Shown: one piece after another, positions 1-64,000 of the stretch | Numbering within the stretch: the stretch's first letter is position 1 | Layout: each line of letters starts with the position of its first letter | From: an uncultured Chloroflexota bacterium | Lineage (GTDB): Bacteria > Chloroflexota > Dehalococcoidia > GIF9 > AB-539-J10 | Reading direction: 5' to 3' | Assembly (NCBI GenBank): GCA_903884455.1 | Contig: CAISEW010000037.1 | Coordinates: forward strand, 80,161-144,160 | DNA length: 64,000 bases | Notes under the pieces: model-generated | What the model saw: the letters and a program-made list of their open reading frames with translations, nothing else | What the model was told of the DNA's origin: nothing | The model's database searches: none | Translations under genes and position numbers: made by a program

Positions 1-603
1 CACCTGGTCAGCCCAGTTTAAGAAATCAGGCAGAATATCCGTGGCCCTGCCTTTCTGACCCATGCTACCATCCTCAGTGACGGGAATAAATTGAACTCCT
101 TTTGGTAAAGGCGAGAGTTTGCTTCGCTTTTTGACGGCCAAAGAAAAAGGATAGAGCTGAGCAGCAGTGCTCGCCCCATGAATTAAAGTTATCTGGTGCT
201 GAGATGAAGCATACTGCATCAAGAAAACGAGCGGAGCAATGCCAATTCCTCCAGCCACCAGCAGCAAGTGTTTTGATTTTGGTTCGATAGTAAACCCCTC
301 ACCTAAGGGGCCAAGAATGTCTAGTCTCTCGCCTGTTTGTCGCTGTGACAGCCAGAGGGTGCCTTTGCCCGCTACCTTGAACAGAAAGGCAATGTGGGAT
401 TGCTTCGCTTCGCTCGCAATGACATTATTGCTCCCAACTTGATGAACGCTGAAAGGGCGACGTAATGTGAAACCTACGCACCGCAATGTGATGAATTGCC
501 CCGGCTGAGCTGAGCAGGCTATATCTGATGCCTCAATCCACATGAGGTGTATGCCGGGCATGACCTCCGCATTAGAAGTTATGGAGCACAAGATTTGTTT
601 CAT
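1..603 (-). CDS. pyrK: dihydroorotate dehydrogenase electron-transfer subunit PyrK (C-terminus beyond window edge)
   Basis: Minus-strand ORF starting ATG at 603 (MKQILCSITSNAEVMPGIHLMWIEASD...PGQFITLRCVG..RRPFSV...GPLGEGF...GGIGIAPL); FAD/NAD-binding PyrK motifs; lies directly downstream of carB in the pyr operon; not in the ORF track because it runs off the window edge. Confidence 0.7.
   Translation of the reverse strand, partial: MKQILCSITSNAEVMPGIHLMWIEASDIACSAQPGQFITLRCVGFTLRRPFSVHQVGSNNVIASEAKQSHIAFLFKVAGKGTLWLSQRQTGERLDILGPLGEGFTIEPKSKHLLLVAGGIGIAPLVFLMQYASSQHQITLIHGASTAAQLYPFSLAVKKRSKLSPLPKGVQFIPVTEDGSMGQKGRATDILPDFLNWADQV
396..423. repeat. in-frame copy of the palindromic repeat core (GTCATTGCGAGCGAAGCGAAGCAATCCC on the coding strand) inside pyrK
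   Basis: Same core as the intergenic repeats at 48250-48368 and 51778-51939; encodes ..VIASEAKQSHIA.. within PyrK. Confidence 0.6.
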
Positions 604-631
604 GCTGAGGATTTATCCTATACTCTGCCCA

Positions 632-3600
632 TCATTTTCTGCTCTTTAAATACTCTCTGAGTGGTTGAACGTTAAAGATTTGGCTACTACTTGCTAGCGC
701 CTCTATAGCTACCCGAGCAGTATCTAATGAGGTGAAGCATGGTATCCTCTTTTCTGCCGCGGCACGCCTGATATCTAACCCGTCTTTTAGCGGAATGCGC
801 CCTCCAGTGATAGTATTAATCACTCCGCTCACAGAATTATCTTGAATAACATCAATAACGTTAGGATGCCCCTCGCTTAGCTTCTTGGTCACCATTTTTA
901 CTGGGAGCCCCATAGATTCAATCATCTCTGCGGTCCCCTCCGTGGCGTAGAGCTCATGGTGAAGGGAATGCAATTGCTTAATCAGAGGCTCGGCTTCAGC
1001 TTTATCCTTGTCGGCGATGCTAAGTAGCAGACTACCTCCTTGAGGCAGCATCAATCCAGAGGCTAAAAGGGCCTTAACCAAGGCTGCCTCAAAGGTGTAG
1101 TCAATCCCCATAACCTCGCCTGTGGATTTCATCTCAGGACCAAGGTAACTATCTACTCCAGTTAATTTGGACATAGAGAAAACGGGAGCTTTTATACCTA
1201 CCAACTTTTGTCTCTTCCGTAACCCGCCTTCGTAGCCCTGCTCCTTGAGGCTAATCCCAGCCATGACCTTAGTGGCAATTCTTACCATGGGCACGCCGGT
1301 TACCTTGGAGATAAAAGGCACGGTTCGGCTGGCGCGGGGATTTACCTCAAAAACATATACCGTTGAGCGACCATTTTCCCGCATGATTACCATCTGGACG
1401 TTCATCAACCCTTTAATTCCCAGAGCCAGTCCAATTCTGATGGTGTAATCCACCATGGCATTTACTTCGTCTTGAGTGAGATTGATTCCCGGGTAGATAG
1501 CCAAGGCATCACCGCTATGTACACCAGCTCTTTCAATATGCTCCATCACGCCAGGAATAAGAACCTTTTCCCCGTCGCAAATGGCATCTACCTCGACTTC
1601 TTTACCCTGGAAATATTTATCAACAAGCACAGGATGCTGGCTGTCCATCTCCAGAGCTAGTGTCAGGTAGCGGATTAACTCAGGTTCGTTGTACACGATT
1701 TCCATAGCCCGGCCCCCTAGAACATAGCTAGGGCGCACTAACACGGGATAACCTAAGGACTTGGCTACATTTAATGCCTCTTCAACGGATGTTACTCCAG
1801 CCCCCGGCGGCTGGGGAATCCCCAATCTGTCCAGGAAATCTTCAAAGCGACGGCGGTCTTCAGCTATGTCTATAGCTTCGGCACTCGAGCCGAGTATTGG
1901 TAGATTGTTGCGCGCTAGGACCCCAACCAAATTAATGGGTGTTTGTCCACCAAGCTGGACGATGGATGGTGGAGCAGAACCGTTATTACTCTCATTCTCA
2001 AGTATATTTCGGATGCTTTCCTCGTCCAACGCTTCGAAATAGAGGCGAGTACTGGTGTCAAAATCAGTGGAAACTGTCTCAGGATTAGAATTGACCAAGA
2101 TGCTCTTTATTCCTATCTCTTGAAGCGCCCAGGCTGAATGGACGCAGCAATAGTCAAACTCAATTCCCTGCCCGATGCGTATAGGCCCGCTGCCGATGAC
2201 CACAGCTTTCTTCCCTTCCAAAGGCGCGGCTTCGTTCTCTTTTTCATAGGTGCTGTAGAAATAAGGGGTCTCAGCATCAAATTCGGCAGCACAGGTATCC
2301 ACCATCTTGTACACCGGGCGAATTCGCCATTCATGGCGAGCCTGTCTTACCTGCTCCGGCAACCTATCGGCCAAAGTGCCCACTTGCTCATCGGAAAAGC
2401 CGAGCCTCTTCGCCTCCCATAAAAGCTCCGGTGTCAACGGTTCGGAAAGAAGCCTCCTCTCCATGTCCACAATATTCTGGAACTTATAAATAAACCAGGG
2501 GTCTATGCCGGTGACTTGGGAGAGCTCTTCGGGCGTGGCTTCCCTTCGCAGCGCCGCCATAATCGCCCATAGTCTTAAGTCGTTGGGGTGAAGGGGATAG
2601 GACTTAAGCCCTTCCTCTTTACTCCAACTGGGGTCTTCCCAGAGCAGGGTGCGTTTGCCGAATTCCAGGGAGCGCACTGCCTTTTGCATAGCAGCCTCAA
2701 AACACCTGTCAATGGCCATTACCTCACCAGTGGCTTTCATCTGGCTGCCAATTTTTCGGTCACCCAAAGCAAATTTATCAAAGGGCCATCTGGGAATCTT
2801 GACTACACAGTAATCCAGGGCTGGCTCGAAAGACGCCAGCGTTTTGCCTGTGACCTTATTAGGGATCTCATCAAGCCTCTTGCCTATGGCTATTTTGGCA
2901 GCCACCCGAGCAATAGGATAGCCAGTGGCTTTACTTGCTAAAGCTGAGCTACGGCTGACACGTGGGTTGACTTCGATTACGTGGTATTCGCTTCTTGTGA
3001 CTCCCTTTTGGTCTGGAGCCCATTTTCCCGCCACTATGGGATGTGGAGTAAGGGCAAACTGTATATTACAGCCACCCTCGATTTTCAAGGCTCTTATGAT
3101 TCTCAGACTGGCCGACCTGAGCATCTGGTATTCCTTGTCGGTGAGAGCTTGGCTAGGGGCTACCACGATGCTATCCCCGGTATGCACCCCCATAGGATCA
3201 ATGTTTTCCATATTACACACGGTAATGCAGTTATCAGCAGCATCCCGCATAACTTCGTATTCAATTTCCTTCCAGCCTAAAACGCACTGTTCCACCAGAA
3301 CTTCGTGGCTCATGCTGGAATCCAAGCCATTGGCAACAATCTGCTCAAGCTCTTTCATAGTGTAGGCGATGCCGCCGCCAGTGCCCCCCAGGGTGTACGA
3401 AGGACGGACGATGAGAGGCAAACCTATGGACCTTGCCAATTCTTTCGCCTCATTCACCGACTTCACCGTGGCGCTCTTAGGCACAGGCTCGCCAATATCA
3501 AGAAGAAGCTGCTTAAACAAAGACCTTTCCTCGGCCTTCTTTATTGTTTCTATAGGTGTGCCCAGAGACCGCACATTATACTTATCGAGTATGCCGGCAT

Positions 3601-3901
3601 CAGCTAACTCCACCGCCAGATTGAGCCCTGTCTGCCCCCCCAGGGTAGGCAATAAGCCATCGGGACGCTCTCTTTCAATTATGCGAGCCAAGACTTCCAC
3701 CGTGAGCGGCTCGATATAGACAATGTCAGCTATCTCCTCATCAGTCATAATTGTGGCCGGGTTTGAGTTCACCAGGACTGTGGTCACGCCTTCCTCCCTC
3801 AGTGCCCGGCAGGCCTGAGTCCCGGAATAATCGAACTCCGCCGCCTGCCCAATGATTATCGGCCCCGAGCCAATGACTAAGACTTTAGATAGTTTGGACA
3901 T
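632..3901 (-). CDS. carB: carbamoyl-phosphate synthase large subunit
   Basis: 1089-aa ORF with duplicated ATP-grasp halves, an MGS-like C-terminal domain and a typical CarB N-terminus [27 protein letters not shown]. Confidence 0.95.
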
Positions 3902-3918
3902 ATATTCTCTTTTCTATT

Positions 3919-5058
3919 CTAGCCTCTCACCATCTCCAGAAATCTCTCAAATAGATACATGTTGTCCAGCGGGCCCGGGGAAGCTTCGGAGTGATATTGA
4001 ATGGACAGGATGGGCAAGTCCTGGTGGCGAAGGCCCTCCACCGTGCCATCGTTTAAGTTGATGTGGCTGACTTCGAGTCCTCCTTTTAGAGTATCGGCGT
4101 CTATAGCATAGCCATGGTTCTGAGCGGTAATATAGACCCTGCTGGTAGCTAAATCACGCACAGGATGGTTGCCGCCGCGGTGCCCAAATTTGAGCTTAAA
4201 GGTCTGGGCTCCCAAGGCTTTGCCTATAAGCTGATGCCCCAGGCATATGCCCATTATGGGCTTCTTACCTATAAGATTTCTTACCGTCTCCGCTATGTCA
4301 CCAAGGAGGGCAGGGTCGCCAGGGCCAGGTGATAAGACAATGCCATCGGGATTTAAGGCCAAGACATCTTTTGCTGAAGTAGTGCACGAGATAGCGGTTG
4401 CCTGGCAGCCCAGTTGACTCAAAATGCGCAGTATATTGTATTTCAAGCCATAGTCGATAACCGCGATATGAGATTGCTTCGCTTCGCCCTCACCTTTATC
4501 CTCTCCCTTCAAGGGAGAGGAAATCAAATTCGCAGTGGCAGGCGCATGGGATTGCCACTCATATGCCTTCTCGGTGCTAACCTGATGAACAAAATCAGTA
4601 ACATCATATCTGGGTAAGGTTTTTAGCTCTTCTGACGCCTCCTCAACTGTCATTTCCGAAGTGACCATTCCCATCATGGCTCCTTGCAAGCGTAAGTGAC
4701 GAGTCAAGGCACGGGTATCTATGCCGCTGATGCCAGGAATGCCGTAGGCCAGCAGAAATTCGTGCAAAGTCCGGGTGCTTTGCCAGTGGCTGGGGCGAGG
4801 GCAATATTCTCGAACAGCTAAACCTCTGACCTGAATTTGCTTGGATTCAAAATCGGATTCGTTGATGCCATAGTTGCCAATCAAAGGATAAGTAGGGACC
4901 AGGATTTGGCCAGCGAAGGACGGGTCGGTGAGCATTTCCTGATAACCGGTCATGCTCGTACTGAATACTACCTCACCATAGGTAGTAGCCTTGGCGCCAA
5001 AGGAATGGCCTTCATAAACCGACCCATCTTCGAGGACTAAAATCGCTTTCCTAGCCAT
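3919..5058 (-). CDS. carA: carbamoyl-phosphate synthase small subunit (glutamine amidotransferase)
   Basis: 379 aa; class-I GATase motif GICLGHQ; immediately upstream of carB; carries an extra ~18-aa segment (SSPLKGEDKGEGEAKQSH) coded by a repeat insertion. Confidence 0.93.
   Translation of the reverse strand: MARKAILVLEDGSVYEGHSFGAKATTYGEVVFSTSMTGYQEMLTDPSFAGQILVPTYPLIGNYGINESDFESKQIQVRGLAVREYCPRPSHWQSTRTLHEFLLAYGIPGISGIDTRALTRHLRLQGAMMGMVTSEMTVEEASEELKTLPRYDVTDFVHQVSTEKAYEWQSHAPATANLISSPLKGEDKGEGEAKQSHIAVIDYGLKYNILRILSQLGCQATAISCTTSAKDVLALNPDGIVLSPGPGDPALLGDIAETVRNLIGKKPIMGICLGHQLIGKALGAQTFKLKFGHRGGNHPVRDLATSRVYITAQNHGYAIDADTLKGGLEVSHINLNDGTVEGLRHQDLPILSIQYHSEASPGPLDNMYLFERFLEMVRG
4467..4530. 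repeat. in-frame palindromic repeat insertion in carA (GCGAAGCGAAGCAATC core plus CTCTCCCTTCAAGGGAGAG palindrome)
   Basis: Shares a ~22-bp core with the pyrK copy and the intergenic MITE-like clusters; encodes ..GEAKQSHIA.. just as the pyrK copy encodes ..SEAKQSHIA.. Confidence 0.55.
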
Positions 5059-5073
5059 GAGGTTCTTTTACCC

Positions 5074-6432
5074 TCACTTATGCCTCCTTCCTTCAGGGGA
5101 GAGGGCAAGGGATAACAAAGAATCATCTACATAAACTATCCTACCATTTGCTATGGTCGCCATTACCTTGCCCTTAAACTGATAGCCATCGTAAGGAGTA
5201 TTTTTGCCTTTGGAGGCGAAATTGCGGCTATTCACTATCCATTCCCGGTCAGGGTCAAGTATGGTGATATTAGCTGGGGCGCCTGTCTTTAAGGTGCCTA
5301 GTTCATCATTTCTACCAATGACTTTTGCTGGCTCACAGGTTAGCTTAGAAATCAGTTGAGTAAGGCTTATTTCTCCTTGGTGCACCAAGCTCATGAGGCA
5401 GCCCAAAGCAGTTTCAAAGCCACTGATGCCAAAAGCAGCTAGCTCTAGCCCACAATTTTTGTCCGCCAGGGTATGCGGTGCATGGTCGGTGGCGATAGCA
5501 GCGATTGTTCCGTCTTTAAGTCCCTTGATTAGGACTTGGACATCCTCTTTGGTGCGCAGGGGCGGGTTTACTTTGGCATTGGTATCAAAGGGTTTGTTGG
5601 GGGACTCGCCCGCAATTCTTTCTTCGGTTAACGTCAGGTGATGAGGTGTGACCTCGGCGGTTACCGGAATCCCTTCTTTCCTGGCACGGCGAATAAGCTC
5701 CACAGAGCCCTTGGTGCTTACATGGGCAATGTGAAGTCTGGCCTTGGTCAACTTTGCCAGAATCAAGTCACGGGCTACCATAACCTCCTCAGCGGCTGCG
5801 GGAATTCCTTTTAGTCCCAACTTAGCAGACATCTGACCTTCGTTTATGATTCCATTGTCACTCAGCGCCTTATCCTCACAATGGTCGATGATTGGCAAGC
5901 CCAGGTCTCGGCTATACTCCAGGGCACGACGCATAAGCTGTGAACTTGCCACGGGGTCGCCATCGTCGCTAAAAGCAACCACCCCGGCTTCAGCCAGCCC
6001 AGCCATATCGGTTAATTCCTCGCCTTTCCTACCTTTAGTGATACAGCCTATGGGAAGAACGGCAACCAAACTATCCTTGCTCGCTTTTCGCTTCACCCGG
6101 GCTACAGCAGATGGGCTATCTAGGGGCGGATTGGTATTTGCCATACAGCAGACAGTGGTAAAACCACCTATGGCGGCTGCTTTTGTCCCTGTGGCGATTG
6201 TTTCCTTATCCTCAAAACCTGGCTCCCGGAGATGACAGTGGAGGTCTATAAAGCTGGGACAGACAATTAGTCCCGTGGCATCTAAATTCTGCGCCTTGCT
6301 TGAAATGACAGTGCCCCCTACCTGCACAATCTTGCCCTCAGCAATAAGCAAGTCACCAACCTGGTCTATGCCCTGGCTGGGGTCAATTATATGGCCGCCG
6401 CGGATAAGCAGAGAGATAACTTCCTTATTCAT
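5074..6432 (-). CDS. pyrC: dihydroorotase
   Basis: 452 aa; metal-binding DLHCHLREPG motif; position inside the pyr operon. Confidence 0.9.
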   Translation of the reverse strand: MNKEVISLLIRGGHIIDPSQGIDQVGDLLIAEGKIVQVGGTVISSKAQNLDATGLIVCPSFIDLHCHLREPGFEDKETIATGTKAAAIGGFTTVCCMANTNPPLDSPSAVARVKRKASKDSLVAVLPIGCITKGRKGEELTDMAGLAEAGVVAFSDDGDPVASSQLMRRALEYSRDLGLPIIDHCEDKALSDNGIINEGQMSAKLGLKGIPAAAEEVMVARDLILAKLTKARLHIAHVSTKGSVELIRRARKEGIPVTAEVTPHHLTLTEERIAGESPNKPFDTNAKVNPPLRTKEDVQVLIKGLKDGTIAAIATDHAPHTLADKNCGLELAAFGISGFETALGCLMSLVHQGEISLTQLISKLTCEPAKVIGRNDELGTLKTGAPANITILDPDREWIVNSRNFASKGKNTPYDGYQFKGKVMATIANGRIVYVDDSLLSLALSPEGRRHK

Positions 6433-7832
6433 TGTCTGATAAAGCTGCTGGGTTTGAAATGCTGAGCCTGAGCTTCATTTTCCGAAGCAAAAATAATCAG
6501 ATTCTCGGGTTTAATCTTCCGGGCCAAGTGGCTATCAGCGCTGTGATATCTCTTGTTCTCCAACCTCCCTTCATGCCAATCTGAACTGGCGACATATTGA
6601 GGATGAAGCTCATGGTCACAATAGATACACCGCAACGTTAAAGGCTCGCGACTTACTATTTTGAACTCAGGCTTTATGTATCTTACTTCGGTTTGCTGGT
6701 TTGAGACACAGTTTATATTGGGGCACTTGCCCCCGGAATCTCGCTTATAAACGGGATAATCTACCTTCCTGATAAAGGAATCCTCCTCTTCAGGAATTGT
6801 GACTTCCTTGGCGCCCAATAAGAGAGCCAAGAGCGCCATTCTGACGGGCATCCCGTAAGCTGCCTGCTTGAAATACATGCTTCTGGGGTCGGCATCCACA
6901 TCATGGGCCAACTCATCAACACGGGGCAGCGGATGCATAACCAATGTTTTCTTAAACTCCTTTCCTTTAAGGAGTTTTTTATCTACCACCAGGTAGCCTT
7001 TTTTCAACTCTTGTTCCTCCACCGTGGGCGCTTGTCTTTCCTTTTGAAGCCTGGTGACATAAAGGGCATCAACCCCTGCCTTCAGTTCCACTCGGATACT
7101 TAGGTCAGGCAACATGGCAAGTTGATGTGGGCTACTGGGAGTCAAGTATATGGCATCGATAGGGAAGAGCCTCCTTTCAGGTTCTTGGTTCAGATTCCTA
7201 CATCTTTTCAGCTCGCCTTTATATTCTGTGTTTAGTCTCCTTAGGACATGCTCCGGCATCTCAAGCCCGGGGCCGGGGCAGAAAAGGATAGTGGCACCAA
7301 ACCTGGCTAAGGCATAGATCAGGGAATGGACTGTTCGCCCGTGTTTCAAGTCTCCCCACAGAGCAATTCTGAGCCCCTTAATAGTCTGCCTTTCTTTTCT
7401 AAGGGTGTAGAGGTCGCATAAGGTTTGGGTGGGGTGTTCATGGCTCCCGTCGCCAGCATTTATCACAGGGACGCCAGCGTAGTCGGCAACCACCCTGGCT
7501 GCTCCTTCCCAGGGATGTCTGATAACAATTATATCGGCATAGCTTCCGACCACTTTCGCCATATCAGCAATGCTTTCGCCTTTGGCCAGGGAGCTTGCTC
7601 CTATGTCGACGGCAGTTATGACACGACCTCCGAGTCTGAGCATCCCAGCTTCAAAAGACAGTCTTGTTCTGGTGCTTGGCTCAAAAAACAAGCTGGCCAT
7701 AATCTTCCCCTGGCATAGTCCGGCCTGCTCATTTGGAGAGTTCGCCATCTCGTCTGCTAAGGAAAACAATGCTTCGATTTCCCCGTTGGATAAATCATCT
7801 ATAGTCACCAGATTTCTACTTGACAGATTCAT
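6429..7832 (-). CDS. pyrB: aspartate carbamoyltransferase catalytic chain fused to a PyrI-type zinc domain
   Basis: 467 aa. The N-terminal ~310 aa carry ATCase motifs (STRTR, HPxQ-like, HPLPR). The C-terminus carries CPNINC...LRCIYCDHEL, matching the PyrI zinc domain (E. coli CPNSNC...LKCKYCEKEF). No PyrI allosteric domain is visible. Confidence 0.85.
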   Translation of the reverse strand: MNLSSRNLVTIDDLSNGEIEALFSLADEMANSPNEQAGLCQGKIMASLFFEPSTRTRLSFEAGMLRLGGRVITAVDIGASSLAKGESIADMAKVVGSYADIIVIRHPWEGAARVVADYAGVPVINAGDGSHEHPTQTLCDLYTLRKERQTIKGLRIALWGDLKHGRTVHSLIYALARFGATILFCPGPGLEMPEHVLRRLNTEYKGELKRCRNLNQEPERRLFPIDAIYLTPSSPHQLAMLPDLSIRVELKAGVDALYVTRLQKERQAPTVEEQELKKGYLVVDKKLLKGKEFKKTLVMHPLPRVDELAHDVDADPRSMYFKQAAYGMPVRMALLALLLGAKEVTIPEEEDSFIRKVDYPVYKRDSGGKCPNINCVSNQQTEVRYIKPEFKIVSREPLTLRCIYCDHELHPQYVASSDWHEGRLENKRYHSADSHLARKIKPENLIIFASENEAQAQHFKPSSFIRQ

Positions 7833-7861
7833 GATTGCTTCCCCTCTTCAATTTCCTCTAG

Positions 7862-8510
<649 letters not shown>

Positions 8511-8663
8511 AAGGTCTAATTAATTATTATGACACAATTATAAAAACAATGCAACTTTTACCTGGATACAATAACTGTCAGCTGTTGGGCGGTGAGAATC
8601 AGGGAATATTGTCCTTAAGACCTCCTTAGACCTTTGCAAAAAGGAATTTGCTGCAGTAACGTC

Positions 8664-8697
8664 GAGGAAAAGGGTAGCGGAAGCTACCCCTTTCCCC
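8664..8697 (-). terminator. candidate intrinsic terminator after ftsZ
   Basis: Imperfect hairpin GGGTAGC-ggaa-GCTACCC with flanking A/T runs about 20 bp downstream of the ftsZ stop; minus-strand reading gives a stem followed by CUUUUCC. Confidence 0.35.
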
Positions 8698-8714
8698 TAA
8701 TATGAGGCTTAGGT

Positions 8715-9845
8715 TTACTGTCGAGAAATTTTGGTCGGTTGTGGATTAACCGTTGTAGTAGTTTGGGACTTGCTCTCCAGATGGGCAACTGGAAAACGGG
8801 GAGTACGGCGCATGAAAGAGGGCATATCGAGAGCATTGCTGCCGCCTCTTATCAGGCGACGAAGCTCCTCGGAGCTGCGTACTCCTGTGCCAGCTAACTT
8901 AGCGAAGCCAGTAGCGATAACAGTGATTCGAACATCGCTATCCATCTTGGGGTCAAAGACCACGCCAAAGATTATGTTGGCTTCGGGGTCCACTGCTTGG
9001 CCAATTACTTGGGCAGCCTCATTACACTCAAACAGGGAGAGACTTGGGCCACCAGTAATATTGAATAGCACCCCTGTGGCTCCGGCTATGGATACGTCGA
9101 GCAACGGGCTAGCCATAGCAGCCTTAGCCGCTTCAGTAGCGCGATTTTGCCCGCTGGCTTTACCCACAGACATCCAGGCTGGGCCAGCATCTTTCATTAC
9201 CGATTTAATATCAGCGAAGTCCAGGTTGATCAGTCCCGGGACGGTAACTACTTCGGAGATAGCCTGAACCCCCAAACGAAGAGCATCGTCAGCCAGCTTG
9301 AATGCGTTGTCCACACTCGTCTTGGCATCACAGAGCTGAAGAAGGCGGTCATTAGGTATGATGATAAGTGTATCAACCTTGTTCGTGAGTTCAACCAGCC
9401 CTTCCTCGGCTACTAGGCTTCTATGCGTTCCCTCAAAAGTAAAGGGTTTGGTCACCACTGCGATGGTGAGGGCGCCACTCTTTTTAGCTATTTCAGCCAC
9501 TACAGGGATGCCACCTGTGCCTGTGCCACCGCCCATGCCGGCGGCAATAAACACCATATCAGCACCCTTAACAACGTCTTCAATTACGTCGATGCTTTCT
9601 TCCGCTGCCTTGGCTCCAACCTTATGGTCACCACCAGCGCCCAAACCCCTGGTCAATTTCTCGCCCAGTTGAATTCTGGTAGGGGCCTCGGCCAGAGCCA
9701 GTGCTTGACCATCGGTATTCATGGCTATGAAGTCAACGCCCTTTATGCCTTCACGGACCATACGAGTAATAGCATTGGAGCCGCCGCCACCAATGCCTAT
9801 AGCTTTGATTCTTGCTGGACTTGGAGTATAAATTTGTTTTGCCAT
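8715..9845 (-). CDS. ftsZ: cell division protein FtsZ
   Basis: 376 aa; tubulin signature GGGTGTGGIPV; N-terminus GIGGGGSNA. Confidence 0.95.
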   Translation of the reverse strand: MAKQIYTPSPARIKAIGIGGGGSNAITRMVREGIKGVDFIAMNTDGQALALAEAPTRIQLGEKLTRGLGAGGDHKVGAKAAEESIDVIEDVVKGADMVFIAAGMGGGTGTGGIPVVAEIAKKSGALTIAVVTKPFTFEGTHRSLVAEEGLVELTNKVDTLIIIPNDRLLQLCDAKTSVDNAFKLADDALRLGVQAISEVVTVPGLINLDFADIKSVMKDAGPAWMSVGKASGQNRATEAAKAAMASPLLDVSIAGATGVLFNITGGPSLSLFECNEAAQVIGQAVDPEANIIFGVVFDPKMDSDVRITVIATGFAKLAGTGVRSSEELRRLIRGGSNALDMPSFMRRTPRFPVAHLESKSQTTTTVNPQPTKISRQ

Positions 9846-9864
9846 TCTAACCTCCTTTCACAAA

Positions 9865-11085
9865 TCAGGCACGAAACAGCCTTCTAAATAGACTTACAAA
9901 GTTGCCCCAGACACCAGCGCTTTTTACTTGGAAAGCCCCCTCTTTGCCTCGTATCGGCCATAGGAGTAATCCCACGGTAGTAGCGTAAGCCGGGTCCTGA
10001 AGGATATCGGAAATGCCATAGATGCCTGTGTTCAAAGGTCGACCTTTGCGTACCGGGATTCGCAAAACTGACTGTCCTAACTCGTCAAGCCCGGGTAGGT
10101 TAGTTGTGCCACCTGTGAGCACTAAACCACAAGGCGCCAAAGCATTGTAATCGCTAGTGGGCATCTCCATTAATATGAGTTGGAGCAACTCCTCCATGCG
10201 AGCCCGGATGATATGGCATAGGTCTTTATAAGAGGCGCTATGACCATTTTCGAGACCCACTTGGGCCGCTTCGTCAAGCTCTAAAGTGGGGGTGACGTTG
10301 CCATATCTCTTCTTCATCTTTTCCGCAATACCAAAAGGCAGGCCCAAGCCTATAGAGATATCGCTGGTTACCTGATAACCGGCTACTGGAATGATAGCGG
10401 TGTGATAGATGCTGCCATTCTTAAATACCGCTATATCCGTGGTCCCGCCCCCTATGTCAGCCATAATAACACCCGTGTCTCTTTCCTCCGGAGTCAATAC
10501 TGCCTCTCCGCTAGCCAGGGGCTCAAGGATGAGGTCTTCAACGTCAATACCGATACTGCGGATGCATTTAGCCAGGTTTTGTATCGAACTCACTGAAGCA
10601 GTGATGATATGGGTTTCTACATCTAACCTGCGCCCATGCATGCCTACCGGCTGTGTCACTCCTTCCTGTCCATCCAGTGAGTAAGAGCGAGGAATAGCAT
10701 GGAGCACCTTCTTTCCTTCGGCGACGGTGACATTACGAGCCGCAGATAGCGCCCGCTTAAGGTCCTGAGTGCGCACCAATCGATCATCTCGCGGGATAGA
10801 TATTACCCCCCGATTATTCAGACTAGTTATATGTCTGCCGGTAACCCCAACATAGGCAGAATCTATATGTATGCCACTAACTCTTTGAGCTTCCTTTACC
10901 GATGTGGCAATGGATTGTTTGGCTTCATCCATATTAACTAAGATGCCTTTATGTAGGCCGTGAGAGGGAACGACTCCCACTCCTAAAATTTCAATGTCAT
11001 CTTCTGCTTTGACATTAGCCACGAGAGTGGCTATTTTAGTTGTGCCCACATCAATAGCTGAAATGATTTTCTTTGCCATTTTCAC
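9865..11085 (-). CDS. ftsA: cell division protein FtsA
   Basis: 406 aa actin-like ATPase (AIDVGTTKI, DIGGGTTD); immediately upstream of ftsZ. Confidence 0.9.
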   Translation of the reverse strand: MKMAKKIISAIDVGTTKIATLVANVKAEDDIEILGVGVVPSHGLHKGILVNMDEAKQSIATSVKEAQRVSGIHIDSAYVGVTGRHITSLNNRGVISIPRDDRLVRTQDLKRALSAARNVTVAEGKKVLHAIPRSYSLDGQEGVTQPVGMHGRRLDVETHIITASVSSIQNLAKCIRSIGIDVEDLILEPLASGEAVLTPEERDTGVIMADIGGGTTDIAVFKNGSIYHTAIIPVAGYQVTSDISIGLGLPFGIAEKMKKRYGNVTPTLELDEAAQVGLENGHSASYKDLCHIIRARMEELLQLILMEMPTSDYNALAPCGLVLTGGTTNLPGLDELGQSVLRIPVRKGRPLNTGIYGISDILQDPAYATTVGLLLWPIRGKEGAFQVKSAGVWGNFVSLFRRLFRA

Positions 11086-11108
11086 CTCCTTTTTGGTGAG
11101 AATACTGC

Positions 11109-12047
11109 CTAGTTGAGTCGCTCAGCTATCCTTAATTTAGCGCTGCGGCTGCGTGGGTTGGATTCTATCTCCAACGAGGTAGGTTTAATAACCTTCCGTG
11201 AAATGAGCTTCAAGGCGGGCACATGCCCACAGCGACATATTACTGTTCCCGGGGGACATAGGCAGCTGCTGGCTGCGTAGCGCATGAATTGCTTAACTAT
11301 ACGGTCTTCCAGAGAATGATAACTAATGACTGTTAATCTCCCCCCGGGGCGAAGGAGGTTAAGGGTTTGATTGAGAGCCAGCTCCAGATTTTGTAGTTCA
11401 CTGTTGACCGCGATGCGAAGCGCCATGAAGGTTCTTGTGGCAGGGTGAATTTTGGCACGCTTGCCGCCTAAAACTTGCTCTACCAAGCGGGCAAGCTCCA
11501 CGGTGGTAGCGATAGGACGATTTTGAACGATGTGCTGCGCTATTCGCCGGCTGTGACGCTCTTCACCGTATCGTTCTATGAGCTTAGCCAACTCTTGCTC
11601 AGAGAAGCTGTTAACGATATCCGATGCGGTTAACCCTTGCCCAGGATCGAACCTCATATTTAGGGGAGCATCGAGGTGGAAGCTGAAGCCACGTTCGGCT
11701 GTATCCAGTTGTAGAGAAGAAACACCAAGGTCGAAAAGGATACCATCAACTGGATGAAAATGGTATCTTCTGCAGATGACCTCAAGGTTAACGAAGTTGT
11801 CATTAACCAAAGTAACTGCTTCGCCATAGTCGTTAAGTTTATCTTGACTTATTTTGATGGCTTCAGGATCCGCGTCAATGCCTAAAAGCCTTCCTGAGGG
11901 TGAAATTTTTTCTAATATGGCTGCTGCGTGTCCCCCCAGACCGACAGTGCAGTCAATGAAGTAACCTCCTCGCTGAGCCTGCAGCCCTGCTATAACTTCA
12001 TCAAGCAGAGCAGGCACGTGGACGGGCAAGGAAGTGGTGACGCTCAT
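11109..12047 (-). CDS. rsmH: 16S rRNA (cytosine1402-N4)-methyltransferase RsmH (MraW)
   Basis: 312 aa; SAM-binding motifs (DCTVGLGGH, FDLGVSS); follows mraZ. Confidence 0.9.
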   Translation of the reverse strand: MSVTTSLPVHVPALLDEVIAGLQAQRGGYFIDCTVGLGGHAAAILEKISPSGRLLGIDADPEAIKISQDKLNDYGEAVTLVNDNFVNLEVICRRYHFHPVDGILFDLGVSSLQLDTAERGFSFHLDAPLNMRFDPGQGLTASDIVNSFSEQELAKLIERYGEERHSRRIAQHIVQNRPIATTVELARLVEQVLGGKRAKIHPATRTFMALRIAVNSELQNLELALNQTLNLLRPGGRLTVISYHSLEDRIVKQFMRYAASSCLCPPGTVICRCGHVPALKLISRKVIKPTSLEIESNPRSRSAKLRIAERLN

Positions 12048-12050
12048 GTA

Positions 12051-12473
12051 CTATACTCCACTCTCAATTATCTGTGATGCCTGCTCTTCGGACGATGGTT
12101 TCTCAGCCTGCCATCCCTCTTCGCTCCAGAGTTCAACACGGGTATTGGCGCCGACAACAATCGCTGTGTCAGCAATCTTAGCGTAGTCACGCAAAGGATC
12201 TGGCAATTTTATCCTGCCTTGCCCATCAAATGAGGCACTGAAGGCGGAGCCAAAGATGGCGCGATTCAACTTCCTTAAGTTAGCTGGAGTTACTGCCTTC
12301 TCAGCAAGCTTGTCGGACAGCCTTTTCCATTCTACTATTGTATAAACGGTGATGCATTTCTCTCCCATTCCCTTGGCTAATATCACGCCCTCCTTCATCT
12401 CTCGCCTGAATTTTGGCGGCAGAGGGACTCTTCCCTTTTCATCAACCTTATATGGATACTCACCGAAAAACAT
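12051..12473 (-). CDS. mraZ: transcriptional regulator MraZ
   Basis: 140 aa with duplicated MraZ half-domains (MFFGEYPYKVDEKGRVPLP... / GQGRIKLP). Confidence 0.9.
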   Translation of the reverse strand: MFFGEYPYKVDEKGRVPLPPKFRREMKEGVILAKGMGEKCITVYTIVEWKRLSDKLAEKAVTPANLRKLNRAIFGSAFSASFDGQGRIKLPDPLRDYAKIADTAIVVGANTRVELWSEEGWQAEKPSSEEQASQIIESGV

Positions 12474-12543
12474 TTTATTTACCTCAGTTCCCCCTAAGAC
12501 CCCCCACTGTTGCCGCGCTTATCTTGTCTATCATACCCCTGTC

Positions 12544-12570
12544 TACCCTTTTTCCCCACTTTTCCCCACA
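12544..12570 (-). promoter_or_regulatory. candidate MraZ operator: GTGGG direct repeats at 10-bp spacing upstream of mraZ
   Basis: Minus strand reads GTGGGGAAAAGTGGGGAAAAAGGGTAG about 70-100 bp upstream of the mraZ start; MraZ binds GTGGG-type direct repeats in dcw leaders. Confidence 0.4.
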
Positions 12571-12793
12571 AACCTAATTATAAACCATATCCTTATTTTG
12601 TCAATACTTTTTGGCGCTTTTTTGAATTTTTGAACAAATTTCGTCTTGGAGATTGAAAATAGAGTGGTGCTAAATATAGCCCACGGGATACACTGCTCTC
12701 TGAGAGCCAAGGTCACCGGGAAGCACGAGACTTTCTTTTGTCACCGCCTGCATGGTAAGATATGCATTTTGAAGGTTTTTATTGAGGGAATCC

Positions 12794-13534
12794 ATGCGTA
12801 TTGATATTTTATGTCTCTTCCCTGAAATGTTTGCCTCTCCACTCGACCAGAGCATCATCAAGCGTGCTCGGGAGCAGGGATTGGTGGACATCATGATTCA
12901 TGATATTCGCGACTACACCCATGACAAACATCATACTGCGGATGATTGTCCTTACAGCGGTGGACCTGGTATGGTGCTCAAGCCTGAACCTATCTTTGAG
13001 GCAGCAGAGGCGATAAAACAGCAACTTGGTGTAAGTGAGATGCCTATCATATTACTCACCCCCCAGGGCAGGCTTTTTTCTCAATCTGTGGCTCAGGAAC
13101 TGGCCATCCATCCTCATCTGATGTTAATTTGTGGCCATTACGAAGGTTTAGACGAGAGAGTGTGTGAGCACTTAGCTACTGATGAAATCAGTATCGGGGA
13201 TTATGTACTTAGTGGGGGGGAATTAGCTGCCCTGGTTGTGGTGGATGCTATCGTTAGGCTTATACCGGGAGCGCTTGGCTCACAGGATTCCGCCAGCAGT
13301 GATTCTCATAGCAACGGGCTTTTAGAATATCCCCAATATACCAGACCTCCGGTATATCGAGGTTGGTCAGTACCCTCGGTTTTGCTTTCAGGGAATCACG
13401 GCGAAATTGCTCAATGGCGACGCCGTCAGGCTATCCTGCGAACGGCGAAACGACGCCCTGACCTTTTGGAGAAGGGCAATATCTGCGATGAGGAAAGAAA
13501 ATGGATGTTAGAGAATTTGTTAAACCCAAAATGA
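12794..13534 (+). CDS. trmD: tRNA (guanine37-N1)-methyltransferase TrmD
   Basis: [13 protein letters not shown]... SPOUT/TrmD motifs; ATG at 12794 with GAGGGA RBS preferred over the TTG at 12782 used by the ORF track. Confidence 0.9.
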
Positions 13535-13905
13535 ACCCCAACATTCCTCAAATTTCCCCTGGCGATACGGTCAAGGTTAGTTTGAAGGCTATGGAAGGGG
13601 ATAAAGAGCGACTGCAACACTTCCAAGGAGTGGTGATTAAAATGAGGAAGGGCGTGGATGGTGGAAGCTTTATGGTGAGGAGGGTATCTTACGGCATTGG
13701 CGTGGAGCGCACTTTCCCTTTTCAATCCCCTTCTGTGCAAAATGTGGTGGTGCTCAGGCATGGACAGGTGCGCCGGGCCAAACTCTATTATATGCGCAGG
13801 CTCAGCGTGAAACAGGCCCGACTTAAGGAAAGGCGAGAGAAGGCACTGGAGCAAGCCATGCCTCAAGAGGAAGAACCTCGCAAAGAAGAACAGTCCTCTG
13901 AATGA
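13501..13905 (+). CDS. rplS: 50S ribosomal protein L19 (with acidic/basic C-terminal extension)
   Basis: PGDTVKV...[20 protein letters not shown] matches the L19 core; overlaps the trmD end as in the conserved trmD-rplS operon. Confidence 0.85.
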
Positions 13906-16334
13906 ACTACGCCGAGGTGGCGGTCAATTCACCGGGGAGCCGGTCAACTTTTTGCTATGCCATACCGCCAGGACTCCATATTAGTGCCGGGCAAGCAGTA
14001 TGGGTGCCCTTTGGCACGCGGGTTATTCAGGGGATTGCGCTCCGATTATCAGACGAGCCATCGGTTGAAGAAACTAAGGAAATAGCTGGCATTGTTGCTG
14101 ATTTTCCTTTGCTTTCCCCGATACAAATACAGCTTGCCCAGTGGATAAGTGAACACTATTTTGCCCCCCCTTTCGATGCCCTGGCTTTAATGCTGTCTCC
14201 GGGATTTGAGAGGCGGGCTATTACTTGCTTTCAGCTAACGGATTCCCAAGTAGATTTGCCCTTAACAGCGGAACAAAGGCAAGTCCTTCATATTATAAAA
14301 GGGAAAAAGGAGATAAGCTTGCCTGAGCTGGAGAAAGCAATTGGCAAAAAAAAAGCCAGGCAAATCACCGACCAGTTGCTGGCCCATCAGCTAATTACAC
14401 AAACTCTGGAATTGGAAAAGGCAAGGGTAAAGCCCAAAACGCTTCCTTATATTAAGTTAATAGCTGACAGAGAAGAAATCGAAGTGGCGAAGGCTCGCCT
14501 GGATAAGTCTCGAGCTTATAAACAAGCAGAACTCTTAGAATTTCTGACCGGGCAGACTCAACCTATTCCAATTAGCGAACTGAGGGAACGGCTCAATTGC
14601 TCTCTTGCCGCTATCAAAGTCTTGGAGAGCCGCCATTTAGTCTCAGTGGAAAGGCTCAGAGTAAGGCGTGACCCCTTATCTCACCTCAGCCTCACAACTT
14701 CTCCGGCTCCGGTTCTCACTTCATCTCAACAAGCTGCCTGGGGATCGATCCAAGATGTCATTGTGAAGGAGACGAGGCAACCTGGCAAGCCACCGGTTTT
14801 CCTCCTTTTCGGCGTTACTGGCAGTGGCAAGACTGAGATTTACCTGCGAGCCTTGGCTCAGGTTATTACTGCCGGTAAGAGAGGCATTTGCCTTATCCCG
14901 GAAATCGCCTTGACCCAACAAACAGTAGAGAGATTTGCTAATCGCTTCCCCGGGCGTGTGGCAGTACTGCATAGCGGCCTTTCCCCGGGAGAGCAGTTCG
15001 ACGAATGGCAATGGATAATGGAGGGAAATTGCGATGTCGTCATTGGGCCGAGGAGTGCCTTATTTGCGCCCCTGTCCAACCTCGGTCTTATCATTATTGA
15101 TGAAGAGCATGAGTGGACATACAAGCAAGAAGATAAATCGCCTCGCTATCATGCCCGCGACGTGGCTATTAAACTGGCTCAACTCAGTGATGCGGTTGTT
15201 GTCCTGGGCAGTGCTACCCCTGATATTGGCAGTTTCCATAAGGCACAGCAAGGCGAATATCAGCTTGTAGAGCTAAGGGAAAGAATTACTCCTCGTGGGT
15301 ATTCCCCTCTCCCCGAGGTAAGCATAGTGGATTTAAGGGAAGAACTTAAAGCCGGAAACACAAGCTTGTTTAGTCGTTCCTTATTGGCTGCCATGAAAGA
15401 AACTCTGGCGCAGGGCGAGCAGATAGTTCTTTTTCTTAACCGTCGAGGCACAGCTACCTTTGTTCGCTGTCGTAACTGTGGCTTTGTCTTGCGTTGCCCC
15501 CGCTGCTCTATCGCCCTTACTTATCATTCGGTGGAGAAAAGGCTAATTTGCCATCGCTGCCGCTATTCTGTTCCAGTGTCTCAGAACTGTCCCCGGTGTT
15601 TTCAGCGCCATCTCAGGTTTCTGGGCATTGGCACACAGAGGGTAGAAGAGGAGGTAAAGCATTTCTTTCCTGAAGCAAGAATGCTTCGCTGGGATAAAGA
15701 TGTGATTACCAGGAGATATGCGCATGAGGAGTTGCTGAAGAATTTTCGTGACCATAAGGCGGATGTGCTTATTGGCACTCAGATGATAGCCAAAGGATTA
15801 GACCTGCCTCAAGTGACACTGGCTGGGGTAATCAGTGCCGATATTGGTCTTAATTTTCCCGATTTCCGAAGCAGCGAGCGTACTTTTCAACTCCTGTGTC
15901 AGGTAGCTGGCAGGGCAGGGCGTGGGATTAAATCCGGAAAAGTTATCATCCAGACTTACTCCCCCGACAACTACATTATTGAAGCTGCGGCCAAGCACGA
16001 TTATCTTGGTTTTTATTATAAGGAAATAGATTATCGCCGCCAATACAATTATCCTCCTTTTAGCCAATTAGTCCGCTTGGTTTATAGCCACACCGATGAA
16101 GAATTATGTCGCCGTGAGGTAGAGAGGGTATATCGTCTAATTCTTGATGAAAAGGCGAGAAAGGACATAATTGATTTCAATGTAATTGGTCCTGTGCCCG
16201 CTTTTGCCTTCAGAGCCAGGGGCCGGTATCGCTGGCAACTCTTCCTCCGCGGTCCTGACTCAACTCGGATGTTATCCCGGCTCACTTTGCCGCGGGGCTG
16301 GACTATAGATGTCGACCCGGTAGGGGTAGTTTGA
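13902..16334 (+). CDS. priA: primosomal protein N' (replication restart helicase PriA)
   Basis: 810 aa; Walker A GVTGSGKTE; DEEH box; Cys-rich zinc-binding insert (CRNCGF..CPRC..CHRCRY..CPRC). Confidence 0.9.
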   Translation: MNYAEVAVNSPGSRSTFCYAIPPGLHISAGQAVWVPFGTRVIQGIALRLSDEPSVEETKEIAGIVADFPLLSPIQIQLAQWISEHYFAPPFDALALMLSPGFERRAITCFQLTDSQVDLPLTAEQRQVLHIIKGKKEISLPELEKAIGKKKARQITDQLLAHQLITQTLELEKARVKPKTLPYIKLIADREEIEVAKARLDKSRAYKQAELLEFLTGQTQPIPISELRERLNCSLAAIKVLESRHLVSVERLRVRRDPLSHLSLTTSPAPVLTSSQQAAWGSIQDVIVKETRQPGKPPVFLLFGVTGSGKTEIYLRALAQVITAGKRGICLIPEIALTQQTVERFANRFPGRVAVLHSGLSPGEQFDEWQWIMEGNCDVVIGPRSALFAPLSNLGLIIIDEEHEWTYKQEDKSPRYHARDVAIKLAQLSDAVVVLGSATPDIGSFHKAQQGEYQLVELRERITPRGYSPLPEVSIVDLREELKAGNTSLFSRSLLAAMKETLAQGEQIVLFLNRRGTATFVRCRNCGFVLRCPRCSIALTYHSVEKRLICHRCRYSVPVSQNCPRCFQRHLRFLGIGTQRVEEEVKHFFPEARMLRWDKDVITRRYAHEELLKNFRDHKADVLIGTQMIAKGLDLPQVTLAGVISADIGLNFPDFRSSERTFQLLCQVAGRAGRGIKSGKVIIQTYSPDNYIIEAAAKHDYLGFYYKEIDYRRQYNYPPFSQLVRLVYSHTDEELCRREVERVYRLILDEKARKDIIDFNVIGPVPAFAFRARGRYRWQLFLRGPDSTRMLSRLTLPRGWTIDVDPVGVV

Positions 16335-16526
16335 TTTTGCGAAACCATCGGCAGAGCCCAACCACGGGGGATTTGCAGTTCTGGTCTACTTGACATAATT
16401 TACTTGACTAGAACAACATACTAACGTCCAGCTTAAGCAGATTTATATCGCCAGCCGTTTTGCAAATTGCCTACAGCAGGCTGATGAGCCAGAAAATCCT
16501 TCAGGTTTCTGGGAAAGACTTACCTG

Positions 16527-18059
16527 TTACCGCTTGGCTGCCTTGGCGAGTGTCTTGCCTGGCGAAGTCATCTTTTTGCTCAGGGCATCACGGTCGCCAC
16601 CGCTCATGCCGGCGATGTGCCTAACCAGCTTTTTCCTGGACTCGATATCGTACTGGGTAGTGATGGCGATTTGCTCCATGATAGGTGAGCCGCCGCCATG
16701 GTAACTGCCGATATTGTGTATGCCTCCAGTCGCTGAGCAGAGCACGTCACCCAGGTAACGCCATAGCTGTGCCTGGTCCTCCACCGGCATGTCTGGATTG
16801 CGCTTTGTGTATTTAAGGAGAAAGTCACGGGTCTCGGGGTTCAGGAAATCTTTCTCGTGTGGGAAGGTGGCTACCACGCCGCCGCTGATATCGCAGAGCA
16901 TCTCCGTTTCATGATAGACGGCCTCACCTGTCAGGCAGCGACCGACGTTACAGTAAATCGAATTGGGTATATAGGAGCCGGGGCCATAGGGCACAAATCC
17001 TATCCCGGGTATGTACACCTCTGGCTTGCCCAGGGCAGAGGCTGTGTATCCCGCCGCATAACCCAACTCGGTGACCATGATAATTTCAGCCAGCTTCTTC
17101 CGGACGTTGGGTGTTTTGTAGATGTTGTTCACCTCGGCAGCCAGTGCTGCGGTTCCCAAAAGCACGTCACCAAGAGCGGGTTTGCAGCCAGAGTAGGAAT
17201 GGCGATGGAACAATGCGAAGAGGAGAGCCACCACGCCGCCATGCTGCCATTCGCCGGCGAGGAAGACTCTTTCCCAGGGCACGAAGCAGTTGTCAAATAT
17301 CATGTAAGAGTCTGTAGCTCCGGGCAGGAAGCCACGCTTGAAGTGTTCCCTGGGTCTGAGGTTATGGACAGTAGTAATCTGTTTCAGTCCTTCCCAGTCG
17401 CCCGGGATGGCGAAGGCGACGGCGTAGTCCTTGTCCTCTGGACGCAACGCTCGTGTCGGCACTACCAGTACCTCATCGGCAACTGATGCCTCGGAGATGT
17501 GCAGCTTGCAGCCGCTGACGATGATGCCATCACTGCGCCTCTCTTTAATCCGTACGTAGGCATCCGGGTTTGGCTGCTCAGCAGGCCTCAGCAGCCTATC
17601 GCCCTTGACGTCAGTCTGGGCGCAGCAGCCCACCAGGTCTTCGGTTTGGAAGCGAATAAGCCACTTCTTAAAGTTCTCGTGGTACTGAGTGGCGCCTTTG
17701 TTCATCTTGTCCGCTTCGTAAGAAACGTTGTAGACGGCATTGGTGGCGTCGATGCCCATGCATCGCTGGATGCAGCCGGCCACCTTCTGGCAGAGCATGC
17801 GGGTCATGTCCTGCTTCTTGTGCAGATCATCGGTGCTCTGGTGGATGTTGGTGAAGCGGCTGATGCGCTCGCCGGTAAGATGAGAGATAGCGGTGCACAG
17901 GTCCTGGTTCTCTGGCTTGGCAGCCTCGTCAAATGTAGTGCCGATGGTATTTATACAGTCCATCTGTAGCTCGTCAGTGCGGTCGATTAGCGCGCCATCG
18001 AAGTAAACGTTTCGCTTCATTTTTGCCAGCCCCTGTATATACTGCTTCTTTGTTCTCAT
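16527..18059 (-). CDS. 4-hydroxybutyryl-CoA dehydratase / vinylacetyl-CoA isomerase family protein (AbfD/HpaB-like flavoprotein)
   Basis: 510 aa; Cys-x3-Cys (C96/C100) and H-x6-C (FHRHSYSGC) spaced like the AbfD [4Fe-4S] ligands; HpaB/ACAD-like fold; GC visibly higher than neighbours. Confidence 0.55.
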   Translation of the reverse strand: MRTKKQYIQGLAKMKRNVYFDGALIDRTDELQMDCINTIGTTFDEAAKPENQDLCTAISHLTGERISRFTNIHQSTDDLHKKQDMTRMLCQKVAGCIQRCMGIDATNAVYNVSYEADKMNKGATQYHENFKKWLIRFQTEDLVGCCAQTDVKGDRLLRPAEQPNPDAYVRIKERRSDGIIVSGCKLHISEASVADEVLVVPTRALRPEDKDYAVAFAIPGDWEGLKQITTVHNLRPREHFKRGFLPGATDSYMIFDNCFVPWERVFLAGEWQHGGVVALLFALFHRHSYSGCKPALGDVLLGTAALAAEVNNIYKTPNVRKKLAEIIMVTELGYAAGYTASALGKPEVYIPGIGFVPYGPGSYIPNSIYCNVGRCLTGEAVYHETEMLCDISGGVVATFPHEKDFLNPETRDFLLKYTKRNPDMPVEDQAQLWRYLGDVLCSATGGIHNIGSYHGGGSPIMEQIAITTQYDIESRKKLVRHIAGMSGGDRDALSKKMTSPGKTLAKAAKR

Positions 18060-18225
18060 TTTTTTCCTCCTTGCTTAATGATCACTAAAGCTTTAATAGT
18101 TTGGTTATTCGCGAACTGATGTGGTCTATAGTATAGCTCGCGCCGCACTGGCAGGCAAATTTCCAGGCTCTCTCGGATTGGCAAAAAGCCAGTAAATCGG
18201 GGGATAAGGGCTGAGCCCCGCCTCA

Positions 18226-19017
18226 CTAACATTCTTTTTCCAGCAAATGACTCAGCATTTTGTCATACCCAGGTGGATGCGGTGAGTTGTATCTCAAAAA
18301 CGTAGGAATCGGATACCTGAAAACACCAATTTTATGACCTATTTCCAGACCTTGAACCGTTTTCTCAATCTTGCTCATCGGTATCGAAAAGGCGCACTCG
18401 TAATCTTCAGTGTGAGGAATCAGCCGTTCCCCCAGGCTTAACAAGGTGAACTGGCACTCGTCTTTTTCGATAGTCCGAGTGATATAGGTTGTACATCCGG
18501 CCCCTATAGCCAAAGTAGCGTCTAGACTTGTCTTACCTGTTCCAGTGAGGTAGCCTGTAAGAAGTATCCATATTTGAGCTGGGTTGCCATAAACCAGGAT
18601 AAGATGTGGTTCAAAGGTAGCTCTGTTTAGAGGAGCCATGAGTACATTCTTGTACTTACCATATTCAAATTTGGGAATGTTTTGAATAGCCGCCGCTGCC
18701 TGTTTTTTGCTCATCCCCCATAACCCAAGGGACTCTTGGAAGCTCCCATCAGCGACATCTGGCAACAAAGGTAAGAATCCCATACTTATGCCAGCAACGT
18801 AACAGCTCTGAAACTTGTCAACAGCTATAGTCCAGCCATAGCGCCGCGCCATATTAATTGCGTGACACAACGAAACAGTTATTCCCACGTCTTTTTGGGG
18901 TATCCTAGTCTTGTCAGGAAGTTCTTTTTCGGATTCGCACATCCGGATGGCGAGTGGAAAAGTTTGTGGACGCACATAGTAAGTCAACGCCTCATCGATT
19001 TGTTTTAGATTTGCCAT
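18226..19017 (-). CDS. conserved hypothetical protein (resembles DUF169 family)
   Basis: 263-aa ORF with no recognisable catalytic motifs; possibly co-transcribed with the AbfD-like gene. Confidence 0.4.
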   Translation of the reverse strand: MANLKQIDEALTYYVRPQTFPLAIRMCESEKELPDKTRIPQKDVGITVSLCHAINMARRYGWTIAVDKFQSCYVAGISMGFLPLLPDVADGSFQESLGLWGMSKKQAAAAIQNIPKFEYGKYKNVLMAPLNRATFEPHLILVYGNPAQIWILLTGYLTGTGKTSLDATLAIGAGCTTYITRTIEKDECQFTLLSLGERLIPHTEDYECAFSIPMSKIEKTVQGLEIGHKIGVFRYPIPTFLRYNSPHPPGYDKMLSHLLEKEC

Positions 19018-19139
19018 GTTCTGTTCCTCCTTTGTTAATCATACTGACCTGATAAACGAGAAACTCCATCAGGTTTTGGGAAGCCTTACCTCTTACAGGA
19101 TTTCTGTTTTATCTTCGAGGTGCCGCTATGTATACCTTA

Positions 19140-19739
19140 TCAGAATTCTCGCCTGTTTTCCAGTGCTTGCCCCAGGGTTAGGTCGTCAGCATATTCCAGC
19201 TCAGCACCAAAGGGCAAGCCACGAGCCAGGCGAGTGACGCGAACGCCCAGAGGGGTGATAATCCGTTGCAGATACATAGCCATAGTCTCGCTCTCTACAT
19301 TGGGATTGGTTGCCACAATCACTTCGGTTACTGAGCCATCTTTAAGACGGGTCAGAAGCTCCTTTATCTTGAGCTCTTCAGGCCCTATACCCTGTGTCGG
19401 GTTTATAGTTCCGTGAAGCACATGATAAACACCGTTATATTTCCCCGTCTGCTCCAAAGGAAGGATATCTGAAGGTTTCTCCACAACACAAATTTTAGAA
19501 TGGTCACGCTCTTTATCTTGACAAATGCGGCAAGGGTCACAATCAGTGTTGTTAAAACAAAGCGAACAAAGCTTTATCTTTTCCTTCAGTGTTAAAATTG
19601 CCTCGGCTAAAGCCTTGGCTTCTTCATCAGAGCTGCGTAAGAGATGATAAGCCAGCCTTTTAGCACTTTTGGGCCCAATTCCAGGCAGCTTATTTAATTC
19701 CTCAATTAATCTAGCTATAGGCTCAGCAACAAGTCTCAT
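19140..19739 (-). CDS. recR: recombination protein RecR
   Basis: 199 aa; HhH (LPGIGPKSAKRLA), C4 zinc finger (CSLCFNNTDCDPCRIC), Toprim domain. Confidence 0.9.
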   Translation of the reverse strand: MRLVAEPIARLIEELNKLPGIGPKSAKRLAYHLLRSSDEEAKALAEAILTLKEKIKLCSLCFNNTDCDPCRICQDKERDHSKICVVEKPSDILPLEQTGKYNGVYHVLHGTINPTQGIGPEELKIKELLTRLKDGSVTEVIVATNPNVESETMAMYLQRIITPLGVRVTRLARGLPFGAELEYADDLTLGQALENRREF

Positions 19740-19800
19740 TTTCCCTGACTTTTTATCGTATTGTCATTCTGAGAGCAGCAAAGAATCTCCAGACTTTTGC

Positions 19801-20106
19801 CTAAAGTAACCCCGGTATATTGAGACCACCGGTCAAACTGCTGAGGCGCTTACTAACAAGCTCCTGCGACTTGGTAATAGCCTCGTTAACAACAGTCATG
19901 ACCAAATCTTGCAGTAACTCAATATCTCCTGCTGCCACCACTTCGGGAGATATCTCCACGGAATGCACCCTCTGGTGTCCATCCATCACCACTTTGATGG
20001 CACCACCTCCACTGGTAGCTTCCACGGTAATGCTGCCCAATTCCTCTTGGGCTTTAGCCAGCTTTGCCTGAAGTTGCTGGGCTTGACGCAATATTGATTT
20101 ATCCAT
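19801..20106 (-). CDS. ybaB: nucleoid-associated protein YbaB/EbfC
   Basis: MDKSILRQAQQLQAKLAKAQEEL... typical YbaB; ATG at 20106 has an AAGGAAAGGA RBS, whereas the ORF-track start at 20130 is a GTG. Confidence 0.85.
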   Translation of the reverse strand: MDKSILRQAQQLQAKLAKAQEELGSITVEATSGGGAIKVVMDGHQRVHSVEISPEVVAAGDIELLQDLVMTVVNEAITKSQELVSKRLSSLTGGLNIPGLL

Positions 20107-20136
20107 TTCGTTCCTTTCCTTCAGCTTCACTCAGGA

Positions 20137-21750
20137 CTACAACTCCTCCTCACTAATCCTGGCTCCCATTTCCAGAGCAGCTTTAATTACCGGGTTTTGT
20201 GTCCTTGTCTGGGACGGGATTTCCCTTTTAGAATCAACTAAAATACACCGTATCTTATAGGGCCGACCAAAGACCTCCTGAAGCTTTTTCTCCACCAGAT
20301 GTCGATATTTAGCGTCTTCGATTTTCTCCTTATGGAAGGAATAATAGAAACCTAACACTAGTGTATCATCTTCAAGAGCTACGGGGTCGCAGGCGCTACG
20401 CAAAAAAGCATCCAAATTGCCACTGGAACCTTCCCCTCGCAAAGATTTAATGAACTCCCTCCAGCGGTCACGGAGGTAATCAATGTCCTGAGAAATCTCT
20501 TTGCCGGGAACCTCAGTCCCGACTCTGTCGGGGTTCAGTGCTGCAGGAACCTCGCTGGGAGCCTCAATGCTATCCAATGCCACAGGAACCTTAGCTTCCT
20601 CTAAGGACTCGGTTATCTCAGTAGCATCCGCTACCTCCGAAGGTTTAGTTGTAATTGGCTGCTCTTGTCCCGCGGATGGAGACAAAGCACAACCCAGTAA
20701 AGCCAATTCTAAGGACAAAGCGGAGTAATTATCACTGCGAAAATCTATGCTAGAGAAAGACTTAACTGCCTTAAGCAGATAATCCAGGGTAGCATTGGTC
20801 GCCAGGCTTCTCATTTCAACTAAGTCTTCACTGGTGACATCCAGGGCCTCTTCGCATTGAGATTTAGCCAGCAGTAATCCTCGAAGGTATTCTATCAAGC
20901 CCACATTAAACTGATGAAGGTCAATACCATCGCTATTGAGGCTATTTATGACTTTTAGCCCAGCAGCCACATCCTTGCTGACCACACATCGTGCTAGTTG
21001 TCTAACCCGTGAATCCCAGCCAATGCCCAGCTCCGCTTGAATCTGGTCAAGCTCAATTTGGTTGCCATAGTAAGCAATCATCTGTTGTAAAATATTTTCA
21101 GCATCTCGAAGGCTCCCGGTAGCAGCACGAGCAATAAGCTCTAAAGCACCAGGCTCGATGTGAATCCCTTCCTTCTTGCATATTAGCTTGAGTTTATTCA
21201 TTATCTCGGTTTGCTGCAGGCGATGGAAATTAAACCGCTGACATCTCGATATTATGGTGGCTATCACCTTGTGCGCTTCTGTGGTAGCTAAAACAAAGAT
21301 TACATGTGGCGGTGGCTCCTCCAATGTCTTCAACAAGGCATTGCAAGCCGCCTCGGTAAGCATGTGGACTTCGTCTATGATGTATACCTTGTAGCGAGCA
21401 AGGCTAGGGGCGTAATTCGCCTTTTCCCTCAGGCTGCGGATTTCATCAATGCCACGATTGCTGGCGGCATCTATCTCTATTACATCCAGAGCCCTGCCTT
21501 CAGTGATTGAACGGCACATATCGCAGGCATTGCATGGCTCACCATTTGCTTGATTAGGACAGTTGACTGCTTTGGCTAAGATGCGTGCCATGCTGGTTTT
21601 GCCTGTACCTCGTGGACCGCAAAAAAGATAAGCATGAGCTATTTTCCCACCCTCCACAGCATGACGCAGAGTCTGAGTCACAGGCTCTTGTCCCAGCACC
21701 TCACTTAAGGTTTGTGGCCGCCACTTGCGGTAGAAAACCTCAGAACCCAT
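20137..21750 (-). CDS. dnaX: DNA polymerase III subunits gamma/tau
   Basis: 537 aa; Walker A CGPRGTGKTS; clamp-loader zinc module (CNACDMC); conserved dnaX-ybaB-recR order. Confidence 0.9.
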   Translation of the reverse strand: MGSEVFYRKWRPQTLSEVLGQEPVTQTLRHAVEGGKIAHAYLFCGPRGTGKTSMARILAKAVNCPNQANGEPCNACDMCRSITEGRALDVIEIDAASNRGIDEIRSLREKANYAPSLARYKVYIIDEVHMLTEAACNALLKTLEEPPPHVIFVLATTEAHKVIATIISRCQRFNFHRLQQTEIMNKLKLICKKEGIHIEPGALELIARAATGSLRDAENILQQMIAYYGNQIELDQIQAELGIGWDSRVRQLARCVVSKDVAAGLKVINSLNSDGIDLHQFNVGLIEYLRGLLLAKSQCEEALDVTSEDLVEMRSLATNATLDYLLKAVKSFSSIDFRSDNYSALSLELALLGCALSPSAGQEQPITTKPSEVADATEITESLEEAKVPVALDSIEAPSEVPAALNPDRVGTEVPGKEISQDIDYLRDRWREFIKSLRGEGSSGNLDAFLRSACDPVALEDDTLVLGFYYSFHKEKIEDAKYRHLVEKKLQEVFGRPYKIRCILVDSKREIPSQTRTQNPVIKAALEMGARISEEEL

Positions 21751-21967
21751 ATGCTCTTATTATACACCCCTCCACCCAATCCCCAAAGGAGATTTTTGTG
21801 CCAAATCACGGGTAAAATATCAATTTTTACAGCACACACAGCGGCTTATAGTACAAGGGCGTAAAAGTAGCAGAATTTCCCGCGACAGAACTCGATAGCG
21901 GCGACACTCAAGGGCTAGCTGCAGTTGCCTGATTTATCAGGCTTGGGGCACCGTGTCCTTAAAAACT

Positions 21968-22450
21968 CTATTTGTTGGCTTGCTTCTCAGCCCAATTACC
22001 TGCCAGGGGAACCTTCCACATCTTGCCCTGGTACGCCAGAAGTATGAGGGCAATCCACAAGCCGACAGTTATCACCCAGACAATAATGCCCAGGACATGT
22101 GCAAAATTCCATAGCCCGAACGAAAAGAGAGACACTGCGATGGCACCAAGGATCGACAGAATAATCTGAACCACAGTCAGCGCACCAAAGGTTATAATGG
22201 ATTGCCAGGCATGGAATTTAACAAATTTACTCTTCTTCTCCAGCACTACGAATATTATTCCCGTTATCCACCCCGCCACGTAGCAAAGAAGCCCGGCTAC
22301 ATTGGCTGTCATACCTGTGCTACTCTCCGCTTCTGGTTTAGCTGCACCTTCAGTCGGCTTCACCGCCGCACCAAGTCCAGCGCCGCACTTGGAGCAAAAC
22401 TTAGCCCCCTCAGGATTTTCCGTACCACATTTAGAGCAGAACATATTCAC
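21968..22450 (-). CDS. zinc-ribbon domain membrane protein
   Basis: N-terminal CSKCGTEN..CSKCG zinc ribbon followed by 3-4 predicted TM helices. Confidence 0.5.
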   Translation of the reverse strand: MNMFCSKCGTENPEGAKFCSKCGAGLGAAVKPTEGAAKPEAESSTGMTANVAGLLCYVAGWITGIIFVVLEKKSKFVKFHAWQSIITFGALTVVQIILSILGAIAVSLFSFGLWNFAHVLGIIVWVITVGLWIALILLAYQGKMWKVPLAGNWAEKQANK

Positions 22451-22511
22451 CTCCTTGCATTAAATCTATATTACATATTACGAATATGTCAATAGCCTGA
22501 GACTCCGAAAC

Positions 22512-23108
22512 TCAGCCTAAAATTGTCAAAACACCCTCGCGAATCATCTTCACCGCAATAGCAGCTAAAAGTAACATAACTATTTTGGATACAGCGTTCG
22601 CGCCGGTACGTCCTAAGAAATTTACAATTCGGTCAGCTTGTTTGAAAAGTACCCATTGTATCGCTAGATTAAGAATAAAGGAAGACAGCACAATGGGGAT
22701 ACGATACTGGCCAATAAGCAATAGCAAGGTAGCAAGTACCGCTGGCCCGACAACCAGAGGAGTGCCCAAAGGTACAACGCCTACCGTCTCAGAGGCTGAT
22801 AAATCCTGGTTTTCTACAATCTTACCGGTGATTAAATACCTGATGGCCAAAATCAGCAAAATGATGCCACCAGCCATTAAGAAATCAGCCACCTCAATAC
22901 CCAAAAGCGAAAAGATAGCTTTGCCAACAGCAACAAATCCCAGACCTACACCAAGGGCAGTAAGTGTAGCCAAATTTACTGTCTGTCTACGACGCGTAGC
23001 CCCTACTTCTTGCGTCAAAGCAAGAAAGATAGGCAAATTCCCCACGGCATCCATGGCGAAGAAAAGAGGGACGAAGGTCAAAGCTAATTCTCGAATAATC
23101 TCCATCAT
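22512..23108 (-). CDS. MarC family (UPF0056) integral membrane protein
   Basis: 198 aa polytopic membrane protein; N-terminus LTFVPLFFAMDAVGNLPIF typical of the MarC family. Confidence 0.65.
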   Translation of the reverse strand: MMEIIRELALTFVPLFFAMDAVGNLPIFLALTQEVGATRRRQTVNLATLTALGVGLGFVAVGKAIFSLLGIEVADFLMAGGIILLILAIRYLITGKIVENQDLSASETVGVVPLGTPLVVGPAVLATLLLLIGQYRIPIVLSSFILNLAIQWVLFKQADRIVNFLGRTGANAVSKIVMLLLAAIAVKMIREGVLTILG

Positions 23109-23212
23109 CCCACCTGAAATCCTACTTTCTCAATTCTCAACTCAAATCCGTTTATAATTTAGAGTTTAGGTTTTGTATTTCCCCAAAGGGGCTAAAGCTG
23201 ATTTCGCAAGAT

Positions 23213-25639
23213 TTAATTCTGCCGGAACACCCAGGTGGCCGAAGCTACACTATCATCTTCGTCTAAGCCCATTAGCCTGGCTCCCCGTCCGTTCCTGCTT
23301 TGGATTGAGACCTGCTCCATAGGAATGTTCACCACGTTGCCCTTGACTGATAACATCACTAGGGAGCCTTGTGAGGAAACAAGCTTGGATACAGCTAGAT
23401 TACCCGTTTTCGGGCCAACCCTATAAGCCCTCACTCCCTTGCCTCCCCTATTGTGAACAGGATAATTTTTTATCGGGGTCAGCTTGCCAAACCCTTTTTC
23501 GGTCACTGTGAGCACATAAGCGTCGGGAAGGACAATGCCCATACCAACAACATAATCATCAACAAGACGAATGCCACGAACACCGCCACTAGTTCGAGAC
23601 GCAGTCCTCAAGCCTTTGACCTTAAATCTAATGGCCTTCCCATTTCGACTCACCAAGATGGCCTCATCTTCATCAGCAACTACACCGGATGAGATCAGCT
23701 TATCTTTATTTCTGAGCCCCATGGCAATAATGCCATTCCTCCTTATCGAAGCAAATGCGCCCAGGGTAGTCTTTTTTATCCCGCCACCCTTAGTAGCCAT
23801 TAATAAGAACTTGTCCGAAGGAAAGCTTGCGATGGCTAATAACACAGTTACTTCGTCTTCTAGGTTAACAGGTAATAAATTAACTAGGGCTATCCCCTTG
23901 GCAATGCGGGAGGAATCCTCGGGAACCTCGTAGCACTTAAGACAGTAAACCTTACCAGCGCTGGTAAAGAAAAAGAGATTATCATGCGTGTCGGCGACCA
24001 AGATATGGTTCACTGTATCGCCACCACGGGTTACCATTCCCATGACGCCTTTTCCGCCACGGTGTTGCAGCCGATAAGTGCTGGCAGGAATTCTTTTAAT
24101 GAACCCCTTGTTAGTCAAGGTAACTATCATTGCTTCATGAGGAACCAGGTCTTCCGTACGAAATTCTTCGATTTCCTCTGCTTTCACTACGGTTCGCCGA
24201 GGATCACCATAATTGGATTTAAGTTCCTCAGCATCCTGGGCAACAAGTGATAATACTTTCCGAGGATTAGCTAACAAATCCTCAAGATAGGAAATATTTT
24301 TTATCACAGTGGCATATTCCTCAGTTATTTTGTCTTGCTCTAACTTAGCCAATCTCCGAAGCGGCATATCAAGGATAGCTTGCGCTTGAATCTGTGACAT
24401 AGTAAAAGCTGCCATTAAATTGGCACGAGCGGACTCTACGGTTTGAGACTGTCGAATAATCTTTATTATTTGCTCCAGATTGTTTAGGGCGATTCTGAAG
24501 CCCTCGAGGATATGAGCCCTATCCTTGGCCTTATCAAGTTCAAACTGAGACCTCCTGGTAATGACCTGAAAACGAAAGTCAATGTAAGAAGTTAGCGCCT
24601 CTTTAAGATTAATTACTTTAGGTTGTCCATTAACCAAAGCAACCATATTGATGTGAAAGGCAGATTGCATCGTGGTATACTTGTAGAGGTTATTAAGTAC
24701 CTGTTGAGGTTGTGCTTCCTTTTTGAGTTCGATAACAATGCGCATGCCTTCCCTGTCCGACTCATCACGCACCTCGGCTATCCCCGAAATTTTCTTCACT
24801 TTAACCAGCTCGGCTATCTTCTCTACTAAAGCTGCCTTATTTACCTGATAGGGAAGTTCAGTAATAACTATTTGTCTCTTGCCCGACTTGGTAGTCAGTT
24901 CTTTGGCTTTAGCTCGAAGTATAATTTTTCCTTGCCCAGTAGTATAAGCGTTGTCTATGCCCCCTTTCCCCCAAATTATCCCGCCAGTGGGAAAATCGGG
25001 GCCTTTGACCCACTCCAGTAGTTCCTCTACAGTAGCTTGGGGATTGTCAATTAGGTAGGCAATAGCATCACATAGCTCGCCTAAGTTATGAGGAGGGATG
25101 TTAGTCGTCATTCCCACAGCTATGCCTGAAGAACCACTAGCTAGTAAGTTAGGCAACCTGGCGGGCAGGACAGAGGGTTCCTGGAGAGAGCTATCGAAGT
25201 TGGGAACAAAGCCGACGGTATCTTTTTCGATGTCAACTAGCATTTCTTCGGCAATTTTGGAAAGGCGAGCTTCGGTATACCTCATTGCCGCTGGTGGGTC
25301 ATTGTCAACGCTGCCAAAATTACCCTGCCCATCAACCAAGGGATATCTCAGAGAAAAATCCTGAGCCATGCGTACCATGGCTTCATATATGGGGGCATCT
25401 CCGTGGGGGTGATACTTCCCCATGACTTCACCAACAATGCGGGCACTCTTTTTGTATGGACTGTTGTATCGTAACCCCAAGCCGTCCATAGCGTACAATA
25501 CACGTCGCTGCACTGGCTTTAAGCCATCACGCACATCAGGCAAGGCTCGGGAGACGATGACGCTCATAGCATAGTCCAGATAGGAGCTTTTCATCTCCTC
25601 TTCGATATCGACAGGCTTTACTATTGCGGCTTCCATCAA
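23213..25639 (-). CDS. gyrA: DNA gyrase subunit A
   Basis: 808 aa; [28 protein letters not shown]; active-site region [10 protein letters not shown]; C-terminal beta-pinwheel repeats. Confidence 0.95.
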
Positions 25640-26520
25640 ATCTCAATTCCTCTTTCGCCATCTTCACCAACGACGGTGAAACCTTCAGGCAAAGATTCCT
25701 CTTCGGGGCCAAGTTCTTCTTCTTCCTCAAAATATTCGGGCTCAGACGAGGTCTCACTTTCGTCGGTGATGATTCCTCGCCTGAGAAGGCTTTCTTTAAT
25801 ACGCGTGCGCAGGTGCTCTGTAGCTTTGACAAGAAAGGAGGGACGTCCCACTTGGCTGGGATGTTGATATACCTCTTTAATAAGCACCTGCACTTTATCT
25901 TCTCCTACATTGAGAATTGCCGCATCGTATCTATTTCCACCTCGCATTAATTTAATGAGACGCAATCCTTGTCTCGGCTCCACTTCGCCCAAATATTCTC
26001 CACCCTCATTTGTCACAATCAAGTGTTGTCCTCTTGCTTCCAAGTGCACTTGGTCACCAAATCCCATCTTAGCTAAGACGTCGACCGAAGCCGCATTATG
26101 AAGATTCACCACCCCAGCCTTCCCCACCTCAGTTATGAAAAGGTCAAGAGCAACTCTTGGAGCTTGAGCTTTCGAGGTTGAAGTTTTATGAGGGTTGCTA
26201 CTCAAGGTTGCCATAGACTCTGACAAACTAGTTAAACGGGCAAGATTTTTCTTAGCAATAGCATTCTCAGGGGCAAGCTCCAGAGCCTTAAGATAGGCTT
26301 CCTTAGCTCCGTCAAAATCCCCTAACTCTGTCAAAGCTCGGCCAAGGCGATTATAAGCCTCGACATCAGAGGGAAATTTCTCAATTATGTCCCTGTTTAT
26401 TGCTTCGGCCTCCTCCCATCTGCCTTGAAGGGCTAAATCTATAGCTTCCTTGCTCAGGCGCTGTCTTAATCGAGCTTTCTCTTCTTCTTCCTGTTGGTAA
26501 GAGGCTATATACATTTCCAT
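25636..26520 (-). CDS. TPR-repeat protein with acidic C-terminal tail
   Basis: N-terminal TPR repeats ([30 protein letters not shown]); overlaps the gyrA start by 4 bp, so likely co-transcribed. Confidence 0.5.
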
Positions 26521-26555
26521 AAAACTTATTAGTTAACGATGTCAGGCCAAAATTG

Positions 26556-27776
26556 TCAAGTTTCCTTCTCCAGCTCGAAAGCTTGATGCAGCGCCCGAAC
26601 AGCGTCCGTAACTCTATCTTCAGAAATAATACAGGTTATCCTTATCTCGGCAGTGGTAATTAACTGGATGTTAATACCATGCTCATAAAGAGCGCGAAAC
26701 ATTCTGGCAGCATAGCCCGGTGTATTTTGCATGCCAGTACCTACGATGCTGACTTTGGCCAATGTAGAATCGGTGACACATTGCTTGCCTCCCACGGATT
26801 TAACCACTGGCTCCACGATGGACATCGCCTTAAGCAAATCACTCCGAGCCACCGTAAACGTGAGATCGGTAATATTATTAATGCTGGCATTCTGAACAAT
26901 GGTATCTATACTTATATTGGCTCTCGCCAGGGGCTCGAAGATTGCCGCAGCAATGCCAGGATGGTCGGAAACGCCGACGACGGTGACTTTAGCCACATTG
27001 GTATCATGGGCAATGCCCCTTACCTTGTTTTTTACTTCCATGGAAGCCTCCTTACAAATAGTAGTACCAGGGCTGTCGCTAAAGCTAGAAGCCACTAATA
27101 TGGGCACGTTATATAACCAGCCCAGTTCTACTGCGCGATTGTGCATTACTCTGGCTCCGTAGGTAGCCAGTTCTAACATCTCCTCATAGCCAATTTCTTT
27201 CAACTTTTTTGCTTGGGGAACAAGACGAGGGTCAGCGGTATAAACGCCTTCAACGTCGGTGTATATTTGGCAGATCTCAGCACCCAGGCTAACAGCCAGA
27301 GCAACCGCCGTAGTATCAGAACCGCCGCGACCTAGAGTAGTAATATCCCTTTTCCCGGTCACTCCTTGAAATCCAGCTACAATGACAATATTTCCCTTTC
27401 TCAACTCGCTGACCACTCGTTTAGTGTCAACCCGGAGAATCCGAGCTCGACTGTAACTGGAATCAGTATGTATGCCCGCCTGAGCGCCACTAAGGCTAAT
27501 TGCCTTGTACCCTAAGCTCCCTAGTGCCATGGCTAGAAGGGTGCTGGAAACTATCTCCCCGGTGGACAGAAGGATATCGAACTCCCTGTCACTTGGCTGC
27601 TCGCTGATCTGATAAGCCAACTTAAGTAGGTCATCAGTGGTGTCTCCCATGGCCGAAACAACAACCACCACTTGACTTCCTTCGTCTTTCGCTTTAGCAA
27701 CACGGCGAGCTACATTTTTGATCTTTTCGGAATCAGCCACCGAGCTGCCACCATACTTCTGAACTATCAGTGCCAT
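26556..27776 (-). CDS. lysC: aspartate kinase
   Basis: 406 aa; N-terminus MALIVQKYGGSSV; kinase domain plus two ACT domains. Confidence 0.9.
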   Translation of the reverse strand: MALIVQKYGGSSVADSEKIKNVARRVAKAKDEGSQVVVVVSAMGDTTDDLLKLAYQISEQPSDREFDILLSTGEIVSSTLLAMALGSLGYKAISLSGAQAGIHTDSSYSRARILRVDTKRVVSELRKGNIVIVAGFQGVTGKRDITTLGRGGSDTTAVALAVSLGAEICQIYTDVEGVYTADPRLVPQAKKLKEIGYEEMLELATYGARVMHNRAVELGWLYNVPILVASSFSDSPGTTICKEASMEVKNKVRGIAHDTNVAKVTVVGVSDHPGIAAAIFEPLARANISIDTIVQNASINNITDLTFTVARSDLLKAMSIVEPVVKSVGGKQCVTDSTLAKVSIVGTGMQNTPGYAARMFRALYEHGINIQLITTAEIRITCIISEDRVTDAVRALHQAFELEKET

Positions 27777-27790
27777 CTCTTCCCCTCTAT

Positions 27791-29017
27791 TTACTCTATT
27801 AGCTTGCCCATAATATTATATCCTTCCTTGATAAAAACGCCTGTGCCTTTAGCCTCTGTTTCGGTAAATCTCTTTGCCCCACTAGCTGTGAATCCTGGCC
27901 CCCAGAGGATAAATGGAACGGGGTCAGCAACATGGGTTTGAATCTCGATCGGCGTGGAGTGGTCAGGCAAAATTAGCACCCGAATGGCATTCCTGTCCCA
28001 GGAACGAAGTCGACTCACAATCTCTTTATCTACCTTCTGAATAGCCTCTATTTTGTCCTTAACCAGGCCGGCATGGGCCGCCTCATCGGTTGCTTCCACA
28101 TGGATAACCACCATATCATATCTCACCAGTGCTTCCATGGCACCATTTGCCTGGGCAGCGTAATCATTGTTGAGATCACCGGTCACACCAGGAATATCTA
28201 ATACCTCAACCCCCGTCATTCGGGCTAAGCCTCGCATAATATCGACTCCGGATGTCACGGCAGCACCAAGCCCATAGGCCTCTTTGAAAGCTGGCATATC
28301 AGGTATTTTACCACTACCCCAAAAAAGCCAGACCATGGTAGCGGGAATATCGCCGCGTGCTTTTCGCTCTATATTCACAGGGTGGTCACGAAGCACAATC
28401 TCAGAGTGCGCCATAAGCCCTCTTAACAGGTCACTCCCTGGCCCTTTGGGAAGAAATTCAACAATAGGCTTGTCTGGGATATCATGTGGAGGGGTACAGC
28501 TAGCCAGCAGTGTATCTTCCCTCCCTTTTATTTTGCATAAATGCCTATAGCTCACGCCGGGATAAAAATGCACTTCATTGCTGCCAAGCTCTTCATTCAA
28601 AGTAGCGATAAGAGCTTGGCCTTCGCCAGTATTGATATGCCCGCAACTATAGCTCCACATCCTCCCGTTGCGCACGGCTACCAAATTGCAACGAAAAACG
28701 GCCTCATCTTCGTTAATAGGAACGCCCATACCATGAGCCTCGATGGCGCTCCGGCCCCGATAATATACCTGAGGGTCATAACCTAACACGGACATACAGG
28801 CACAAGCGCTGCTAGGTTCCATCCCCGGCGGCACGGTGCGGAGCAGCCCGACAGCACCCTCTTTTGCCAGGGCATCCATGTTTGGAGTATGCGCCAACTC
28901 CAGGCAAGTCCTTCCACCATGAGCAGCCAACGGCCAGCCTGACGCCCCATCAATTATTAAAACGCAATACTTCATCCTTGCCCCAATAATTAAAGCATCA
29001 TATAATAGCATAGACAA
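27791..29017 (-). CDS. apgM: 2,3-bisphosphoglycerate-independent phosphoglycerate mutase, archaeal type
   Basis: 408 aa; MKYCVLIIDGASGWPL N-terminus and metal-binding motifs of the ApgM family. Confidence 0.85.
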   Translation of the reverse strand: MSMLLYDALIIGARMKYCVLIIDGASGWPLAAHGGRTCLELAHTPNMDALAKEGAVGLLRTVPPGMEPSSACACMSVLGYDPQVYYRGRSAIEAHGMGVPINEDEAVFRCNLVAVRNGRMWSYSCGHINTGEGQALIATLNEELGSNEVHFYPGVSYRHLCKIKGREDTLLASCTPPHDIPDKPIVEFLPKGPGSDLLRGLMAHSEIVLRDHPVNIERKARGDIPATMVWLFWGSGKIPDMPAFKEAYGLGAAVTSGVDIMRGLARMTGVEVLDIPGVTGDLNNDYAAQANGAMEALVRYDMVVIHVEATDEAAHAGLVKDKIEAIQKVDKEIVSRLRSWDRNAIRVLILPDHSTPIEIQTHVADPVPFILWGPGFTASGAKRFTETEAKGTGVFIKEGYNIMGKLIE

Positions 29018-29018
29018 A

Positions 29019-29091
29019 CGGGGCGTAGCGCAGTTGGTAGCGCGCAGCGTTCGGGACGCTGAGGTCGGAGGTTCGAGTCCTCTCGCCCCGA
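29019..29091 (+). tRNA. tRNA-Pro (anticodon CGG)
   Basis: 73-nt cloverleaf: acceptor CGGGGCG/CGCCCCG, D-arm GCGC..GCGC, anticodon stem CAGCG/CGCTG with loop TTCGGGA, T-arm GGAGG TTCGAGT CCTCT; discriminator A; CCA not encoded. Confidence 0.9.
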
Positions 29092-29154
29092 TTAGCTCGG
29101 TAAAGAGGAGCTACCAAGGCGACACCTGGTAAGGTGTCAGCAGGTGCACGAAAT

Positions 29155-29184
29155 TTGACAGGAAATAAGTATGTAGTTTATAGT
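29155..29184 (+). promoter_or_regulatory. candidate sigma70-type promoter for asd (TTGACA-N18-TATAGT)
   Basis: TTGACA at 29155-29160 and TATAGT at 29179-29184, ~40 bp upstream of the asd ATG. Confidence 0.4.
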
Positions 29185-29225
29185 GCCCGCTTGTCCTTAA
29201 ATTAAAAACAGAGTAAAGGGAAACC

Positions 29226-30305
29226 ATGATAAAAGCTGGAATCGTAGGAGCCACTGGCATAGTTGGTCAGCAATTTCTCGTTGCCCTGAAGGGTCACCTC
29301 TGGATTCAAATTGCTGCCCTTGCTGCCTCCGAGAGGTCAGCAGGGCGCAGCTATAAGGAAGCCATAACCGATGCCCAGTCTGGAGCCTTGCGTTGGTTCT
29401 GCCAGGAGCCTCCGGTAGAGGAGGTTATGGCCATGCCCGTCCAGAATGCCGCCGAGATGGATGTCTCCGCCCTGGATATCGTCTTTTCTGCCATAGAGTC
29501 CGACCAGGCGAAGATTCTGGAACCGAAATTTGCCAGAGATAAAGCGGTTATAAGCACGGCCTCAGCTTTCCGCTATGATGAGGATGTGCCCATCTTAATT
29601 CCGGGCATCAACTCCGAGCACGCCAAATTAATTGATGTGCAAAGAAAAGCCCGGGGATGGAAGGGCTTCATCACACCCATTCCCAACTGCACCACCACCG
29701 GCCTGGTGATAACCCTAAAACCAATTTACGAATCGTTCGGTGTTAACGCCGTTATAATGACCTCCATGCAAGCCCTGTCAGGCGCAGGCAGGAGCCCGGG
29801 AGTAATAGGCCTCGACATCCTGGACAACGTTATTCCCTTTATTGCCGGAGAGGAAGAAAAGGTGCAGTGTGAAACACAGAAAATCTTGGGCAGTTTCGCA
29901 GGTAATTCAGTCAATCCAGCTAAGTTCAATGTAAGCGGCACCTGCACCCGTGTTAATGTTCGGGAAGGGCATACGGAATCAGTCTTCGTCTCCACCCAGA
30001 AAGCCTGTGAGGTGAGTGACGTTGCCAGGGCCATGAGGGAATATAGCGGCTCAGCCAACGAAGTTGAGCTGCCTTCAGCCCCCAAGCACATGATAATAGT
30101 CCATGAAGACCCGTTCCGACCTCAACCACGGCTCGACCGTGATGCTGAGGATGGCATGGCTACCGTGGTTGGGAGAATCAGGAAGGACAACGTCCTGAAA
30201 AACGGCATCAAGTACCTTCTGGTATCCCACAACACCAAGATGGGAGCAGCCAAAGGCGCAGTTCTTGTCGCCGAACTCCTTATCAGGGATGGCTATATTT
30301 CCTAA
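29226..30305 (+). CDS. asd: aspartate-semialdehyde dehydrogenase
   Basis: 359 aa; NAD-binding GIVGATGIVGQ; active-site Cys region (PNCTTTG). Confidence 0.9.
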   Translation: MIKAGIVGATGIVGQQFLVALKGHLWIQIAALAASERSAGRSYKEAITDAQSGALRWFCQEPPVEEVMAMPVQNAAEMDVSALDIVFSAIESDQAKILEPKFARDKAVISTASAFRYDEDVPILIPGINSEHAKLIDVQRKARGWKGFITPIPNCTTTGLVITLKPIYESFGVNAVIMTSMQALSGAGRSPGVIGLDILDNVIPFIAGEEEKVQCETQKILGSFAGNSVNPAKFNVSGTCTRVNVREGHTESVFVSTQKACEVSDVARAMREYSGSANEVELPSAPKHMIIVHEDPFRPQPRLDRDAEDGMATVVGRIRKDNVLKNGIKYLLVSHNTKMGAAKGAVLVAELLIRDGYIS

Positions 30306-30361
30306 GTACTCCGTCTGCTAGCCTTGGCAAGCCTGCGTTCAGGTTACCTTCTGCACTATTC

Positions 30362-31834
30362 TCATAATAATGGAGGTTTTCTCTTATGCCAGTTGGTGGC
30401 TTGCTCATAGGCGAAGGCGATGCGCAGCAGTATTTCCTCGCTGAAAGGCTTGCCCATGATTTGCATACCTATAGGTAGGTTGTCAGCGAAGCCGGCAGGT
30501 ATGGAAATAGCCGGGATTCCAGCTATGTTTATGGGTAAGGTGCATATATCGCTTAGATACATCTGCATCGGGTCTTCTAACTTTTCACCCAGCTTAAAAG
30601 GCACTATTGGCGAAGTTGGGGTGACCAGGGCATCATATTTTTCAAAGGCTTGGTCAAATTCCTGTTTTATCAGTGTGCGCACCTTCTGTGCTTTAAGATA
30701 GTAAGCGTTGTAATAACCTGCGGATAAAGCGTAAGTGCCGAGCATTATGCGCCTTTTAACCTCAAGACCGAAGCCAAATTGTCGCGTCCTCTCCGTTGTC
30801 TCGATCACATTACTGGCATCTCGCTCGGAAAAGCCGTATTTTACTCCATCGTAGCGAGCCAGATTTGCTGAGGCTTCGGACGGAGCAAGTACATAGTAAA
30901 CAGCCAGAGCGTATTTAGTGTGAGGTAGCGAGACTTCCCAATCTATTTCCGCACCGAGTTCACGTAGCTTATCTATGGCTGCTTCTAAAGCTGCTCTTAC
31001 CTGGTTCTGCATGCCCTCGACAAAGTATTCCCTGGGAATGCCAATTCTTAGTCCTTTGATGTCTGGAATTAGTTGCCGGGTGTAATCTGGGACAGGGTAA
31101 GGCACTGAGGTTGAGTCGCTGGAGTCATAACCGGCAATGGCATTCATTACTAGGGCGCAATCGGTAACATCCTTGGTTATTGGTCCAATTTGGTCGAGAG
31201 AGCTGGCAAAAGCCACCAGGCCGAAGCGACTGACCCGACCATAGGTTGGTTTAAGTCCCACCACGCTGCAAAGTGCGGCTGGTTGGCGGACGCTGCCTCC
31301 AGTGTCAGAGCCCAGAGCATAAATAGTTTCATCAGCAGCTACAGCAGCTGCTGAGCCACCGCTGCTACCTCCAGGGACACGACTTAAATCCCAGGGATTG
31401 TGGGTGGGGAAGAAGGCGGAGTGCTCTGTAGAAGAGCCCATGGCGAACTCATCCATATTCGTTTTCCCGACTATTACCGCCTTTTGTGCCTTCAGTTTCT
31501 CTATTACAGTAGCATCATAGAGAGGGACGAAGTTTTCCAGAATCTTTGAACTACAAGTAGTCCTTATCCCCTTGGTACATATGACATCTTTGATTAAGGT
31601 AGGTATGCCGGTTAAAGGGGTAATTTCATGGGCAGTTTTAATGTAATTATCGACTTTCTTTGCCTCTTTCAGAGCGATGTCTTCAACAATAGTGACACAG
31701 GCGTGAACTTTCCCTTCTATCTCAGCGACACGCTTCAGTACAGATTTTGTCAGTTCCGTCGAGGAAATTTTCCTTTGTTTAAGAAGCTTGTGTGCTTCAT
31801 GAATGGTTAGCTGGTGTAGTTCATTCGCCGGCAT
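30362..31834 (-). CDS. gatA: Glu-tRNA(Gln)/Asp-tRNA(Asn) amidotransferase subunit A
   Basis: 490 aa amidase-signature protein ([12 protein letters not shown]). Confidence 0.9.
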
Positions 31835-31836
31835 AT

Positions 31837-32484
31837 TTAGTACCTTTCTTTGAGGCTGCGACGCCTGATAACTTTGAGCCAGTCGCCACCAGTTTTGCTG
31901 TGCATCTCTTTAATCCTGGGGATGTATTGTATGCCTAGAAATACTCCCAAGCCTATGGAGTAGAAGACTAAAGCCAAGGGCTCGTGGTAGCGGTCGTGGT
32001 AAATAAACCCCGCAACAAACGGGAAAACAATAAGGAGTAGGCTATAACTAAAGGTGGGATTACGAGTAATAAGTACAGCTATAAAAAAAACAATGGCGAG
32101 AAACGGAACTGCCCAGGGCATCAAGAAGATGAGAATCCCGATGGCGGTGGCTGCTCCTTTACCGCCATGGAATTTGAGGAAGATGGGAAAGATATGACCC
32201 ATCACGGCGGCCGCACCGGTAAGAAAATCAAACGGCCAAGTTGGAGTGGTGTCTAATAACCACCTCACCAAGAGAATTGCCGCTACGCCCTTGCCCAGGT
32301 CAGCTAAGGTTACTAGTGCAGCCTCCATTGGTCCGACCTCGTAGAAGACATTCATAGCGCCCATGTTTTTGCTTCCGACCTCTCGGATGTCTATCCCTTT
32401 TCTCAGACGACCGGCAAGATATGCTGAAGGAAAAGAGCCAAGGAGGTAGCCAATTATGATGGCGATAACTATGTTGTTAATCAT
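31837..32484 (-). CDS. plsY: glycerol-3-phosphate acyltransferase PlsY
   Basis: 215 aa polytopic membrane protein; GSxNxGATN-like motif ([10 protein letters not shown]) and HxGGKGxAT-like motif ([12 protein letters not shown]). Confidence 0.85.
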
Positions 32485-32497
32485 TTGCCTGATGGGC

Positions 32498-32785
32498 TCA
32501 CTCTAGTATTGCCTGAACTTTAAAACAGTTTCCCTCTTGTTTTGGTGCGTTTGATAAAATCTCAGCTTGGGAATATGACTCAGCTACATCGTCTTTCCTG
32601 AAGACATTTTGTAGTGGGATGGTATGGGTCGCTGGTGGCACATTGGCTGTATCTACTTGCTTGAGTATTTCGAAGTTCTCCAGAATATTGGATAGCTGGA
32701 GGCTAAATTTCCCCACCTCCTCCTCGCTTAAGCCCAAGCGAGCAAGCCAAGCAATATGCCTCACCTGTTCATAACTCAGTTTCAT
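32498..32785 (-). CDS. gatC: Glu-tRNA(Gln)/Asp-tRNA(Asn) amidotransferase subunit C
   Basis: 95 aa; VRHIAWLARLGLSEEEV...NVFRED pattern typical of GatC. Confidence 0.8.
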   Translation of the reverse strand: MKLSYEQVRHIAWLARLGLSEEEVGKFSLQLSNILENFEILKQVDTANVPPATHTIPLQNVFRKDDVAESYSQAEILSNAPKQEGNCFKVQAILE

Positions 32786-32872
32786 CTGAGCGTAACTATT
32801 ACATTATAGCATTACGCTTCGTAATGTCACAGCGGTTGCTTATCTTCGGGGGCAAGATTATAATGGAGGGCC

Positions 32873-34918
32873 ATGCCAATCCGAAACGTTGTCTTGCTAT
32901 CTCATCAAGGGGCAGGGAAAACATCGCTTGCCGAGTTTATTCTCTTTACCTCAGGTGCTATTCAGCGTTTAGGTAACGTTAAAGATGGCACTACTACCTC
33001 AGATTATGACCCGCTTGAGGTAGAACGTCATATGGGCATCAACCTGTCCTTGCTGCCAATTCAGTGGCAGGGGATGAAGCTGAATCTCATTGATACCCCG
33101 GGATATGCTGATTTTATTGGTGAGGTAAGGTCGGGATTGAGGGTAACCGAGGGAGCAATAATTGTAATATGCGCTGCTTCGGGTGTGGAGGTAGGCACAG
33201 AGCAGATGTGGAACGATGCTGAAAAAGCAAATTTGCCTCGGTTAATATTTGTTAATAAGATGGATCGTGATAATGCTGATTTCTTCTCTACTTTGAAAGG
33301 AATCCAGGCTAAGTTGTCACCGAAATGCTTGCCTCTTCAATTACCCATAGGTTCACAAAGTGATTTTCAAGGCATTATAGATTTGGTGGCTATGAAAGCT
33401 TATATTGGCGCTGCCTCGCAGGAAGCCGAAATACCTTCAACACTCCGGGAACAAGCAGAGGCTAGCCGTGAGAAATTAGTAGAGGCTGCCGTGGAAGTTG
33501 ATGATGAACTCATTAACAAGTATCTGGGGGGTGAGCCCATAAACAACGAGGAAATTTTTGCTGCCATAAAAAAATCTACCATTGCTGGCAAGCTGGTGCC
33601 TGTCTTTGTTGGCTCTGCTTTGCAGGGCATCGGCACCCAGCAAGTTCTCAATGGTATTTGCTCCTACCTGCCTTCGCCCGAAGAAAAGGATGCCATTGTC
33701 GCTAAGAATGTTTCCACTGGTAATCAAGAGGAGATCAAACCTAATTCTGAATCCCCCGTATCCGGTCTTGTTTTTAAAACCACTGCCGACCCCTATGTGG
33801 GCAAGCTCAGCTATTTTCGGATTTATTCAGGTGTTATTTCCAGTAATTCCCAGGTTTGGAACGCCAACAAGAATAGCATGGAACGGATTGGTCAACTTTT
33901 TACCATGCTGGGCAAAAATCAACAGACAGTGCCACAGGTCACTGCCGGAGATATTGGGGCAGTGGCTAGGTTGAGTTTAACCACTACCGGGGATACTCTC
34001 TGTGCCCGCGAACATCCTGTGATACTCCCTGGTATCGAATTTCCCAAGGCGAATTTCAGCATGGCAATCCAGCCTCAGGAGAAAACCGATTTAGATAAGA
34101 TGAGCACCGTTTTGCCCAGGATTTGTGAGGAGGACCCTTCTCTCCAAACACGTCGCGAAGCTGATACTAACGAGTTTATTATTTCCGGAGTTGGTGATAA
34201 CCATCTGGAGATAGTCAGGGAGAAAATACGTCGCAAATTTGGAGTAGAGGTGAGATTAGATCTGCCAATGATTCCTTACAAAGAGACTATTACTATGTCA
34301 ACCAAGGCAGAGTATAAACATAGGAAGCAGAGCGGAGGACACGGTCAATATGGGCATGTCTTACTAGAGTTGGAGCCTTTGCCTCGGGGTGGGGGATTTG
34401 AGTTTGCTAAGAAGATTGTCGGAGGAGCAATACCCCACAACTATATTCCCTCTGTGGAAAAGGGAGTCAATGAGGCCAAGCAGGAAGGAGTTCTAGCCGG
34501 ATATCCTGTAGTTGATGTAAAAGTGAGCCTTTATGATGGTAGCTTCCATGCGGTAGATTCTTCAGACATTGCTTTTAAGATTGCGGGAGCACAGGCCTTA
34601 AAAAAGGGATTATCTCAGGGACAGCCGGTATTGGTTGAGCCTATAATGAACCTTACTATAACCGTGCCTGAGATGTATACCGGGGATATTACTAGCGATC
34701 TTAATACTAAGAGGGGACGCGTGCTTGGAATGAATCCCGCTAATGGCATCAATGTCATTGAAGCCCAGGCACCTTATGCAGAGCTGCTTCGTTATGCCCT
34801 AAATTTAAGGTCACTGACGCAAGGGCGCGGCAGCTTTGTTATGGGATTTGACCACTACGAAGAAGTGCCCGCTCATCTCAGTCAGAAAATCATCGCTGAC
34901 AAGAAGAAGGCGGAGTAG
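32873..34918 (+). CDS. elongation factor G family GTPase (EF-G paralog, EF-G2-like)
   Basis: 681 aa; G-domain (SHQGAGKTS, DTPGYADF, NKMD) plus EF-G domains II-V; divergent G1 motif relative to canonical AHIDAGKTT. Confidence 0.8.
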   Translation: MPIRNVVLLSHQGAGKTSLAEFILFTSGAIQRLGNVKDGTTTSDYDPLEVERHMGINLSLLPIQWQGMKLNLIDTPGYADFIGEVRSGLRVTEGAIIVICAASGVEVGTEQMWNDAEKANLPRLIFVNKMDRDNADFFSTLKGIQAKLSPKCLPLQLPIGSQSDFQGIIDLVAMKAYIGAASQEAEIPSTLREQAEASREKLVEAAVEVDDELINKYLGGEPINNEEIFAAIKKSTIAGKLVPVFVGSALQGIGTQQVLNGICSYLPSPEEKDAIVAKNVSTGNQEEIKPNSESPVSGLVFKTTADPYVGKLSYFRIYSGVISSNSQVWNANKNSMERIGQLFTMLGKNQQTVPQVTAGDIGAVARLSLTTTGDTLCAREHPVILPGIEFPKANFSMAIQPQEKTDLDKMSTVLPRICEEDPSLQTRREADTNEFIISGVGDNHLEIVREKIRRKFGVEVRLDLPMIPYKETITMSTKAEYKHRKQSGGHGQYGHVLLELEPLPRGGGFEFAKKIVGGAIPHNYIPSVEKGVNEAKQEGVLAGYPVVDVKVSLYDGSFHAVDSSDIAFKIAGAQALKKGLSQGQPVLVEPIMNLTITVPEMYTGDITSDLNTKRGRVLGMNPANGINVIEAQAPYAELLRYALNLRSLTQGRGSFVMGFDHYEEVPAHLSQKIIADKKKAE

Positions 34919-34987
34919 CTAACAGTTATCAACTGAAAGCTCGTGCGCTATCTTGGTCAGCTAATAAGTCTGCTATCTCAGATTATC

Positions 34988-35989
34988 CTAGCCGGCTAAT
35001 AATTCCTTTAGCTTGTTAGTAAGGGCTGGCACCACTTCTTCATATTTGCCCACCACTCCAAATTCCGCCTCCCTGAATATATTTGCCTCAGGGTCCTTAT
35101 TGATGGCTATGATGTGCTTGGAGCCTGAACATCCAGCTGTGTGTTGGCTAGCACCTGAAATAGCTATAGCAATGTAGATATCGGGGGCAACAATTTTTCC
35201 AGTAAGGCCGATATGCAGCCCCTCTGGCACCCAGCCATTATCAGCAGGAGGGCGTGAGGCGCCTACCGCACCATGCAGCAAATCAGCTAGTGCTTTCAAT
35301 ATAGTCTGGAAGGGCTGGGGACCACCCATTCCCCTGCCTCCAGAGACAATCACAGGGGCATCCTCAAGCTTAATGCCGACCGCCTCTTCCTTAACAGTTT
35401 CTAATATCTTTGTCCTTACTTTCGACGTATCTATGTCAATTTTAGTGGGTATGACCTCTCCTTTCCTTGAGGCGTCACGCTCCAACGGTGACATTGCCTT
35501 GGTCCTAACAGTAACCATCTGAGGCATAGACTCGCTGGTGAATACAGCTTGAGCGTTGCCGCCGTAAACAGGACGCGTTTGCACCAACAGCTTTGTCCCG
35601 GGGTCTATGCGTAAGTCGAGACAATCTGTTGTCACGCTGGCACCTAATCTGAAGGCTAGGCGAGGAGCCAGGTCTCTGCCCATGGATGTTTGTCCTATAA
35701 GTATCACGCGAGGGGAAATATCCTTGACCAATTTTCCCACGACTTGCATATAGGAATCAGCTTGGTATTCTTTGAGAGCGGGGTGTTCTACAGCATAAAC
35801 CTTGTCTGCTCCGAAGGCAATTGCTTCTTTCGGAGCTCCGCCAACTGCATCGCTGGCCAGCAGGCAAGATAAGTTTTCCTTTAACTCATTAGCAAGCTTC
35901 CTACCACATCCTAGTAACTCAGTGGTAATGGAGGCTAACTTCCCGTCTGCTAGCTCACCACAAACTAATATACCTTTGTATTCAGCCAT
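34988..35989 (-). CDS. etfA: electron transfer flavoprotein alpha subunit
   Basis: FAD-binding C-terminal domain; start moved to MAEYKGILV (35989) because it has a perfect AAGGAGGAAACA RBS and avoids a 44-bp overlap with etfB. Confidence 0.85.
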
Positions 35990-36005
35990 TGTTTCCTCCT
36001 TAACT

Positions 36006-36806
36006 TTAAAGTAATTTGGCTTCCCTGAGCCTTGCGGCCAGTTTAGCACCAGCTTCCGCAGCAGTGTCTCCTCCGATTATTTCACATTTGGATTCCTTGA
36101 CTGGCTGGAAGAGTTTATCTAGCTTGCTGCGCCTTCCTGCAGCGCCAAGTTTTGAAGGCTCGAGCCCAATATCGGCTGGTTTCCAAACAGCGGGTTGTTT
36201 TTTAGCTGCTGCCATGATTCCTTTCAAGGTGGCATAACGCAGTGCTCCTATCCCGCTGGTTACTATAATTAGGACGGGAAGCGTCACTTCGACAACTTGA
36301 TAGCCGTCGGGGATAACTCGCTCAACCTTTGCCTTCCCATCGCTGACCTCTACCTTGCGAGCTAACGTTACAGCTGGGATTCCCAAAATCTCAGCAATGC
36401 CTAGACCCACTTGCCCTGCATCCCAGTCAGATGATTGCCTGCCGCAGAAGATAATGTTGTATGCCCCTATTTTCTTTATTGCCGCGGCCAAGGCATTGGC
36501 AGTTGACCAACTATCGCCATCTTCAAAAGCTTTGTCCTCGAGGAGGACGAGTTCATCAGCCCCTACGGCTAGCGCTTTCTTAATCACATCTCGAACAAAG
36601 TTATTACCTAAGCTTAGCGCAGTAATTTTGCCCCCCGCGGTATCCTTGATTTTGAGGGCAGCTTCGAGCGCAAATTCCTCATATTGACCGATTACAGGTT
36701 TTACCTCTGGTGGCAAGGTCATTTTGTTGTTTACCACCTTAAACACAGCCGGTGGTGCCTCAGGATCAGGCACTTGCTTGCAGCAAACAATCATATTAAC
36801 TGGCAT
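36006..36806 (-). CDS. etfB: electron transfer flavoprotein beta subunit
   Basis: 266 aa; MPVNMIVCCKQVPD N-terminus typical of EtfB. Confidence 0.85.
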   Translation of the reverse strand: MPVNMIVCCKQVPDPEAPPAVFKVVNNKMTLPPEVKPVIGQYEEFALEAALKIKDTAGGKITALSLGNNFVRDVIKKALAVGADELVLLEDKAFEDGDSWSTANALAAAIKKIGAYNIIFCGRQSSDWDAGQVGLGIAEILGIPAVTLARKVEVSDGKAKVERVIPDGYQVVEVTLPVLIIVTSGIGALRYATLKGIMAAAKKQPAVWKPADIGLEPSKLGAAGRRSKLDKLFQPVKESKCEIIGGDTAAEAGAKLAARLREAKLL

Positions 36807-36983
36807 TCTCTAACCTCCTTAAAAGATTTTGCAACCAAAGGATGATATGGAAAAATTCGTCTTTTGTCAACAAACTACATCAGGTAAATTTAATATTATT
36901 GATTTCTGAGATGAAGGGTAATAGCTACTTGAACCACGGAATTAATGCTAAAATAGATAAAAATTGTTATTCAGAAGGGTAAT

Positions 36984-37931
36984 ATGTCATCTGTGGGACG
37001 AAAAGAAGAGAATATCCACTCAATTACGGAACGCAAGCTGACTTGGTTCTATATTGAAAAGCCTACTTCTAAAGAAGTTGAATTCTTAGCTCAGCGTTTC
37101 CATTTCCATCCTCTTGATCTGGATGATGTCCTCAGCCGCATACAGCGTCCCAAAATTGATGAGTATGAAGATTACTTGTTTATGGTGCTGCATTTCCCGG
37201 TATTTGATAAACAAAATCGTATAACCAGGCCCAGTGAAATGGATATCTTTATTGGTGAGAATTATGTCGTCACCGTTCATTGTTCCGGTGACCTCAAGCC
37301 ACTGGCTAAATTTTTCCAGGAATGCGAGACTGACAAGGAAAGCCGCGAACGTTACTTGGGGCGAAGCTCAGGATTTCTTCTCTATCACATCCTTGATAGA
37401 ATGGTTAGCTCTTGCTTCCCTATACTTGATAAACTTACCCAAAACATTGATGATGTTGAGGAAATTATCCTCACCAAGCCCGTTCCGGCGACTGTCCGCG
37501 AGATTTCCCTGATTCGACGTGACCTTATTTCCTTTCGCCGTGTCATTCATCCCCAGATTGCGGTAATTGAGACTCTTGAGAGGGAAGAATATCCTTTCTT
37601 CAAGGAGGAGCAGGAAGTCTATTTTGGTGATGTTGCTGACCACATTCGCAAAATCTGGGATGGGCTGGAGGATTGCAAAGAGGTCATAGATGGGCTTGCT
37701 GACACCAGCAATTGGTTAACGTCGCACCGGATTCAGGAGGTAATGCGAATTTTGACTATTTTCATGGCCATCATAATGCCCGTCGAGGTAGTAGCCAGCA
37801 TAGAAGGTTCGAACCTGCTTCCACAGTCTTGGTTGCATAATCCGTTATTGTTTGTGCTCAGCTTTGTTGCCCAGGTGGGTATTGTTGTTGCTATGATTCT
37901 CTTCCTGCGCCGTCGGCGGTTGTGGTTTTGA
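36984..37931 (+). CDS. corA: CorA-family divalent cation transporter (divergent: GSN instead of GMN signature)
   Basis: 315 aa; CorA N-terminal fold (HPLDLDDV..QRPKIDEYEDYLFMVL) and two C-terminal TM helices. The TM1-TM2 loop reads IEGSNLLPQS where canonical CorA has YGMNFxxMPEL. Confidence 0.75.
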   Translation: MSSVGRKEENIHSITERKLTWFYIEKPTSKEVEFLAQRFHFHPLDLDDVLSRIQRPKIDEYEDYLFMVLHFPVFDKQNRITRPSEMDIFIGENYVVTVHCSGDLKPLAKFFQECETDKESRERYLGRSSGFLLYHILDRMVSSCFPILDKLTQNIDDVEEIILTKPVPATVREISLIRRDLISFRRVIHPQIAVIETLEREEYPFFKEEQEVYFGDVADHIRKIWDGLEDCKEVIDGLADTSNWLTSHRIQEVMRILTIFMAIIMPVEVVASIEGSNLLPQSWLHNPLLFVLSFVAQVGIVVAMILFLRRRRLWF

Positions 37932-37979
37932 AGTGGCTAGTAAGCTAATCCACCTCCCGTATATCATCCTAAGTAAGCT

Positions 37980-38477
37980 ATGGAAATTAAATTCATTGCG
38001 GATAACAACGTGGGCAAACTGGCTCGATGGTTAAGGCTGATTGGCTATGATACTCTGCTGTTTAAGCAAAAAGACGATGGTCAAATGATTAAAATAGCTC
38101 TTAGCGAGAACAGGGTGATTTTGACTAAAGATGCCCAATTTATGAAAAGACGCTTGGTCACAAACGGCAAACTCAAAACTATACACATTAAACAGGATGA
38201 CTCTAAACTCCAGGTGCAGGAAGTAGTGGAAACTTTGAATTTAAATTATCATTTCAAACCTTTCTCGCTTTGCCTGGAATGCAATCGGGCATTAATAGCT
38301 CGGGATAAAGAAGAGGTGAAAAATCTGGTCCCCGCTCGCGTGTTTGAAACTCAAACTCAATATTCGCAGTGCCCCGCCTGCCATCGCATCTACTGGCCGG
38401 GCACACACTGGCAGGCCCTGGGCAAGAAGTTACAAGACTTGCAAGGGAAGTGTGGCGAAAATCGGGCTTCTACCTAA
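37980..38477 (+). CDS. Mut7-C RNase domain (DUF82-like) protein with C-terminal zinc ribbon
   Basis: 165 aa; PIN-like N-terminal region (FIADNNVGKLARWLRLIGYDT) and C-terminal CLECN...CPACHRIYW. Confidence 0.5.
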   Translation: MEIKFIADNNVGKLARWLRLIGYDTLLFKQKDDGQMIKIALSENRVILTKDAQFMKRRLVTNGKLKTIHIKQDDSKLQVQEVVETLNLNYHFKPFSLCLECNRALIARDKEEVKNLVPARVFETQTQYSQCPACHRIYWPGTHWQALGKKLQDLQGKCGENRAST

Positions 38478-38574
38478 TGCCCGTCTTTCCAGAGCTTCAA
38501 TAGTGGCACGGATGAGATAGTAGTGCTATACTCAGCCCGTAAAGCTAGGAGGCTAAAGATAAAGCTAAACACCT

Positions 38575-39345
38575 ATGTTATTAGCAATTGATATTGGGAA
38601 CACCAACGTTAAGATTGGTATATTTGATGGTGATGAGCTAAAAGCCACCTGGAATTTAGCTACCGGCATTCACCGCACTTCAGACGAGTATGGTGGGGTA
38701 TTGCTTAACCTTATGGAGCGAAAAAAGGTCTTGCCTTCAAAGGTGACCGGAGTAGCATTGTGCAGTGTCGTGCCACCGCTGTTGCCTACATTCGTGGAAT
38801 TGTGTGGGAAATATTTAAATACTAAACCCTTGGTGGTCGAAGCTGGCGTCAAGACAGGCATGCGCATCCGTCTGGATAATCCTAGGGAGGTTGGTCCTGA
38901 CCGCGTGGTCGACGCCGTGGCTGCCCAAAATCTCTACGGAAAGCCGGTGATAATTATTGACCTTGGCACCGCCCTCACCTTCGACGTTGTTTCCCAAGAA
39001 GGGGATTACCTTGGTGGTGCTATTGCCCCGGGGATTTTCATAGCCACCGAAGCTTTATACACTCGTACTGCTGCGCTCCCGCGAATCAGACTAAGCCGCC
39101 CGGAGCAGGTCATCGGCAAAAATACTATCTCGGCTATGCAATCAGGTATAATATTTGGTTACGTTGGGCTTATTGAGGGCATGATCCAACGGATAGAACA
39201 GGAATTGGGAACTAAGGCGAAGGTGGTAGCTACCGGCGGCCAGGCTTACTTTTTAGCCCAGGAAATACCGGCAATAGAGGTAGTAAATCCTGATTTAACT
39301 TTAATTGGATTGCGTCTTATTTATGAAATGAATAAGGAGCAGTAA
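38575..39345 (+). CDS. coaX: type III pantothenate kinase
   Basis: 256 aa; MLLAIDIGNTNVKIGIF; ASKHA fold motifs. Confidence 0.9.
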   Translation: MLLAIDIGNTNVKIGIFDGDELKATWNLATGIHRTSDEYGGVLLNLMERKKVLPSKVTGVALCSVVPPLLPTFVELCGKYLNTKPLVVEAGVKTGMRIRLDNPREVGPDRVVDAVAAQNLYGKPVIIIDLGTALTFDVVSQEGDYLGGAIAPGIFIATEALYTRTAALPRIRLSRPEQVIGKNTISAMQSGIIFGYVGLIEGMIQRIEQELGTKAKVVATGGQAYFLAQEIPAIEVVNPDLTLIGLRLIYEMNKEQ

Positions 39346-40559
39346 TGCTTAGAAACAAAACCATAGTTCTGGGAATAACAGGGAGCATTGCTGCCTACAA
39401 AGCAGCAGAGATTGCCAGTCAGTTGACTCAAGCGGGGGCCAAGGTGAATGTAATTATGACTGAAGAGGCCATCCAGTTCATCTCACCTGTTACCTTCCGG
39501 GCTATTACAGGTAGACCCGTAGTTACCGAAATGTTTGATTTAGCCTCTGAATTCAGTATTGAGCATGTCTCCCTGGCGGAAGCCGCTGATATAGTAGTTG
39601 TTGCCCCCGCTACCGCTAATATTATTGCCAAGCTGGCGGCTGGCATTGCTGACGACATGCTATGCTGCACGGTGCTGGCTACCAAGGCGCCGGTGGTCAT
39701 AGCCCCAGCTATGGAAACCAATATGTATAATAATCCAATCACCCAGGATAATTTGGCTAAGCTTGAAGCTCACGATTTTGTGATTATCGGTCCAGCCATG
39801 GGCTGGTTAGCCTCGGGCAAAGAAGGTCTGGGGCGACTCGCCGATATTAGGGATATTATAGGCAACATTTGCCAGGTGTTGGGTAGGGGTGGCGAACTGG
39901 CGGGCAGGCATATCGTGGTTACCGCTGGCGGTACTCAAGAGCCTATCGATCCGGTTCGCTACATCAGCAACCGCTCATCGGGGAAGATGGGATATGCCCT
40001 GGCTGAGGGAGCCCGTGACCGGGGAGCTAAAGTAACATTGGTTACAGCACCTACTTCGTTACCCGAGCCTGTAGGTGTTGATGTCATCCAAGTCGGCACA
40101 GCTCAGGAAATGCGTCAAGCAGTAGAGAATGTAACTCTCCGGGCTGACGCTCTAATTATGGCCGCCGCCGTAGCTGATTATCGCCCGATAAAGGCAGCTA
40201 AAGATAAGATTAAAAAAGGAAAAGTGGGGTTAACCTTAGAGCTGGAAGGCACGCCGGACATTTTAGGCACTGTTAAGGGAAATTTCATTAAAGTAGGCTT
40301 CGCTGCTGAAAGCAGCAACCTGGTGGAAAATGCCAAAGGGAAGCTAAAGCAAAAGGGGCTTGCCCTTATCGTGGCCAATGATATTACCGCTAGCGACAGT
40401 GGATTTGGCACTGACACCAATCGGGTGACCATAATTGACCGCGAAGGCAAGATTGACAGCTTGCCTCTCTTGCGCAAAAGAGAGGTGGCGGATAAGGTTT
40501 TGGATAGGGTGGCGAAGCTCCTTCCAAAGCCAAAATCCCGACGACCAAACAAGATTTGA
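39345..40559 (+). CDS. coaBC: bifunctional phosphopantothenoylcysteine decarboxylase / phosphopantothenate-cysteine ligase
   Basis: 404 aa; N-terminal flavoprotein domain (GITGSIAAYKA) and C-terminal CoaB domain. Confidence 0.9.
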   Translation: MLRNKTIVLGITGSIAAYKAAEIASQLTQAGAKVNVIMTEEAIQFISPVTFRAITGRPVVTEMFDLASEFSIEHVSLAEAADIVVVAPATANIIAKLAAGIADDMLCCTVLATKAPVVIAPAMETNMYNNPITQDNLAKLEAHDFVIIGPAMGWLASGKEGLGRLADIRDIIGNICQVLGRGGELAGRHIVVTAGGTQEPIDPVRYISNRSSGKMGYALAEGARDRGAKVTLVTAPTSLPEPVGVDVIQVGTAQEMRQAVENVTLRADALIMAAAVADYRPIKAAKDKIKKGKVGLTLELEGTPDILGTVKGNFIKVGFAAESSNLVENAKGKLKQKGLALIVANDITASDSGFGTDTNRVTIIDREGKIDSLPLLRKREVADKVLDRVAKLLPKPKSRRPNKI

Positions 40560-40622
40560 ATTTGTTCAGATATCAAGATTTCTTTCAGCTGACAGCCAAT
40601 AGCGAAGTTAGGTTTAGAGTTA

Positions 40623-43325
40623 ATGTCCGAAATACCTAGTGCCTATGAGCCAGGCAAGATAGAAAAGAAATGGTATGATTTCTGGCTCAAGCAAGGCTAC
40701 TTTACTCCAAAAATAGACCCCAAAAAGAAGCCCTTCGTCATCATCATGCCACCTACCAATGTTACCGGCGAACTACACCTGGGACATGCTCTGACTGCGA
40801 CGCTGGAGGATATCATGGTCAGGTGGCACAGGATGAAAGGGGAGCCTGCCTTGTGGTTACCGGGGACCGACCACGCCGGCATCGCCACACAAGTGGTTGT
40901 GGAGCGGCAACTGGCTGGACAGGGGCAAACTAAGGATGAAATTGGCAGAGAAAAATTCACTAAATTAACCTGGGAATGGGCTAATAAGAGTCGGGAGAAT
41001 ATCAGGCGTCAACATCAACTCCTGGGAGCTTCTTGCGATTGGACTAGAGAGAAATTCACGTTGGACGAGGGTCCGAACAAAGCAGTGCGTACTGCCTTCG
41101 TACGTCTGTACGATAAGGGGTTAATCTATCGTGGGGAGCGAATGATAAACTGGTGTCCCCGCTGCCGGACTGCCCTCTCCGACCTCGAGGTAGAGCATAA
41201 AGATATTGTCGGACACCTTTATTATATTCGCTATCCTCTGACTCGAGGTAAGGGCTTCGTCACCGTAGCTACTACCCGACCGGAAACTTTCCTCGGCGAC
41301 ACGGCTGTGGCGGTAAATCCCCAAGATAAGCGCTACAAGAATCTCATAGGCAAGAGTGTCACACTTCCTATTATAGATAAGGAAATCCCCATAATCGCTG
41401 ATGATGCTGTTGATACTTCTTTCGGCACCGGAGCATTGAAGATAACTCCCGCCCATGACCCCACCGACTTCGAAGTAGCCCAGAGACATAATTTGCCCCT
41501 GGTAGATATCATGAATCCCGATGCCACTATGAACGAGAACGCCGGTCCGTATCACGGACTGGAAAGGTTTGCCTGTCGAGATAAGGTATTGGCTGACCTG
41601 CAAAACAAAAAACTTCTGGAGAAAATCGAGCCCTACTCTCATTCGGTAGGACATTGTGGTCGTTGCCAGACAATGATTGAACCCAAAGTCAGCCTGCAAT
41701 GGTTTGTCCAAACACAGCCCTTAGCTAGAGCCGCTATCGAGGTTGTTAAAGAGGGCCGGGTCACGATAATTCCGGAACACTTCACCAAGATATATTTTGA
41801 CTGGATGGAAAATATCAAAGATTGGTGCATCAGCCGACAATTGTGGTGGGGGCACCGCATCCCGGTATGGTATTGTCAGGACTGTGCTAAGGTAACTGCC
41901 GCGGTGGATGAACCGACAGCATGTATTCATTGTGGTTCAAAACAAATCATCCAGGACTCTGATGTCCTTGACACCTGGTTTAGCTCGGCGCTATGGCCAC
42001 ATTCTACGCTGGGCTGGCCAGAGAACACTGATGACCTCCGCTATTTCTATCCAGGCTCGGTAATGGAAACAGGCTATGACATCCTTTTCTTCTGGGTCGC
42101 CAGGATGATTATGATGGGGCTAGAGGATACCGGCGAAATACCTTTCCACACCGTTTACCTCCATGGCCTGATTCGGGATGAGAGCGGAGAGAAGATGAGC
42201 AAATTGCGAGGGAATGTCATAAACCCCTCTGAAGCAATAAGCAAGTATGGTGTTGACGCCCTCCGTTTTGCTCTAACTACCGGGAGTTCACCGGGGAATG
42301 ATATAAATCTGGGCAAGGGCAGATTGGAATCCAGCCGCAACTTTGTTAATAAATTGTGGAATGCCACCAGATTTATCCTTCAAAGCCTGGACGCTGAAGG
42401 GCTAAAAGCTCAGGCAATAGAACTCCAACCGCACATAATAGAAGACCAATGGATCGATAGCCAGTTAAACCGCCTTATCAAAAATGTTACCAGACTGCTG
42501 GAAGAGTTCCAATTTGGTGAGGCCGAGCAGCAGATTTACGATTTTGTCTGGTCGAAGTTCTGTGATTGGTATATTGAAATTGCTAAAATACGACTTCGTC
42601 CTCACCCTGCCCTCTCCACGGCTGGAGAGGGTTTTGGTGATGTTTCACCTTTGCCCTTCCTGGCCAATACATTGGAGAAATCACTGCGCCTTTTGCATCC
42701 TTTCATGCCTTTCGTTACCGAGGAGCTCTGGCAAAGTTTAAAACAACGTCTACCTGACAAAGGCCAAATGCCGGCTTCCATAATGATAGCTCTTTATCCT
42801 ATCGCTAATGATAAGGCTTTTGCTCCGGAAGCGGAGCGGGTGATGGATTCCGTAATAGAGATTGTCCGCTCTATCCGTAACGTTCGGGCTCAATATAAGG
42901 TGAAGCCAAGCAAATGGATTGAAGCCCGAGTTTATACTGGTGATCTCCTTTCGAGTCTTAGCGCTGAAGCAAGTATGATAGAAACACTGGCTAAAGTCCG
43001 GCCCTTAACAATACTCGGTCGCCAGAAAAGGGAATCCACTAAAGATAAAGATATGGTTTTAGTGTTGAAGGAAGCTGAGGTAGTTGTGCCTTTGGCGGGC
43101 ATGGTGGACCGACTTGCCGAAGAACAACGGCTGGTAAAGGAAAGCGAGGAAATCAAAGGAAGAATCGCTCAAATTGATTCCAGACTAAGAGATAAGGCCT
43201 TTTTAAGCAAAGCGCCGGCTCAGGTTGTTGAAAAAGAGAAACAAAAGCTTGCTATGTTTGAAGATAAATTGAAGAGGTTACACCAGGAATTATCTCAACT
43301 GAACTCATCATCGGCTGATAGCTGA
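40623..43325 (+). CDS. valS: valine--tRNA ligase
   Basis: 900 aa; PPTNVTGELHLGHA (HIGH), KMSKLRGN (KMSKS), C-terminal coiled coil. Confidence 0.95.
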   Translation: MSEIPSAYEPGKIEKKWYDFWLKQGYFTPKIDPKKKPFVIIMPPTNVTGELHLGHALTATLEDIMVRWHRMKGEPALWLPGTDHAGIATQVVVERQLAGQGQTKDEIGREKFTKLTWEWANKSRENIRRQHQLLGASCDWTREKFTLDEGPNKAVRTAFVRLYDKGLIYRGERMINWCPRCRTALSDLEVEHKDIVGHLYYIRYPLTRGKGFVTVATTRPETFLGDTAVAVNPQDKRYKNLIGKSVTLPIIDKEIPIIADDAVDTSFGTGALKITPAHDPTDFEVAQRHNLPLVDIMNPDATMNENAGPYHGLERFACRDKVLADLQNKKLLEKIEPYSHSVGHCGRCQTMIEPKVSLQWFVQTQPLARAAIEVVKEGRVTIIPEHFTKIYFDWMENIKDWCISRQLWWGHRIPVWYCQDCAKVTAAVDEPTACIHCGSKQIIQDSDVLDTWFSSALWPHSTLGWPENTDDLRYFYPGSVMETGYDILFFWVARMIMMGLEDTGEIPFHTVYLHGLIRDESGEKMSKLRGNVINPSEAISKYGVDALRFALTTGSSPGNDINLGKGRLESSRNFVNKLWNATRFILQSLDAEGLKAQAIELQPHIIEDQWIDSQLNRLIKNVTRLLEEFQFGEAEQQIYDFVWSKFCDWYIEIAKIRLRPHPALSTAGEGFGDVSPLPFLANTLEKSLRLLHPFMPFVTEELWQSLKQRLPDKGQMPASIMIALYPIANDKAFAPEAERVMDSVIEIVRSIRNVRAQYKVKPSKWIEARVYTGDLLSSLSAEASMIETLAKVRPLTILGRQKRESTKDKDMVLVLKEAEVVVPLAGMVDRLAEEQRLVKESEEIKGRIAQIDSRLRDKAFLSKAPAQVVEKEKQKLAMFEDKLKRLHQELSQLNSSSADS

Positions 43326-43331
43326 CAGCTC

Positions 43332-44033
43332 TCAGCCTTCAAGGGCGGAAGGGTAAACTGGCCTGGCTTTGAGGTCTAGTATCTCATGCAACTTGGTCAG
43401 GGCTTTTTTGGTATCGCTAGCCACGCGGGATTTATCGAGAGTCTTTATCCGATATTTAAATAGCCAATAGGTAAATTCATTAAGCTCGCTCAGGTTTATA
43501 GACCTGAGCTGAGGATAATGTCTCTCTTTTCTGAACTGCTTTAAAAGAGCAGATTGAGGAGCACCATAAATGCGCTGGTAGGCCTCGTCAATTACTCCGT
43601 TATCGTTGTTCAAACCTAAAACTCTCTTTTTCTTTCGTATCTCTTCAGTTACAGACAAAAGGAGAAACTTTTCCACAAGAATGCCATAAAGATAATTTAG
43701 GTAAGCCTTGTATTTCGGGGCGCCGATGAAATTTTTGAGCTCTTCCTTAGATAATTCTATCGGTGGTCTGTCGAAGAAGAGAAGGTTAATCAGCTCCTCC
43801 TCAGGAATAAGTCCATCGAGCTCTTCACATAACCTCTCTGCCAAAACTAGCCAATCGAAAGCTTCGTTGTCAACAAGATACTGATAATGTCGCCCGTTGT
43901 AGTCCTCTTCAGTACTACTCCAAAGACGAACGGCTTCAAGCAGGGCCACATACCAATTCCTGCCTTCAGCAATAGCATTTTTCAGCCCTTGGATTGTCTG
44001 AGTATCTCGAGTAGACACTCCAGCCACCTCCAC
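43332..44033 (-). CDS. hypothetical protein
   Basis: 233-aa ORF convergent with valS; no recognisable motifs. Confidence 0.4.
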   Translation of the reverse strand: MEVAGVSTRDTQTIQGLKNAIAEGRNWYVALLEAVRLWSSTEEDYNGRHYQYLVDNEAFDWLVLAERLCEELDGLIPEEELINLLFFDRPPIELSKEELKNFIGAPKYKAYLNYLYGILVEKFLLLSVTEEIRKKKRVLGLNNDNGVIDEAYQRIYGAPQSALLKQFRKERHYPQLRSINLSELNEFTYWLFKYRIKTLDKSRVASDTKKALTKLHEILDLKARPVYPSALEG

Positions 44034-44152
44034 GATTATTCCGGAAAATTATATTATATCTCCATCAGCTCACGGACTCAAGGCAGCATCCTCTTGTATG
44101 ATTAATAAAACGGTAGCCCTTGCCGTTATGAGTCTATCTATAATTGACAGGT

Positions 44153-45160
44153 TTACTGCTTTGCGACATCAGTCGGTTTGCGCAGCGGCTTGAAAACGCC
44201 GTGGGCAGCTATCTTGGAGACAACCTCCTCAGCTTCCTTGATTATCCTGTCTAACAACTCCTTGACCGTGGGAATGTCATGGACAAGGCCTATTACCTGC
44301 CCACAACCCACTAATCCTCGGTCAAGGGCACCTGTTTCGTAAACCTCCAGCCCCTTCTTACCACTGAGGAGCGATGCTAATTCCTCCAAAGTAGCACTCC
44401 TTTTTTCCATCTCAACCACCTTTTCAGCAGTAGCATTTCTCAATACTCTCTCGGTGTTACGTAAAGAACGCATTACCAGCATAGTATCGCGTTCTGATGA
44501 TTTTACCAACCATTCTTTCACCTTGGGATGGATAGCACACTCTTGCGTCGCCATAAATCGAGTGCCCATATTAATCCCGCTTGCTCCCAGTGCCAGGGCG
44601 GCAACAAGACCACGCCCATCGCCAAAGCCTCCAGAAGCGATAACGGGAATATCCACAGCATCAACAGTCAACGGAATCAAGACGAGGGAGGTAACGTCCT
44701 CCTCGCCGGGGGCTCCGGCGCACTCAAAACCATCAATGCTGACGGCATCGCAGCCTATTCGCTGAGCGGTGCGAGCGAAGCGAACTGCGGTGCACTTGTG
44801 TATTACCTTTACTCCAGCCGCCTTAAGTCGCTCCATATATTGTTCCGGGCTTCTGCCGGCTGTTTCCACAATCCCTACTCCGGAATCGATAACCGCACTT
44901 ACATAGCCGTCAATATCCACAGGGCGAAGAGTGGGCAACAGTGTTATATTTACTCCGAAGGGTTTATCGGTAAGCGCTCTGGTCTTTTTGATTTCAGCGG
45001 CCAGTTCCGCGGGGGTTGGAAATGTAAATGCCGTGAGGATACCGAGCGCTCCGGCGTTGGACACTGCGGCTACCAGCTCTGCCCGAGAAATCCACATCAT
45101 TCCGCCCTGGGTGATAGGATACTTGATACCTAAAAGCTCAGTTATGCGTGTCTTAAACAT
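44153..45160 (-). CDS. NAD(P)H-dependent flavin oxidoreductase, nitronate monooxygenase / FabK-like enoyl-ACP reductase family
   Basis: TIM-barrel FMN protein with N-terminus MFKTRITELLGIKYPITQGGM typical of the NPD/FabK family; start taken at the internal Met. Confidence 0.75.
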   Translation of the reverse strand: MFKTRITELLGIKYPITQGGMMWISRAELVAAVSNAGALGILTAFTFPTPAELAAEIKKTRALTDKPFGVNITLLPTLRPVDIDGYVSAVIDSGVGIVETAGRSPEQYMERLKAAGVKVIHKCTAVRFARTAQRIGCDAVSIDGFECAGAPGEEDVTSLVLIPLTVDAVDIPVIASGGFGDGRGLVAALALGASGINMGTRFMATQECAIHPKVKEWLVKSSERDTMLVMRSLRNTERVLRNATAEKVVEMEKRSATLEELASLLSGKKGLEVYETGALDRGLVGCGQVIGLVHDIPTVKELLDRIIKEAEEVVSKIAAHGVFKPLRKPTDVAKQ

Positions 45161-45331
45161 CGTCTTTCCTCCTTCTGACATTTGTTCTGATTATAACATT
45201 TAAGCGATTAATCCCGCACATTCACGCAGGCATAAGTGTTCCTATTTCCCCTTAAAAACAGGTTCTCTTTTTCCCACGAAAGCCCGCGAGCCTTCAAGAT
45301 GGTCCTCTGTTTCGGTGCAGAAGGTGACAGG

Positions 45332-46129
45332 CTATTTGCCCTTCCAGCGAGGCTCCCTCTTTTCAAAGAAAGATACGATGCCTTCCCGGGAGTCCTCTGT
45401 CTTGGTACTCAACTGGAAGCAGTAGCGCGCAGCCTCCTGGTGAGCTTCCATGGTTTGCTCAAGGCCTCTATACATCAGTTGCTTAGCCATCTGTACTGCT
45501 AAAGGGGCACCTCTGGTTAGCTTCTTGGCCATTTCTCTAGCTGTGGGCAGCAATTCTGCGTCAGGCACAACTTTGCTCACCAGTCCTATTCGCAGCATCT
45601 CTTGAGCGTCGATGATATCTCCTGAGAATACCAGTTCACAGGCTTTGGATAAGCCCACGATGCGAGGTAGAAGATAAGTCCCTGCGCCGGTGTCCGGGGT
45701 CATGCCTCTCAAGACGAACACCTGTCCCCACCGGGCGCTTTCCGCAGCGATTCTGATATCGCAGTGTAGTGAAAATTCGGCTGCGATTCCTACGGCGGCC
45801 CCGTTGATGGCGCAAATCACCGGCTTGGGAATACTGTTGAAGAACCAAAGTGACTGGCGGTACTCTGTGGAGGTCTTCTCTTTCATAAAGTTTATCTCTA
45901 CCTCCGCTGTCTGTGGCACTTCGCCTGAGATATCGGTTCCGGCAGAGAAGGCACGACCATTTCCCGTCAGTATGACGGCTCTCACCTTGTCATCCTTCTT
46001 AATGTCTTCGATAATTGAATTAATTCTGTGGAGCATTTCGTGTGTTAGAGCATTCAGTTTTTCGGCACGATTGAGCGTTATTATGCCAATGCTATCCTCC
46101 TTGGTGTAGAGTACGTCCTGTTTTGCCAT
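45332..46129 (-). CDS. enoyl-CoA hydratase/isomerase (crotonase) family protein
   Basis: Crotonase fold (ITLNRAEKLNAL, AAVGIAAE); ATG at 46129 with an AGGAGG RBS. Confidence 0.8.
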   Translation of the reverse strand: MAKQDVLYTKEDSIGIITLNRAEKLNALTHEMLHRINSIIEDIKKDDKVRAVILTGNGRAFSAGTDISGEVPQTAEVEINFMKEKTSTEYRQSLWFFNSIPKPVICAINGAAVGIAAEFSLHCDIRIAAESARWGQVFVLRGMTPDTGAGTYLLPRIVGLSKACELVFSGDIIDAQEMLRIGLVSKVVPDAELLPTAREMAKKLTRGAPLAVQMAKQLMYRGLEQTMEAHQEAARYCFQLSTKTEDSREGIVSFFEKREPRWKGK

Positions 46130-46250
46130 TATTGAACCTCCTTTTTTCGTAATTATTTGGTAGCCTGTCAAGGACCTGACAGTTCTCCGGGATTTCCCTG
46201 TGCCTCCAGGGACAAAGCACCATCTAAGTCAAGAAGGGCCACAGTGCCAA

Positions 46251-47975
46251 TCATCGCTTCCTATTTAAAAAGGCCAGCAATTTTGCTAGGGGCAAAGTAT
46301 TTAATATATGCTGCGGCTCACACCAGGCCCGCCGTGCCACGCCAACCCCAAATCGCATAAAGCCCAGATGGGCAATGCTATGAGTATCGGTCCCGATGGC
46401 GAGCTTTACCCCCAAGTCTCGGGCACGGAAAGCGTGGATATCCTTTAAATCGAGGCGGTCAGGCATGGCGTTAATTTCCATAATCTTATTATACTTAGCT
46501 GCCGCCTGGAAGACGGCTTCTAAGTCTATAGCCACGGGCTCACGCTCTCCTATGAGGCGGCAAGTAAGGTGGGCAATCATGTCCACATCGGGATTTTCTA
46601 TGGCGTTTATTACCCTCCGGGTCATCCTTTCCTCGCTTTGGTTCATAGCGGAGTGCACAGCAGCAATCACCATATCCAGTTCAGATAGAATTTCGTGTGG
46701 CAGGTCTAAGCTACCATCCGCCCGAATATCCACCTCGATGCCCGTGAGCACATGAATTCCGGTTAAACACTCGTTAAGAGCTTTGATTTCAGCAAGTTGC
46801 TGCCTCAGTCTATCTACATCGAGACCATGAGCAATACCGCGTCCACCGGAATGTTCCGTGACTGCGATATATTGATAGCCCATCTCTTGGGCCGCCAGAG
46901 CCAGTTCCTCGATGGAATCATGCCCATCGCTCCATTCAGTATGCGTATGAAGGTCTCCCTTTATGTCGGGTAACTCCACGAGCTTGGGTATAGCTCCCTG
47001 CTCGGCCTTTTCTATTTCACCCTGAGCCTCTCTGAGTTCTGGCGGAATACACTGAAGCCCCAGCCGGTGGTAGAATTCTTCCTCCGTAGCAAATTTTTCC
47101 AGCTTGTCGGTAGCTACAACAGTTATCCCGTATTCACTCAGCTTTAACCCTTGCTTATGCTCTCTTTCTCTCAGGGAAATGTTATGCTGTTTGCTGCCGG
47201 TAAAATATTGAAGCAGAGAACCGAAGGAGTCATGCTCCACCATTCTCAAGTCAACCTGCAACCCGCCGCTGACAATAACGCTGGCTTTGGTTGACCCCTG
47301 GGCCAGCACCTCTCTTACGTGAGGCAGGGTCACAAAAGCATCTATAACCTCCTTGGGATTATCGGCAGTGCCCATCAGGTCAATATCACCCACCGTTTCC
47401 CGAAAGCGCCGTAAGCTGCCGGCGGCGGTGAGATTTTTCACGCCGGGGATAGAGCGGAGGGCAACTATAATTTCCTCGACGACGGGCAAAGCTTCGCCGA
47501 TGGGGATGCGCTGGTCTTTGCGGCGCAATGCCTGGATTTGGTGGAGGATATTATCAGCGGTCTTTTCGCCAAGGCGGAAGAGCTGAGCCACTCGCCCATC
47601 ATTGATTGCTCGCTCTAATTCATCCGCCGAGCTTATCCCCAATTCGCTGGAAAGCTTGTTAGCTGTCTTGGGACCAATCCCTGGTATGGCCAGGAGATTG
47701 GTTATCCCCTGGGGAAACTCCGCCTTCAGGTTCTCATAATAACCCAGCTTGCCGGTTGTTAGCAGCTCGGTGGTCTTCTTGGCTATGGCCTCACCCACGC
47801 CGGGAATACTCTGCAAGTCCTCCCCTTCCTCAATCATAACCTTTAATTCCCTGGGGTAGTGCTCGATAGCCCGGGCTGCCTTCTGATAGGCACGAATCTT
47901 AAAGACATTTTCCCCTTTAAGCTCCAGAAGGTCGGCAATGTCCTGAAATACCTTAGCCACCTCGCTGTTTTTCAT
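46251..47975 (-). CDS. polX: DNA polymerase/3'-5' exonuclease PolX (Pol-beta-like domain plus PHP domain)
   Basis: 574 aa; N-terminal HhH/Pol-beta domains, C-terminal PHP histidinol-phosphatase motifs (DLHTHTEWSDG). Confidence 0.85.
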   Translation of the reverse strand: MKNSEVAKVFQDIADLLELKGENVFKIRAYQKAARAIEHYPRELKVMIEEGEDLQSIPGVGEAIAKKTTELLTTGKLGYYENLKAEFPQGITNLLAIPGIGPKTANKLSSELGISSADELERAINDGRVAQLFRLGEKTADNILHQIQALRRKDQRIPIGEALPVVEEIIVALRSIPGVKNLTAAGSLRRFRETVGDIDLMGTADNPKEVIDAFVTLPHVREVLAQGSTKASVIVSGGLQVDLRMVEHDSFGSLLQYFTGSKQHNISLREREHKQGLKLSEYGITVVATDKLEKFATEEEFYHRLGLQCIPPELREAQGEIEKAEQGAIPKLVELPDIKGDLHTHTEWSDGHDSIEELALAAQEMGYQYIAVTEHSGGRGIAHGLDVDRLRQQLAEIKALNECLTGIHVLTGIEVDIRADGSLDLPHEILSELDMVIAAVHSAMNQSEERMTRRVINAIENPDVDMIAHLTCRLIGEREPVAIDLEAVFQAAAKYNKIMEINAMPDRLDLKDIHAFRARDLGVKLAIGTDTHSIAHLGFMRFGVGVARRAWCEPQHILNTLPLAKLLAFLNRKR

Positions 47976-48131
47976 GCTTTGCTCGCCTCCTCCCCTCCTT
48001 TATTATACCCCTGTTTCCCAAGCCTGTGATACAAGCTGCTCCAGGTCATTGCCCTGAGTAGTAGGAACCATCGGATACTTCTCCGTTTTGGTCAATGCCG
48101 TTTAAATAATGTAGTTGCCCAATTTCTTTTG

Positions 48132-48159
48132 CCCCACAAAATCTATGGATTTTGTGGGG
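48132..48159. repeat. perfect 12-bp stem palindrome CCCCACAAAATC-tatg-GATTTTGTGGGG
   Basis: Seen directly; lies between the polX start and the repeat cluster. Confidence 0.6.
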
Positions 48160-48249
48160 ACCCTGGGTTTCCAACTAAATCAGAGATTTGGTTGGATGAG
48201 AATTTATTGGGCTCCCTCCTTCTGTTATTGCGCGGTGGGCTCTCCCTTT

Positions 48250-48368
48250 GTCATTGTGAGAAGTCCTCTCCTTTTTGTCATTGCGAGGAGCGAAGCGACG
48301 AAGCAATCCCGGCGGGGCTGTTGTGGGCTGAGATTGCCACGCCCCGACAAGTCGGGGCTCGCAATGAC
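48250..48368. repeat. cluster of MITE-like palindromic repeat units (terminal inverted repeats GTCATTGCGAGG / CCTCGCAATGAC)
   Basis: GTCATTGTGAG at 48250, GTCATTGCGAGGAGCGAAGCGACGAAGCAATCCC at 48276, and inverted CTCGCAATGAC at 48358 with an internal GCCCCGAC-aagt-GTCGGGGC hairpin. It is near-identical in inverted orientation to 51778-51861. Confidence 0.65.
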
Positions 48369-48498
48369 AAAAAATGGAAGGCTTGTGATGACCAGGTGTG
48401 CCTGATAAATCAGGCAACTAGAAGAATGTGGAAGCAGGAAGCTTTTAGAATGTCGAAAGCGAAAGGAAAATCAAAAATGAACAGCCTGCTGATGAAGA

Positions 48499-48532
48499 CG
48501 AGGTCGTTGCCGGCTAGCCGGCAACGACCTCG
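48499..48532. repeat. perfect 16-bp stem / 2-nt loop hairpin CGAGGTCGTTGCCGGC-ta-GCCGGCAACGACCTCG
   Basis: Seen directly; ~160 bp downstream of the minus-strand secreted-protein gene. Confidence 0.6.
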
Positions 48533-48693
48533 GGATTATCCAAGAGCTTGCACTCGCTATGTTCAGGTTCAGCTGCCTGGACCGTAAAACTGGTTACCCC
48601 CAGCATTCACCACTCTGCCAGGGAGGCCATGATTATTGGCAAAATTCTCATCGGCCTCGCTGGGCCCCTGCTCCTACTTCCTGCCATTTTCGT

Positions 48694-49242
48694 CTAATAA
48701 GACGTTGTACCAGACCTGTCCTTAACTATACCAGTGGTACCTGGAGTCTTGGCATTCTTATCTTTGTCGCTGGGTCCCTGCTTCCACTCTGTGCCTGCTT
48801 CGTCTTTGCCATCTGGTGGGTGCCAATTGGGGTGAGTATGGAACTCGCCAACCACTTGCCCACCCACTGGCGGCATAGGGGGAGTAGCGTTGATCCCGCT
48901 ACGATTGCCGGCAGGCCAGCGCCCAACTGTTAGATTGCCATCCGCATCTTCATAGATCCACCCCCCTTCCTCATGCCGGGTAGTAGCATTGTCTGCATTT
49001 GAATCATTCCAGGCCGCACCAATCGCTGCCTTGACAGTGGGGTCATTGGCTATCTGCTCCGCAGTTTTGTTGGTTCCCAGAGGGCCAATCTCGGCAGCGA
49101 CAATGGGACCAATGGCCGTCTGCGCGACAGCAGGTACGGCCAGCACGGCTGGACTCCAGGCAATGCAGGCTATTAGCACGCACAATAAGGCTATGCATGA
49201 TTTCCAACTAGCTTTCACATTTCCTCCTTTTCCCATTGACAT
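48694..49242 (-). CDS. secreted hypothetical protein with HTHP motif
   Basis: 182 aa; N-terminal signal peptide/TM (CIALLCVLIACIAWSPAVLA); C-terminal GEFHTHPNWHPPDG motif, possibly a metal-binding or JAB-like site. Confidence 0.45.
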   Translation of the reverse strand: MSMGKGGNVKASWKSCIALLCVLIACIAWSPAVLAVPAVAQTAIGPIVAAEIGPLGTNKTAEQIANDPTVKAAIGAAWNDSNADNATTRHEEGGWIYEDADGNLTVGRWPAGNRSGINATPPMPPVGGQVVGEFHTHPNWHPPDGKDEAGTEWKQGPSDKDKNAKTPGTTGIVKDRSGTTSY

Positions 49243-49274
49243 TTCAAGCTGTTCTGTATCTGGTTGGGGTTCAC

Positions 49275-49577
49275 TTACTCGGTGTAGTAGATGTTGGTGA
49301 CATTACCGGTCGTCTTGTCCACCCAGACATGAGGCTCACCACCGCGCAGTAGAGGCGAGGAATATGGGAAAGAAATGTGCCAATAAGTTGCTTCCTCCAC
49401 GACCACGGTATCACGGCCATCCAGAGACATTACCCCGTCATCTACCACCTCTTGGGTGGCGATTGTGATTGCTTGCTCACGGCTAATACCAGTTGAGCCA
49501 CAGCCAGCAAAGGTGAGCATCAGGGTTATTACTGCTGTCCCCACCAGCAGCCACACTTTGTATCTCCTTTTTTGCAT
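49275..49577 (-). CDS. small lipoprotein with PepSY-like domain
   Basis: 100 aa; lipobox LTFAGC; PepSY-like pattern (EQAITIATQEV..G..V..V..EE..YWHISF). Confidence 0.45.
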   Translation of the reverse strand: MQKRRYKVWLLVGTAVITLMLTFAGCGSTGISREQAITIATQEVVDDGVMSLDGRDTVVVEEATYWHISFPYSSPLLRGGEPHVWVDKTTGNVTNIYYTE

Positions 49578-49780
49578 TTCCTACCTCCTTCCCTCGTCTT
49601 GGGACCACGAGGGTAATAATTTAGTTTCCTCAATACCTTACTCTAATAAAAGAGCCGACCGTGTCTGGCACGGTCGGCTCTTGGCATAACAAGTGCGACA
49701 CCCCTCTGGGGGTGGTGTATCACCCTTATACCAGTGGGTAAACTTTTCCCTATGACCCAGCACTCTACATTACCCTAATT

Positions 49781-51448
49781 TCACCATATAGCTCTCGTAG
49801 CTTCAAGTACCCCAACAATGGGGTCAACCAGGAGCTCTCTGACCAGGGTCCTCACAAAGTTGTGTTCTGATATGAAGTTTGCGATAGGTGGGCTGGTTCG
49901 GTAATAGAGGTCGACAAGTCGAGAGCCCACGGTGCTTTTCAGCAACACGTCATCTCGGAACGCTCGCAACACATCGAGCTGTTTAGCGGTGGGAGTTCCG
50001 TAGGCTGCGGTGGCGATGAAGCACCCGCCGGATGGGGGTGTTTCTGACTTAATCTGGAATTTGGCTTTGATAACATAGTCTGTGTTCGCGGTGATATTGA
50101 TAGTGGTTGTGGCGGCAGTGGCAGCAGCGATAGTGCTCACGTCGCCAGTCCAGTTGACAAACTCGTAGCCGCTAGCTGGCGTGGCTGTGAGGTTGACCAC
50201 GGTGGGACCAGTGCCGGCAGAAAAGAACAAAGTAGTCGTGGAAATTTGGACGCCGGTTGCAGGGTCCGAGGCAGTGGTGAATGCATTGTGGCCGGGAGTA
50301 GTTACCGAGCCCATGGTAGAGCTGCTGTGTATCGTCAGACAATATTTAAGCGGCGGTAAATACTTCCATATTTGTGCACTGCCGTCGATTTGATAGGAGA
50401 CGCTACCAATATAATACGCGACTGTATACTGAGGTCCGCCGGGCCATGTATGCCCAATGTCATATCCCCCAACGCTGCCCGTCTCCCAAAAAAGTACCAC
50501 CCGGGTCCCGTTCGTTCCTTCGCTGTAAACAGAGCGGGTAATTGTGCTTCCGTCTATGTCATCATCAGTCCATACGGTTGTCACTGGGCCGGTGGTTGTA
50601 TTGTTGACCTCACGCCAGTAAGTGATAGTGTCAGGGGTAGAATAACCAAAGTTATTGCACATGTGAACAGGGCGGCCCTCGGGGGTGCATTCCCCTGCCT
50701 CTGGAATGATTGGGTCTGTTGGGCTCCGTATCGCAATCACGGTTGTTGGAGCCGGAGTCGTAGTGGCGTTCCCCAGATTTAAGTCCATTGGTCCAGTAAC
50801 TGGTCCGATGCCTGCAAACACGCCCGCCAGGTTAAAGGCCAGGTAATATGAAAACATGGCGCCGTTGGACATTCCCGTGGCATAGATTCGGCTTGTATTA
50901 ATCGCATAGTTAGCTTCAAACCAGTCAACTATATCCGCAGTAAATCCCACATCATCAACACCTGCGCAATATTGCAAGGGAGCAATTGGTGTTCCATTGA
51001 TGGCACCACAATTCCACATGATGTTAGAACCAGTCAAGCCTGGTAAAGTCCAATTGTTGGCAGTCATGCAGTCACTCCACCTCGAATCATGTTCATCTAA
51101 TGCTGTGGCATCAGGATACACGGCAATAAACCCTTCTGCATCGGCGAGTGCATCAAACTTGGTTAGATCGATTTGTCCCGGTCCGCTGCTGCCCAGGCCG
51201 TGAAACGAAAACAACAGGGGAACCGGCGTGGCGTTGTTTGTGACGTTGCAACTGGACGGGATATAGTATTCAAATGTGCGGTTAAAAACCCAACTGCTAT
51301 TTACAGTAGAGGTCTCCGTCATCCAACCCGTGTGAAGCCCGTGTGTGTACTCAGGTGGGGGCGCGGCGACAACAATAGAACTCCCCACAGGTAACACCAT
51401 CGCCATGATTACCAAAAGAGCAATAATGCAATATTTCTTTAAAGCCAT
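49781..51448 (-). CDS. secreted alpha/beta-hydrolase esterase (PHB-depolymerase/LpqC-like) with conserved Cys-containing C-terminal domain
   Basis: 555 aa; signal peptide; FSFHGLGSSG and nucleophile motif GMSNGAM; Thr/Ala-rich linker; C-terminal GGCFIATAAYGTP...LRAFRDDVL module. Confidence 0.6.
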   Translation of the reverse strand: MALKKYCIIALLVIMAMVLPVGSSIVVAAPPPEYTHGLHTGWMTETSTVNSSWVFNRTFEYYIPSSCNVTNNATPVPLLFSFHGLGSSGPGQIDLTKFDALADAEGFIAVYPDATALDEHDSRWSDCMTANNWTLPGLTGSNIMWNCGAINGTPIAPLQYCAGVDDVGFTADIVDWFEANYAINTSRIYATGMSNGAMFSYYLAFNLAGVFAGIGPVTGPMDLNLGNATTTPAPTTVIAIRSPTDPIIPEAGECTPEGRPVHMCNNFGYSTPDTITYWREVNNTTTGPVTTVWTDDDIDGSTITRSVYSEGTNGTRVVLFWETGSVGGYDIGHTWPGGPQYTVAYYIGSVSYQIDGSAQIWKYLPPLKYCLTIHSSSTMGSVTTPGHNAFTTASDPATGVQISTTTLFFSAGTGPTVVNLTATPASGYEFVNWTGDVSTIAAATAATTTINITANTDYVIKAKFQIKSETPPSGGCFIATAAYGTPTAKQLDVLRAFRDDVLLKSTVGSRLVDLYYRTSPPIANFISEHNFVRTLVRELLVDPIVGVLEATRAIW

Positions 51449-51777
51449 TTTTTCCTCCTCCCTTTTTAGATGCTTTTTACATAAAAAGGCATAATAAAAC
51501 TCATAGAACTATATTTACTCTATAACCTTCACCTCCTTTATGGTACGTATCTACTAAATGCCAACAACTATTGCTTACAAACTTATACGCACAGGTTTTT
51601 AAAAGCCTGGCTGTTACGGTACCCTGGAAATTGCTGCAGATGGTATTTTGTCATTAGAAGAAAGACGTCAGGAAACTTTTCCCCGGATTACAAACCTTTA
51701 AAAGTTAATTATAGCAGATTTCTGCTTCGAATGTCAACTGCTTGTACTCGTTCATATGATTAGTGACACCCTTTTTT

Positions 51778-51939
51778 GTCGTTGCGAGCCCCGACCTGTC
51801 GGGGCGTGGCAATCTCATGCCCCACCGAGATTGCTTTGTCGCCTTCGGCTCCTCGCAATGACAGAAGGGGGATTGCGGAGCCTGTTCCGAAGCGTAAGCG
51901 AGGAATCTCGTTCCTCGCAATGACAGGGAGGTCATTGTC
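51778..51939. repeat. second cluster of the MITE-like repeat family (inverted relative to 48250-48368) plus partial units
   Basis: The reverse complement of 51778-51861 aligns with 48276-48368 with a few mismatches; further CCTCGCAATGAC and GTCATTGTC units run to 51939. Confidence 0.65.
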
Positions 51940-52113
51940 CAACGTTGCAAATTTATGAAGTGTCACCCATCTATCTGAACTAGATCACTGCTAACGCTGC
52001 ATGGTTGCTGCTTGAACGGATTGTCTAAATAGTCGTTTATGGTACACTAATGCCATTAGAAGGCAGTTTGGGAACCATGGATTAATAAAAAGGCGTAATC
52101 CGTCGCAACTGGA

Positions 52114-52737
52114 ATGCCAAAGTACATCAAAAACAGGATATTATGGGGCTATGACCTTAACCTTGTGGCGGTGGTCAGCATATCCACGCTGGTATTAGTC
52201 CTGGAACGTTATCATCATTTAAACATCGATTTTCCCCGGGCAACGGAGCTCATTTATTACCTGCTGGTCCCGCTGGCGGCAAGTTTTTTGCTTTTTCGGG
52301 ATAAGCCCTGGGATTATGGCATCCGCATCGGCCGCTGGAAATCGGCGATAATTCTAGCCGTAGTCTGCCTTGCTGCCATGGCGCTGATTCTCTACAGGGT
52401 CGGTAAAATGCCTGAGTTTCGCTCTTACTACCACGAGTCTCACATAGACTGGTCCGAGCTGCTGCTCGACGCCGCACTATACATGTTTGCCTGGGAATTT
52501 CTGTTCCGCGGATATATGCTGTTCGGTCTGGAAAAATCGATAGGCAAAAGCGCCATCTTTGTGCAGGCCATTCCCTTCGTGCTGCTTCATCTGGGCAAGC
52601 CCTTTTTGGAGACGCTGGCCTGCATCCCCGGCGGCTTTATTTTTGGTTACGTGGCATACCGAACGAGGTCGTTTTTGCCCTGTTTTGTTATACACTTCGG
52701 CATCTACGTAATGATGTTCTTTTTTACCAATTCCTAG
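52114..52737 (+). CDS. CPBP-family (CAAX protease / Abi) intramembrane metalloprotease
   Basis: 207 aa polytopic membrane protein; motifs WEFLFRGYM and FVLLHLGK (EExxxR / FxxxH). Confidence 0.7.
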   Translation: MPKYIKNRILWGYDLNLVAVVSISTLVLVLERYHHLNIDFPRATELIYYLLVPLAASFLLFRDKPWDYGIRIGRWKSAIILAVVCLAAMALILYRVGKMPEFRSYYHESHIDWSELLLDAALYMFAWEFLFRGYMLFGLEKSIGKSAIFVQAIPFVLLHLGKPFLETLACIPGGFIFGYVAYRTRSFLPCFVIHFGIYVMMFFFTNS

Positions 52738-52763
52738 GGACTCGGTGCAGTTCTGCGTTCTGC

Positions 52764-53528
52764 TTAGAATGGGAAGGGGGGGAAGTAGGGGAGCACATTG
52801 GCAGGGAACAGGATGAGCAGGAGCCCGATAATTGTCGGCCACTGGGCAAGGTATATCACCAGCGGATGTTTTCCCGGCAAAGTCAGCGCTGAGGTAACAG
52901 GGTCGTTGAATTCAGGTATATTGAATCGTCTATTTCCTTGCGGGTATAGCATTTTGCCGCAAAACATCCCCACAAGAAAAAGGCCGAACCACGGCAGCAG
53001 CGGGAAGTAATCCCACGTCGCAAAGCTGTATGGCATCAGCCAGAGCAGCCAGGGAAAGTTGAAAGGAGTGCCCCACAGGTAAATACCTGCTGCCAGCAGA
53101 GCGATGCCCAGTATCAGGTTGATGAAGCGGAATCTTAAAAAGAAAGGCGCGAGTATGAACGTAATCCCGAAGAAGTGAAGTATGCCGAATCGGACGTACT
53201 CTGTTCTGGAGATTAGCAATGTAATCAGAGTAATCGCCATGCCCCACCCGAATATTTTCAGGCCTCTGAGCAGAAATCCCGACATTCTCTTTGACCTGGA
53301 ATAAGTGATTGTGAGCGATACTCCGGCGAGGAAGATAAAAGTCCCAGCGGTTACTCTGGCAAACCACCACCAGAACCCATGATATACGTTAGTGGGGTGG
53401 ATATCAAAGAAGTTAAGTAGATAGAGCACGTGGAAAGTTATCATCATTGCTATGGCGACGGTGCGCAACAGGTCTATCTCCCAGAAACGGTTATGCCCGG
53501 TTGTATTAATCTGAGTGTTGCCCGCCAT
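52764..53528 (-). CDS. DUF1624-like (heparan-alpha-glucosaminide N-acetyltransferase-like) membrane protein
   Basis: 254 aa polytopic membrane protein; N-terminal RFWEIDLLRTVAIAMMITFHV signature. Confidence 0.55.
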   Translation of the reverse strand: MAGNTQINTTGHNRFWEIDLLRTVAIAMMITFHVLYLLNFFDIHPTNVYHGFWWWFARVTAGTFIFLAGVSLTITYSRSKRMSGFLLRGLKIFGWGMAITLITLLISRTEYVRFGILHFFGITFILAPFFLRFRFINLILGIALLAAGIYLWGTPFNFPWLLWLMPYSFATWDYFPLLPWFGLFLVGMFCGKMLYPQGNRRFNIPEFNDPVTSALTLPGKHPLVIYLAQWPTIIGLLLILFPANVLPYFPPFPF

Positions 53529-53646
53529 TTGTTAAGCTTTCTGGCCTGATTTTATCATGTTTTGGTCATTGAGATTTCGATGAGAGGAATTAAATTTCTC
53601 CTTTCTTTTGTTTAGGGTCTTGGTGGCGCCATAGTATAATAAGGCT

Positions 53647-56376
53647 ATGGCAAGGGAAGAGAAGCCACTGTTGCTGCTTTTTGACGGCAATGCCCTGGTG
53701 CACCGCGCCTTTCACGCCCTGCCCCCGCTAACCCAACCCAAGACCGGGGAGCTGGTAAATGCCGTCTATGGCTTTGCCAGTACCTTGCTCAAAGTATTTG
53801 CTGATTTTAAGCCCACTCATTGGGCTGTGGCCTTTGACCGTCCCACCCCGACCTTCAGGCACGAAATGTTCGAGGAATACAAAGCGCAGCGCCCGGCCAC
53901 GCCCGAGGAATTGAAAGGCCAGATAAAAAAGGTTCACCGGTTAGTGGAGGCTTTCCATATCCCCGTTTTTGAAATCGATGGCTTCGAAGCCGACGATGTC
54001 CTGGGCACCTTAAGCAAGCAGGCCGATGAGCAGGGCATTGAGACCATCATTGTTACCGGAGACAATGACATGCTGCAGGCTGTCTTGCCCCGGGTGAAAA
54101 CTCTTGCCCCCCGGCGGAGCTTCACTGATACCATCCTGTACGATGAAGAAGCGGTGGAGCAAAAATATGGCATCAAACCAGAACAACTCGCTGACCTTAA
54201 AGCACTGGCTGGTGATGTCTCGGACAATATACCTGGCCTGCCAGGCATTGGTGAAAAAACAGCCACTAAATTACTTCAGCAGTATGGCAGCCTCCAGGGA
54301 ATCTACGACCATATTGAAGATATAACGCCGAGCAAGTTGCAGAACACGCTACGCGAATATCGCACTCAGGCTTTCCGGAACAAAGAATTGTCCACAATAG
54401 TCAAAGATGTTCCTATCAAGCTGGATTTGAAAACCTGCCAGGTAAGCCACTACGACCGGAATGAGGTGGCCAGGCTTTTCCAGGAGCTTGAGTTCATCAA
54501 TTTGCTTCCCAGGCTGCCCCACCTGCCCGCCGTACAACTTTGGCAGGCGGGAACGAAGGCCGAGAGCTATCAGCCCTCGGCAGTCAGCTGTCACATGGTG
54601 AACACCGAAACATCCTTGGAGCAACTTACAGGCGAATTGGAAAAAGCACAGGGCCTCGCCATCGAGGTTGAAACTACAGGCGAAAAGGCTATGATGGCCG
54701 ATTTGGTAGGCATAGCAATATCACCAGCCCGGGGAAGGGCGTTTTATATACCTTTGGGGCACCAGGGATTAAATCAGCCGCCGCAGTTGCCGCTAACCCG
54801 GGTCGCAACCAGGCTCAAGCCAATTTTAGAAAATGTCATTGTAGGCAAGATTGCCTACAACGGCAAGCATGTTATGGCGGTATTGGCTGGTTGTGGAGTG
54901 AAGCTTGTGAATCTGAATTTCGACCCCATGCTCGCTGCTTATCTCCTTGGTGATAAAAGCCTGGGGCTTAAAGCGCTGGCCTTTAACAAGCTGGGCATTG
55001 AAATAGTAACCCCCGCTGAATTAACCGGCACAGGGAAGAAACAAAGCTCCCTGTCCCTGCTCGAGGTAAGCCGAGTTGCCGACCATGCCTGCGCCAGCGT
55101 GGATATCGTCTGGAGTTTAAGGGAGAGTTTGGAAACCGAGCTACGCAAGCAGGGGCTGTGGCAACTTTTCACTGAAGTAGAGATGGCTTTGATTCCAGTT
55201 CTGGTGGCTATGGAGAAGGATGGCATTCTTTTGGATACCGGCCTGCTCCGTGAGATGTCTCGGGAACTGGGTCAGCAACTGCTGAAACTGGAGAAGGAAA
55301 TCTACGGCAGCGTCGGGCATCAATTTAATATCAATTCGCCCCAGCAATTAGGCAGGGTGCTTTTTGAGGACCTCAGGCTGCCCCAGTCTCGCAAAACGAA
55401 AACCGGCTATTCCACTGAAGCCTCGGTCATGGAGGCGTTGAGAGGAGTTCATCCCGTAATTGAATTTATACTGCAATATCGCCAGCTTAGTAAGCTCAAG
55501 TCAACATATGTTGATGCCCTGCCCGCGCTTATTAACCATAAGACGGGGAGGGTGCATACCAATTTTAACCAGACCGGCACAGCTACCGGCCGGCTCTCCT
55601 CTAGCGACCCCAACCTCCAGAATATACCTATAAGGAGTGAGATGGGGAATAAGATAAGGAAAGCCATTATAGCTCCGCCCGGGGCATACCTTTTAAGCGG
55701 CGATTATTCCCAGATTGACCTGAGAGTTTTGGCTCACCTTTCTCAGGACCCCGGCCTCATTGCCGCCTTTGCCGAGGACGAGGATATCCATGCCACGACT
55801 GCCTCTACACTCTTCGGCATTCCCAGGGATGAAGTGACTCTCGAGATGCGCCGAAATGCCAAAACGGTCAATTTCGGGGTTATTTATGGCATGAGCGATT
55901 ATGGATTAGAGCAAGCCACCAATCTCAGCCGGGAAGAAGCCGCTCAATTCATCGCCCTGTATTTTGAGAAATATCCCAAAGTGAAGGAATATCTCGAGGC
56001 CACCAGGGAGCAAGCCCGCAAGCTGGGCTATGTTCAAACGGTGTTGGGGAGGCGGCGGTTCCTGCCCGAAATTAATTCTGCCAATCGGATGGTCAGGGAG
56101 GCTGCGGAGCGCATGGCTATAAATGCTCCGGTGCAGGGCAGTTCTGCCGACATCATTAAAATTGCCATGATAAATCTACATCGGGAAATGGAGAGGCGGA
56201 ATCTTAAGAGCAAGATGTTGTTACAAATACACGACGAATTGCTCTTCGAGGTGCCCGAAGGGGAAGTGGCGGAAATGAAATCCCTGGTTAGTGAACTTAT
56301 GCCTCGGGCTTTCCAGCTTTGTGTCCCTGTTAAGATAGATATCAAGCTGGGCAAAAACTGGGCCGAGATGGGATAG
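53647..56376 (+). CDS. polA: DNA polymerase I
   Basis: 909 aa; 5'-3' exonuclease, 3'-5' exonuclease and polymerase domains (motif A DYSQIDLRVLAH, motif B RRNAKTVNFGVIYG, motif C QIHDEL). Confidence 0.95.
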   Translation: MAREEKPLLLLFDGNALVHRAFHALPPLTQPKTGELVNAVYGFASTLLKVFADFKPTHWAVAFDRPTPTFRHEMFEEYKAQRPATPEELKGQIKKVHRLVEAFHIPVFEIDGFEADDVLGTLSKQADEQGIETIIVTGDNDMLQAVLPRVKTLAPRRSFTDTILYDEEAVEQKYGIKPEQLADLKALAGDVSDNIPGLPGIGEKTATKLLQQYGSLQGIYDHIEDITPSKLQNTLREYRTQAFRNKELSTIVKDVPIKLDLKTCQVSHYDRNEVARLFQELEFINLLPRLPHLPAVQLWQAGTKAESYQPSAVSCHMVNTETSLEQLTGELEKAQGLAIEVETTGEKAMMADLVGIAISPARGRAFYIPLGHQGLNQPPQLPLTRVATRLKPILENVIVGKIAYNGKHVMAVLAGCGVKLVNLNFDPMLAAYLLGDKSLGLKALAFNKLGIEIVTPAELTGTGKKQSSLSLLEVSRVADHACASVDIVWSLRESLETELRKQGLWQLFTEVEMALIPVLVAMEKDGILLDTGLLREMSRELGQQLLKLEKEIYGSVGHQFNINSPQQLGRVLFEDLRLPQSRKTKTGYSTEASVMEALRGVHPVIEFILQYRQLSKLKSTYVDALPALINHKTGRVHTNFNQTGTATGRLSSSDPNLQNIPIRSEMGNKIRKAIIAPPGAYLLSGDYSQIDLRVLAHLSQDPGLIAAFAEDEDIHATTASTLFGIPRDEVTLEMRRNAKTVNFGVIYGMSDYGLEQATNLSREEAAQFIALYFEKYPKVKEYLEATREQARKLGYVQTVLGRRRFLPEINSANRMVREAAERMAINAPVQGSSADIIKIAMINLHREMERRNLKSKMLLQIHDELLFEVPEGEVAEMKSLVSELMPRAFQLCVPVKIDIKLGKNWAEMG

Positions 56377-56514
56377 ATTAATAAATCCCAAATCCTAATA
56401 TCTAAATCCTAAGCAAATTCAAAACTCAAAGGCCAAAACTGGGTGTACATCAACAAAAGTTCGGATAAAGGAATTGTCGGTATTTTTTATGTTATGATGT
56501 AAGGGAGGCAGGTA

Positions 56515-56730
56515 ATGAAGGCAGTTGAATCGAGAACTGAAATTTACTTGATGGCGCTACAATCGCTTTCCAAGGCAGAGAAGGAGGCGGTCATTGTCCG
56601 TTTGTTGGAAGATCCTCAGCTCAGAGAAGATATTCTCGATTTAGCTCTTATCCAGCAGCGGCAAGGAGAGCCATCCAGGCCTTTTACAGAATACCTAGCT
56701 GACAGAAAAGAGCGGGCTCGTAAGGCGTGA
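56515..56730 (+). CDS. putative type II antitoxin (partner of the RelE/ParE toxin)
   Basis: 71 aa; 4-bp overlap (GTGA) with the downstream toxin gene; AAGGGAGG RBS. Confidence 0.55.
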   Translation: MKAVESRTEIYLMALQSLSKAEKEAVIVRLLEDPQLREDILDLALIQQRQGEPSRPFTEYLADRKERARKA

Positions 56731-56981
56731 AGTACCAGGTCCGAATCATCCCTTCCGCTGAGAAGGAGATGGATAAGCTTCCAGCACTAATTCATAGACA
56801 CATCAGTAGAAAAATCCTCTTGTTGGAAGACAATCCCAGGCCCAGAGGCGCAAAGAAGCTTAGCGGTCGTGAAGAATATCGTCTCAGAGCGGGCGATTAT
56901 AGGGTCTTATATACTATCGATGACAAGGGACATGTGGTTACAGTCTTTGCTGTAGGCCATCGACGGGAAGTATATCGATAA
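56727..56981 (+). CDS. RelE/ParE family type II toxin
   Basis: 84 aa; YRLRAGDYRVLYTIDDKGHVVTVFAVGHRREVYR is the classic RelE/ParE C-terminal signature. Confidence 0.8.
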   Translation: MKYQVRIIPSAEKEMDKLPALIHRHISRKILLLEDNPRPRGAKKLSGREEYRLRAGDYRVLYTIDDKGHVVTVFAVGHRREVYR

Positions 56982-57009
56982 ACCGGTCTCAGTAGAGACG
57001 CCTAAGAAA

Positions 57010-57837
57010 ATGCCCGAACTCCCTGAAGTAGAGACAATTAAGAACGAGCTTTCGCCCTGGGTTGTGGGGCAAAGCTTCACTCAAGTTACTATCTTTGATG
57101 CCGAGCTGGTGTGTGGTAGTTCTGCTGAAGAAGTCCGTCGCGGGTTAATCGAGCAGAAGGTAGAAAGCCTGGGACGCCGGGGAAAGTATCTCATCTTCCA
57201 CCTGTCAAATGGCAGGTCACTGGTTATACATCTCAGGATGACCGGCAGCTTGCTGTTGAATCCCAAGGAAGTTGAGCGCTATGCCCGGGCGGTTTTTCAC
57301 TTCTCCAGTGGGCACCGCCTTGTTTTCAGCGACCGGCGCCGGCTGGGGGTAATGTGGCTGGTAGACGATGCCAGTACTGTGGTCGGCAAGCTGGGCCCCG
57401 AGCCGCTGGAGGAAAGCTTTACCCCGGGTATTCTGGGGCAAAGATTAAGCCGGCATCACATCCCCGTAAAAGCCGCGCTTCTCGACCAATGTATCGTCGC
57501 GGGAATCGGCAATATGTATGCCGATGAAGCCCTCTTTGCCGCTCGGATTCACCCTCTGAGAAAAACAGACGCCCTGTCGCCTGCAGAAGTGCAGACCCTA
57601 CATCACTGCGTTCGTAGGGTTCTTCAGGCAGCCATCGGCAGCAAAGGCGCCAGCGTGGATACCTACGTCCGCCCCGAGGGCGAGCTGGGCACAGCTCATT
57701 TCGATTTTAAGGTTGCTCATAAGGGAGGCGAGCCCTGCCCCATTTGCGGCAGCACCATCGAGCGGCTCCCCGTGCAGAACCGCGGCACCTACTTCTGCCC
57801 TAGATGTCAACCTTTTGATTCCGGGCCTCTGATATAA
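57010..57837 (+). CDS. fpg: formamidopyrimidine-DNA glycosylase
   Basis: 275 aa; N-terminal MPELPEVE catalytic motif, H2TH region, C-terminal zinc finger CPICG..CPRCQ. Confidence 0.9.
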   Translation: MPELPEVETIKNELSPWVVGQSFTQVTIFDAELVCGSSAEEVRRGLIEQKVESLGRRGKYLIFHLSNGRSLVIHLRMTGSLLLNPKEVERYARAVFHFSSGHRLVFSDRRRLGVMWLVDDASTVVGKLGPEPLEESFTPGILGQRLSRHHIPVKAALLDQCIVAGIGNMYADEALFAARIHPLRKTDALSPAEVQTLHHCVRRVLQAAIGSKGASVDTYVRPEGELGTAHFDFKVAHKGGEPCPICGSTIERLPVQNRGTYFCPRCQPFDSGPLI

Positions 57838-57877
57838 AAGCTGGCAGCGACTGGATTTGCACCAGCGACTAAAGGCT
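57780..57877. repeat. copy A of a ~98-bp imperfect direct repeat (last 58 bp of fpg plus 40 bp downstream)
   Basis: Aligns with 59876-59973 at ~90% identity; contains a T-arm-like GCTGG-ATTTGCA-CCAGC motif. Confidence 0.7.
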
Positions 57878-58072
57878 TATGACAGCCAGGCTCGAAAGCT
57901 GAATTACATAGCGTCTTCGAATTCACGCTGTGATAACAAGCATCGAGAGCGTTGTGCCTTCAAAAATTGCAGGGAATAGCGGCTTCTTCAGCCGTTATTC
58001 CTTCGTCTTGAACAACATCTCAAGAGGAGGTCCGACAGATTATGTTTCCACATTTTCACGCTCATCGCCAGC

Positions 58073-59791
58073 CTACTCATTCATGGCGTACTCGCCGTTC
58101 AAAACGGAAACATACTGCTCCCATACACTGTTATATTGCTCGGAATTTGGCACTGCCTTAATAAGCATAATCTTGACACAATAATCTCGTTGTGCATCCT
58201 TGGAACTATGGTTGCCGTAGATTTGCATGGCAAATTGAGCAAAGTCACGCACCATGAAATCAAACATCTGGTTCAGAATGGCTGAATCGATTCCGCTGAT
58301 ACTGGCCTGCTCGAGGATGAGCTGGCCGTACACAACAATGGAGAACATCTCGCCCACAGGTAGAGACCACGAGGGGTCCCTATCCTGGGCCTCGTCCGGG
58401 CCCGCCTTTTCCAGCATCTCCTTGAAAATATCTATTTGCTTCATGAAGGCAGCCACATTGGGCAGGCCCTTATTGGCCTCGAAGACAGGCTTATAATCGT
58501 GGAACTGTATTTTCCCCAGTCCCCTGGTGGGGCCCTGATTGAAGAGGAACAGGTCGTCTTTTTCCGAAAGGTCCGGAGCTACTGGTGGATACTCGGCGGG
58601 GTTGAAGAAGTAGTTTCGCATGAACTTGCGGATGAGCTGGATGTTCACGTGGACCGTTCCCTCGAGCTTGGACGGGCCCATGATATCGGCGGTTGCCATG
58701 TGAAAGTAGGTGTCCTTTTCAAATCCCTTGGCTGCGATCACTTCCCAGAGCAGGCTGACCACCTCTTCGGCCTGCAGGGTCACCTTCATCTTGCTCGTGG
58801 GGTTGTAGAGCAGGTAGCGGCGGTCGTTCTGGCTGGAATTCCTAAAATAGTCAGTGGCGCGGCGCTGGTAGAGCTTCATGACCACCAGGCGCAGCCAGGC
58901 ATCCATGAAGTTCTTCCGCACGTGGGGCATGTCCGTGACCCGTATGCCGTAGAGGATGCGGTTGGATGCATGGGTGATGGCCTCGTAGAAGCAGTGTTCA
59001 GCAATCCCGATGGATCCGGGACCGATGTTGAATTTGCCGATGTTCACGGTGTTGAGCGCACAGTCCCAGGCATAGGAGCCCCGGGAGAGGATGTCATCCT
59101 CTGTGATGGGATAGTCGTGCAGAGCGAAGTTGGACACGTATTCCTGGTGGGAGACGACGTTCTTCTTGAGCTCGTAGGCCTTGTGGCGGAAGTTGGTGAC
59201 GAAGAAAGTGTAGTCGTCAGTGCCGTCCTTGATTTTCCCCAGAGTGGACACCATTTCCGCTTCATTGCCGTTGCCGATGTAATATTTTTCCCCGTTCGCC
59301 ACCCATGTACCGTCAGGCATTGGCGTGAGTGAGGTTTCCGTCGAATAAATGTCTGCGCCGTGGGCCCTCTCAGAAAGGCCGTACGCAAAAATCGCCCCCT
59401 TCTTGAGGAGCCTGGCTGCTTTCCTTTTCGCCTTTTCATTCTGACTCATCCAGATGGGGCCCAGGCCCAGGATGCTCACCTGGAAGCAGTACCAGTAGCC
59501 CAGGCCGTAGAAAGCCAGGAGTTCGGCATATTCACTGTTGCGGGCCGTGTCCCAGCGATAGTCGGGATCTCCGCCGGCATATTTCTTGGGCGTCAGCAGC
59601 TTGGCAAAGATCTGCTCCTTGCCGATGAATTCGACAAACTCACTGTACCAGACCTTCTTGTCGTAATCATCGAGAACCCTGGCCTTGCCCATCTTTTCGA
59701 AGAAGGCAATAGTCTTGTTCATGATGGCTCTTGATCCCTTGTCGGCCACAAGGCTTTTATATTTTTTGGGCTGTAGTAGATAATTCATCAT
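58073..59791 (-). CDS. acyl-CoA dehydrogenase family protein (long, ~570-aa type)
   Basis: 572 aa; ACAD-like catalytic segment YGLSERAHGADIYS...NGEKYYIGNG; GC visibly higher than surrounding DNA; bracketed by the fpg-end direct repeats. Confidence 0.65.
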   Translation of the reverse strand: MMNYLLQPKKYKSLVADKGSRAIMNKTIAFFEKMGKARVLDDYDKKVWYSEFVEFIGKEQIFAKLLTPKKYAGGDPDYRWDTARNSEYAELLAFYGLGYWYCFQVSILGLGPIWMSQNEKAKRKAARLLKKGAIFAYGLSERAHGADIYSTETSLTPMPDGTWVANGEKYYIGNGNEAEMVSTLGKIKDGTDDYTFFVTNFRHKAYELKKNVVSHQEYVSNFALHDYPITEDDILSRGSYAWDCALNTVNIGKFNIGPGSIGIAEHCFYEAITHASNRILYGIRVTDMPHVRKNFMDAWLRLVVMKLYQRRATDYFRNSSQNDRRYLLYNPTSKMKVTLQAEEVVSLLWEVIAAKGFEKDTYFHMATADIMGPSKLEGTVHVNIQLIRKFMRNYFFNPAEYPPVAPDLSEKDDLFLFNQGPTRGLGKIQFHDYKPVFEANKGLPNVAAFMKQIDIFKEMLEKAGPDEAQDRDPSWSLPVGEMFSIVVYGQLILEQASISGIDSAILNQMFDFMVRDFAQFAMQIYGNHSSKDAQRDYCVKIMLIKAVPNSEQYNSVWEQYVSVLNGEYAMNE

Positions 59792-59875
59792 TACTCCCCT
59801 CCTGCTCGGTGGTTCAAGAACTTTACTAAAATTAATCTATGCCAGTCAAGAATATTCTGCTACATAGACACAGGG

Positions 59876-59973
59876 CCGTGGCACCTGCTTCTGCCCCAGA
59901 TGCCAACCCTCTGGTTCCGGGCCTCTGATATAAAAGCTGGCAGCGGCTGGATTCGAACCAGCGACTAAGGGCT
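59876..59973. repeat. copy B of the fpg 3'-end direct repeat (includes a degenerate duplicate of the Fpg C-terminal codons ..GTCFCPRCQPSGSGPLI*)
   Basis: Aligns with 57780-57877; here the internal motif is GCTGG-ATTCGAA-CCAGC (tRNA T-arm-like on the reverse strand). Confidence 0.7.
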
Positions 59974-59974
59974 A

Positions 59975-59997
59975 GGGAAAAACATTGGGATGTGTGT
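59975..59997. repeat. 23-bp direct repeat GGAAAAACATTGGGATGTGTGT (second copy at 63277-63299, 21/23 identical)
   Basis: Seen directly; the two copies bracket the low-GC HEPN/PLD islet. Confidence 0.55.
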
Positions 59998-60135
59998 CAT
60001 TTCATGCGTATGTTACGGTATAATGATTTTGAATAGATTTAACGGCTGAATCAAAGTCTTGTTCATGGTTGTTCTGCGAAAAAGACGTTGAGTATTCTGC
60101 TTTTGCTCTATGAGCACCTTTCAGACACAGATTCT

Positions 60136-61284
60136 CTAATTCTCAAAAGGTATGTCTGTCGGCTCCGGGGTTGGCTCGACTTCTTGAAACTTGTCAATCG
60201 ACTCTTTTAGAGAATCCTTCCAGAATCCTTCATAAATTTGCACGGCATAATCTGCAAGCTCATAGAAGCGTTTGTCGCCCGCCTTCAAATACTTGTCAAT
60301 TGTACTTACAGCTAGATTCGCCAAAGCTGTGCCTTGCATTTCGCTCAGGGTGGACAATAATGGGTCGCTGAAGTACTCAAATACATAGTCTTGCTCATTC
60401 CTATTCGAAGACTTAAGTTTTTTCAGAAGTGCCCAAATGAAATCGTTTTTCATGAGGAATACGTGCAGATGTTCGTTGCACCACGTTCCGAATGCTCCCT
60501 TGATACACTTACCAGAGGACTTGATATACTCTCCTTCAGCAACTGACTGGAGGAACCTATTCTCACTTCTCAATTTCGCTGATTCATCTAAACGCGTCCA
60601 GAATTCAATCGGAAAAATTCTCGTTGAGAATCGCACCGAATCGTTGGAGTCGGTGCGATTCAATTCCTCCGACACGACTTCTGCTAGTTTTGACATCTCA
60701 TCTTCTTCTAGCTTTGCTACAAGAACCTCACCAAATAGTATTAGTTTTCTGATTTCTCCCTTTTCTTTTCTTCTATAAACCTCTATCATCACATCCAGCC
60801 TCTGCTTGGGAGGGATTATCTGCACGAGTAACTCTGCGTATCTTTTTCTTTCGACAAAAGAGGGGTCGAAAACTCTGTCCAAGAACTCAGTTTTGGAGAA
60901 TGCACCCTTGGCGCCTCCTATTATTCTCAGAAGATAATCGATGAAAAAAATTATCGCATCAGCATCTTCCTTTGTGTCAACATGCTTTCCATGACTTCTC
61001 GGATTGCGGATACTTTGATACAACCCTAACAATAAGTTCTCCGTTCCTTTTTGAATGCTGCGCTCGGATTCTGTCTGCAATTTGTTGACTTTCAATTTCG
61101 GTGATTTGCCGCCGAGAGCTTGCCCAACCAATGCAACACCGTCACTTTGGAGGCCTGCCTTTTCTCTGATACAGTCCCCCAAATAGTACATGGCATCTAG
61201 TATTGCGCCGGTATAGTTACCGGATTCATACGCAGCCTCAATTGCAGCCCATAGGGGTTCAGCTAAGCCCGTCTTTAAACTCAT
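60136..61284 (-). CDS. HEPN-motif protein (N-terminal TIGR02391/Abi-like domain with R-x4-H motif RNPRSH) plus ~250-aa uncharacterised C-terminal domain
   Basis: 382 aa; N-terminal ~130 aa with a conserved ...LLGLYQSIRNPRSHG... HEPN Rx4-6H signature; low GC. Confidence 0.55.
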   Translation of the reverse strand: MSLKTGLAEPLWAAIEAAYESGNYTGAILDAMYYLGDCIREKAGLQSDGVALVGQALGGKSPKLKVNKLQTESERSIQKGTENLLLGLYQSIRNPRSHGKHVDTKEDADAIIFFIDYLLRIIGGAKGAFSKTEFLDRVFDPSFVERKRYAELLVQIIPPKQRLDVMIEVYRRKEKGEIRKLILFGEVLVAKLEEDEMSKLAEVVSEELNRTDSNDSVRFSTRIFPIEFWTRLDESAKLRSENRFLQSVAEGEYIKSSGKCIKGAFGTWCNEHLHVFLMKNDFIWALLKKLKSSNRNEQDYVFEYFSDPLLSTLSEMQGTALANLAVSTIDKYLKAGDKRFYELADYAVQIYEGFWKDSLKESIDKFQEVEPTPEPTDIPFEN

Positions 61285-61446
61285 TTCGATTCCTTTAAAT
61301 CAATTCACTCAATCTCAGAAGTCGCTTCATAAGTGCTGCAATTCTTTCTGTGTAAGAGAGGATAAATTCCGCGTTTGTTTGTCCACGAAAGTATTATAAC
61401 ATAACATTGAGACTAATTCATGTCTTGAATGCTACAATAGGTAAAC

Positions 61447-61560
61447 ATGGAGAAAAAAGACGAATTAACAGAAGCTTTAAAAGCTATCAAGAATATAGCG
61501 GATAATACATCTTGGTTTAGAGATACTCCTCACTACTGGGCATTTGTCTTATTTGAATAA
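61447..61560 (+). CDS. possible small ORF (37 aa, MEKKDELTEALKAIKNIADNTSWFRDTPHYWAFVLFE)
   Basis: Below the ORF-track cutoff; preceded by an extended -10-like TGCTACAAT (61431-61439) and followed 26 bp later by the next gene; could be a leader peptide or a spurious ORF. Confidence 0.2.
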   Translation: MEKKDELTEALKAIKNIADNTSWFRDTPHYWAFVLFE

Positions 61561-61586
61561 GCCAAAATCTAAGGGGGTAAAGAATA

Positions 61587-61952
61587 ATGATTCAAGAAGG
61601 ATACCGTAGTAAGGCAACAAAATGGGGTAATTATACAGTTAGAAAAGTGGTACGACTTAATAAACCTGTAGAATGCTTCAGCAAAGACAAAGGGAGGGCC
61701 CTTTTCAACCCTACAATGGTTAAACTTGAGTGGGATGTTCCACCTTCAGGCGATAAGAATGAATTCTGGTTCCCATACTGGATTACCTGGGTTGATGTTG
61801 ATGGCAAGGAGAGATATGGGCAATATTCTCCCATGATTGGTGAGAAAGCCTTACTTGAACTTTTGAAGGGTGCAATAGTGCAGGACTTCTTTAGTAGAGA
61901 TTTTTTGCACGACTTGAATGCTACTATTTCACAAAAGTTAGGTAATAAATGA
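61587..61952 (+). CDS. hypothetical protein (121 aa)
   Basis: ORF with AAGGGGGT RBS 8 nt upstream of the ATG; no recognisable motifs; upstream of the PLD nuclease gene. Confidence 0.4.
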   Translation: MIQEGYRSKATKWGNYTVRKVVRLNKPVECFSKDKGRALFNPTMVKLEWDVPPSGDKNEFWFPYWITWVDVDGKERYGQYSPMIGEKALLELLKGAIVQDFFSRDFLHDLNATISQKLGNK

Positions 61953-62108
61953 GTGTAATAGATGTCTTCTATGCTTAGATTTGGTTTATTAATCCATGCA
62001 AGAGACTAAACCCCTTATGTGACCTCACCAAATCATCAATAGTTCTTTTATGCCATAAATTCCTTACTAAGCTTGCACTATTGGGATTGACTCTCTAAAC
62101 TATTAAGC

Positions 62109-62852
62109 GTGGCAACGTTCTTGACAACTCGAGGCACCATATCTGAATTAGAGAAGATTATCAACAATGCGGTAGATGGTGTTGCATTGATATCTCCATT
62201 TATAAAGATACCTGATAGCTTATTCCAAAATCTAAAAGCGGCTGACCAACGAGGTGTAAGAATATCGATAGTATACGGCAAGAGTCAACTTGAGCCGGAA
62301 ACATCAAAACGGCTTACGGAGTTGAGAAATGCAAGGCTATATTTCCTTGAGAATCTACATGCCAAGTGCTATTTCAACGAAAGGTCGATGGTGATAACCT
62401 CCCTGAATCTATACGACTCTTCCGAGGTAAACAACCGGGAAATGGGTGTACTGGTAACTAAACAGGAGGACGAAGCCGTCTACAATGGAGCAATCCGAGA
62501 ATCGGGGATGATAATTGCTCTGGCTGACCGGTGTGATTTAAGTGCACAAGTTGCTAAGCAGAAAAAGGCCCGCCTGCGAAAACAGAGAGGAATAAATGAG
62601 CCTGAGGGTACTTGGCGCAGGGGCCCATCCAATGTTTTTTCAGCATTTTTCGGTAGAAATAACGCCTTCTGTATAGGTTGCAGAACAAAGATTGATTTCG
62701 ACGAGTATAGGCCATATTGCGTCGCATGTTACGCTAAGTGGGCACACGATAACTGGCAAGAAGCAAAGTACTGTCATGAATGTGGTCGAGAGTCAATAAC
62801 CACTATTAATAAGCCTCGATGCCGTTCTTGTTATGGAGAAGCTTCGAAATAA
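62109..62852 (+). CDS. PLD-family (single HKD motif) nuclease with C-terminal double zinc ribbon
   Basis: 247 aa; HKD-like motif LHAKCYFNERSMVITSLNL (HxK-x4-E-x6-TSxN); C-terminal CIGC...CVAC and CHEC...CRSC Cys pairs; start codon (GTG at 62109) uncertain. Confidence 0.6.
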   Translation: MATFLTTRGTISELEKIINNAVDGVALISPFIKIPDSLFQNLKAADQRGVRISIVYGKSQLEPETSKRLTELRNARLYFLENLHAKCYFNERSMVITSLNLYDSSEVNNREMGVLVTKQEDEAVYNGAIRESGMIIALADRCDLSAQVAKQKKARLRKQRGINEPEGTWRRGPSNVFSAFFGRNNAFCIGCRTKIDFDEYRPYCVACYAKWAHDNWQEAKYCHECGRESITTINKPRCRSCYGEASK

Positions 62853-62971
62853 TTTCAGATATTGTCCACTGGACTATACCTCTTATGTGCCTCTATCGCA
62901 TCATAGCATCCCACAGCCTGGCAATATTGATTAGTCACCATCAACGTTAACAGAAAGCCTACCTCAAATTA

Positions 62972-63199
62972 CTATCTTCTGTTTCTAATAGCTTCAATTA
63001 CTGAAAGAAGAACTCCGACACCTATGAGAGGGTAACCTATCCGACGAGAATCACCGAAAATAATCCCCAGAACCACTAAGCACATACCAAGTATAGCGAG
63101 GTTTGAGGGTTGTTGATATTGCCTTCCCCTGGCTATAAGCAAAAGCACCACAATAACGACCAGGGCAACGATTGAAATGGCAATCCACACTGGTTCCAT
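62972..63199 (-). CDS. small membrane protein (2 TM)
   Basis: 75 aa, two hydrophobic helices separated by RGRQYQQ; GGAGG-containing RBS upstream of the ATG. Confidence 0.3.
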   Translation of the reverse strand: MEPVWIAISIVALVVIVVLLLIARGRQYQQPSNLAILGMCLVVLGIIFGDSRRIGYPLIGVGVLLSVIEAIRNRR

Positions 63200-63276
63200 G
63201 AATACCTCCTTTTAGAAGTACTGGCTACTTTCAAAAATTATAGCACTGAGGGCAAAGCGAAGATAGATTATTACCA

Positions 63277-63299
63277 GGAAAAAACATCGGGATGTATGT
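63277..63299. repeat. second copy of the 23-bp direct repeat (GGAAAAAACATCGGGATGTATGT)
   Basis: Matches 59975-59997. Confidence 0.55.
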
Positions 63300-63505
63300 T
63301 AACCCATGATAAAAACTATTTGCAGTCATGTCAACTGGCCTCACCTGTCCCTCCGGGGTTTGACCTTAAACATCGCAACGAACTCGTAGGTATTGGAAAT
63401 GGCTAAAGTGACCAACACAATCAACTTCATCTAACCTGGGGTTTTGTGGCTTCGATTGCGGGTGCCTAAGGTGAGCTATCTTACTTTCGAAATGACGCTC
63501 TGTGT

Positions 63506-63552
63506 CACAAGTAAGTATACTGACACTATATAAATGTCAGCTCTTACTTGTG
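63506..63552. repeat. nested palindrome CACAAGTAAG..CTGACA-n9-TGTCAG..CTTACTTGTG
   Basis: Seen directly; 10-bp outer and 6-bp inner inverted repeats with an AT-rich centre (TATATAAA); candidate operator or structured RNA. Confidence 0.5.
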
Positions 63553-63646
63553 TGATAGCCATCACACTGCAACGGCTCCATGACACTCAATACCCTCAAA
63601 GAGCATAGATTAGCATGGAAGCCACCAAAAAGATCGCCTACTAATC

Positions 63647-63796
63647 TTTGACTAGGTGGCTCTTGCCGATGCGGAAGATCTTGGTGCCACAAGCCGGGCA
63701 GATATCCCGAGTTGCCGGTCTGCCATTCTTCATGATTATGGCCTTGGGATTTTTCATCTCCCTCTTGGTCCTGCACTTAACACAATAAGCTTGCAT
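63647..63796 (-). CDS. small zinc-ribbon protein (DUF5679-like)
   Basis: 49-aa ORF MQAYCVKCRTKREMKNPKAIIMKNGRPATRDICPACGTKIFRIGKSHLV with a GGAGGTG RBS 6 nt upstream; CxxC...CxxC ribbon; preferred over the overlapping 79-aa ORF-track ORF in another frame. Confidence 0.55.
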
Positions 63797-64000
63797 TGGC
63801 CCACCTCCTTTTGATTACAAACGATATAGCATTCCCACCCACGATGTCAACTGTTTATCACAGGTTGCAGGTAAAACTCGTTCTCGTATCCAATATAAAG
63901 GTCACGTGGCTATAACTCGCCCCAGCAATCATCGCGATGGGGCTTCCCAGTCACACTCGTTTTCCGTTAGATAGAAGACAAAGAGATTTCTTATCATGCG

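Follow-up and report, generated by a model that had tools for sequence, protein, structure and literature searches.

Probable REP-type repeat units in frame in pyrK and carA of a Chloroflexi pyr operon

Described repeat systems and their relation to the units studied here

Repeats of this kind have been seen before to insert in frame, in Rickettsia as well as in other bacteria. Rickettsia palindromic elements (RPE; Ogata et al. 2000 Science 290:347; Ogata et al. 2002 Genome Res 12:808, as cited in PMC10969869) are summarised in the citing article as selfish palindromic repeats in frame within housekeeping genes unrelated to one another; they are translated, and supposedly occupy places that the protein fold tolerates. 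Intragenic copies have also been described for the CGTC-tagged REP superfamily (Di Nocera, De Gregorio and Rocco 2013, BMC Genomics 14:522; PMC3733652), whose members have no dedicated or flanking transposase, are mostly inverted dimers found in several phyla and most abundantly in Alphaproteobacteria, and in some cases lie wholly inside ORFs and in frame, uvrA and FGAM synthase included; Chloroflexi are not among the hosts given there. In the REP or REPIN-RAYT system (Nunvar et al. 2010, PMC2817692; Bertels and Rainey 2011), the 5' tag of the short hairpin units is conserved and unpaired, the form that moves is probably the inverted doublet, and BIME-like clusters of alternating orientation occur without target-site duplication.

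The original prediction for the window analysed here (a stretch of 64,000 nt from an uncultured Chloroflexi bacterium) described a palindromic repeat family in frame in pyrK and carA and likened it to the Rickettsia elements. The likeness is apt, as the CGTC-tagged superfamily includes RPE-4 and RPE-6 (PMC3733652). The accompanying statement that such in-frame spread is rare outside Rickettsia is contradicted by the well over 100 ORFs with intragenic copies in Additional file 3 of PMC3733652, by the wording 'not unusual' for REP/MITE in-frame fusions in PMC10969869, and by our own data, in which the same family lies in frame in GuaA, UvrA, PurL (FGAM synthase) and an SPP1-like phage portal gene, and long-box units lie in frame in AroC (chorismate synthase), CobU, DUF1015 and a class-I tRNA ligase.

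The units fit the CGTC-tagged superfamily. Its 5' tag is CGTC or TGTC (CCTC being a variant within the superfamily), and here, of 158 genome units, 106 have C and 44 have T ahead of GTC, while among 180 viral units C precedes GTCATTGCGAG in 89 and T in 82; the genic copies of the window carry TGTC. The short 3' tail likewise fits CCA: in the 158 units GCAAT is followed by a C, the second base is C in 105 and T in 43, the third is A in 88 and C in 53, and the window copies read CCC or CTC. ATTGC...GCAAT follows the tag directly in every unit, so that the stem opens with A-T and T-A pairs as in the CGTC REPs. The units nevertheless differ from CGTC-1 to CGTC-4, as these are described, in stem and peptides. 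CGTC-1 to CGTC-4 have a continuous stem of 8-9 bp with a loop of 4-5 nt, whereas the present units have only five outer pairs, then a GAG/GAA internal loop, then an exchangeable inner hairpin of 4 to ~50 nt. The former encode VIPAKAGI / SFPRKRES, VIPGLDPGIH, VIPVLDTGI and similar peptides; VIASEAKQS, SLRAKRSNL and LLRFARND, encoded by the latter, are absent from the table of intragenic copies in PMC3733652 (Additional file 3).

Assignment to the other systems was rejected. RPE-1-type elements, as the citing article presents them, are ~100-150 bp long and restricted to Rickettsia, unlike the units here, which are 28-70 nt long, differ in sequence, reside in a free-living Chloroflexi lineage and belong to a family spread across many phyla and phages. 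RPE-4 and RPE-6 have only the overall plan in common with them, since their peptides (VIPVLDTGI-like, VIPAKAGI / SFPRKRES / DSRFRGND) differ from VIASEAKQS / SLRAKRSNL. REPINs have a tag of the GTAG/GTGG type and go together with a RAYT gene flanked by REPs, whereas the tag here is C/TGTC and no RAYT-like ORF cluster was found between or beside inverted units in the sampled loci. Membership among MITEs was discarded as well: the dimers have inverted ends, but no target-site duplication is visible at the examined sites.

Architecture and copies in the window

All units follow one plan, composed of a head, (C/T)GTCATTGCGAG, a variable hairpin box of 4 to ~50 nt, and a tail, G(C)GAAGCAATC(C/T)(A/C). 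Many loci hold two units in opposite orientation 15-30 nt apart, as do both intergenic clusters of the window, and a complete element is as a rule an inverted dimer, which folds into a long hairpin; one such dimer folds at -34 kcal/mol (z = -9.3), and the stems of longer boxes are better than those of all 500 shuffles. The commonest box, taken with its preceding G, is GCGNAGC (N being A in 34, C in 18, T in 9 and G in 6). This matches, with N free, the GNA-triloop DNA mini-hairpin d(GCGAAGC) / GCGNAGC that Hirao and co-workers reportedly described in the 1990s, an unusually stable DNA that is a structural motif and not a mobile element. By analogy, the box might hint at recognition of single-stranded DNA.

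Table 1. Repeat units and their component parts in the window.
Feature	Position	Strand	Description
Short-box REP unit in pyrK	396-423	minus	28 nt, GTCATTGCGAG-CGAAGC-GAAGCAATCCC, in frame
pyrK unit, head	413-423	minus	GTCATTGCGAG
pyrK unit, box	407-412	minus	CGAAGC
pyrK unit, tail	398-406	minus	GAAGCAATC, then CC
pyrK segment differing from empty allele	394-435	minus	42 nt, GGGAGCAATAAT + unit + AC
Long-box REP unit forming the CarA interdomain linker	4470-4539	minus	70 nt, ATANLISSPLKGEDKGEGEAKQS, in frame
carA unit, diverged head	4529-4539	minus	GCCACTGCGAA
carA unit, hairpin	4500-4520	minus	CCTCTCCCTTGAAGGGAGAGG
carA unit, segment between hairpin and tail	4487-4494	minus	GGTGAGGG
carA unit, tail	4470-4482	minus	GCGAAGCAATCTC
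Long-box-type hairpin element, pyrC 3' end	5071-5105	minus	just upstream of carA start
Probable decayed unit in pyrC	6283-6309	minus	GTCATTTCAAGCAAGGCGCAGAATTTA (VISSKAQNL), 18/27 identical to canonical unit
Single intergenic unit, sister family	19763-19793	plus	GTCATTCTGAG-AGCAGCAAA-GAATCTC
Intergenic cluster 1	48250-48368	mixed
Cluster 1, head-only remnant	48250-48260	plus
Cluster 1, unit	48277-48310	plus	12-nt box
Cluster 1, inverted unit	48330-48368	minus	CCCCGAC..GTCGGGG box
Intergenic cluster 2	51778-51924	mixed	three units with other boxes
Cluster 2, first unit	51778-51816	plus
Cluster 2, second unit	51827-51862	minus
Cluster 2, third unit	51871-51924	minus
Head copies outside pyrK (at most 1 mismatch)	48250, 48277, 48358-48368, 51778, 51852-51862, 51914-51924

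The 22-nt core GCGAAGCGAAGCAATCYCAYAT has two exact matches in the window, both on the minus strand (392-413 in pyrK and 4466-4487 in carA), and none in 100 dinucleotide shuffles. The two genic copies are identical at 25 of 30 nt (389-418 versus 4463-4492), and both reading frames are intact; the predicted in-frame repeats are confirmed. The head, allowing at most one mismatch, occurs seven times against 0.94 expected. In pyrK the unit encodes VIASEAKQS within the wider in-frame reading NNVIASEAKQSHIA, and the trailing 'IA' of EAKQSHIA is native to PyrK, given that empty alleles read ..EIALLF. This copy consists of one unit, for which little self-structure is predicted (z = -0.1), and is therefore half of the usual palindrome.

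The carA copy, whose repeat reads SSPLKGEDKGEGEAKQSHIA in frame, had been described as the core accompanied by a separate CTCTCCC..GGGAGAG palindrome. Both parts are present, but as the tail and the variable box of one unit: its limits, set by alignment with complete units bearing the GTCATTGCGAG head, extend to ~4539, and the element is therefore a 70-nt unit with the diverged head GCCACTGCGAA. The unit accounts for ~23 residues of CarA rather than the ~18 proposed, and its hairpin folds at -12.8 kcal/mol (z = -3.5).

The same family forms the intergenic clusters, as had been foreseen from a 34-mer that occurs verbatim at 48277-48310; the second cluster, thought to reach 51939, does contain repeat units (three) but ends at 51924. 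The box of its third unit recurs in the CarA linker of relatives L121 and L124. The element at 5071-5105 encodes the final pyrC residues ..LSPEGRRHK and the stop codon, and relative L124 has a short unit there. The head and tail of the sister-family unit are laid out in the same way, but its stem is ATTC/GAAT.

Alleles among relatives

Alignment of orthologs, which the original prediction had put forward as the check for lineage-specific insertion, separated three states at one codon position of PyrK. Among relatives with 73-100% identity, this position is an empty site, a short unit with one of various boxes, or a long-box hairpin; in the 121 sequences compared (120 relatives and the window), 27 are empty, ~48 carry a short unit and ~46 a long box, with nested variants. 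Empty-site loops fall in the same length class as that of the solved Lactococcus PyrK, where the loop is short. The empty allele of relatives L121 and L125 has 12 nt, TCACCCCGGGAG, in place of the segment listed in Table 1, and a codon-level comparison gives the filled allele a net gain of 10 codons. The three states are scattered over a rough neighbour-joining tree of the 121 sequences, with 49 Fitch changes, and secondary deletion could, in principle, have produced the empty alleles.

In CarA, the linker has 49 residues here and mostly 26-29 in distant homologs; across 151 aligned sequences (150 distant representatives and E. coli CarA) the segment reaches 146 residues, with a mode of 26-29. 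The linker had been called extra, which holds relative to minimal CarA proteins only, because at the same place the linker of E. coli CarA is about as long. The peptide of the window's linker is absent from all 70 listed distant CarA linkers. Together with the three-state PyrK site, this indicates that both segments are lineage-specific insertions. Among relatives the content of the CarA linker has been repeatedly replaced by other boxes and lengths, as in L125, which has a complete short unit, GTCATTGCGAGGAGCGTCAGCGACGAAGCAATCTC, instead of the long-box unit.

Unit sites in the pyr operon comprise a PyrK beta-hairpin loop, the CarA interdomain linker and the pyrC 3' end, with more PyrK and PyrC sites in relatives. 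The insert sites align with gap-prone loops of the solved E. coli CarA and Lactococcus PyrK, and these alignments and the variability in length suggest a surface-loop location; the AlphaFold model, with a mean pLDDT of 37.5, is too poor to bear on this. Reading frames are intact in pyrK, carA and more than 100 homologs of each, which are presumably translated. Since the genic copies lie at naturally length-variable places of the proteins, they would be translated as 9-23 extra hydrophilic residues. The short unit has no stop in five of its six frames, and persisting genic copies keep the frame without stop codons; a spacer creating TAA was found in 0 of 33 read-through long-box copies versus 20 of 30 non-coding copies, a count that is partly circular.

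Origin of the genic copies and significance

Taken together, these data make it very likely that the pyrK and carA segments are copies of a REP-type non-autonomous element that moved in frame into the pyr operon. The opposing view, that EAKQSHIA is ancestral or convergent protein sequence with incidental DNA similarity, could draw on the native 'IA' of PyrK and on the length of the E. coli CarA linker, but it is refuted by the zero chance expectation for the core, by identical units in intergenic DNA of the window and of many phyla, by the empty PyrK alleles and by the lack of the peptide in the 70 listed CarA linkers. Equally negligible is an assembly or binning artefact of a metagenome-assembled genome: the closest relatives of the window are metagenome-derived and repeats can cause misassembly, but the in-frame segments recur with intact frames in dozens of independent assemblies (JGI, ENA, NCBI, Logan). 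We also regard it as unlikely that the genic copies are kept because they are useful, either as a flexible CarA or PyrK linker or loop or as a hairpin regulating the pyr operon through pausing, mRNA stability or attenuation. Of the 120 nearest CarA homologs (identity of 86% or more) every one keeps the unit-derived linker, the hairpin in carA is stable, and REPs have been reported to influence mRNA stability and termination (PMC3733652). However, close relatives freely vary the PyrK site among its three states, the repeated swapping of box and length in the CarA linker argues against a specific requirement, the same units lie in unrelated genes and intergenic DNA, no Rfam match was obtained, PyrR site included, and the pyrK unit has no significant predicted structure.

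A more serious possibility, although still the less probable one, is that spread and diversification of the units are due mainly to gene conversion or to template switching during replication, and not to transposition-like cutting and insertion. Consistent with this, the head and tail are constant and the box varies among orthologous copies at PyrK site 1, the CarA linker and the PyrC site, and the same long-box-plus-tail composite appears independently in carA and at a second pyrK site. The insertion limits at PyrK are ambiguous, 12 nt being replaced, and GAGATTGC, which is the tail in reverse complement, is present in the empty allele already; both observations also fit recombination or template switching. 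No target duplication is visible at the PyrK site when filled and empty alleles are compared at the DNA level, nor at the CarA, PyrC and pyrC-carA junction sites. The 18/27 look-alike in pyrC occupies a codon position where relatives L122 and L124 carry canonical units, but an old unit that has decayed would explain it just as well. Beside or between units, neither a transposase nor any other recurrent gene was found in the window, 120 genome loci and 120 viral loci, and no dedicated transposase in the window, in L017 or among the 409 ORFs that lie between inverted units in the sampled loci. Conversion, however, needs a pre-existing homologous target, and leaves unexplained both the first arrival at hundreds of unrelated loci and the presence of exact units, sharing 20 conserved bases, in at least 18 phyla and phage-like contigs.

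Under the preferred reading of a moved REP-type element, units landed at several places in the pyr operon of this Chloroflexi lineage, and the box was afterwards exchanged or received nested insertions, with head and tail left in place. Because no transposase or recurrent gene lies beside the units in the examined loci, the mobilisation step is purely one that we infer: units may move as folded single-stranded DNA by means of an enzyme supplied in trans, possibly HUH/tyrosine-transposase-like or another host or phage function, and phages may ferry them between phyla. A bolder and rather doubtful extension is that all units form one pan-bacterial, phage-borne family lacking its own transposase, whose invariant ends GTCATTGCGAG / GAAGCAATC would be recognised by a conserved host or phage single-stranded-DNA function, with the box as an exchangeable cassette swapped in situ. 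If true, such swapping would be a built-in means of remodelling surface loops of housekeeping enzymes, a bacterial analogue of cassette or exon shuffling.

With these results, a free-living Chloroflexi lineage joins Rickettsia and a few Proteobacteria and Verrucomicrobia as hosts of palindromic repeats that code for protein. One operon provides an unusually clear natural experiment, in which the same PyrK codon position is empty, short-unit or long-box in close relatives and such units have served time and again to rebuild the CarA linker. Their distribution over phyla and phage contigs with no transposase nearby sharpens the question, raised in 2013, of what moves CGTC-type REPs. For annotation, peptides like VIASEAKQS, SLRAKRSNL, LLRFARND and SPLKGEDKGEG in a predicted protein point to a repeat-derived loop or a spurious ORF and should not be taken for conserved motifs.

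Repeat copies and architecture of the unit

According to the original prediction, copies of one palindromic repeat lie in frame within pyrK and carA and also between genes. A 22-nt core has two exact matches in the window, at 392-413 (pyrK) and 4466-4487 (carA), and none in 100 shuffles; the two places are identical at 25 of 30 positions, a DNA likeness beyond chance, and both copies keep the reading frame (PyrK NNVIASEAKQSHIA, CarA SSPLKGEDKGEGEAKQSHIA), confirming the in-frame copies. The pyrK core follows a head, GTCATTGCGAG (413-423), which is present seven times in the window at up to one mismatch, compared with 0.94 expected. The remaining heads make up two intergenic clusters (48250-48368 and 51778-51924), so that genic and intergenic copies belong to one repeat family, as had been proposed. 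These clusters are BIME-like groups of units with differing boxes. In total the window has about nine units, the only clear genic copies being those of pyrK and carA, plus a putative pyrC relic. One peptide stretch predicted from sequence to span the unit junctions is NNVIASEAKQSHIAF.

We scanned one genome per GTDB species with the pattern GTCATTGCGAG-N(3-12)-GAAGCAATC, and the 158 units recovered from at least 120 loci display a three-part design of head, variable box and tail. The head is (C/T)GTCATTGCGAG, its first base being C in 106 cases and T in 44; the tail is GAAGCAATC, with C/T next and A/C after that, which makes a CCA-like end. With the preceding G, the commonest box reads GCGNAGC, where N varies freely (A 34, C 18, T 9, G 6). 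Longer boxes form small hairpins that show compensating changes (e.g. CGGCGAAGCCG, GCACGAAGTGC and GACCGCAGGTC), and their best stems surpass all 500 shuffles. Complete elements are mostly pairs of inverted units around a loop of 15-30 nt. For one of these dimers the predicted fold is -34 kcal/mol (z = -9.3); for a single short unit like the one in pyrK, no significant structure is predicted. The short unit is open in five of six frames, and stop codons are absent from genic copies. Rfam returned a single match, a tRNA, for the whole window at gathering level, and two chance-level matches for 48.1-52.1 kb at E <= 1; the units are covered by no described RNA family. Full-text literature searches with the unit DNA strings and encoded peptides gave primer coincidences or nothing.

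Genes, repeat units and related features of the window
Feature	Position	Strand	Remarks
pyrK	start codon 603	minus	ORF runs past window start
carB	632-3901	minus	
carA	3919-5058	minus	
Long-box-type hairpin	5071-5105	minus	pyrC 3' end, just upstream of carA start; supplies last codons and stop
pyrC	5074-6432	minus	
pyrC look-alike	6283-6309	minus	GTCATTTCAAGCAAGGCGCAGAATTTA (VISSKAQNL); 18/27 identical to canonical unit; codon position as in units of relatives L122 and L124
Sister-family unit	19763-19793	+	GTCATTCTGAGAGCAGCAAAGAATCTC; intergenic, single; head/tail plan alike, stem ATTC/GAAT
Three genes between clusters	48694-49242, 49275-49577, 49781-51448	minus	one encodes a 555-aa secreted esterase-like protein

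A perfect 20-nt inverted pair (21923-21942 and 48400-48419) includes the palindrome GCCTGATAAATCAGGC, a hairpin that doubles as a unit box in metagenome loci (..GCGAGGCCCGATTTATCGGGCCGAAGCAATC..).

Allelic states in the pyr operon

Comparison of the window's PyrK with 120 relatives at 73-100% identity (121 sequences) delimits a variable stretch, bounded by RRPFS(V/I)HQ and IALLFKV, that exists in three states: empty (HQVSSRE, 27/121), short unit (VIASEAKQS, about 48/121, with variants that have a nested hairpin or other boxes such as VIASPDAIGTKQS and VIASDLPAKAWQAGAKQS) and long-box hairpin (SSPLTGEDSGEGE, about 46/121). At orthologous codons the alleles vary both in whether an insert is present and in which one occupies the site, and the 27 empty sequences bear out the segment as a lineage-specific insertion. 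The empty allele reads CAA GTT TCA CCC CGG GAG ATT GCC, and the window reads CAA GTT GGG AGC AAT AAT GTC ATT GCG AGC GAA GCG AAG CAA TCC CAC ATT GCC, with 42 nt in place of 12 (+10 codons); no target duplication was found between filled and empty alleles. In the solved Lactococcus PyrK the corresponding loop, from the RRPISI strand to the next strand, is short and gap-aligned. An AlphaFold2 model of full-length PyrK (P0123), built from a 55-sequence alignment of homologs too alike, was too poor for loop mapping (mean pLDDT 37.5). Mapping the states by Fitch parsimony on an NJ tree gave 49 changes for 121 sequences, which we rejected as an event count, the 159 columns being probably unresolved. 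Near the C-terminal Fe-S domain, relatives carry SLRAKRSNL (the unit in another frame) or a long-box composite, plus other variable patches. Side observations in PyrK include GTCAAAAAGCGAAGCAAACTC (VKKRSKL; 115-134, minus strand), which looks like a shortened unit and is replaced in some relatives by another repeat-like peptide, CQLTAISYQ, and further variable patches of relatives (PTKSGQ, VLRLRSGQA).

In carA, the linker had been ascribed to a core plus a palindrome, totalling about 18 residues. Its derivation from the repeat stands, although the two pieces proved to be one: aligned with complete metagenome copies, 4470-4539 is a full 70-nt unit encoding about 23 residues (ATANLISSPLKGEDKGEGEAKQS), with a head that has drifted to GCCACTGCGAA (8/11 identical). 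A metagenome scan for the hairpin with GGTGAGGG and GCGAAGCAATC located 63 places, where intergenic copies with a normal head read GTCATTGCGAG-CCATATTT-CCTCTCCCTTGAAGGGAGAGG-ATTAA-GGTGAGGG-TGAAAAG-GCGAAGCAATCTC. A reading of the CTCTCCCTTCAAGGGAGAG hairpin (CTCTCCC..GGGAGAG) as a separate "family B" striking a truncated unit was rejected because complete metagenome copies consist of head, hairpin and tail. A role for CTCTCCCTTCAAGGGAGAG as a PyrR-binding site was likewise rejected, since it has no Rfam match and recurs in unrelated genes. The long-box unit has further in-frame copies at another site in PyrK and in chorismate synthase, CobU, a DUF1015 protein and a class-I tRNA ligase. Its spacer ATTAA, which contains TAA in carA's frame, occurs in 20/30 non-coding copies versus 0/33 read-through copies, a partly circular count that is consistent with selection on translation.

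All 120 closest CarA homologs (>=86% identity) carry a unit-derived linker, of differing kinds. It is the long-box unit in the window and most other close homologs, a complete short unit GTCATTGCGAGGAGCGTCAGCGACGAAGCAATCTC (read SLRGASATKQS) in the compared locus L125, and a longer nested unit in L121 and L124, whose box is that of the intergenic unit 51871-51924; nested insertion and box exchange are both evident in these length-variable segments. Among relatives with names, Chloroflexi bacterium RBG_13_51_36 is the nearest (CarA identity 89%). Across 151 aligned sequences (150 distant representatives and E. coli CarA), the linker segment is most commonly 26-29 residues long and at most 146; it has 49 in the window, whose CarA exceeds a minimal CarA by about 20-23 residues, the length of one unit. 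The window's linker peptide is present in none of the 70 displayed distant linkers and is lineage-specific, as anticipated. E. coli CarA has 43 residues there, making the linker a generally permissive place. In one distant representative, P0308, a 95-residue linker contains VMPVKTGI and DSRFHGNDK, typical of other CGTC REP families, which suggests independent REP insertion into the CarA linker in that lineage.

The pyr operon as a whole acts as a hot spot for units. In L124 (2908-2945), a short unit lies at the pyrC end, its tail ..AATCTC reaching directly into the carA ATG, and around pyrC residue 45 a canonical unit is present in L122 (VIASEAKQS) and L124 (long nested box). The window's pyrC look-alike may be what is left of an old, decayed copy, or native sequence that resembles a unit and attracts units. 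Separately, L122 has an insertion between carA and carB (3242-4531) with a TIR-domain gene (Pfam PF10137, CAP12-PCTIR_TIR), possibly a defence gene within the operon, and a 129-aa ORF.

Host range and associated genes

Genome matches span Alpha- and Gammaproteobacteria, Desulfobacterota, Campylobacterota, Bacteroidota, Ignavibacteria, Cyanobacteria, Melainabacteria, Chloroflexota, Patescibacteria, Planctomycetota, Negativicutes, Zixibacteria, Latescibacterota, Omnitrophota, Gemmatimonadota, Armatimonadota, Fibrobacterota-like and other lineages. Within the genome sample, GMP synthase, UvrA and FGAM synthase, each scoring above NCBIfam cut-offs, contain in-frame units. Among the IMG/VR matches listed, portal, capsid and tail genes recur between units; units set apart capsid and tail genes on several viral contigs, and in L154 (IMGVR_UViG_3300031358_000051) an SPP1-like phage portal gene contains an in-frame unit pair (..EIATPSARNDSPFVSLRGAEHRSNL..).

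No transposase lies beside or between units in the window, the fetched genome loci or the viral loci. A REPtron-like transposase was likewise absent between the window clusters (secreted or esterase-like ORFs), between two Bradyrhizobium units (a LysE-like and an unrelated ORF) and among 409 ORFs bracketed by inverted units, whose clustering gave phage structural genes only.

The window clusters share 56-nt arms (89% complementary) and bracket a block (48250-51924) that has polX (46251-47975) and an Rce1-like gene (52114-52737) as neighbours. In L121 and L122 this junction comprises just 140-190 nt and no units, so the 3.7-kb block has the appearance of an insertion bordered by inverted REP clusters. 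In the same relatives, yjbQ, polX and the Rce1-like gene follow pyrK within 3 kb, whereas in the window (1-603 versus 46251-53528) the polX/Rce1 block is about 46 kb from pyrK, indicating that a rearrangement parted them.

Relationship to known repeats and mechanism

CGTC-tagged REPs are defined by a CGTC/TGTC tag, an A-T stem start, a CCA tail and inverted dimers; they occur in five phyla, lack a dedicated transposase and include Rickettsia RPE-4 and RPE-6 and Neisseria dRS3 (Di Nocera et al. 2013; PMC3733652, as described in its text). The present family shares the tag, stem start, tail, dimer arrangement and absence of a transposase, but is without their continuous 8-9 bp stem and 4-5 nt loop, and its peptides are missing from the intragenic table of that paper; the comparison covers this text description and these peptides. 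The proposed analogy with Rickettsia palindromic elements (RPE) is correct as to the type of element and approximately so as to kinship, RPE-4 and RPE-6 being CGTC REPs, but the supposed rarity does not hold: the same source tabulates well over 100 ORFs with in-frame REPs, uvrA and FGAM synthase included. A 2024 review likewise regards in-frame MITE fusions as not unusual and RPEs as the extreme case (PMC10969869).

The units may be mobilised as folded single-stranded DNA by an enzyme acting in trans, phages may help transfer them between phyla, and purifying selection would act as a filter through which essential genes retain in-frame copies only. Gene conversion or template switching, moving and diversifying units, is a serious rival that would account for the box exchange and for the resemblance of GAGATTGC in the empty PyrK allele to a tail, yet would leave first arrivals at unrelated loci unexplained.

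Taken together, these units are a genuine, well-supported instance of protein-coding REP-type repeats, a modular head-box-tail variant of a known phenomenon, and their informative points are the multi-allelic hot spots and the very wide host range.

Follow-up and report, generated by a model that had tools for sequence, protein, structure and literature searches.

The window, the whole 64-kb stretch of a Dehalococcoidia MAG that was analysed, contains between polX and a CPBP/Rce1-like protease gene a segment that differs among relatives (Table 1). Three co-oriented minus-strand genes occupy it, as an earlier sequence-only reading had proposed, and non-coding repeat clusters lie on either side of them. 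The edges, placed by blastn at about 48029-48031 and 52004-52032, abut on one side the promoter-like site of polX, whose TATAAT region is conserved in all relatives compared.

Table 1. Features of the CPBP-polX region and further repeat copies in the window
Feature	Position	Strand	Basis or detail
Variable slot, polX promoter to CPBP upstream region	48030-52012	.	blastn against relatives
polX (flank)	46251-47975	-	promoter-like site 48002-48030
CPBP/Rce1-like protease gene (flank)	52114-52737	+	PF02517, E = 2.9e-13
Predicted secreted alpha/beta-hydrolase, PHB-depolymerase/feruloyl-esterase family, 555 aa	49781-51448	-	profile and structure matches
Esterase sigma-70-type promoter, TTGACA, 18 nt, TG-TATAAT	51708-51737	-	12/12 consensus positions
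Esterase intrinsic terminator (predicted)	49650-49682	-	14-bp stem, then UUUUAUUA; T-run
Lipoprotein, weakly PepSY-like, 100 aa	49275-49577	-	PF03413, lipobox FAGC
DUF4329-type JAMM/MPN-like lipoprotein (predicted), 182 aa	48694-49242	-	invariant residues, fold match
Terminator-like hairpin of PepSY-like/DUF4329 module	48499-48532	-	fold and conservation
GTAG-tagged REP hairpin GTAGTTGCCCAATTTATTGGGC, split by nested insertion	48111-48212	.	-28.8 kcal/mol
Two degenerate REP heads, TGTTATTGCGCG and TGTCATTGTGAG	48223-48260	.	motif match
Left REP dimer	48276-48369	.	units 48276-48310 and 48330-48369
Second GTAG-type hairpin GCCTGATAAATCAGGCAACTAG	48400-48422	.	family in L003, L005, L026, L178
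245-bp MITE, TG...CA ends, TIR-L TGTACTCGTTCATATGATTAGTGACAC, TIR-R GTGTCACCCATCTATCTGAACTAGATCA	51743-51987	+	alignment A1
REP units in MITE	51777-51925	.	dimer 51777-51816 and 51827-51863; composite third unit 51869-51925
Further REP unit copy	396-424	+	sequence match
Partial REP unit copy	4463-4492		
AGAAT-stem variant of REP unit	19763-19787		

The largest gene encodes an esterase that matches NF050058 (105.8 bits, under the cut-off of 150) and the PDB feruloyl esterase 9j07 (E = 6e-15), relationships that suggest its probable substrate class. The expected nucleophile motif GMSNG is present at residue 192, with GHTWPG at 332. The Thr/Ala-rich stretch previously described as a linker exists, but lies inside a PF18998 (Flg_new_2, InlB B-repeat-like) domain at residues 416-467. 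The module with CFIATAAYG (residue 476), earlier suspected of being a sorting or anchoring domain, recurs as a C-terminal domain and has an NCBIfam entry, NF041770, CFI-box-CTERM (90.4 bits against a cut-off of 40; residues 476-542 of 555). As in other NF041770 proteins the match is full-length and at the extreme C-terminus, with no difference seen; this domain is highly conserved among the esterase orthologues, and the middle of the protein varies. The promoter is nearly invariant in 10 relatives (alignment A1). The terminator (-26.7 kcal/mol, z = -5.9) is conserved 3' of the gene in relatives. Since the gene ends in a strong predicted intrinsic terminator of its own, the three genes do not make up a single operon, and the esterase gene would form a monocistronic module running from a consensus promoter to that terminator.

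The other two genes would form a second module, with a hairpin of its own at the end. In the 100-aa protein the expected lipobox is present, and the PepSY resemblance is weak (PF03413, E = 1.4e-3, 19.3 bits, under the cut-off of 24); the family matches of the esterase, PepSY-like and DUF4329-type proteins are all under curated cut-offs. Immediately downstream of the PepSY-like gene comes, in every case, the DUF4329-like gene, whose product has 182 residues as an open reading frame and 174 in the public gene call. This third protein carries the motif HTHPN at residue 135, and E91/E92, H135-x-H137 and S158-x-x-D161 are invariant in 25 of 25 sequences (alignment A2). Its AF2 model is of moderate confidence (pLDDT 67), and the best PDB fold match is the JAB1/MPN protein AF2198 (probability 0.99, E = 7e-3); on this model it is a predicted JAMM/MPN-like (DUF4329) lipoprotein, and the module may comprise a peptidase plus a regulator. 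Signal peptides and lipoboxes of the trio were judged by eye: the esterase shows a KK n-region, a hydrophobic core and VAA/PP, and the third protein a lipobox LIAC with Cys26 invariant in 25 homologues, features from which export and lipid anchoring of the slot-encoded proteins are predicted. The hairpin that follows, noted earlier as having a 16-bp stem, is indeed a perfect palindrome (17+17 nt) but folds with a 15-bp stem (-32.3 kcal/mol, z = -5.6). L018, L178 and L177 retain it 3' of the pair, with compensatory changes and changes to G-U, and hairpins of this kind probably act as terminators. In L177 the pair and its hairpin also lie after gidB, without the esterase.

Comparison of 54 related loci by synteny, with blastn boundaries, bore out the proposed variability of the block. 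Among relatives whose polX is 85-97% identical, the slot is either empty or contains the esterase by itself, all three genes or unrelated ones. The slot is empty, with 20-50 bp instead, in five loci (L008, L019, L022, L040, L052); the esterase is the sole cargo in seven (L001, L003, L012, L014, L015, L016, L051); and three genomes have the full trio (this window, L018 and L178). Elsewhere the cargo is a molybdopterin oxidoreductase (L002, L009, L021), a CoA-transferase (L005) or two other secreted proteins (L006). These states are scattered across the polX tree, and L001, the closest relative of the window, has no repeats and no cargo but the esterase. As in known genomic hotspots, the boundaries are fixed beside conserved genes, and close relatives show unrelated alternative cargo and empty states. 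The slot differs from such hotspots in that its cargo modules comprise one or two genes and bring their own signals, and in what accompanies them: no integrase or transposase gene in or adjoining the block was found within the window, nor any tRNA, att-like boundary or phage remnant at the block.

The opposite orientation of the repeat clusters was confirmed, the arms 48322-48377 and 51769-51824 being 89% complementary over 56 nt. The repeat of about 90 bp previously described is real, but is an inverted dimer of a palindromic unit of 30-40 nt (35-40 nt in the copies concerned) and not a single element. With at most two mismatches allowed, the window has 12 copies of the head motif TGTCATTGCGAG, where 4.6 would be expected (none of 100 shuffles reached 12), and seven of the 12 copies lie in the two clusters. 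As the sequence-only reading allowed, repeats of this kind turn up at other places in the window and far outside it: units 94-97% identical are found on Methylosinus, Methylocystis and Calothrix plasmids, the Methylosinus dimer lying between convergent genes. Units occur singly, in dimers or in tandem arrays, with no genes between them. The outer stem covaries (GC/GC 262, CC/GG 45, CT/AG 18; mixed combinations rare), and its variant ATTCC/GGAAT presumably corresponds to the core of Neisseria dRS3. The inner segment is hypervariable, yet forms a perfect hairpin of at least 5 bp in 53% of distinct segments as against 4.7% of shuffles.

By its features the unit fits the CGTC/TGTC-tagged REP superfamily, and it occurs across phyla. 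Neisseria dRS3 and Rickettsia RPE-4/RPE-6 are members of that superfamily (Di Nocera et al. 2013, BMC Genomics 14:522), and TGTC is a tag variant named in the same paper (PMC3733652). Shared features are the unpaired terminal tag (TGTC here; the Methylosinus copy has CGTC), A-T at the start of the stem, a short tail left unpaired, the lack of an adjoining transposase gene, and an intergenic arrangement mostly as inverted dimers with a conserved spacer. In contrast to the published stem of 8-9 bp and loop of 4-5 nt, the outer stem here has 5 bp and encloses an internal loop that is conserved (GAG / CGTG or TTCG), with a hairpin or mini-hairpin of hypervariable sequence innermost; tandem arrays and nesting in a MITE are further differences, as are the hosts, Chloroflexota and Cyanobacteria being absent from the paper's CGTC list. 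As in REPIN/RAYT systems and GTAG-tagged REPs, inverted doublets form one long hairpin, and a GTAG-tagged hairpin family is also present in the CPBP-polX intergenic region, but the dimer units themselves lack the GTAG tag. A weak test, covering 1.84 Mb of sequence, found neither RAYT nor any other HUH transposase.

On the polX side these elements would constitute an old nest: a TGTC/CGTC REP dimer, fragments and two GTAG hairpins. The dimer, its TGTC heads facing outward across a 19-nt spacer, was folded as had been suggested and forms a single structure (-47.8 kcal/mol, z = -5.0); it stands at the equivalent place in L005, L007, L014 and L051. The first GTAG hairpin is intact in L026, L030 and L051; here, and also in L005, it is in the nested state. 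The nested insertion, 75 bp at 48126-48200, consists of two hairpins, one of them the palindrome at 48132-48159, which has the perfect 12-nt arms attributed to it, and is flanked by AATTT (48121-48125 and 48201-48205). The left cluster occurs upstream of polX irrespective of cargo, whether esterase alone or CoA-transferase.

The right cluster has another history. The label "MITE-like" was apt in that it lies in a true MITE, but not for the repeat of about 90 bp, which is the REP dimer within. The element has imperfect TIRs and is flanked by a 5-bp target duplication, CTGCT (51738-51742 and 51988-51992), and in alignment A1 it is a clean insertion relative to nine relatives; the right cluster is missing from all nine esterase-bearing relatives compared. 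A near-identical copy exists elsewhere in L246, a copy in L104 has the same termini and a rearranged interior, and the exact 27-nt terminus is found in more than 120 metagenome contigs. Among 46 distinct insertions of the family, 19 have a perfect 5-bp duplication and 28 one with at most one mismatch; the shortest has 68 bp and the longest 457 bp, and REP units make up their interiors.

Full-length copies with the same ends encode a 344-aa HTH+rve transposase; in NCBIfam this enzyme matches transpos_IS481 best, along the entire model, with 208 bits (cut-off 224). No IS481-like transposase was found in the 64-kb window or in the Dehalococcoidia loci, and the MITE was probably mobilised in trans by such an enzyme. 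The insertion point of both MITE and parent lies exactly 5 bp in front of sigma-70-type promoters: at 20 of 41 independent sites at least five of the six TTGACA positions abut the duplication exactly, with none at neighbouring offsets, and at 26 of 41 at least five of six TATAAT positions follow 16-19 nt further on, as against 2.3% of random positions. Like IS481-derived MITEs, the element has imperfect TIRs, TG...CA termini, no open reading frame, a 5-bp duplication and many copies at unrelated sites, and the parent of about 1.1 kb has the same ends and a single HTH+rve transposase. Unlike them, its interior is made of REP dimers and not of a deletion remnant of the parent. Bordetella IS481 targets NCTAGN. 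Two differences from the IS481 family are the fixed position 5 bp upstream of TTGACA-17-TATAAT promoters and the transposase score just under the NCBI cut-off.

The inverted arms that bracket the genes, and the absence of the block from some relatives, led to the proposal that a composite or mobilisable cassette, with the clusters as its ends, carries the three exoprotein genes as one unit. This is now very improbable. The trio occurs without such repeats in L018 and L178; repeats occur upstream of polX without the trio in eight relatives (L003, L004, L005, L007, L010, L013, L014, L051) and the left cluster with other cargo; the right cluster was inserted separately, has a duplication of its own and lies inside the outer boundary of the block; the outer repeat ends have no target duplication, and neither transposase nor integrase gene is present; and the esterase and the two-gene pair occur separately. 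Recent acquisition of the block as a foreign genomic island would agree with its patchy presence and with an esterase 55-64% identical between genomes whose flanking genes share 85-97%. It is nonetheless highly unlikely, given that G+C content and skew equal those of the flanks, that no tRNA, integrase or att-like boundary is present, that the N- and C-terminal parts of the esterase and its promoter are conserved across the clade, and that all third-gene homologues found are from close relatives, of similar length and 56-92% identity. That the units are attC-like sites and the slot an integron-like cassette array can hardly be credited, despite a conserved frame around a hypervariable imperfect palindrome and the variable gene content: there is no integrase gene nearby, slot genes have their own promoters and terminators, and the units have no genes between them. 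The attC R''/R' consensus is RYYYAAC/GTTRRRY, which the frame TGTCATTGCGAG ... GCAATC misfits on comparison by eye.

A role in the host, with mobility secondary, is unlikely but deserves more weight. The clusters could stabilise RNA 3' ends or terminate transcription, insulate divergent or tandem transcription units from one another, or serve as binding sites for proteins, and the left cluster would then belong to the regulation of polX or of the upstream gene. The units fold strongly and hold their position upstream of polX in the eight relatives, the Methylosinus dimer is placed between convergent genes, and REPs are reported mostly downstream of genes, acting as RNA elements (PMC3733652). 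Yet close relatives (L001, L015, L018, L178) lack repeats at the site and are otherwise unchanged, the inner hairpins are wholly different at orthologous positions, and the right cluster came by transposition. The fixed position of the left cluster could still reflect a selected function at the polX promoter or the upstream transcript end rather than passive residence.

Since the clusters have separate histories and the trio occurs without repeats, the region is a variable slot and not a composite cassette. Most probably two conserved core genes flank an intergenic slot that is hypervariable and in which independent modules stand side by side: the monocistronic esterase gene, the two-gene lipoprotein module and the non-coding repeats. 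The two REP dimers would then face each other by coincidence, not as ends of a transposable unit, the one on the CPBP side having arrived within a MITE inserted exactly 5 bp upstream of the esterase -35 box. That MITE would be a non-autonomous form of the IS481-like insertion sequence with REP units as its interior, and its placement agrees with the target preference of this element family in general.

The interval between the CPBP protease gene and polX is a slot whose gene content differs between relatives. In the window it holds three minus-strand genes, present as the sequence-only reading described them, for a 555-aa esterase, a 100-aa PepSY-like protein and a 182-aa DUF4329 protein. A polX-anchored scan with one genome per species yielded 54 loci, nearly all of them from MAGs of Dehalococcoidia/Chloroflexota, whose polX shares 72-97% identity with that of the window (comparison loci from relatives, metagenomes and plasmids carry L-numbers). 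Tblastn and blastn searches against the loci show just 20-50 bp in place of the slot in L008, L019, L022, L040 and L052, in which the gap is empty. It holds the esterase alone in L001, L003, L012, L014, L015, L016 and L051, the full trio in the window, L018 and L178, a molybdopterin oxidoreductase in L002, L009 and L021, a family-III CoA-transferase in L005, and the esterase with two further secreted proteins in L006. These states are scattered over the polX tree, on which L001, with the esterase alone, is nearest to the window and L018, which holds the trio, has a genome with an empty slot as its sister. The PepSY-like/DUF4329 pair also occurs 3' of gidB in L177, where it lacks the esterase, and G+C content is flat over the whole block. 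The earlier proposal of a hotspot with exoprotein cargo is therefore supported in a more specific form, as a slot of differing content. Comparing presence and absence of the block bears out a variable hotspot, but the trio is not one unit; it consists of two separable modules. Nor is it one operon, since the esterase gene has a strong predicted terminator of its own (-26.7 kcal/mol, followed by a U-run). Tandem duplicates of flanking genes, CPBP in L016 and L052 and an HGSNAT-like gene in L051, are further evidence of rearrangement in the neighbourhood. The esterase orthologue of L012 is split over several frames, as a pseudogene or through an assembly error.

The sequence-only reading had also likened the trio and its bracketing repeats to a composite or mobilisable cassette. 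This was rejected: cargo and repeats occur independently, joint movement of the cargo with both repeats is not seen, and there is no duplication outside the repeats. An integron cassette was likewise discarded, there being no integrase in the neighbourhood and the frame of the repeats, TGTCATTGCGAG...GCAATC, differing from the attC consensus. The left and right repeat clusters have separate histories. The left cluster, a dimer of repetitive extragenic palindrome (REP) units with fragments near polX, lies 5' of polX in L003, L004, L005, L007, L010, L013, L014 and L051, independent of cargo, and is missing in L001, L015, L018 and L178; at orthologous positions its REPs differ in their inner hairpins. 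In what looked like a cassette, a slot of variable gene content, old REPs and a single recent MITE insertion lie side by side by chance. With an adjacent hairpin, the 12-bp palindrome beside polX forms a 75-bp insertion with AATTT on both sides (a 5-bp duplication) in the loop of a GTAG-tagged hairpin. That hairpin is unsplit in L026, L030 and L051, and L005 has a nested state like that of the window. The ends of the 75-bp insertion are unlike those of the MITE.

The right cluster lies in a 245-bp element with imperfect ~27-nt terminal inverted repeats (TIRs) and no coding capacity. The element is missing in nine esterase-bearing relatives, which have the uninterrupted site TGTCAA-CTGCT-AACG, and CTGCT is duplicated on either side of it in the window. 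Both of its ends are 100% identical in L104, where interior and context are different, and L246 holds a 246-bp near-copy of it at another site. Over 120 JGI metagenome contigs contain the exact 27-nt right terminus; it often lies ~97 nt from the contig end, the position expected if assemblies break at the repeat. Complete elements number 46 distinct ones of 68-457 bp, in which the 5-bp duplication is perfect in 19 and has at most one mismatch in 28; the forms of 68-89 bp are hardly more than two TIRs, and those of 190-460 bp hold at least one REP dimer between the TIRs. The description as MITE-like was thus borne out for the right cluster by TIRs, 5-bp duplication, empty sites and many copies.

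In other contigs the terminus is followed by a 344-aa open reading frame with HTH and rve domains (PF13683, PF00665 and HTH families), and L231 and L284 hold full copies of ~1.09 kb in which IRL and IRR, as in the MITE, surround this transposase gene. Its best NCBIfam match, over the full model, is NF033577 (transpos_IS481), at 208.1 bits, under the cut-off of 224. Members of the IS481 family have a single-ORF DDE (rve) transposase with an N-terminal HTH and, in the ISfinder description, are ~1-1.3 kb long with a short target duplication and ends of the TG...CA type. The parent element resembles them in its length (~1.09 kb in L231), 5-bp duplication and TG...CA ends, and its transposase probably mobilises the MITE.

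The insertions show a target preference. Immediately 5' of the left duplication, G-T-C-A-A occupies the five positions in 65-87% of cases, reading TTGAC on the other strand. At 20 of the 41 sites with independent flanks, at least five of the six bases of TTGACA exactly abut the duplication (none at neighbouring offsets), and at 26 of the 41 at least five of six of TATAAT follow 16-19 nt further downstream, as against 2.3% of random positions. The elements are oriented with the TIR-L (IRR) end towards TTGACA-17-TATAAT, 5 bp upstream of it (loci L179-L298 and the window), and in two full-length IS copies TTGACAA adjoins the IRR end. In the window the target was the esterase promoter, which was left intact. 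Because no two of the spacers separating the hexamers agree, and because relatives have the promoter without the element, promoters are the targets rather than parts of the element. Searchable full text yielded no description of promoter targeting by IS481 elements, which is not proof of novelty.

Every copy of the ~90-bp repeat consists of two units in inverted orientation, each composed of TGTC, ATTGC, GAG, a variable segment, CGTG or CGAA, GCAAT and CTC. In the window, plausible genes are free of most units, though the two leftmost (see the table) fall within putative ORFs. A loose regular-expression census returned many false positives, and stricter patterns were used instead. The outer stem covaries, with ATTGC/GCAAT in 262 units, ATTCC/GGAAT in 45 and ATTCT/AGAAT in 18; combinations of these are seldom found. 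Between the frame motifs lies a hypervariable inner segment, mostly of 7-21 nt, which forms a perfect hairpin in 53% of 172 distinct segments as compared with 4.7% of shuffles. A reading of these mini-hairpins as GNA triloops of single-stranded DNA led to no claim, loops of the GAA/GCA/GTA-complementary kind being common but not exclusive. The spacer of the dimers is conserved in the window, L005, L007, L014, L051, L082, L089 and Methylosinus; no target duplication surrounds the dimers themselves, and their flanks extend the palindrome (T-run, A-run). Units 94-97% identical are carried by plasmids of Methylosinus, Methylocystis and Calothrix, and in Methylosinus two convergent genes enclose the copy, which is a dimer. 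This identity of a 35-nt non-coding unit spans phyla, Alphaproteobacteria and Cyanobacteria included. Exact matches to the pattern also occur in over 120 putatively viral contigs of IMG/VR, some with tandem arrays, which in L075 and L095 run head-to-tail with a period of 37-45 nt, every unit bearing its own, different mini-hairpin.

Rfam found tRNA alone in the window at gathering thresholds and no REP family, and at permissive E-values gave at most chance-level matches in both intergenic regions; a full-text literature search for the repeat sequences returned nothing relevant. A close counterpart is the CGTC-tagged REP superfamily of Di Nocera et al. 2013 (PMC3733652), whose tag is often TGTC (also CCTC), whose stem starts with A-T and has 8-9 bp with a loop of 4-5 nt and a short unpaired 3' tail of consensus CCA, and whose members, chiefly intergenic inverted dimers in many copies per genome with no dedicated transposase, are listed in five phyla, Chloroflexi not included. 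The present units share the unpaired tag (TGTC in all full window units, CGTC in the Methylosinus copy), and the opening complementary A-T of the stem (ATTGC...GCAAT and its covarying variants); inverted dimers occur among them, and no transposase adjoins them. They differ in architecture, the outer stem having 5 bp and leading to an internal loop and then to an inner segment whose length varies. The 3' tail reads CTC(A) or CCC in window copies, CCA in the Methylosinus one. Since tag and A-T agree, as apparently do the dimers, but stem and loop lengths do not, the units are filed as a variant member of the superfamily. A second family, of GTAG-tagged hairpins (GTAGTTGCCCAATTTATTGGGC and GTAGTTGCCTGATTTATCAGGC), is also there. 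REPIN/RAYT systems pair GTAG-tagged REPs with an HUH (RAYT) gene; here no HUH/RAYT transposase was found in 1.84 Mb of fetched sequence by phmmer with approximate IS608 TnpA and E. coli RayT queries, a weak test.

The REP unit lacks stop codons in five of its six frames, which accounts for spurious ORFs of 60-150 aa in the clusters, with peptides such as VIARSEATKQS, CHCEERSDEAI and LLRRFAPRND; such translations can inflate ORF calls, for instance the one at 48129-48587. In L178 an 87-aa gene call between the DUF4329 gene and polX is probably non-coding.

As for the cargo, the esterase has a Sec-type N-terminus by eye (n- and h-regions, VAA/PP) and a catalytic region resembling extracellular type-1 PHB depolymerases and feruloyl esterases. 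All its profile scores are below cut-off (in brackets): NF050058 105.8 (150), TIGR01840 41.1 (107.85) and PF10503 22.1 (23). It matches the feruloyl esterase 9j07 in PDB at E = 6e-15 and contains GHTWPG and GMSNG, the latter, from residue 192 and with Ser194, of the nucleophile-elbow form G-x-S-x-G. The Thr/Ala-rich stretch noted previously is there, but lies within a Flg_new_2 (InlB B-repeat-like) domain rather than a linker. The C-terminus (residues 476-542 of 555) is a full-length NF041770 CFI-box-CTERM match at 90.4 bits against a cut-off of 40, so that this module is an already catalogued domain. The CFI-box is nearly invariant in 10 esterase orthologues, the middle of the protein being variable. 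A search with the CFI-box only matched short fragments, all under 145 aa and uninformative on domain partners, and a full-text literature search for 'CFI-box-CTERM' returned nothing relevant. The esterase transcript would have a leader of ~260 nt from -10 box to start codon, in which no Rfam family matches.

In the second module, the 100-aa protein has a lipobox (FAGC, by eye), no NCBIfam match, and a score of 19.3 bits against PF03413 (PepSY), under the cut-off of 24. The 182-aa protein, also with a lipobox by eye (LIAC), is matched by 27 equally long homologues, the majority with precomputed PF14220 (DUF4329), and itself scores 24.2 against that model's cut-off of 28.6. The metal site of JAMM enzymes has the form E...H-x-H...S-x-x-D on an MPN fold; invariant in 25 aligned homologues are E91/E92, H135-x-H137, S158-x-x-D161 and the lipobox Cys, with a distance from HxH to S longer than the canonical JAMM spacing. 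The top PDB match of its AlphaFold2 model (pLDDT 67) is AF2198, an archaeal JAB1/MPN protein (probability 0.99, E = 7e-3), followed by CSN5 and Rpn11 homologues. The protein is tentatively read as a JAMM-like metalloenzyme anchored in the membrane, with the small lipoprotein as its putative partner. The 17+17-nt palindrome 3' of the DUF4329 gene recurs there in L018, L178 and L177 with G-U and compensatory changes, and is best read as a putative terminator of the module.

Elsewhere in the window, a gene pair (71 aa and 84 aa) between polA and fpg is likely a type II toxin-antitoxin system, given the ParE-toxin Pfam match of its second gene in the public gene table, and a 103-nt direct repeat (87% identical) flanks an acyl-CoA-dehydrogenase-like gene.

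Features of the window and of comparison loci, with positions in the respective sequence
Feature	Sequence	Position	Strand
REP unit	window	396-424	
REP unit, partial	window	4463-4492	
REP unit	window	19763-19787	
polX	window	46251-47975	-
CPBP-polX slot	window	~48030-52012	
GTAG hairpin	window	48111-48212	
75-bp insertion	window	48126-48200	
Spurious ORF	window	48129-48587	+
12-bp palindrome	window	48132-48159	
Hairpin in insertion	window	48171-48195	
Spurious ORF	window	48175-48417	-
REP dimer, left cluster	window	48276-48369	
Palindrome 3' of DUF4329 gene	window	48499-48532	
DUF4329 gene	window	48694-49242	-
PepSY-like gene	window	49275-49577	-
Esterase terminator	window	49650-49682	-
Esterase gene	window	49781-51448	-
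Esterase leader	window	51449-51707	-
Spurious ORF	window	51705-51966	-
Esterase promoter, perfect TTGACA-18-TG-TATAAT	window	51737-51708	-
MITE with target duplications	window	51738-51992	
MITE	window	51743-51987	
CPBP protease gene	window	52114-52737	+
Toxin-antitoxin pair	window	56515-56981	
103-nt direct repeat	window	57775-57877, 59871-59973	
Acyl-CoA-dehydrogenase-like gene	window	58073-59791	
Split esterase orthologue	L012	8120-9677	
CPBP tandem duplicates	L016	880-2295	
CPBP tandem duplicates	L052	490-1904	
HGSNAT-like tandem duplicates	L051	5775-7471	
REP tandem arrays	L075	2669-2856, 5029-5103, 11849-12770	
REP match to 35-nt unit, Methylosinus trichosporium OB3b pOB3b1	L175	4001-4083	
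REP match to 35-nt unit, Calothrix PCC 6303 plasmid	L176	4003-4115	

For the block itself the outcome is mainly clarification, every component being of a known kind: a gene hotspot, CGTC/GTAG REPs, an IS481-type MITE, a CFI-box protein and a JAMM-like DUF4329 protein. Dehalococcoidia are added to the hosts of CGTC/TGTC-type REPs. The by-products, promoter targeting and REP-filled MITEs, could outweigh the original finding, and promoter-proximal targeting together with the REP-filled interior might be the new parts for a specialist. We propose tentatively, rating it a little short of evenly balanced, that an IS481-like IS/MITE family targets the upstream border of sigma-70-type promoters and has an interior made up of CGTC-type REP dimers; the REP units would be a variant shared across phyla, in which the frame is constant and the hairpin varies freely. 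If true, REPs described as transposase-less would have a transposition vehicle of known chemistry, and the carriage of dimers by MITEs would bear on how such REPs spread. Promoter homing, if true, would mean that many promoters have a structured element filled with REPs at one set position, and the family would be a natural system for studies of promoter-directed transposition. Such promoter-proximal insertions could supply regulatory variation in uncultured Chloroflexota.

Follow-up and report, generated by a model that had tools for sequence, protein, structure and literature searches.

A probable integration hotspot at tRNA-Met(CAT) next to fpg in uncultured Dehalococcoidia: an array of att-site scars with degenerate cassettes

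The DNA downstream of fpg, the gene for formamidopyrimidine-DNA glycosylase, is probably an array of att-site scars at tRNA-Met(CAT), i.e., an integration hotspot with degenerate cassettes, one of which carries a gene for a flavoprotein of the acyl-CoA dehydrogenase (ACAD) family. This reading builds on features that can be observed directly: the identity of the repeats, the array itself, a boundary that stays fixed at the anticodon loop, presence/absence polymorphism, a low dS and the lack of a recombinase nearby. The features in the window, by which the whole 64-kb stretch of DNA that was analyzed is meant, are listed in Table 1.

Table 1. Features of the fpg-proximal part of the array (window coordinates)
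Feature	Position	Strand	Basis
fpg, intact, 275 aa; left core flank of the hotspot	57010..57837	+	ORF; Pfam
Repeat copy A: fpg tail 57775-57837, spacer 57838-57841, tRNA-Met 3′ fragment	57775..57877	+	Repeat search, alignment, pattern scan
tRNA-Met(CAT) 3′ fragment A, 5′ half absent	57842..57883	-	Alignment to 8 intact tRNA-Met genes of relatives; blastn
Fragment A: discriminator	57842	-	
Fragment A: acceptor 3′ strand	57843-57849	-	
Fragment A: T arm	57850-57866	-	
Fragment A: variable loop	57867-57871	-	
Fragment A: anticodon-stem 3′ strand	57872-57876	-	
Fragment A: anticodon-loop remnant, GTCATAA on the tRNA strand	57877-57883		
ACAD cassette; left and right junction sequences constant in every relative carrying it	57884..59867	-	Junction alignments
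ACAD-family flavoprotein gene, 572 aa, sole gene of the cassette	58073..59791	-	Pfam, NCBIfam, PDB
Promoter-like site upstream of ACAD, inside the cassette: TTGACT, 18-nt spacer, TAAAGT	59820..59849	-	Consensus scan, 9/12 positions
fpg′ pseudo-fragment in copy B: codons 255-275 and stop, in frame, without start codon	59868..59933	+	tblastn
Repeat copy B	59871..59973		Repeat search
tRNA-Met(CAT) 3′ fragment B, acceptor strand to anticodon-stem 3′ strand	59938..59973	-	Alignment to intact genes, blastn
Low-GC cassette, found only on the window's scaffold among loci fetched	59974..62025	.	No homologous DNA in any relative
Hypoth_Ymh/HEPN-like protein	60136-61284	-	Pfam PF09509; TIGR02391; PADLOC PD-Lambda-3_B 4e-16
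121-aa ORF in low-GC cassette	61587-61952	+	
PLD-nuclease cassette	62026..62947	+	Pfam PLDc_2; NCBIfam DrmC; PADLOC DrmC/MkoB
PLDc_2, DrmC-like ORF of PLD cassette	62109-62852	+	
Shared right-hand segment, 94-98% identical in relatives	62946..64000	.	
75-aa membrane ORF, shared right-hand segment	62972-63199	-	
DUF5679, shared right-hand segment	63641-63796	-	

Two copies of an imperfect direct repeat bracket the single ACAD gene, as the original prediction had it; the copies are 103 nt long, 87% identical in an ungapped alignment and offset by 2096 nt. Homology starts and stops abruptly at the 103-nt limits. Such a repeat is not expected by chance: a 30-nt degenerate pattern allowing at most three mismatches matched only copies A and B in the 64-kb window, with 0.00 matches expected (100 shuffles). 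The repeat is a composite of about 63 nt of fpg tail, a spacer of 5 nt and a tRNA-Met(CAT) 3′ half on the minus strand, which spans acceptor strand through anticodon loop. Copy A comprises the final 21 codons and the stop codon of fpg, followed by 40 nt of downstream sequence. The resident Fpg has the domains PF01149 (Fapy_DNA_glyco), PF06831 (H2TH) and PF06827 (zf-FPG_IleRS), and orthologs are present in 80 Dehalococcoidia genomes. Copy B indeed holds degenerate Fpg C-terminal codons, 21 in frame, which match Fpg residues 255-275 at 76% (tblastn).

The T-arm-like motif noticed earlier in both copies turned out to be a real T arm upon alignment to intact tRNA-Met genes. ARAGORN and Rfam made no tRNA call on either copy, because just the 3′ half is there, and the identity of the repeat was recognized only through comparison with intact genes in relatives. 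Against intact tRNA-Met(CAT) genes, both copies can be aligned from the 3′ end back to the anticodon loop or stem; fragment A covers tRNA positions 4-44 at 92.7% (blastn) and fragment B has a canonical T arm, GCTGG-ATTCGAA-CCAGC. ARAGORN found no intact copy inside the 64-kb window. An intact tRNA-Met(CAT) gene, in the same orientation as the fragments, lies beyond the window on the window's own scaffold (L089, 3284-3357; ARAGORN), about 12.6 kb to the right of fpg, and two further short tRNA-Met fragments flank MerR on this scaffold. The 2-kb bracketed segment, which had been taken for a whole element, is one cassette of an array of about 12.6 kb running from fpg to the intact tRNA-Met gene. 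In relatives, the intact gene is found directly after fpg (L024, L035, L049, L051) or 5-9 kb away from it (L026, L029, L038, L039).

The predicted recurrent insertion hotspot is borne out by 181 tRNA-Met 3′-half sites in 89 loci from related genomes and metagenomes, with a median spacing of 2086 nt and a maximum of nine sites per 20 kb. None of these loci shows mixed orientation, and downstream of fpg in the genome loci all sites (72/72) share one orientation. None of the 64 fragments in the genome loci reaches beyond tRNA position 48, and most stop at 40-45, in the anticodon loop. New cargo always starts at this loop, and the tRNA 5′ half is present in no fragment. The cargo between and beyond the copies is unrelated, varies from genome to genome and has mixed gene orientation; it includes metabolic genes (ACAD, hydrolases, radical-SAM enzymes) as well as defense-type genes (PLD/DrmC-like, HEPN-like, Shedu SduA, methyltransferases). 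What the 181 sites have in common is a tRNA-Met(CAT) 3′ half that is cut at the anticodon loop, and not fpg.

The original prediction had regarded the 3′ end of fpg as the target. This does not agree with a tRNA-Met 3′ half that is common to all 181 sites, many of which are without fpg, i.e., in L003 (two sites), L004, L009, L011, L012, L016, L023 and L029. Where present, the fpg part of the repeats is variable and 19-98 codons long. It is nevertheless conceivable, if rather doubtful, that integration takes place in fpg itself near codon 222, in the style of e14 and phage 21 at icd; an element would then bring a new fpg tail and displace the host tail to the right, the tRNA half hitchhiking since it abuts fpg. 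A left boundary of fpg′ that recurs at window positions 57673-57679 in six copies from five genomes fits such a model, as do L011, L013 and L022, where the resident tail of fpg and its tRNA fragment are unlike the “typical” displaced copy further right. The model also needs the fpg tail to restore fpg, a tail that is superfluous if the tRNA gene is targeted. However, many sites consist of the tRNA half only, the site to the left of ACAD lacks an fpg tail in L016, L083 and L084, and the two types of fpg tail part only some 30 nt ahead of the stop codon and not already at codon 222. Moreover, the ACAD gene, the junction of a 270-nt deletion and the right-hand fpg′-tRNA′ module stay linked at differing array positions, a pattern that assigns the module to the cassette's right end and not to its left, and no integrase was found.

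The deletion itself is apparent from relatives. The fpg′ of copy B is a derivative, by a 270-nt internal deletion, of a longer fpg′ beginning near codon 222, and the undeleted fragment is still present in L084, L014 and L022. The fpg′ of the ACAD cassette formerly had at least 54 codons, and the left edge of copy B is the end point of the deletion and no att boundary. Import of copy B from one particular donor was considered and rejected: it matches copy A at 84/94 positions and copies from other genomes at up to 87/94, a difference that is too small.

Many tRNA-Met halves are extended by a conserved leader of 75-115 nt with an outward promoter-like site, or by an fpg tail. Promoter-like sites are also present in the class-0 cassettes. 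The conserved leader of this class was considered as a structured RNA, but rejected as a gene call: RNAalifold gives a weak consensus with little covariation (-6.55 kcal/mol), and the Rfam tRNA model stays below its threshold (25.2 against 29 bits).

The ACAD protein matches Pfam PF00441 (Acyl-CoA_dh_1; 1e-13, 52.2 bits) above the cut-off and PF02770 (Acyl-CoA_dh_M; 1.2e-6, 29 bits) below the cut-off of 33.3, no NCBIfam equivalog reaches its cut-off, and the best PDB match is butyryl-CoA dehydrogenase 1buc (1.6e-13). It has more than 8000 homologs, including proteins that are 82% identical in MAGs of Deltaproteobacteria and Desulfomonilia. The sequence around the candidate promoter upstream of the gene is kept in all ACAD cassettes. 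ACAD is carried by 7 of 21 close relatives and missing from the other 14. It is the first cassette of the array in the window, L007, L091, L096, L010 and L014, the second in L016 and L083, the third in L018, and lies 5.5 kb from fpg in L084, with unchanged junctions. The variant of the left tRNA fragment in the window (GCGACTGG...TTTGCACC) accompanies ACAD into L084, where it is not located beside fpg.

The GC content of ACAD had been described as clearly above that of its flanks. This is true for GC3 (0.724 versus 0.505 ± 0.059 for the core, z = 3.7) and codon usage, with a divergence from the core pool of 0.073 where core ORFs of more than 300 aa reach at most 0.058. It does not apply to total GC, which is 0.530 compared to a mean of 0.490 ± 0.026 for 41 window ORFs and is exceeded by that of fpg (0.564); the whole cassette (0.518) equals the polA-fpg stretch (0.516). 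Total GC as a mark of foreign origin was rejected from a sliding-window profile, GC3 and codon usage being the outliers. In the same genome pairs, ACAD has a dS of 0.06-0.11 versus 0.24-0.60 for polA and fpg, i.e., 3-8 times lower, and the cassette is 92-96% identical at the nucleotide level where polA is 86-93% identical. The low dS runs through everything up to GyrI, including shared segments without scars at their limits; at flavodoxin and RNase J, dS is back to 0.2-0.35. These data agree with the original view of att-type direct repeats around horizontally exchanged DNA. The refutation proposed with it, i.e., the same ACAD gene with core-like composition in all relatives, fails on the absences, the variable position, the atypical codons and the low dS.

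It is very improbable that the repeat arose by a local tandem duplication of fpg tail, tRNA fragment and ACAD, followed by decay of the second copy into an old, fixed rearrangement. This would be the simplest way to copy the fpg tail and the tRNA fragment together, and both the 87% identity of the diverged copies and the former length of fpg′ in the ACAD cassette (at least 54 codons) are in line with it. On the other hand, the copies are separated and followed by unrelated cargo that varies between genomes, ACAD is absent from 14/21 close relatives and shifts within the array, and its GC3 and codon usage are atypical with a dS 3-8 times below that of its neighbors. At most, a duplication might account for the first fpg′ copy. 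The window stems from a metagenome scaffold, in which a mis-join could create a false repeat, yet such an artifact is next to inconceivable here: the fpg-ACAD-repeat layout occurs in independent assemblies from other studies (L007, L091, L096, L010, L014, L110, L117, L142), and comparable arrays occur in dozens more.

The flank of odd composition is the DNA to the right of copy B, which is low in GC (0.414 for 59974-62945). The first cassette there ends without a scar. It is followed by the PLD module, which is also present in L012 (83.6% identical). The original prediction had mentioned an adjacent islet of 23-bp repeats. TRF detected no tandem array, and the sole candidate is an imperfect 33-nt direct repeat that flanks the PLD gene (62004-62036 and 62872-62904). 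The break point at 62946-62951, from which the shared right-hand segment extends, recurs in 10 loci. With a dS of 0.00-0.15 versus 0.2-0.6 for core genes, this segment is still part of the low-divergence, exchangeable zone.

In agreement with the integrase-free locus described originally, phmmer and tblastn detected no tyrosine or serine recombinase in the window, nor among the 97 related loci (1.37 Mb) and 48 metagenome loci (306 kb) searched. The seeds were the L098 tyrosine integrase, XerD and γδ resolvase, and the XerD seed recovered the L098 integrase at 8.6e-20. Likewise, the precomputed Pfam annotation of the scaffold genes contains no integrase, and the 10 kb to each side of fpg are free of tyrosine recombinases, both on the window's scaffold and in relatives. 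At the end of viral contig L098, a tyrosine integrase (PF00589, 2.6e-21) lies 39 nt from an identical tRNA-Met 3′ half. Relatives of this integrase were found in none of the array loci, and IMG/VR returned only L098 itself. An inverted repeat is rebuilt across the junction as a perfect stem at 8% of sites versus 2.5% of controls, or at 20% versus 3.8% when mismatches are allowed. Although real, this enrichment is due to a single class of junctions, and neither window copy has such a repeat. The insertions may have been made by a tyrosine integrase acting in trans.

The scar array could have been built as follows. In the wider lineage, fpg and the tRNA-Met(CAT) gene are convergent neighbors. 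Integrative elements would recombine at the tRNA anticodon loop, each event leaving a displaced tRNA 3′ half in direct orientation, until in the window genome the array stretched from the fpg stop codon to the intact tRNA-Met gene about 12.6 kb away. The scars would stay usable, either as sites for a recombinase in trans or as patches of homology, and cassettes of one to three genes would be inserted, lost and passed among related genomes beside them. The ACAD cassette would have landed beside the fpg-proximal scar, its far end bearing its own scar and a piece of donor fpg tail, which the later 270-nt deletion would have cut to the 21 codons of copy B.

Several observations do not sit easily with this scheme. 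As a rule, new islands enter at the intact tRNA gene. This would make the cassette nearest to fpg the oldest one. ACAD is instead polymorphic and young, and a core-like flavodoxin-RNase J-PrsW block sits closer to the tRNA gene; insertion must therefore have used a scar and not the tRNA gene. No acting enzyme was found, the sole integrase example (L098) being without relatives in the loci or IMG/VR. A tRNA-targeting integrase has no need of an fpg tail in the repeat, so that 19-98 codons are left unexplained by the standard model. Finally, the rebuilt inverted repeat occurs at just 20% of sites and at neither window copy, and the cassette right of copy B lacks a terminal scar.

In an alternative, unlikely reading, the scars are relics and cassettes are swapped by homologous recombination after DNA uptake, without site-specific recombination today. 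Anchors would be fpg, the repeated fpg′/tRNA′/leader modules of 100-450 nt and the conserved right-hand segment, and circular or linear donors would integrate Campbell-style via the repeat. This is consistent with the lack of a recombinase in about 1.7 Mb of array loci, the fpg tail of variable length within the repeat, the left tRNA variant of the window that moves with ACAD into L084, a low-dS zone spanning segments that are not scar-bounded, and a copy B that is no nearer to copy A (84/94) than to copies of other genomes (up to 87/94). However, homologous exchange alone leaves unexplained why the tRNA 5′ half is never in the fragments, why cargo always starts at the anticodon loop, and how unrelated cargo first gained flanking scars.

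Arrays of att scars at a tRNA gene resemble several known systems. The ends of genomic islands are marked by displaced pieces of tDNA (Islander; Hudson, Lau and Williams, 2015, PMC4383910). The locus shares with such tRNA/tmRNA islands an intact tRNA gene at one end, displaced 3′ fragments in direct orientation, the anticodon-loop boundary and foreign, variable content, and in L098 a tyrosine integrase lies beside the same tRNA half. The anticodon loop is reportedly one of the classes of integration sublocation within tRNA genes. Unlike those islands, the array is without integrase, its units measure about 2 kb instead of 5-100 kb, insertions use scars and not the intact gene, and many scars hold a piece of a neighboring protein gene. 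Of the elements in the Islander definition, the intact tRNA, the displaced direct 3′ fragment and the defined sublocation are present, whereas an integrase inside is not.

The ssrA islands of Dehalococcoides are arranged in tandem, some without an integration module, and have been proposed to be mobilized in cis or by accretion (McMurdie et al., 2011, PMC3146451). Their target is tmRNA (T loop, 20-bp repeat), and a CcrB-like serine recombinase is encoded in 16 islands (PMC3146451). The present array comes from the same bacterial class and resembles them in being in tandem downstream of a single target with direct repeats of the target 3′ end and strain-specific cargo. It differs in its use of the tRNA-Met anticodon loop, in repeats of 35-45 nt that may be extended by as much as 300 nt of fpg, and in the absence of an encoded recombinase from about 145 loci. 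In Streptococcus thermophilus, cis-mobilizable elements (CIMEs) related to ICESt1 are said to accrete at ICE attachment sites. The array likewise consists of att-flanked segments without integration or transfer genes, in tandem beside a target gene; unlike for CIMEs, no partner ICE or integrase is known, and mobilization in trans is putative.

Elements e14 and phage 21 reportedly integrate into icd, and there too the far end of the insert bears a degenerate pseudo-fragment duplicated from the 3′ end of a protein gene. In those cases the crossover lies in the protein gene, which the element restores. An insertion of this type would require the gene tail in all sites. Here, sites with the tRNA half only are common; the tRNA half is constant and the fpg tail is dispensable, because many sites are without it. 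Integron arrays are similar in their short cassettes, mostly of one to three genes, that end in a site-like repeat, and in the lack of a recombinase inside the array. They differ in that no IntI or attI is present here, the repeats are tRNA halves and not attC hairpins, gene orientation is mixed, and cassettes have their own promoter-like sites. A likeness can also be drawn to the hypervariable islands of streamlined genomes such as Prochlorococcus, which are flanked by tRNA genes; both are integrase-poor, variable and accompanied by repeated partial tRNA sequences, in another phylum and at another tRNA.

This type of feature is already known, but is unusually regular here, with no integrase nearby; it is a well-documented case of a familiar phenomenon that corrects the idea of fpg as target. 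It seems improbable that the array is a working gene-capture system instead of a graveyard of scars, in which tRNA-Met 3′ halves serve as reusable sites for cassettes of one to three genes that are excised and inserted by a recombinase encoded elsewhere in the genome or on a phage. If true, this would be a functional integron analog built on a tRNA fragment in uncultured Dehalococcoidia, with defense and niche genes concentrated at one chromosomal address. If a trans-acting recombinase is found, the locus would become a compact natural model of integrase-free cassette arrays, and the ssrA-island picture of Dehalococcoides would be extended to a tRNA target. The tRNA-Met half is a simple sequence tag for such arrays in metagenomes, as illustrated by the 181 sites and 89 loci recovered with it. 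Altogether, the locus maps where and how uncultured, streamlined Dehalococcoidia swap accessory genes: at one address, from fpg to tRNA-Met, in cassettes of about 2 kb.

The original prediction had described an imperfect direct repeat at the 3′ end of fpg. A repeat search of the window recovers this repeat as two ungapped copies of 103 nt, copy A and copy B, which share 87% identity and lie 2096 nt apart. In a pairwise alignment the similarity starts and stops abruptly at the repeat limits, and a 30-nt degenerate pattern derived from the repeat (at most three mismatches) matches the 64-kb window only at copies A and B, with 0.00 matches expected from shuffled sequences. Copy A comprises the last 21 codons and the stop codon of the intact fpg gene, which encodes three Fpg Pfam domains, plus 40 nt downstream; in copy B the same 21 codons are still in frame (Fpg residues 255–275, 76% in tblastn). 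Neither ARAGORN nor Rfam calls a tRNA in either copy, and therefore 80 fpg loci from Dehalococcoidia genomes were fetched for comparison. Alignment with the intact genes of relatives identifies the right part of both copies as the 3′ half of tRNA-Met(CAT), so that the T-arm-like motif noted earlier is a true T arm. Both tRNA parts run from the acceptor 3′ strand through the whole T arm and the variable loop to the anticodon-stem 3′ strand; copy A additionally keeps the anticodon loop (GTCATAA, tRNA strand), and the 5′ half is missing from both. The repeat is thus composite: approximately 63 nt come from the fpg tail, followed by a spacer of 5 nt and 35–42 nt of tRNA-Met.

Coordinates of features at the fpg locus (window positions, unless the scaffold continuation L089 is named)
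Feature	Position	Strand or orientation	Remark
polA-fpg gap	56515-56981		second small variable spot
fpg	57010-57837		intact
Copy A	57775-57877		
ACAD cassette	57884-59867		
ACAD ORF	58073-59791	minus	
Copy B	59871-59973		
HEPN-like module	59974-62025		
PLD module	62026-62947		
33-nt direct repeat	62004-62036, 62872-62904		
Intact tRNA-Met(CAT)	L089 3284-3357 (window equivalent ~70,440-70,513)	same as fragments	beyond window end; 12.6 kb right of fpg stop
Short tRNA-Met fragments	L089 3869-3891, 4416-4434		one each side of MerR

In more distant relatives, fpg converges tail to tail with an intact tRNA-Met(CAT) gene encoded on the other strand. Such a gene directly follows fpg in the related loci L024, L035, L049 and L051, and lies 5–9 kb from it in L026, L029, L038 and L039. 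The window is part of a 159.6-kb metagenome scaffold. Farther along it there are two further short fragments and an intact tRNA-Met(CAT) gene, which has MerR on one side and a KTI12/AAA_33-PHP-AdoHcyase-MetK block on the other. Copies A and B therefore stand first and second in an array that the intact tRNA-Met gene terminates. In the genome loci, 72 tRNA-Met-like sites (8 intact genes and 64 fragments) occur downstream of fpg in one orientation throughout; no fragment extends beyond tRNA position 48 and most end at 40–45, i.e., in the anticodon loop. Metagenome contigs with exact matches to the fpg-tail/tRNA junction contribute 48 more loci and bring the set to 181 sites in 89 loci, in which orientation is never mixed, the median spacing is 2086 nt (interquartile range 1246–3157) and up to nine sites occur per 20 kb. 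Many sites consist of the tRNA half alone, while others have an fpg fragment in front of them that spans 19–98 codons, with a left limit recurring at window positions 57673–57679. Local tandem duplication and assembly artefact are both excluded as explanations of the whole structure.

The arrays show some additional particularities. The fpg tails fall into two allelic types, ...SGPLI* and ...KPGHSK*-like (resident 3′ ends of L011, L013, L014, L016 and L023), whose differences are confined to the final ~30 nt of fpg, the spacer and the neighbouring tRNA scar; L011 and L013 each combine a resident tail of one type with a displaced copy of the other. In one junction class, found at 31 sites in relatives (e.g., L140 2080–2238, L022 12985–13143 and L006 4570–4728) and absent from the window, a conserved sequence of 75–115 nt comes after the tRNA fragment; it rebuilds an inverted repeat of 8–10 bp whose 7-nt spacer varies, closes with a promoter-like motif (TGGTATAAT) that points outward, precedes at least 14 different cargo groups and scores 25.2 bits with the Rfam tRNA model (cut-off 29). 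ARAGORN calls a tRNA-Gly(ACC), with an unusual anticodon, just after the scar in two arrays (L008 2827–2902 and L100 6893–6968) and a 'tRNA-Asp' of unusual length (93 nt) overlapping a scar (L091 13425–13517). These calls may be artefacts of tRNA fragments or real cargo tRNAs.

As predicted, copies A and B bracket a single ACAD-like gene, a 572-aa ORF with ACAD C-terminal and middle domains according to Pfam. Related solved structures are butyryl-CoA and other acyl-CoA dehydrogenases, and the protein has no NCBIfam equivalog at or above cut-off. The gene directly follows fpg in L007, L010, L014, L091 and L096; L016 and L083 carry it in second array position, L018 in third, and in L084 it lies 5.5 kb away from fpg. 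Of the 21 close relatives whose sequence continues for 2.5 kb or more beyond fpg, 14 lack it. Its left junction is constant everywhere (tRNA fragment, then TTATGACAGCCAGGCTCGGAAGC...), including in L016, L083 and L084, where no fpg precedes the tRNA fragment. These contexts without fpg, as well as the existence of tRNA-only sites, weaken an alternative in which the crossover occurs inside fpg, as in the e14/icd model. The right junction does not vary either. Next to the ACAD upstream region, L084, L014 and L022 have a longer fpg fragment, beginning near codon 222 at about window position 57675, and one 270-nt deletion, common to the window, L007, L091, L096, L083 and L018, joins the upstream region to fpg codon 255. 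Given this shared deletion, the left edge of copy B is a deletion end point and not an att boundary. The gene and its right-hand module of displaced fpg tail and tRNA fragment (fpg′-tRNA′) are kept together across different array contexts.

Several elements point to horizontal exchange. Between the window and its relatives, synonymous divergence is 0.24–0.60 for polA and fpg, versus 0.06–0.11 for ACAD in the same genome pairs. This low-divergence zone runs on through a 75-aa ORF, DUF5679, several small ORFs and GyrI (0.00–0.15) and stops at flavodoxin and RNase J (0.2–0.35). The expectation that the GC content of ACAD exceeds that of its flanks holds in part: total GC is not higher (0.530 versus 0.564 for fpg), but GC3 is outlying (0.724 versus 0.505 ± 0.059 for 41 window ORFs) and codon usage falls outside the core range. 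As ACAD is patchy, found at different array positions, compositionally atypical and of low synonymous divergence, the opposing scenario, in which all relatives share the same gene, repeats and core-like composition, was not found. MAGs of Deltaproteobacteria and Desulfomonilia encode proteins with 82% identity to this ACAD; there the orthologues have an unrelated chromosomal context with an adjoining acetyl-CoA hydrolase/transferase gene. In the Deltaproteobacteria MAG contigs L085–L088 the orthologue (10001–11719; 82% protein identity, dS 1.2) stands in a conserved chromosomal context, which suggests a putative old cross-phylum transfer; its acetyl-CoA hydrolase/transferase neighbour hints at the ACAD substrate class, with CoA esters of the short-chain or alicyclic kind as candidates.

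To the right of copy B, a low-GC region (59974–62945; 0.414) consists of two modules. The first, encoding a Hypoth_Ymh/HEPN-like protein and a 121-aa ORF, occurs only on the window scaffold among the loci fetched, and the second, encoding a PLD-family, DrmC-like protein, also in L012. From 62946–62951 rightward, the sequence is 94–98% identical to ten relatives. In L007 this shared segment directly abuts the copy-B equivalent, so this locus represents the 'empty' state for both modules. No tRNA scar is present where the PLD module ends on the right. The DrmC-like gene is bracketed by the two copies of a 33-nt imperfect direct repeat (73%); the first 18 nt, GACTAWACCYCTTATGTG, occur only at these two sites (0.12 expected), and the repeat bears a loose resemblance to the variable-loop/anticodon portion of the tRNA scar. 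It may correspond to the 23-bp-repeat islet mentioned in the original prediction. The gap between polA and fpg contains a ParE toxin gene with a 71-aa partner in the window, L092, L095 and L097, a HicA/HicB pair in L083 and L091, and is empty in L096. Cassettes of relatives are rich in defence-type genes (L096 4033–8844; variable regions of L013 and L018), i.e., D12 methyltransferase, HATPase_c_3, AAA_15 and Shedu SduA_C in L096 (precomputed Pfam) and, by eye only, a putative C5 methyltransferase, DUF262, a Dam-like methylase and a retron-type reverse transcriptase elsewhere.

The absence of an integrase, already noted from the window, extends to the relatives. Searches by phmmer, seeded with a tyrosine integrase, XerD and a resolvase, recovered no recombinase from the window and 97 loci (1.37 Mb), nor from the 48 metagenome loci (306 kb), and the Pfam annotation of the genes of the window scaffold contains none. 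The only link from the array to an enzyme is L098, a 13-kb IMG/VR viral contig with a terminal 303-aa tyrosine integrase (PF00589, 2.6e-21) 39 nt from a tRNA-Met 3′ half that fits the scar-derived pattern over 27 nt. Neither the fpg loci nor IMG/VR contain a relative of this integrase.

The fixed orientation, the anticodon-loop limit, the intact gene that closes the array and the tRNA half beside an integrase in L098 fit tyrosine-integrase integration into tRNA genes. In the established model, a regenerated tRNA gene and a displaced 3′ fragment mark the ends of an island (PMC4383910). Unlike in textbook cases, however, the array units are very small and without integrases, and many scars carry an fpg tail that is superfluous for a tRNA-targeting enzyme. 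Moreover, recent insertions lie at the fpg-proximal scars instead of at the intact gene. ACAD is polymorphic and young, and it is the core-like flavodoxin-RNase J-PrsW block that is nearer the tRNA. Most likely, a recombinase provided in trans would insert cassettes at the scars, as has been proposed for those members of the Dehalococcoides ssrA arrays that lack an integrase (PMC3146451). The fpg tail would then be a donor flank incorporated into the travelling module, and homologous recombination via the 100–450-nt repeated modules may add to the shuffling. A serious rival holds that the scars are relics and that exchange occurs purely by homologous recombination.

The locus lacks the integrase of a self-mobile island and displays none of the defining properties of an integron; that the scars form a working, integron-like gene-capture system seems improbable. 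Altogether, the locus is an integration hotspot at a tRNA gene, with degenerate cassettes in tandem, and its closest described parallels are Islander-type tDNA islands, Dehalococcoides ssrA island arrays and CIME/accretion arrays. Next to the lack of a recombinase in approximately 145 loci, what makes it notable is its regularity and its composite fpg′-tRNA′ module.
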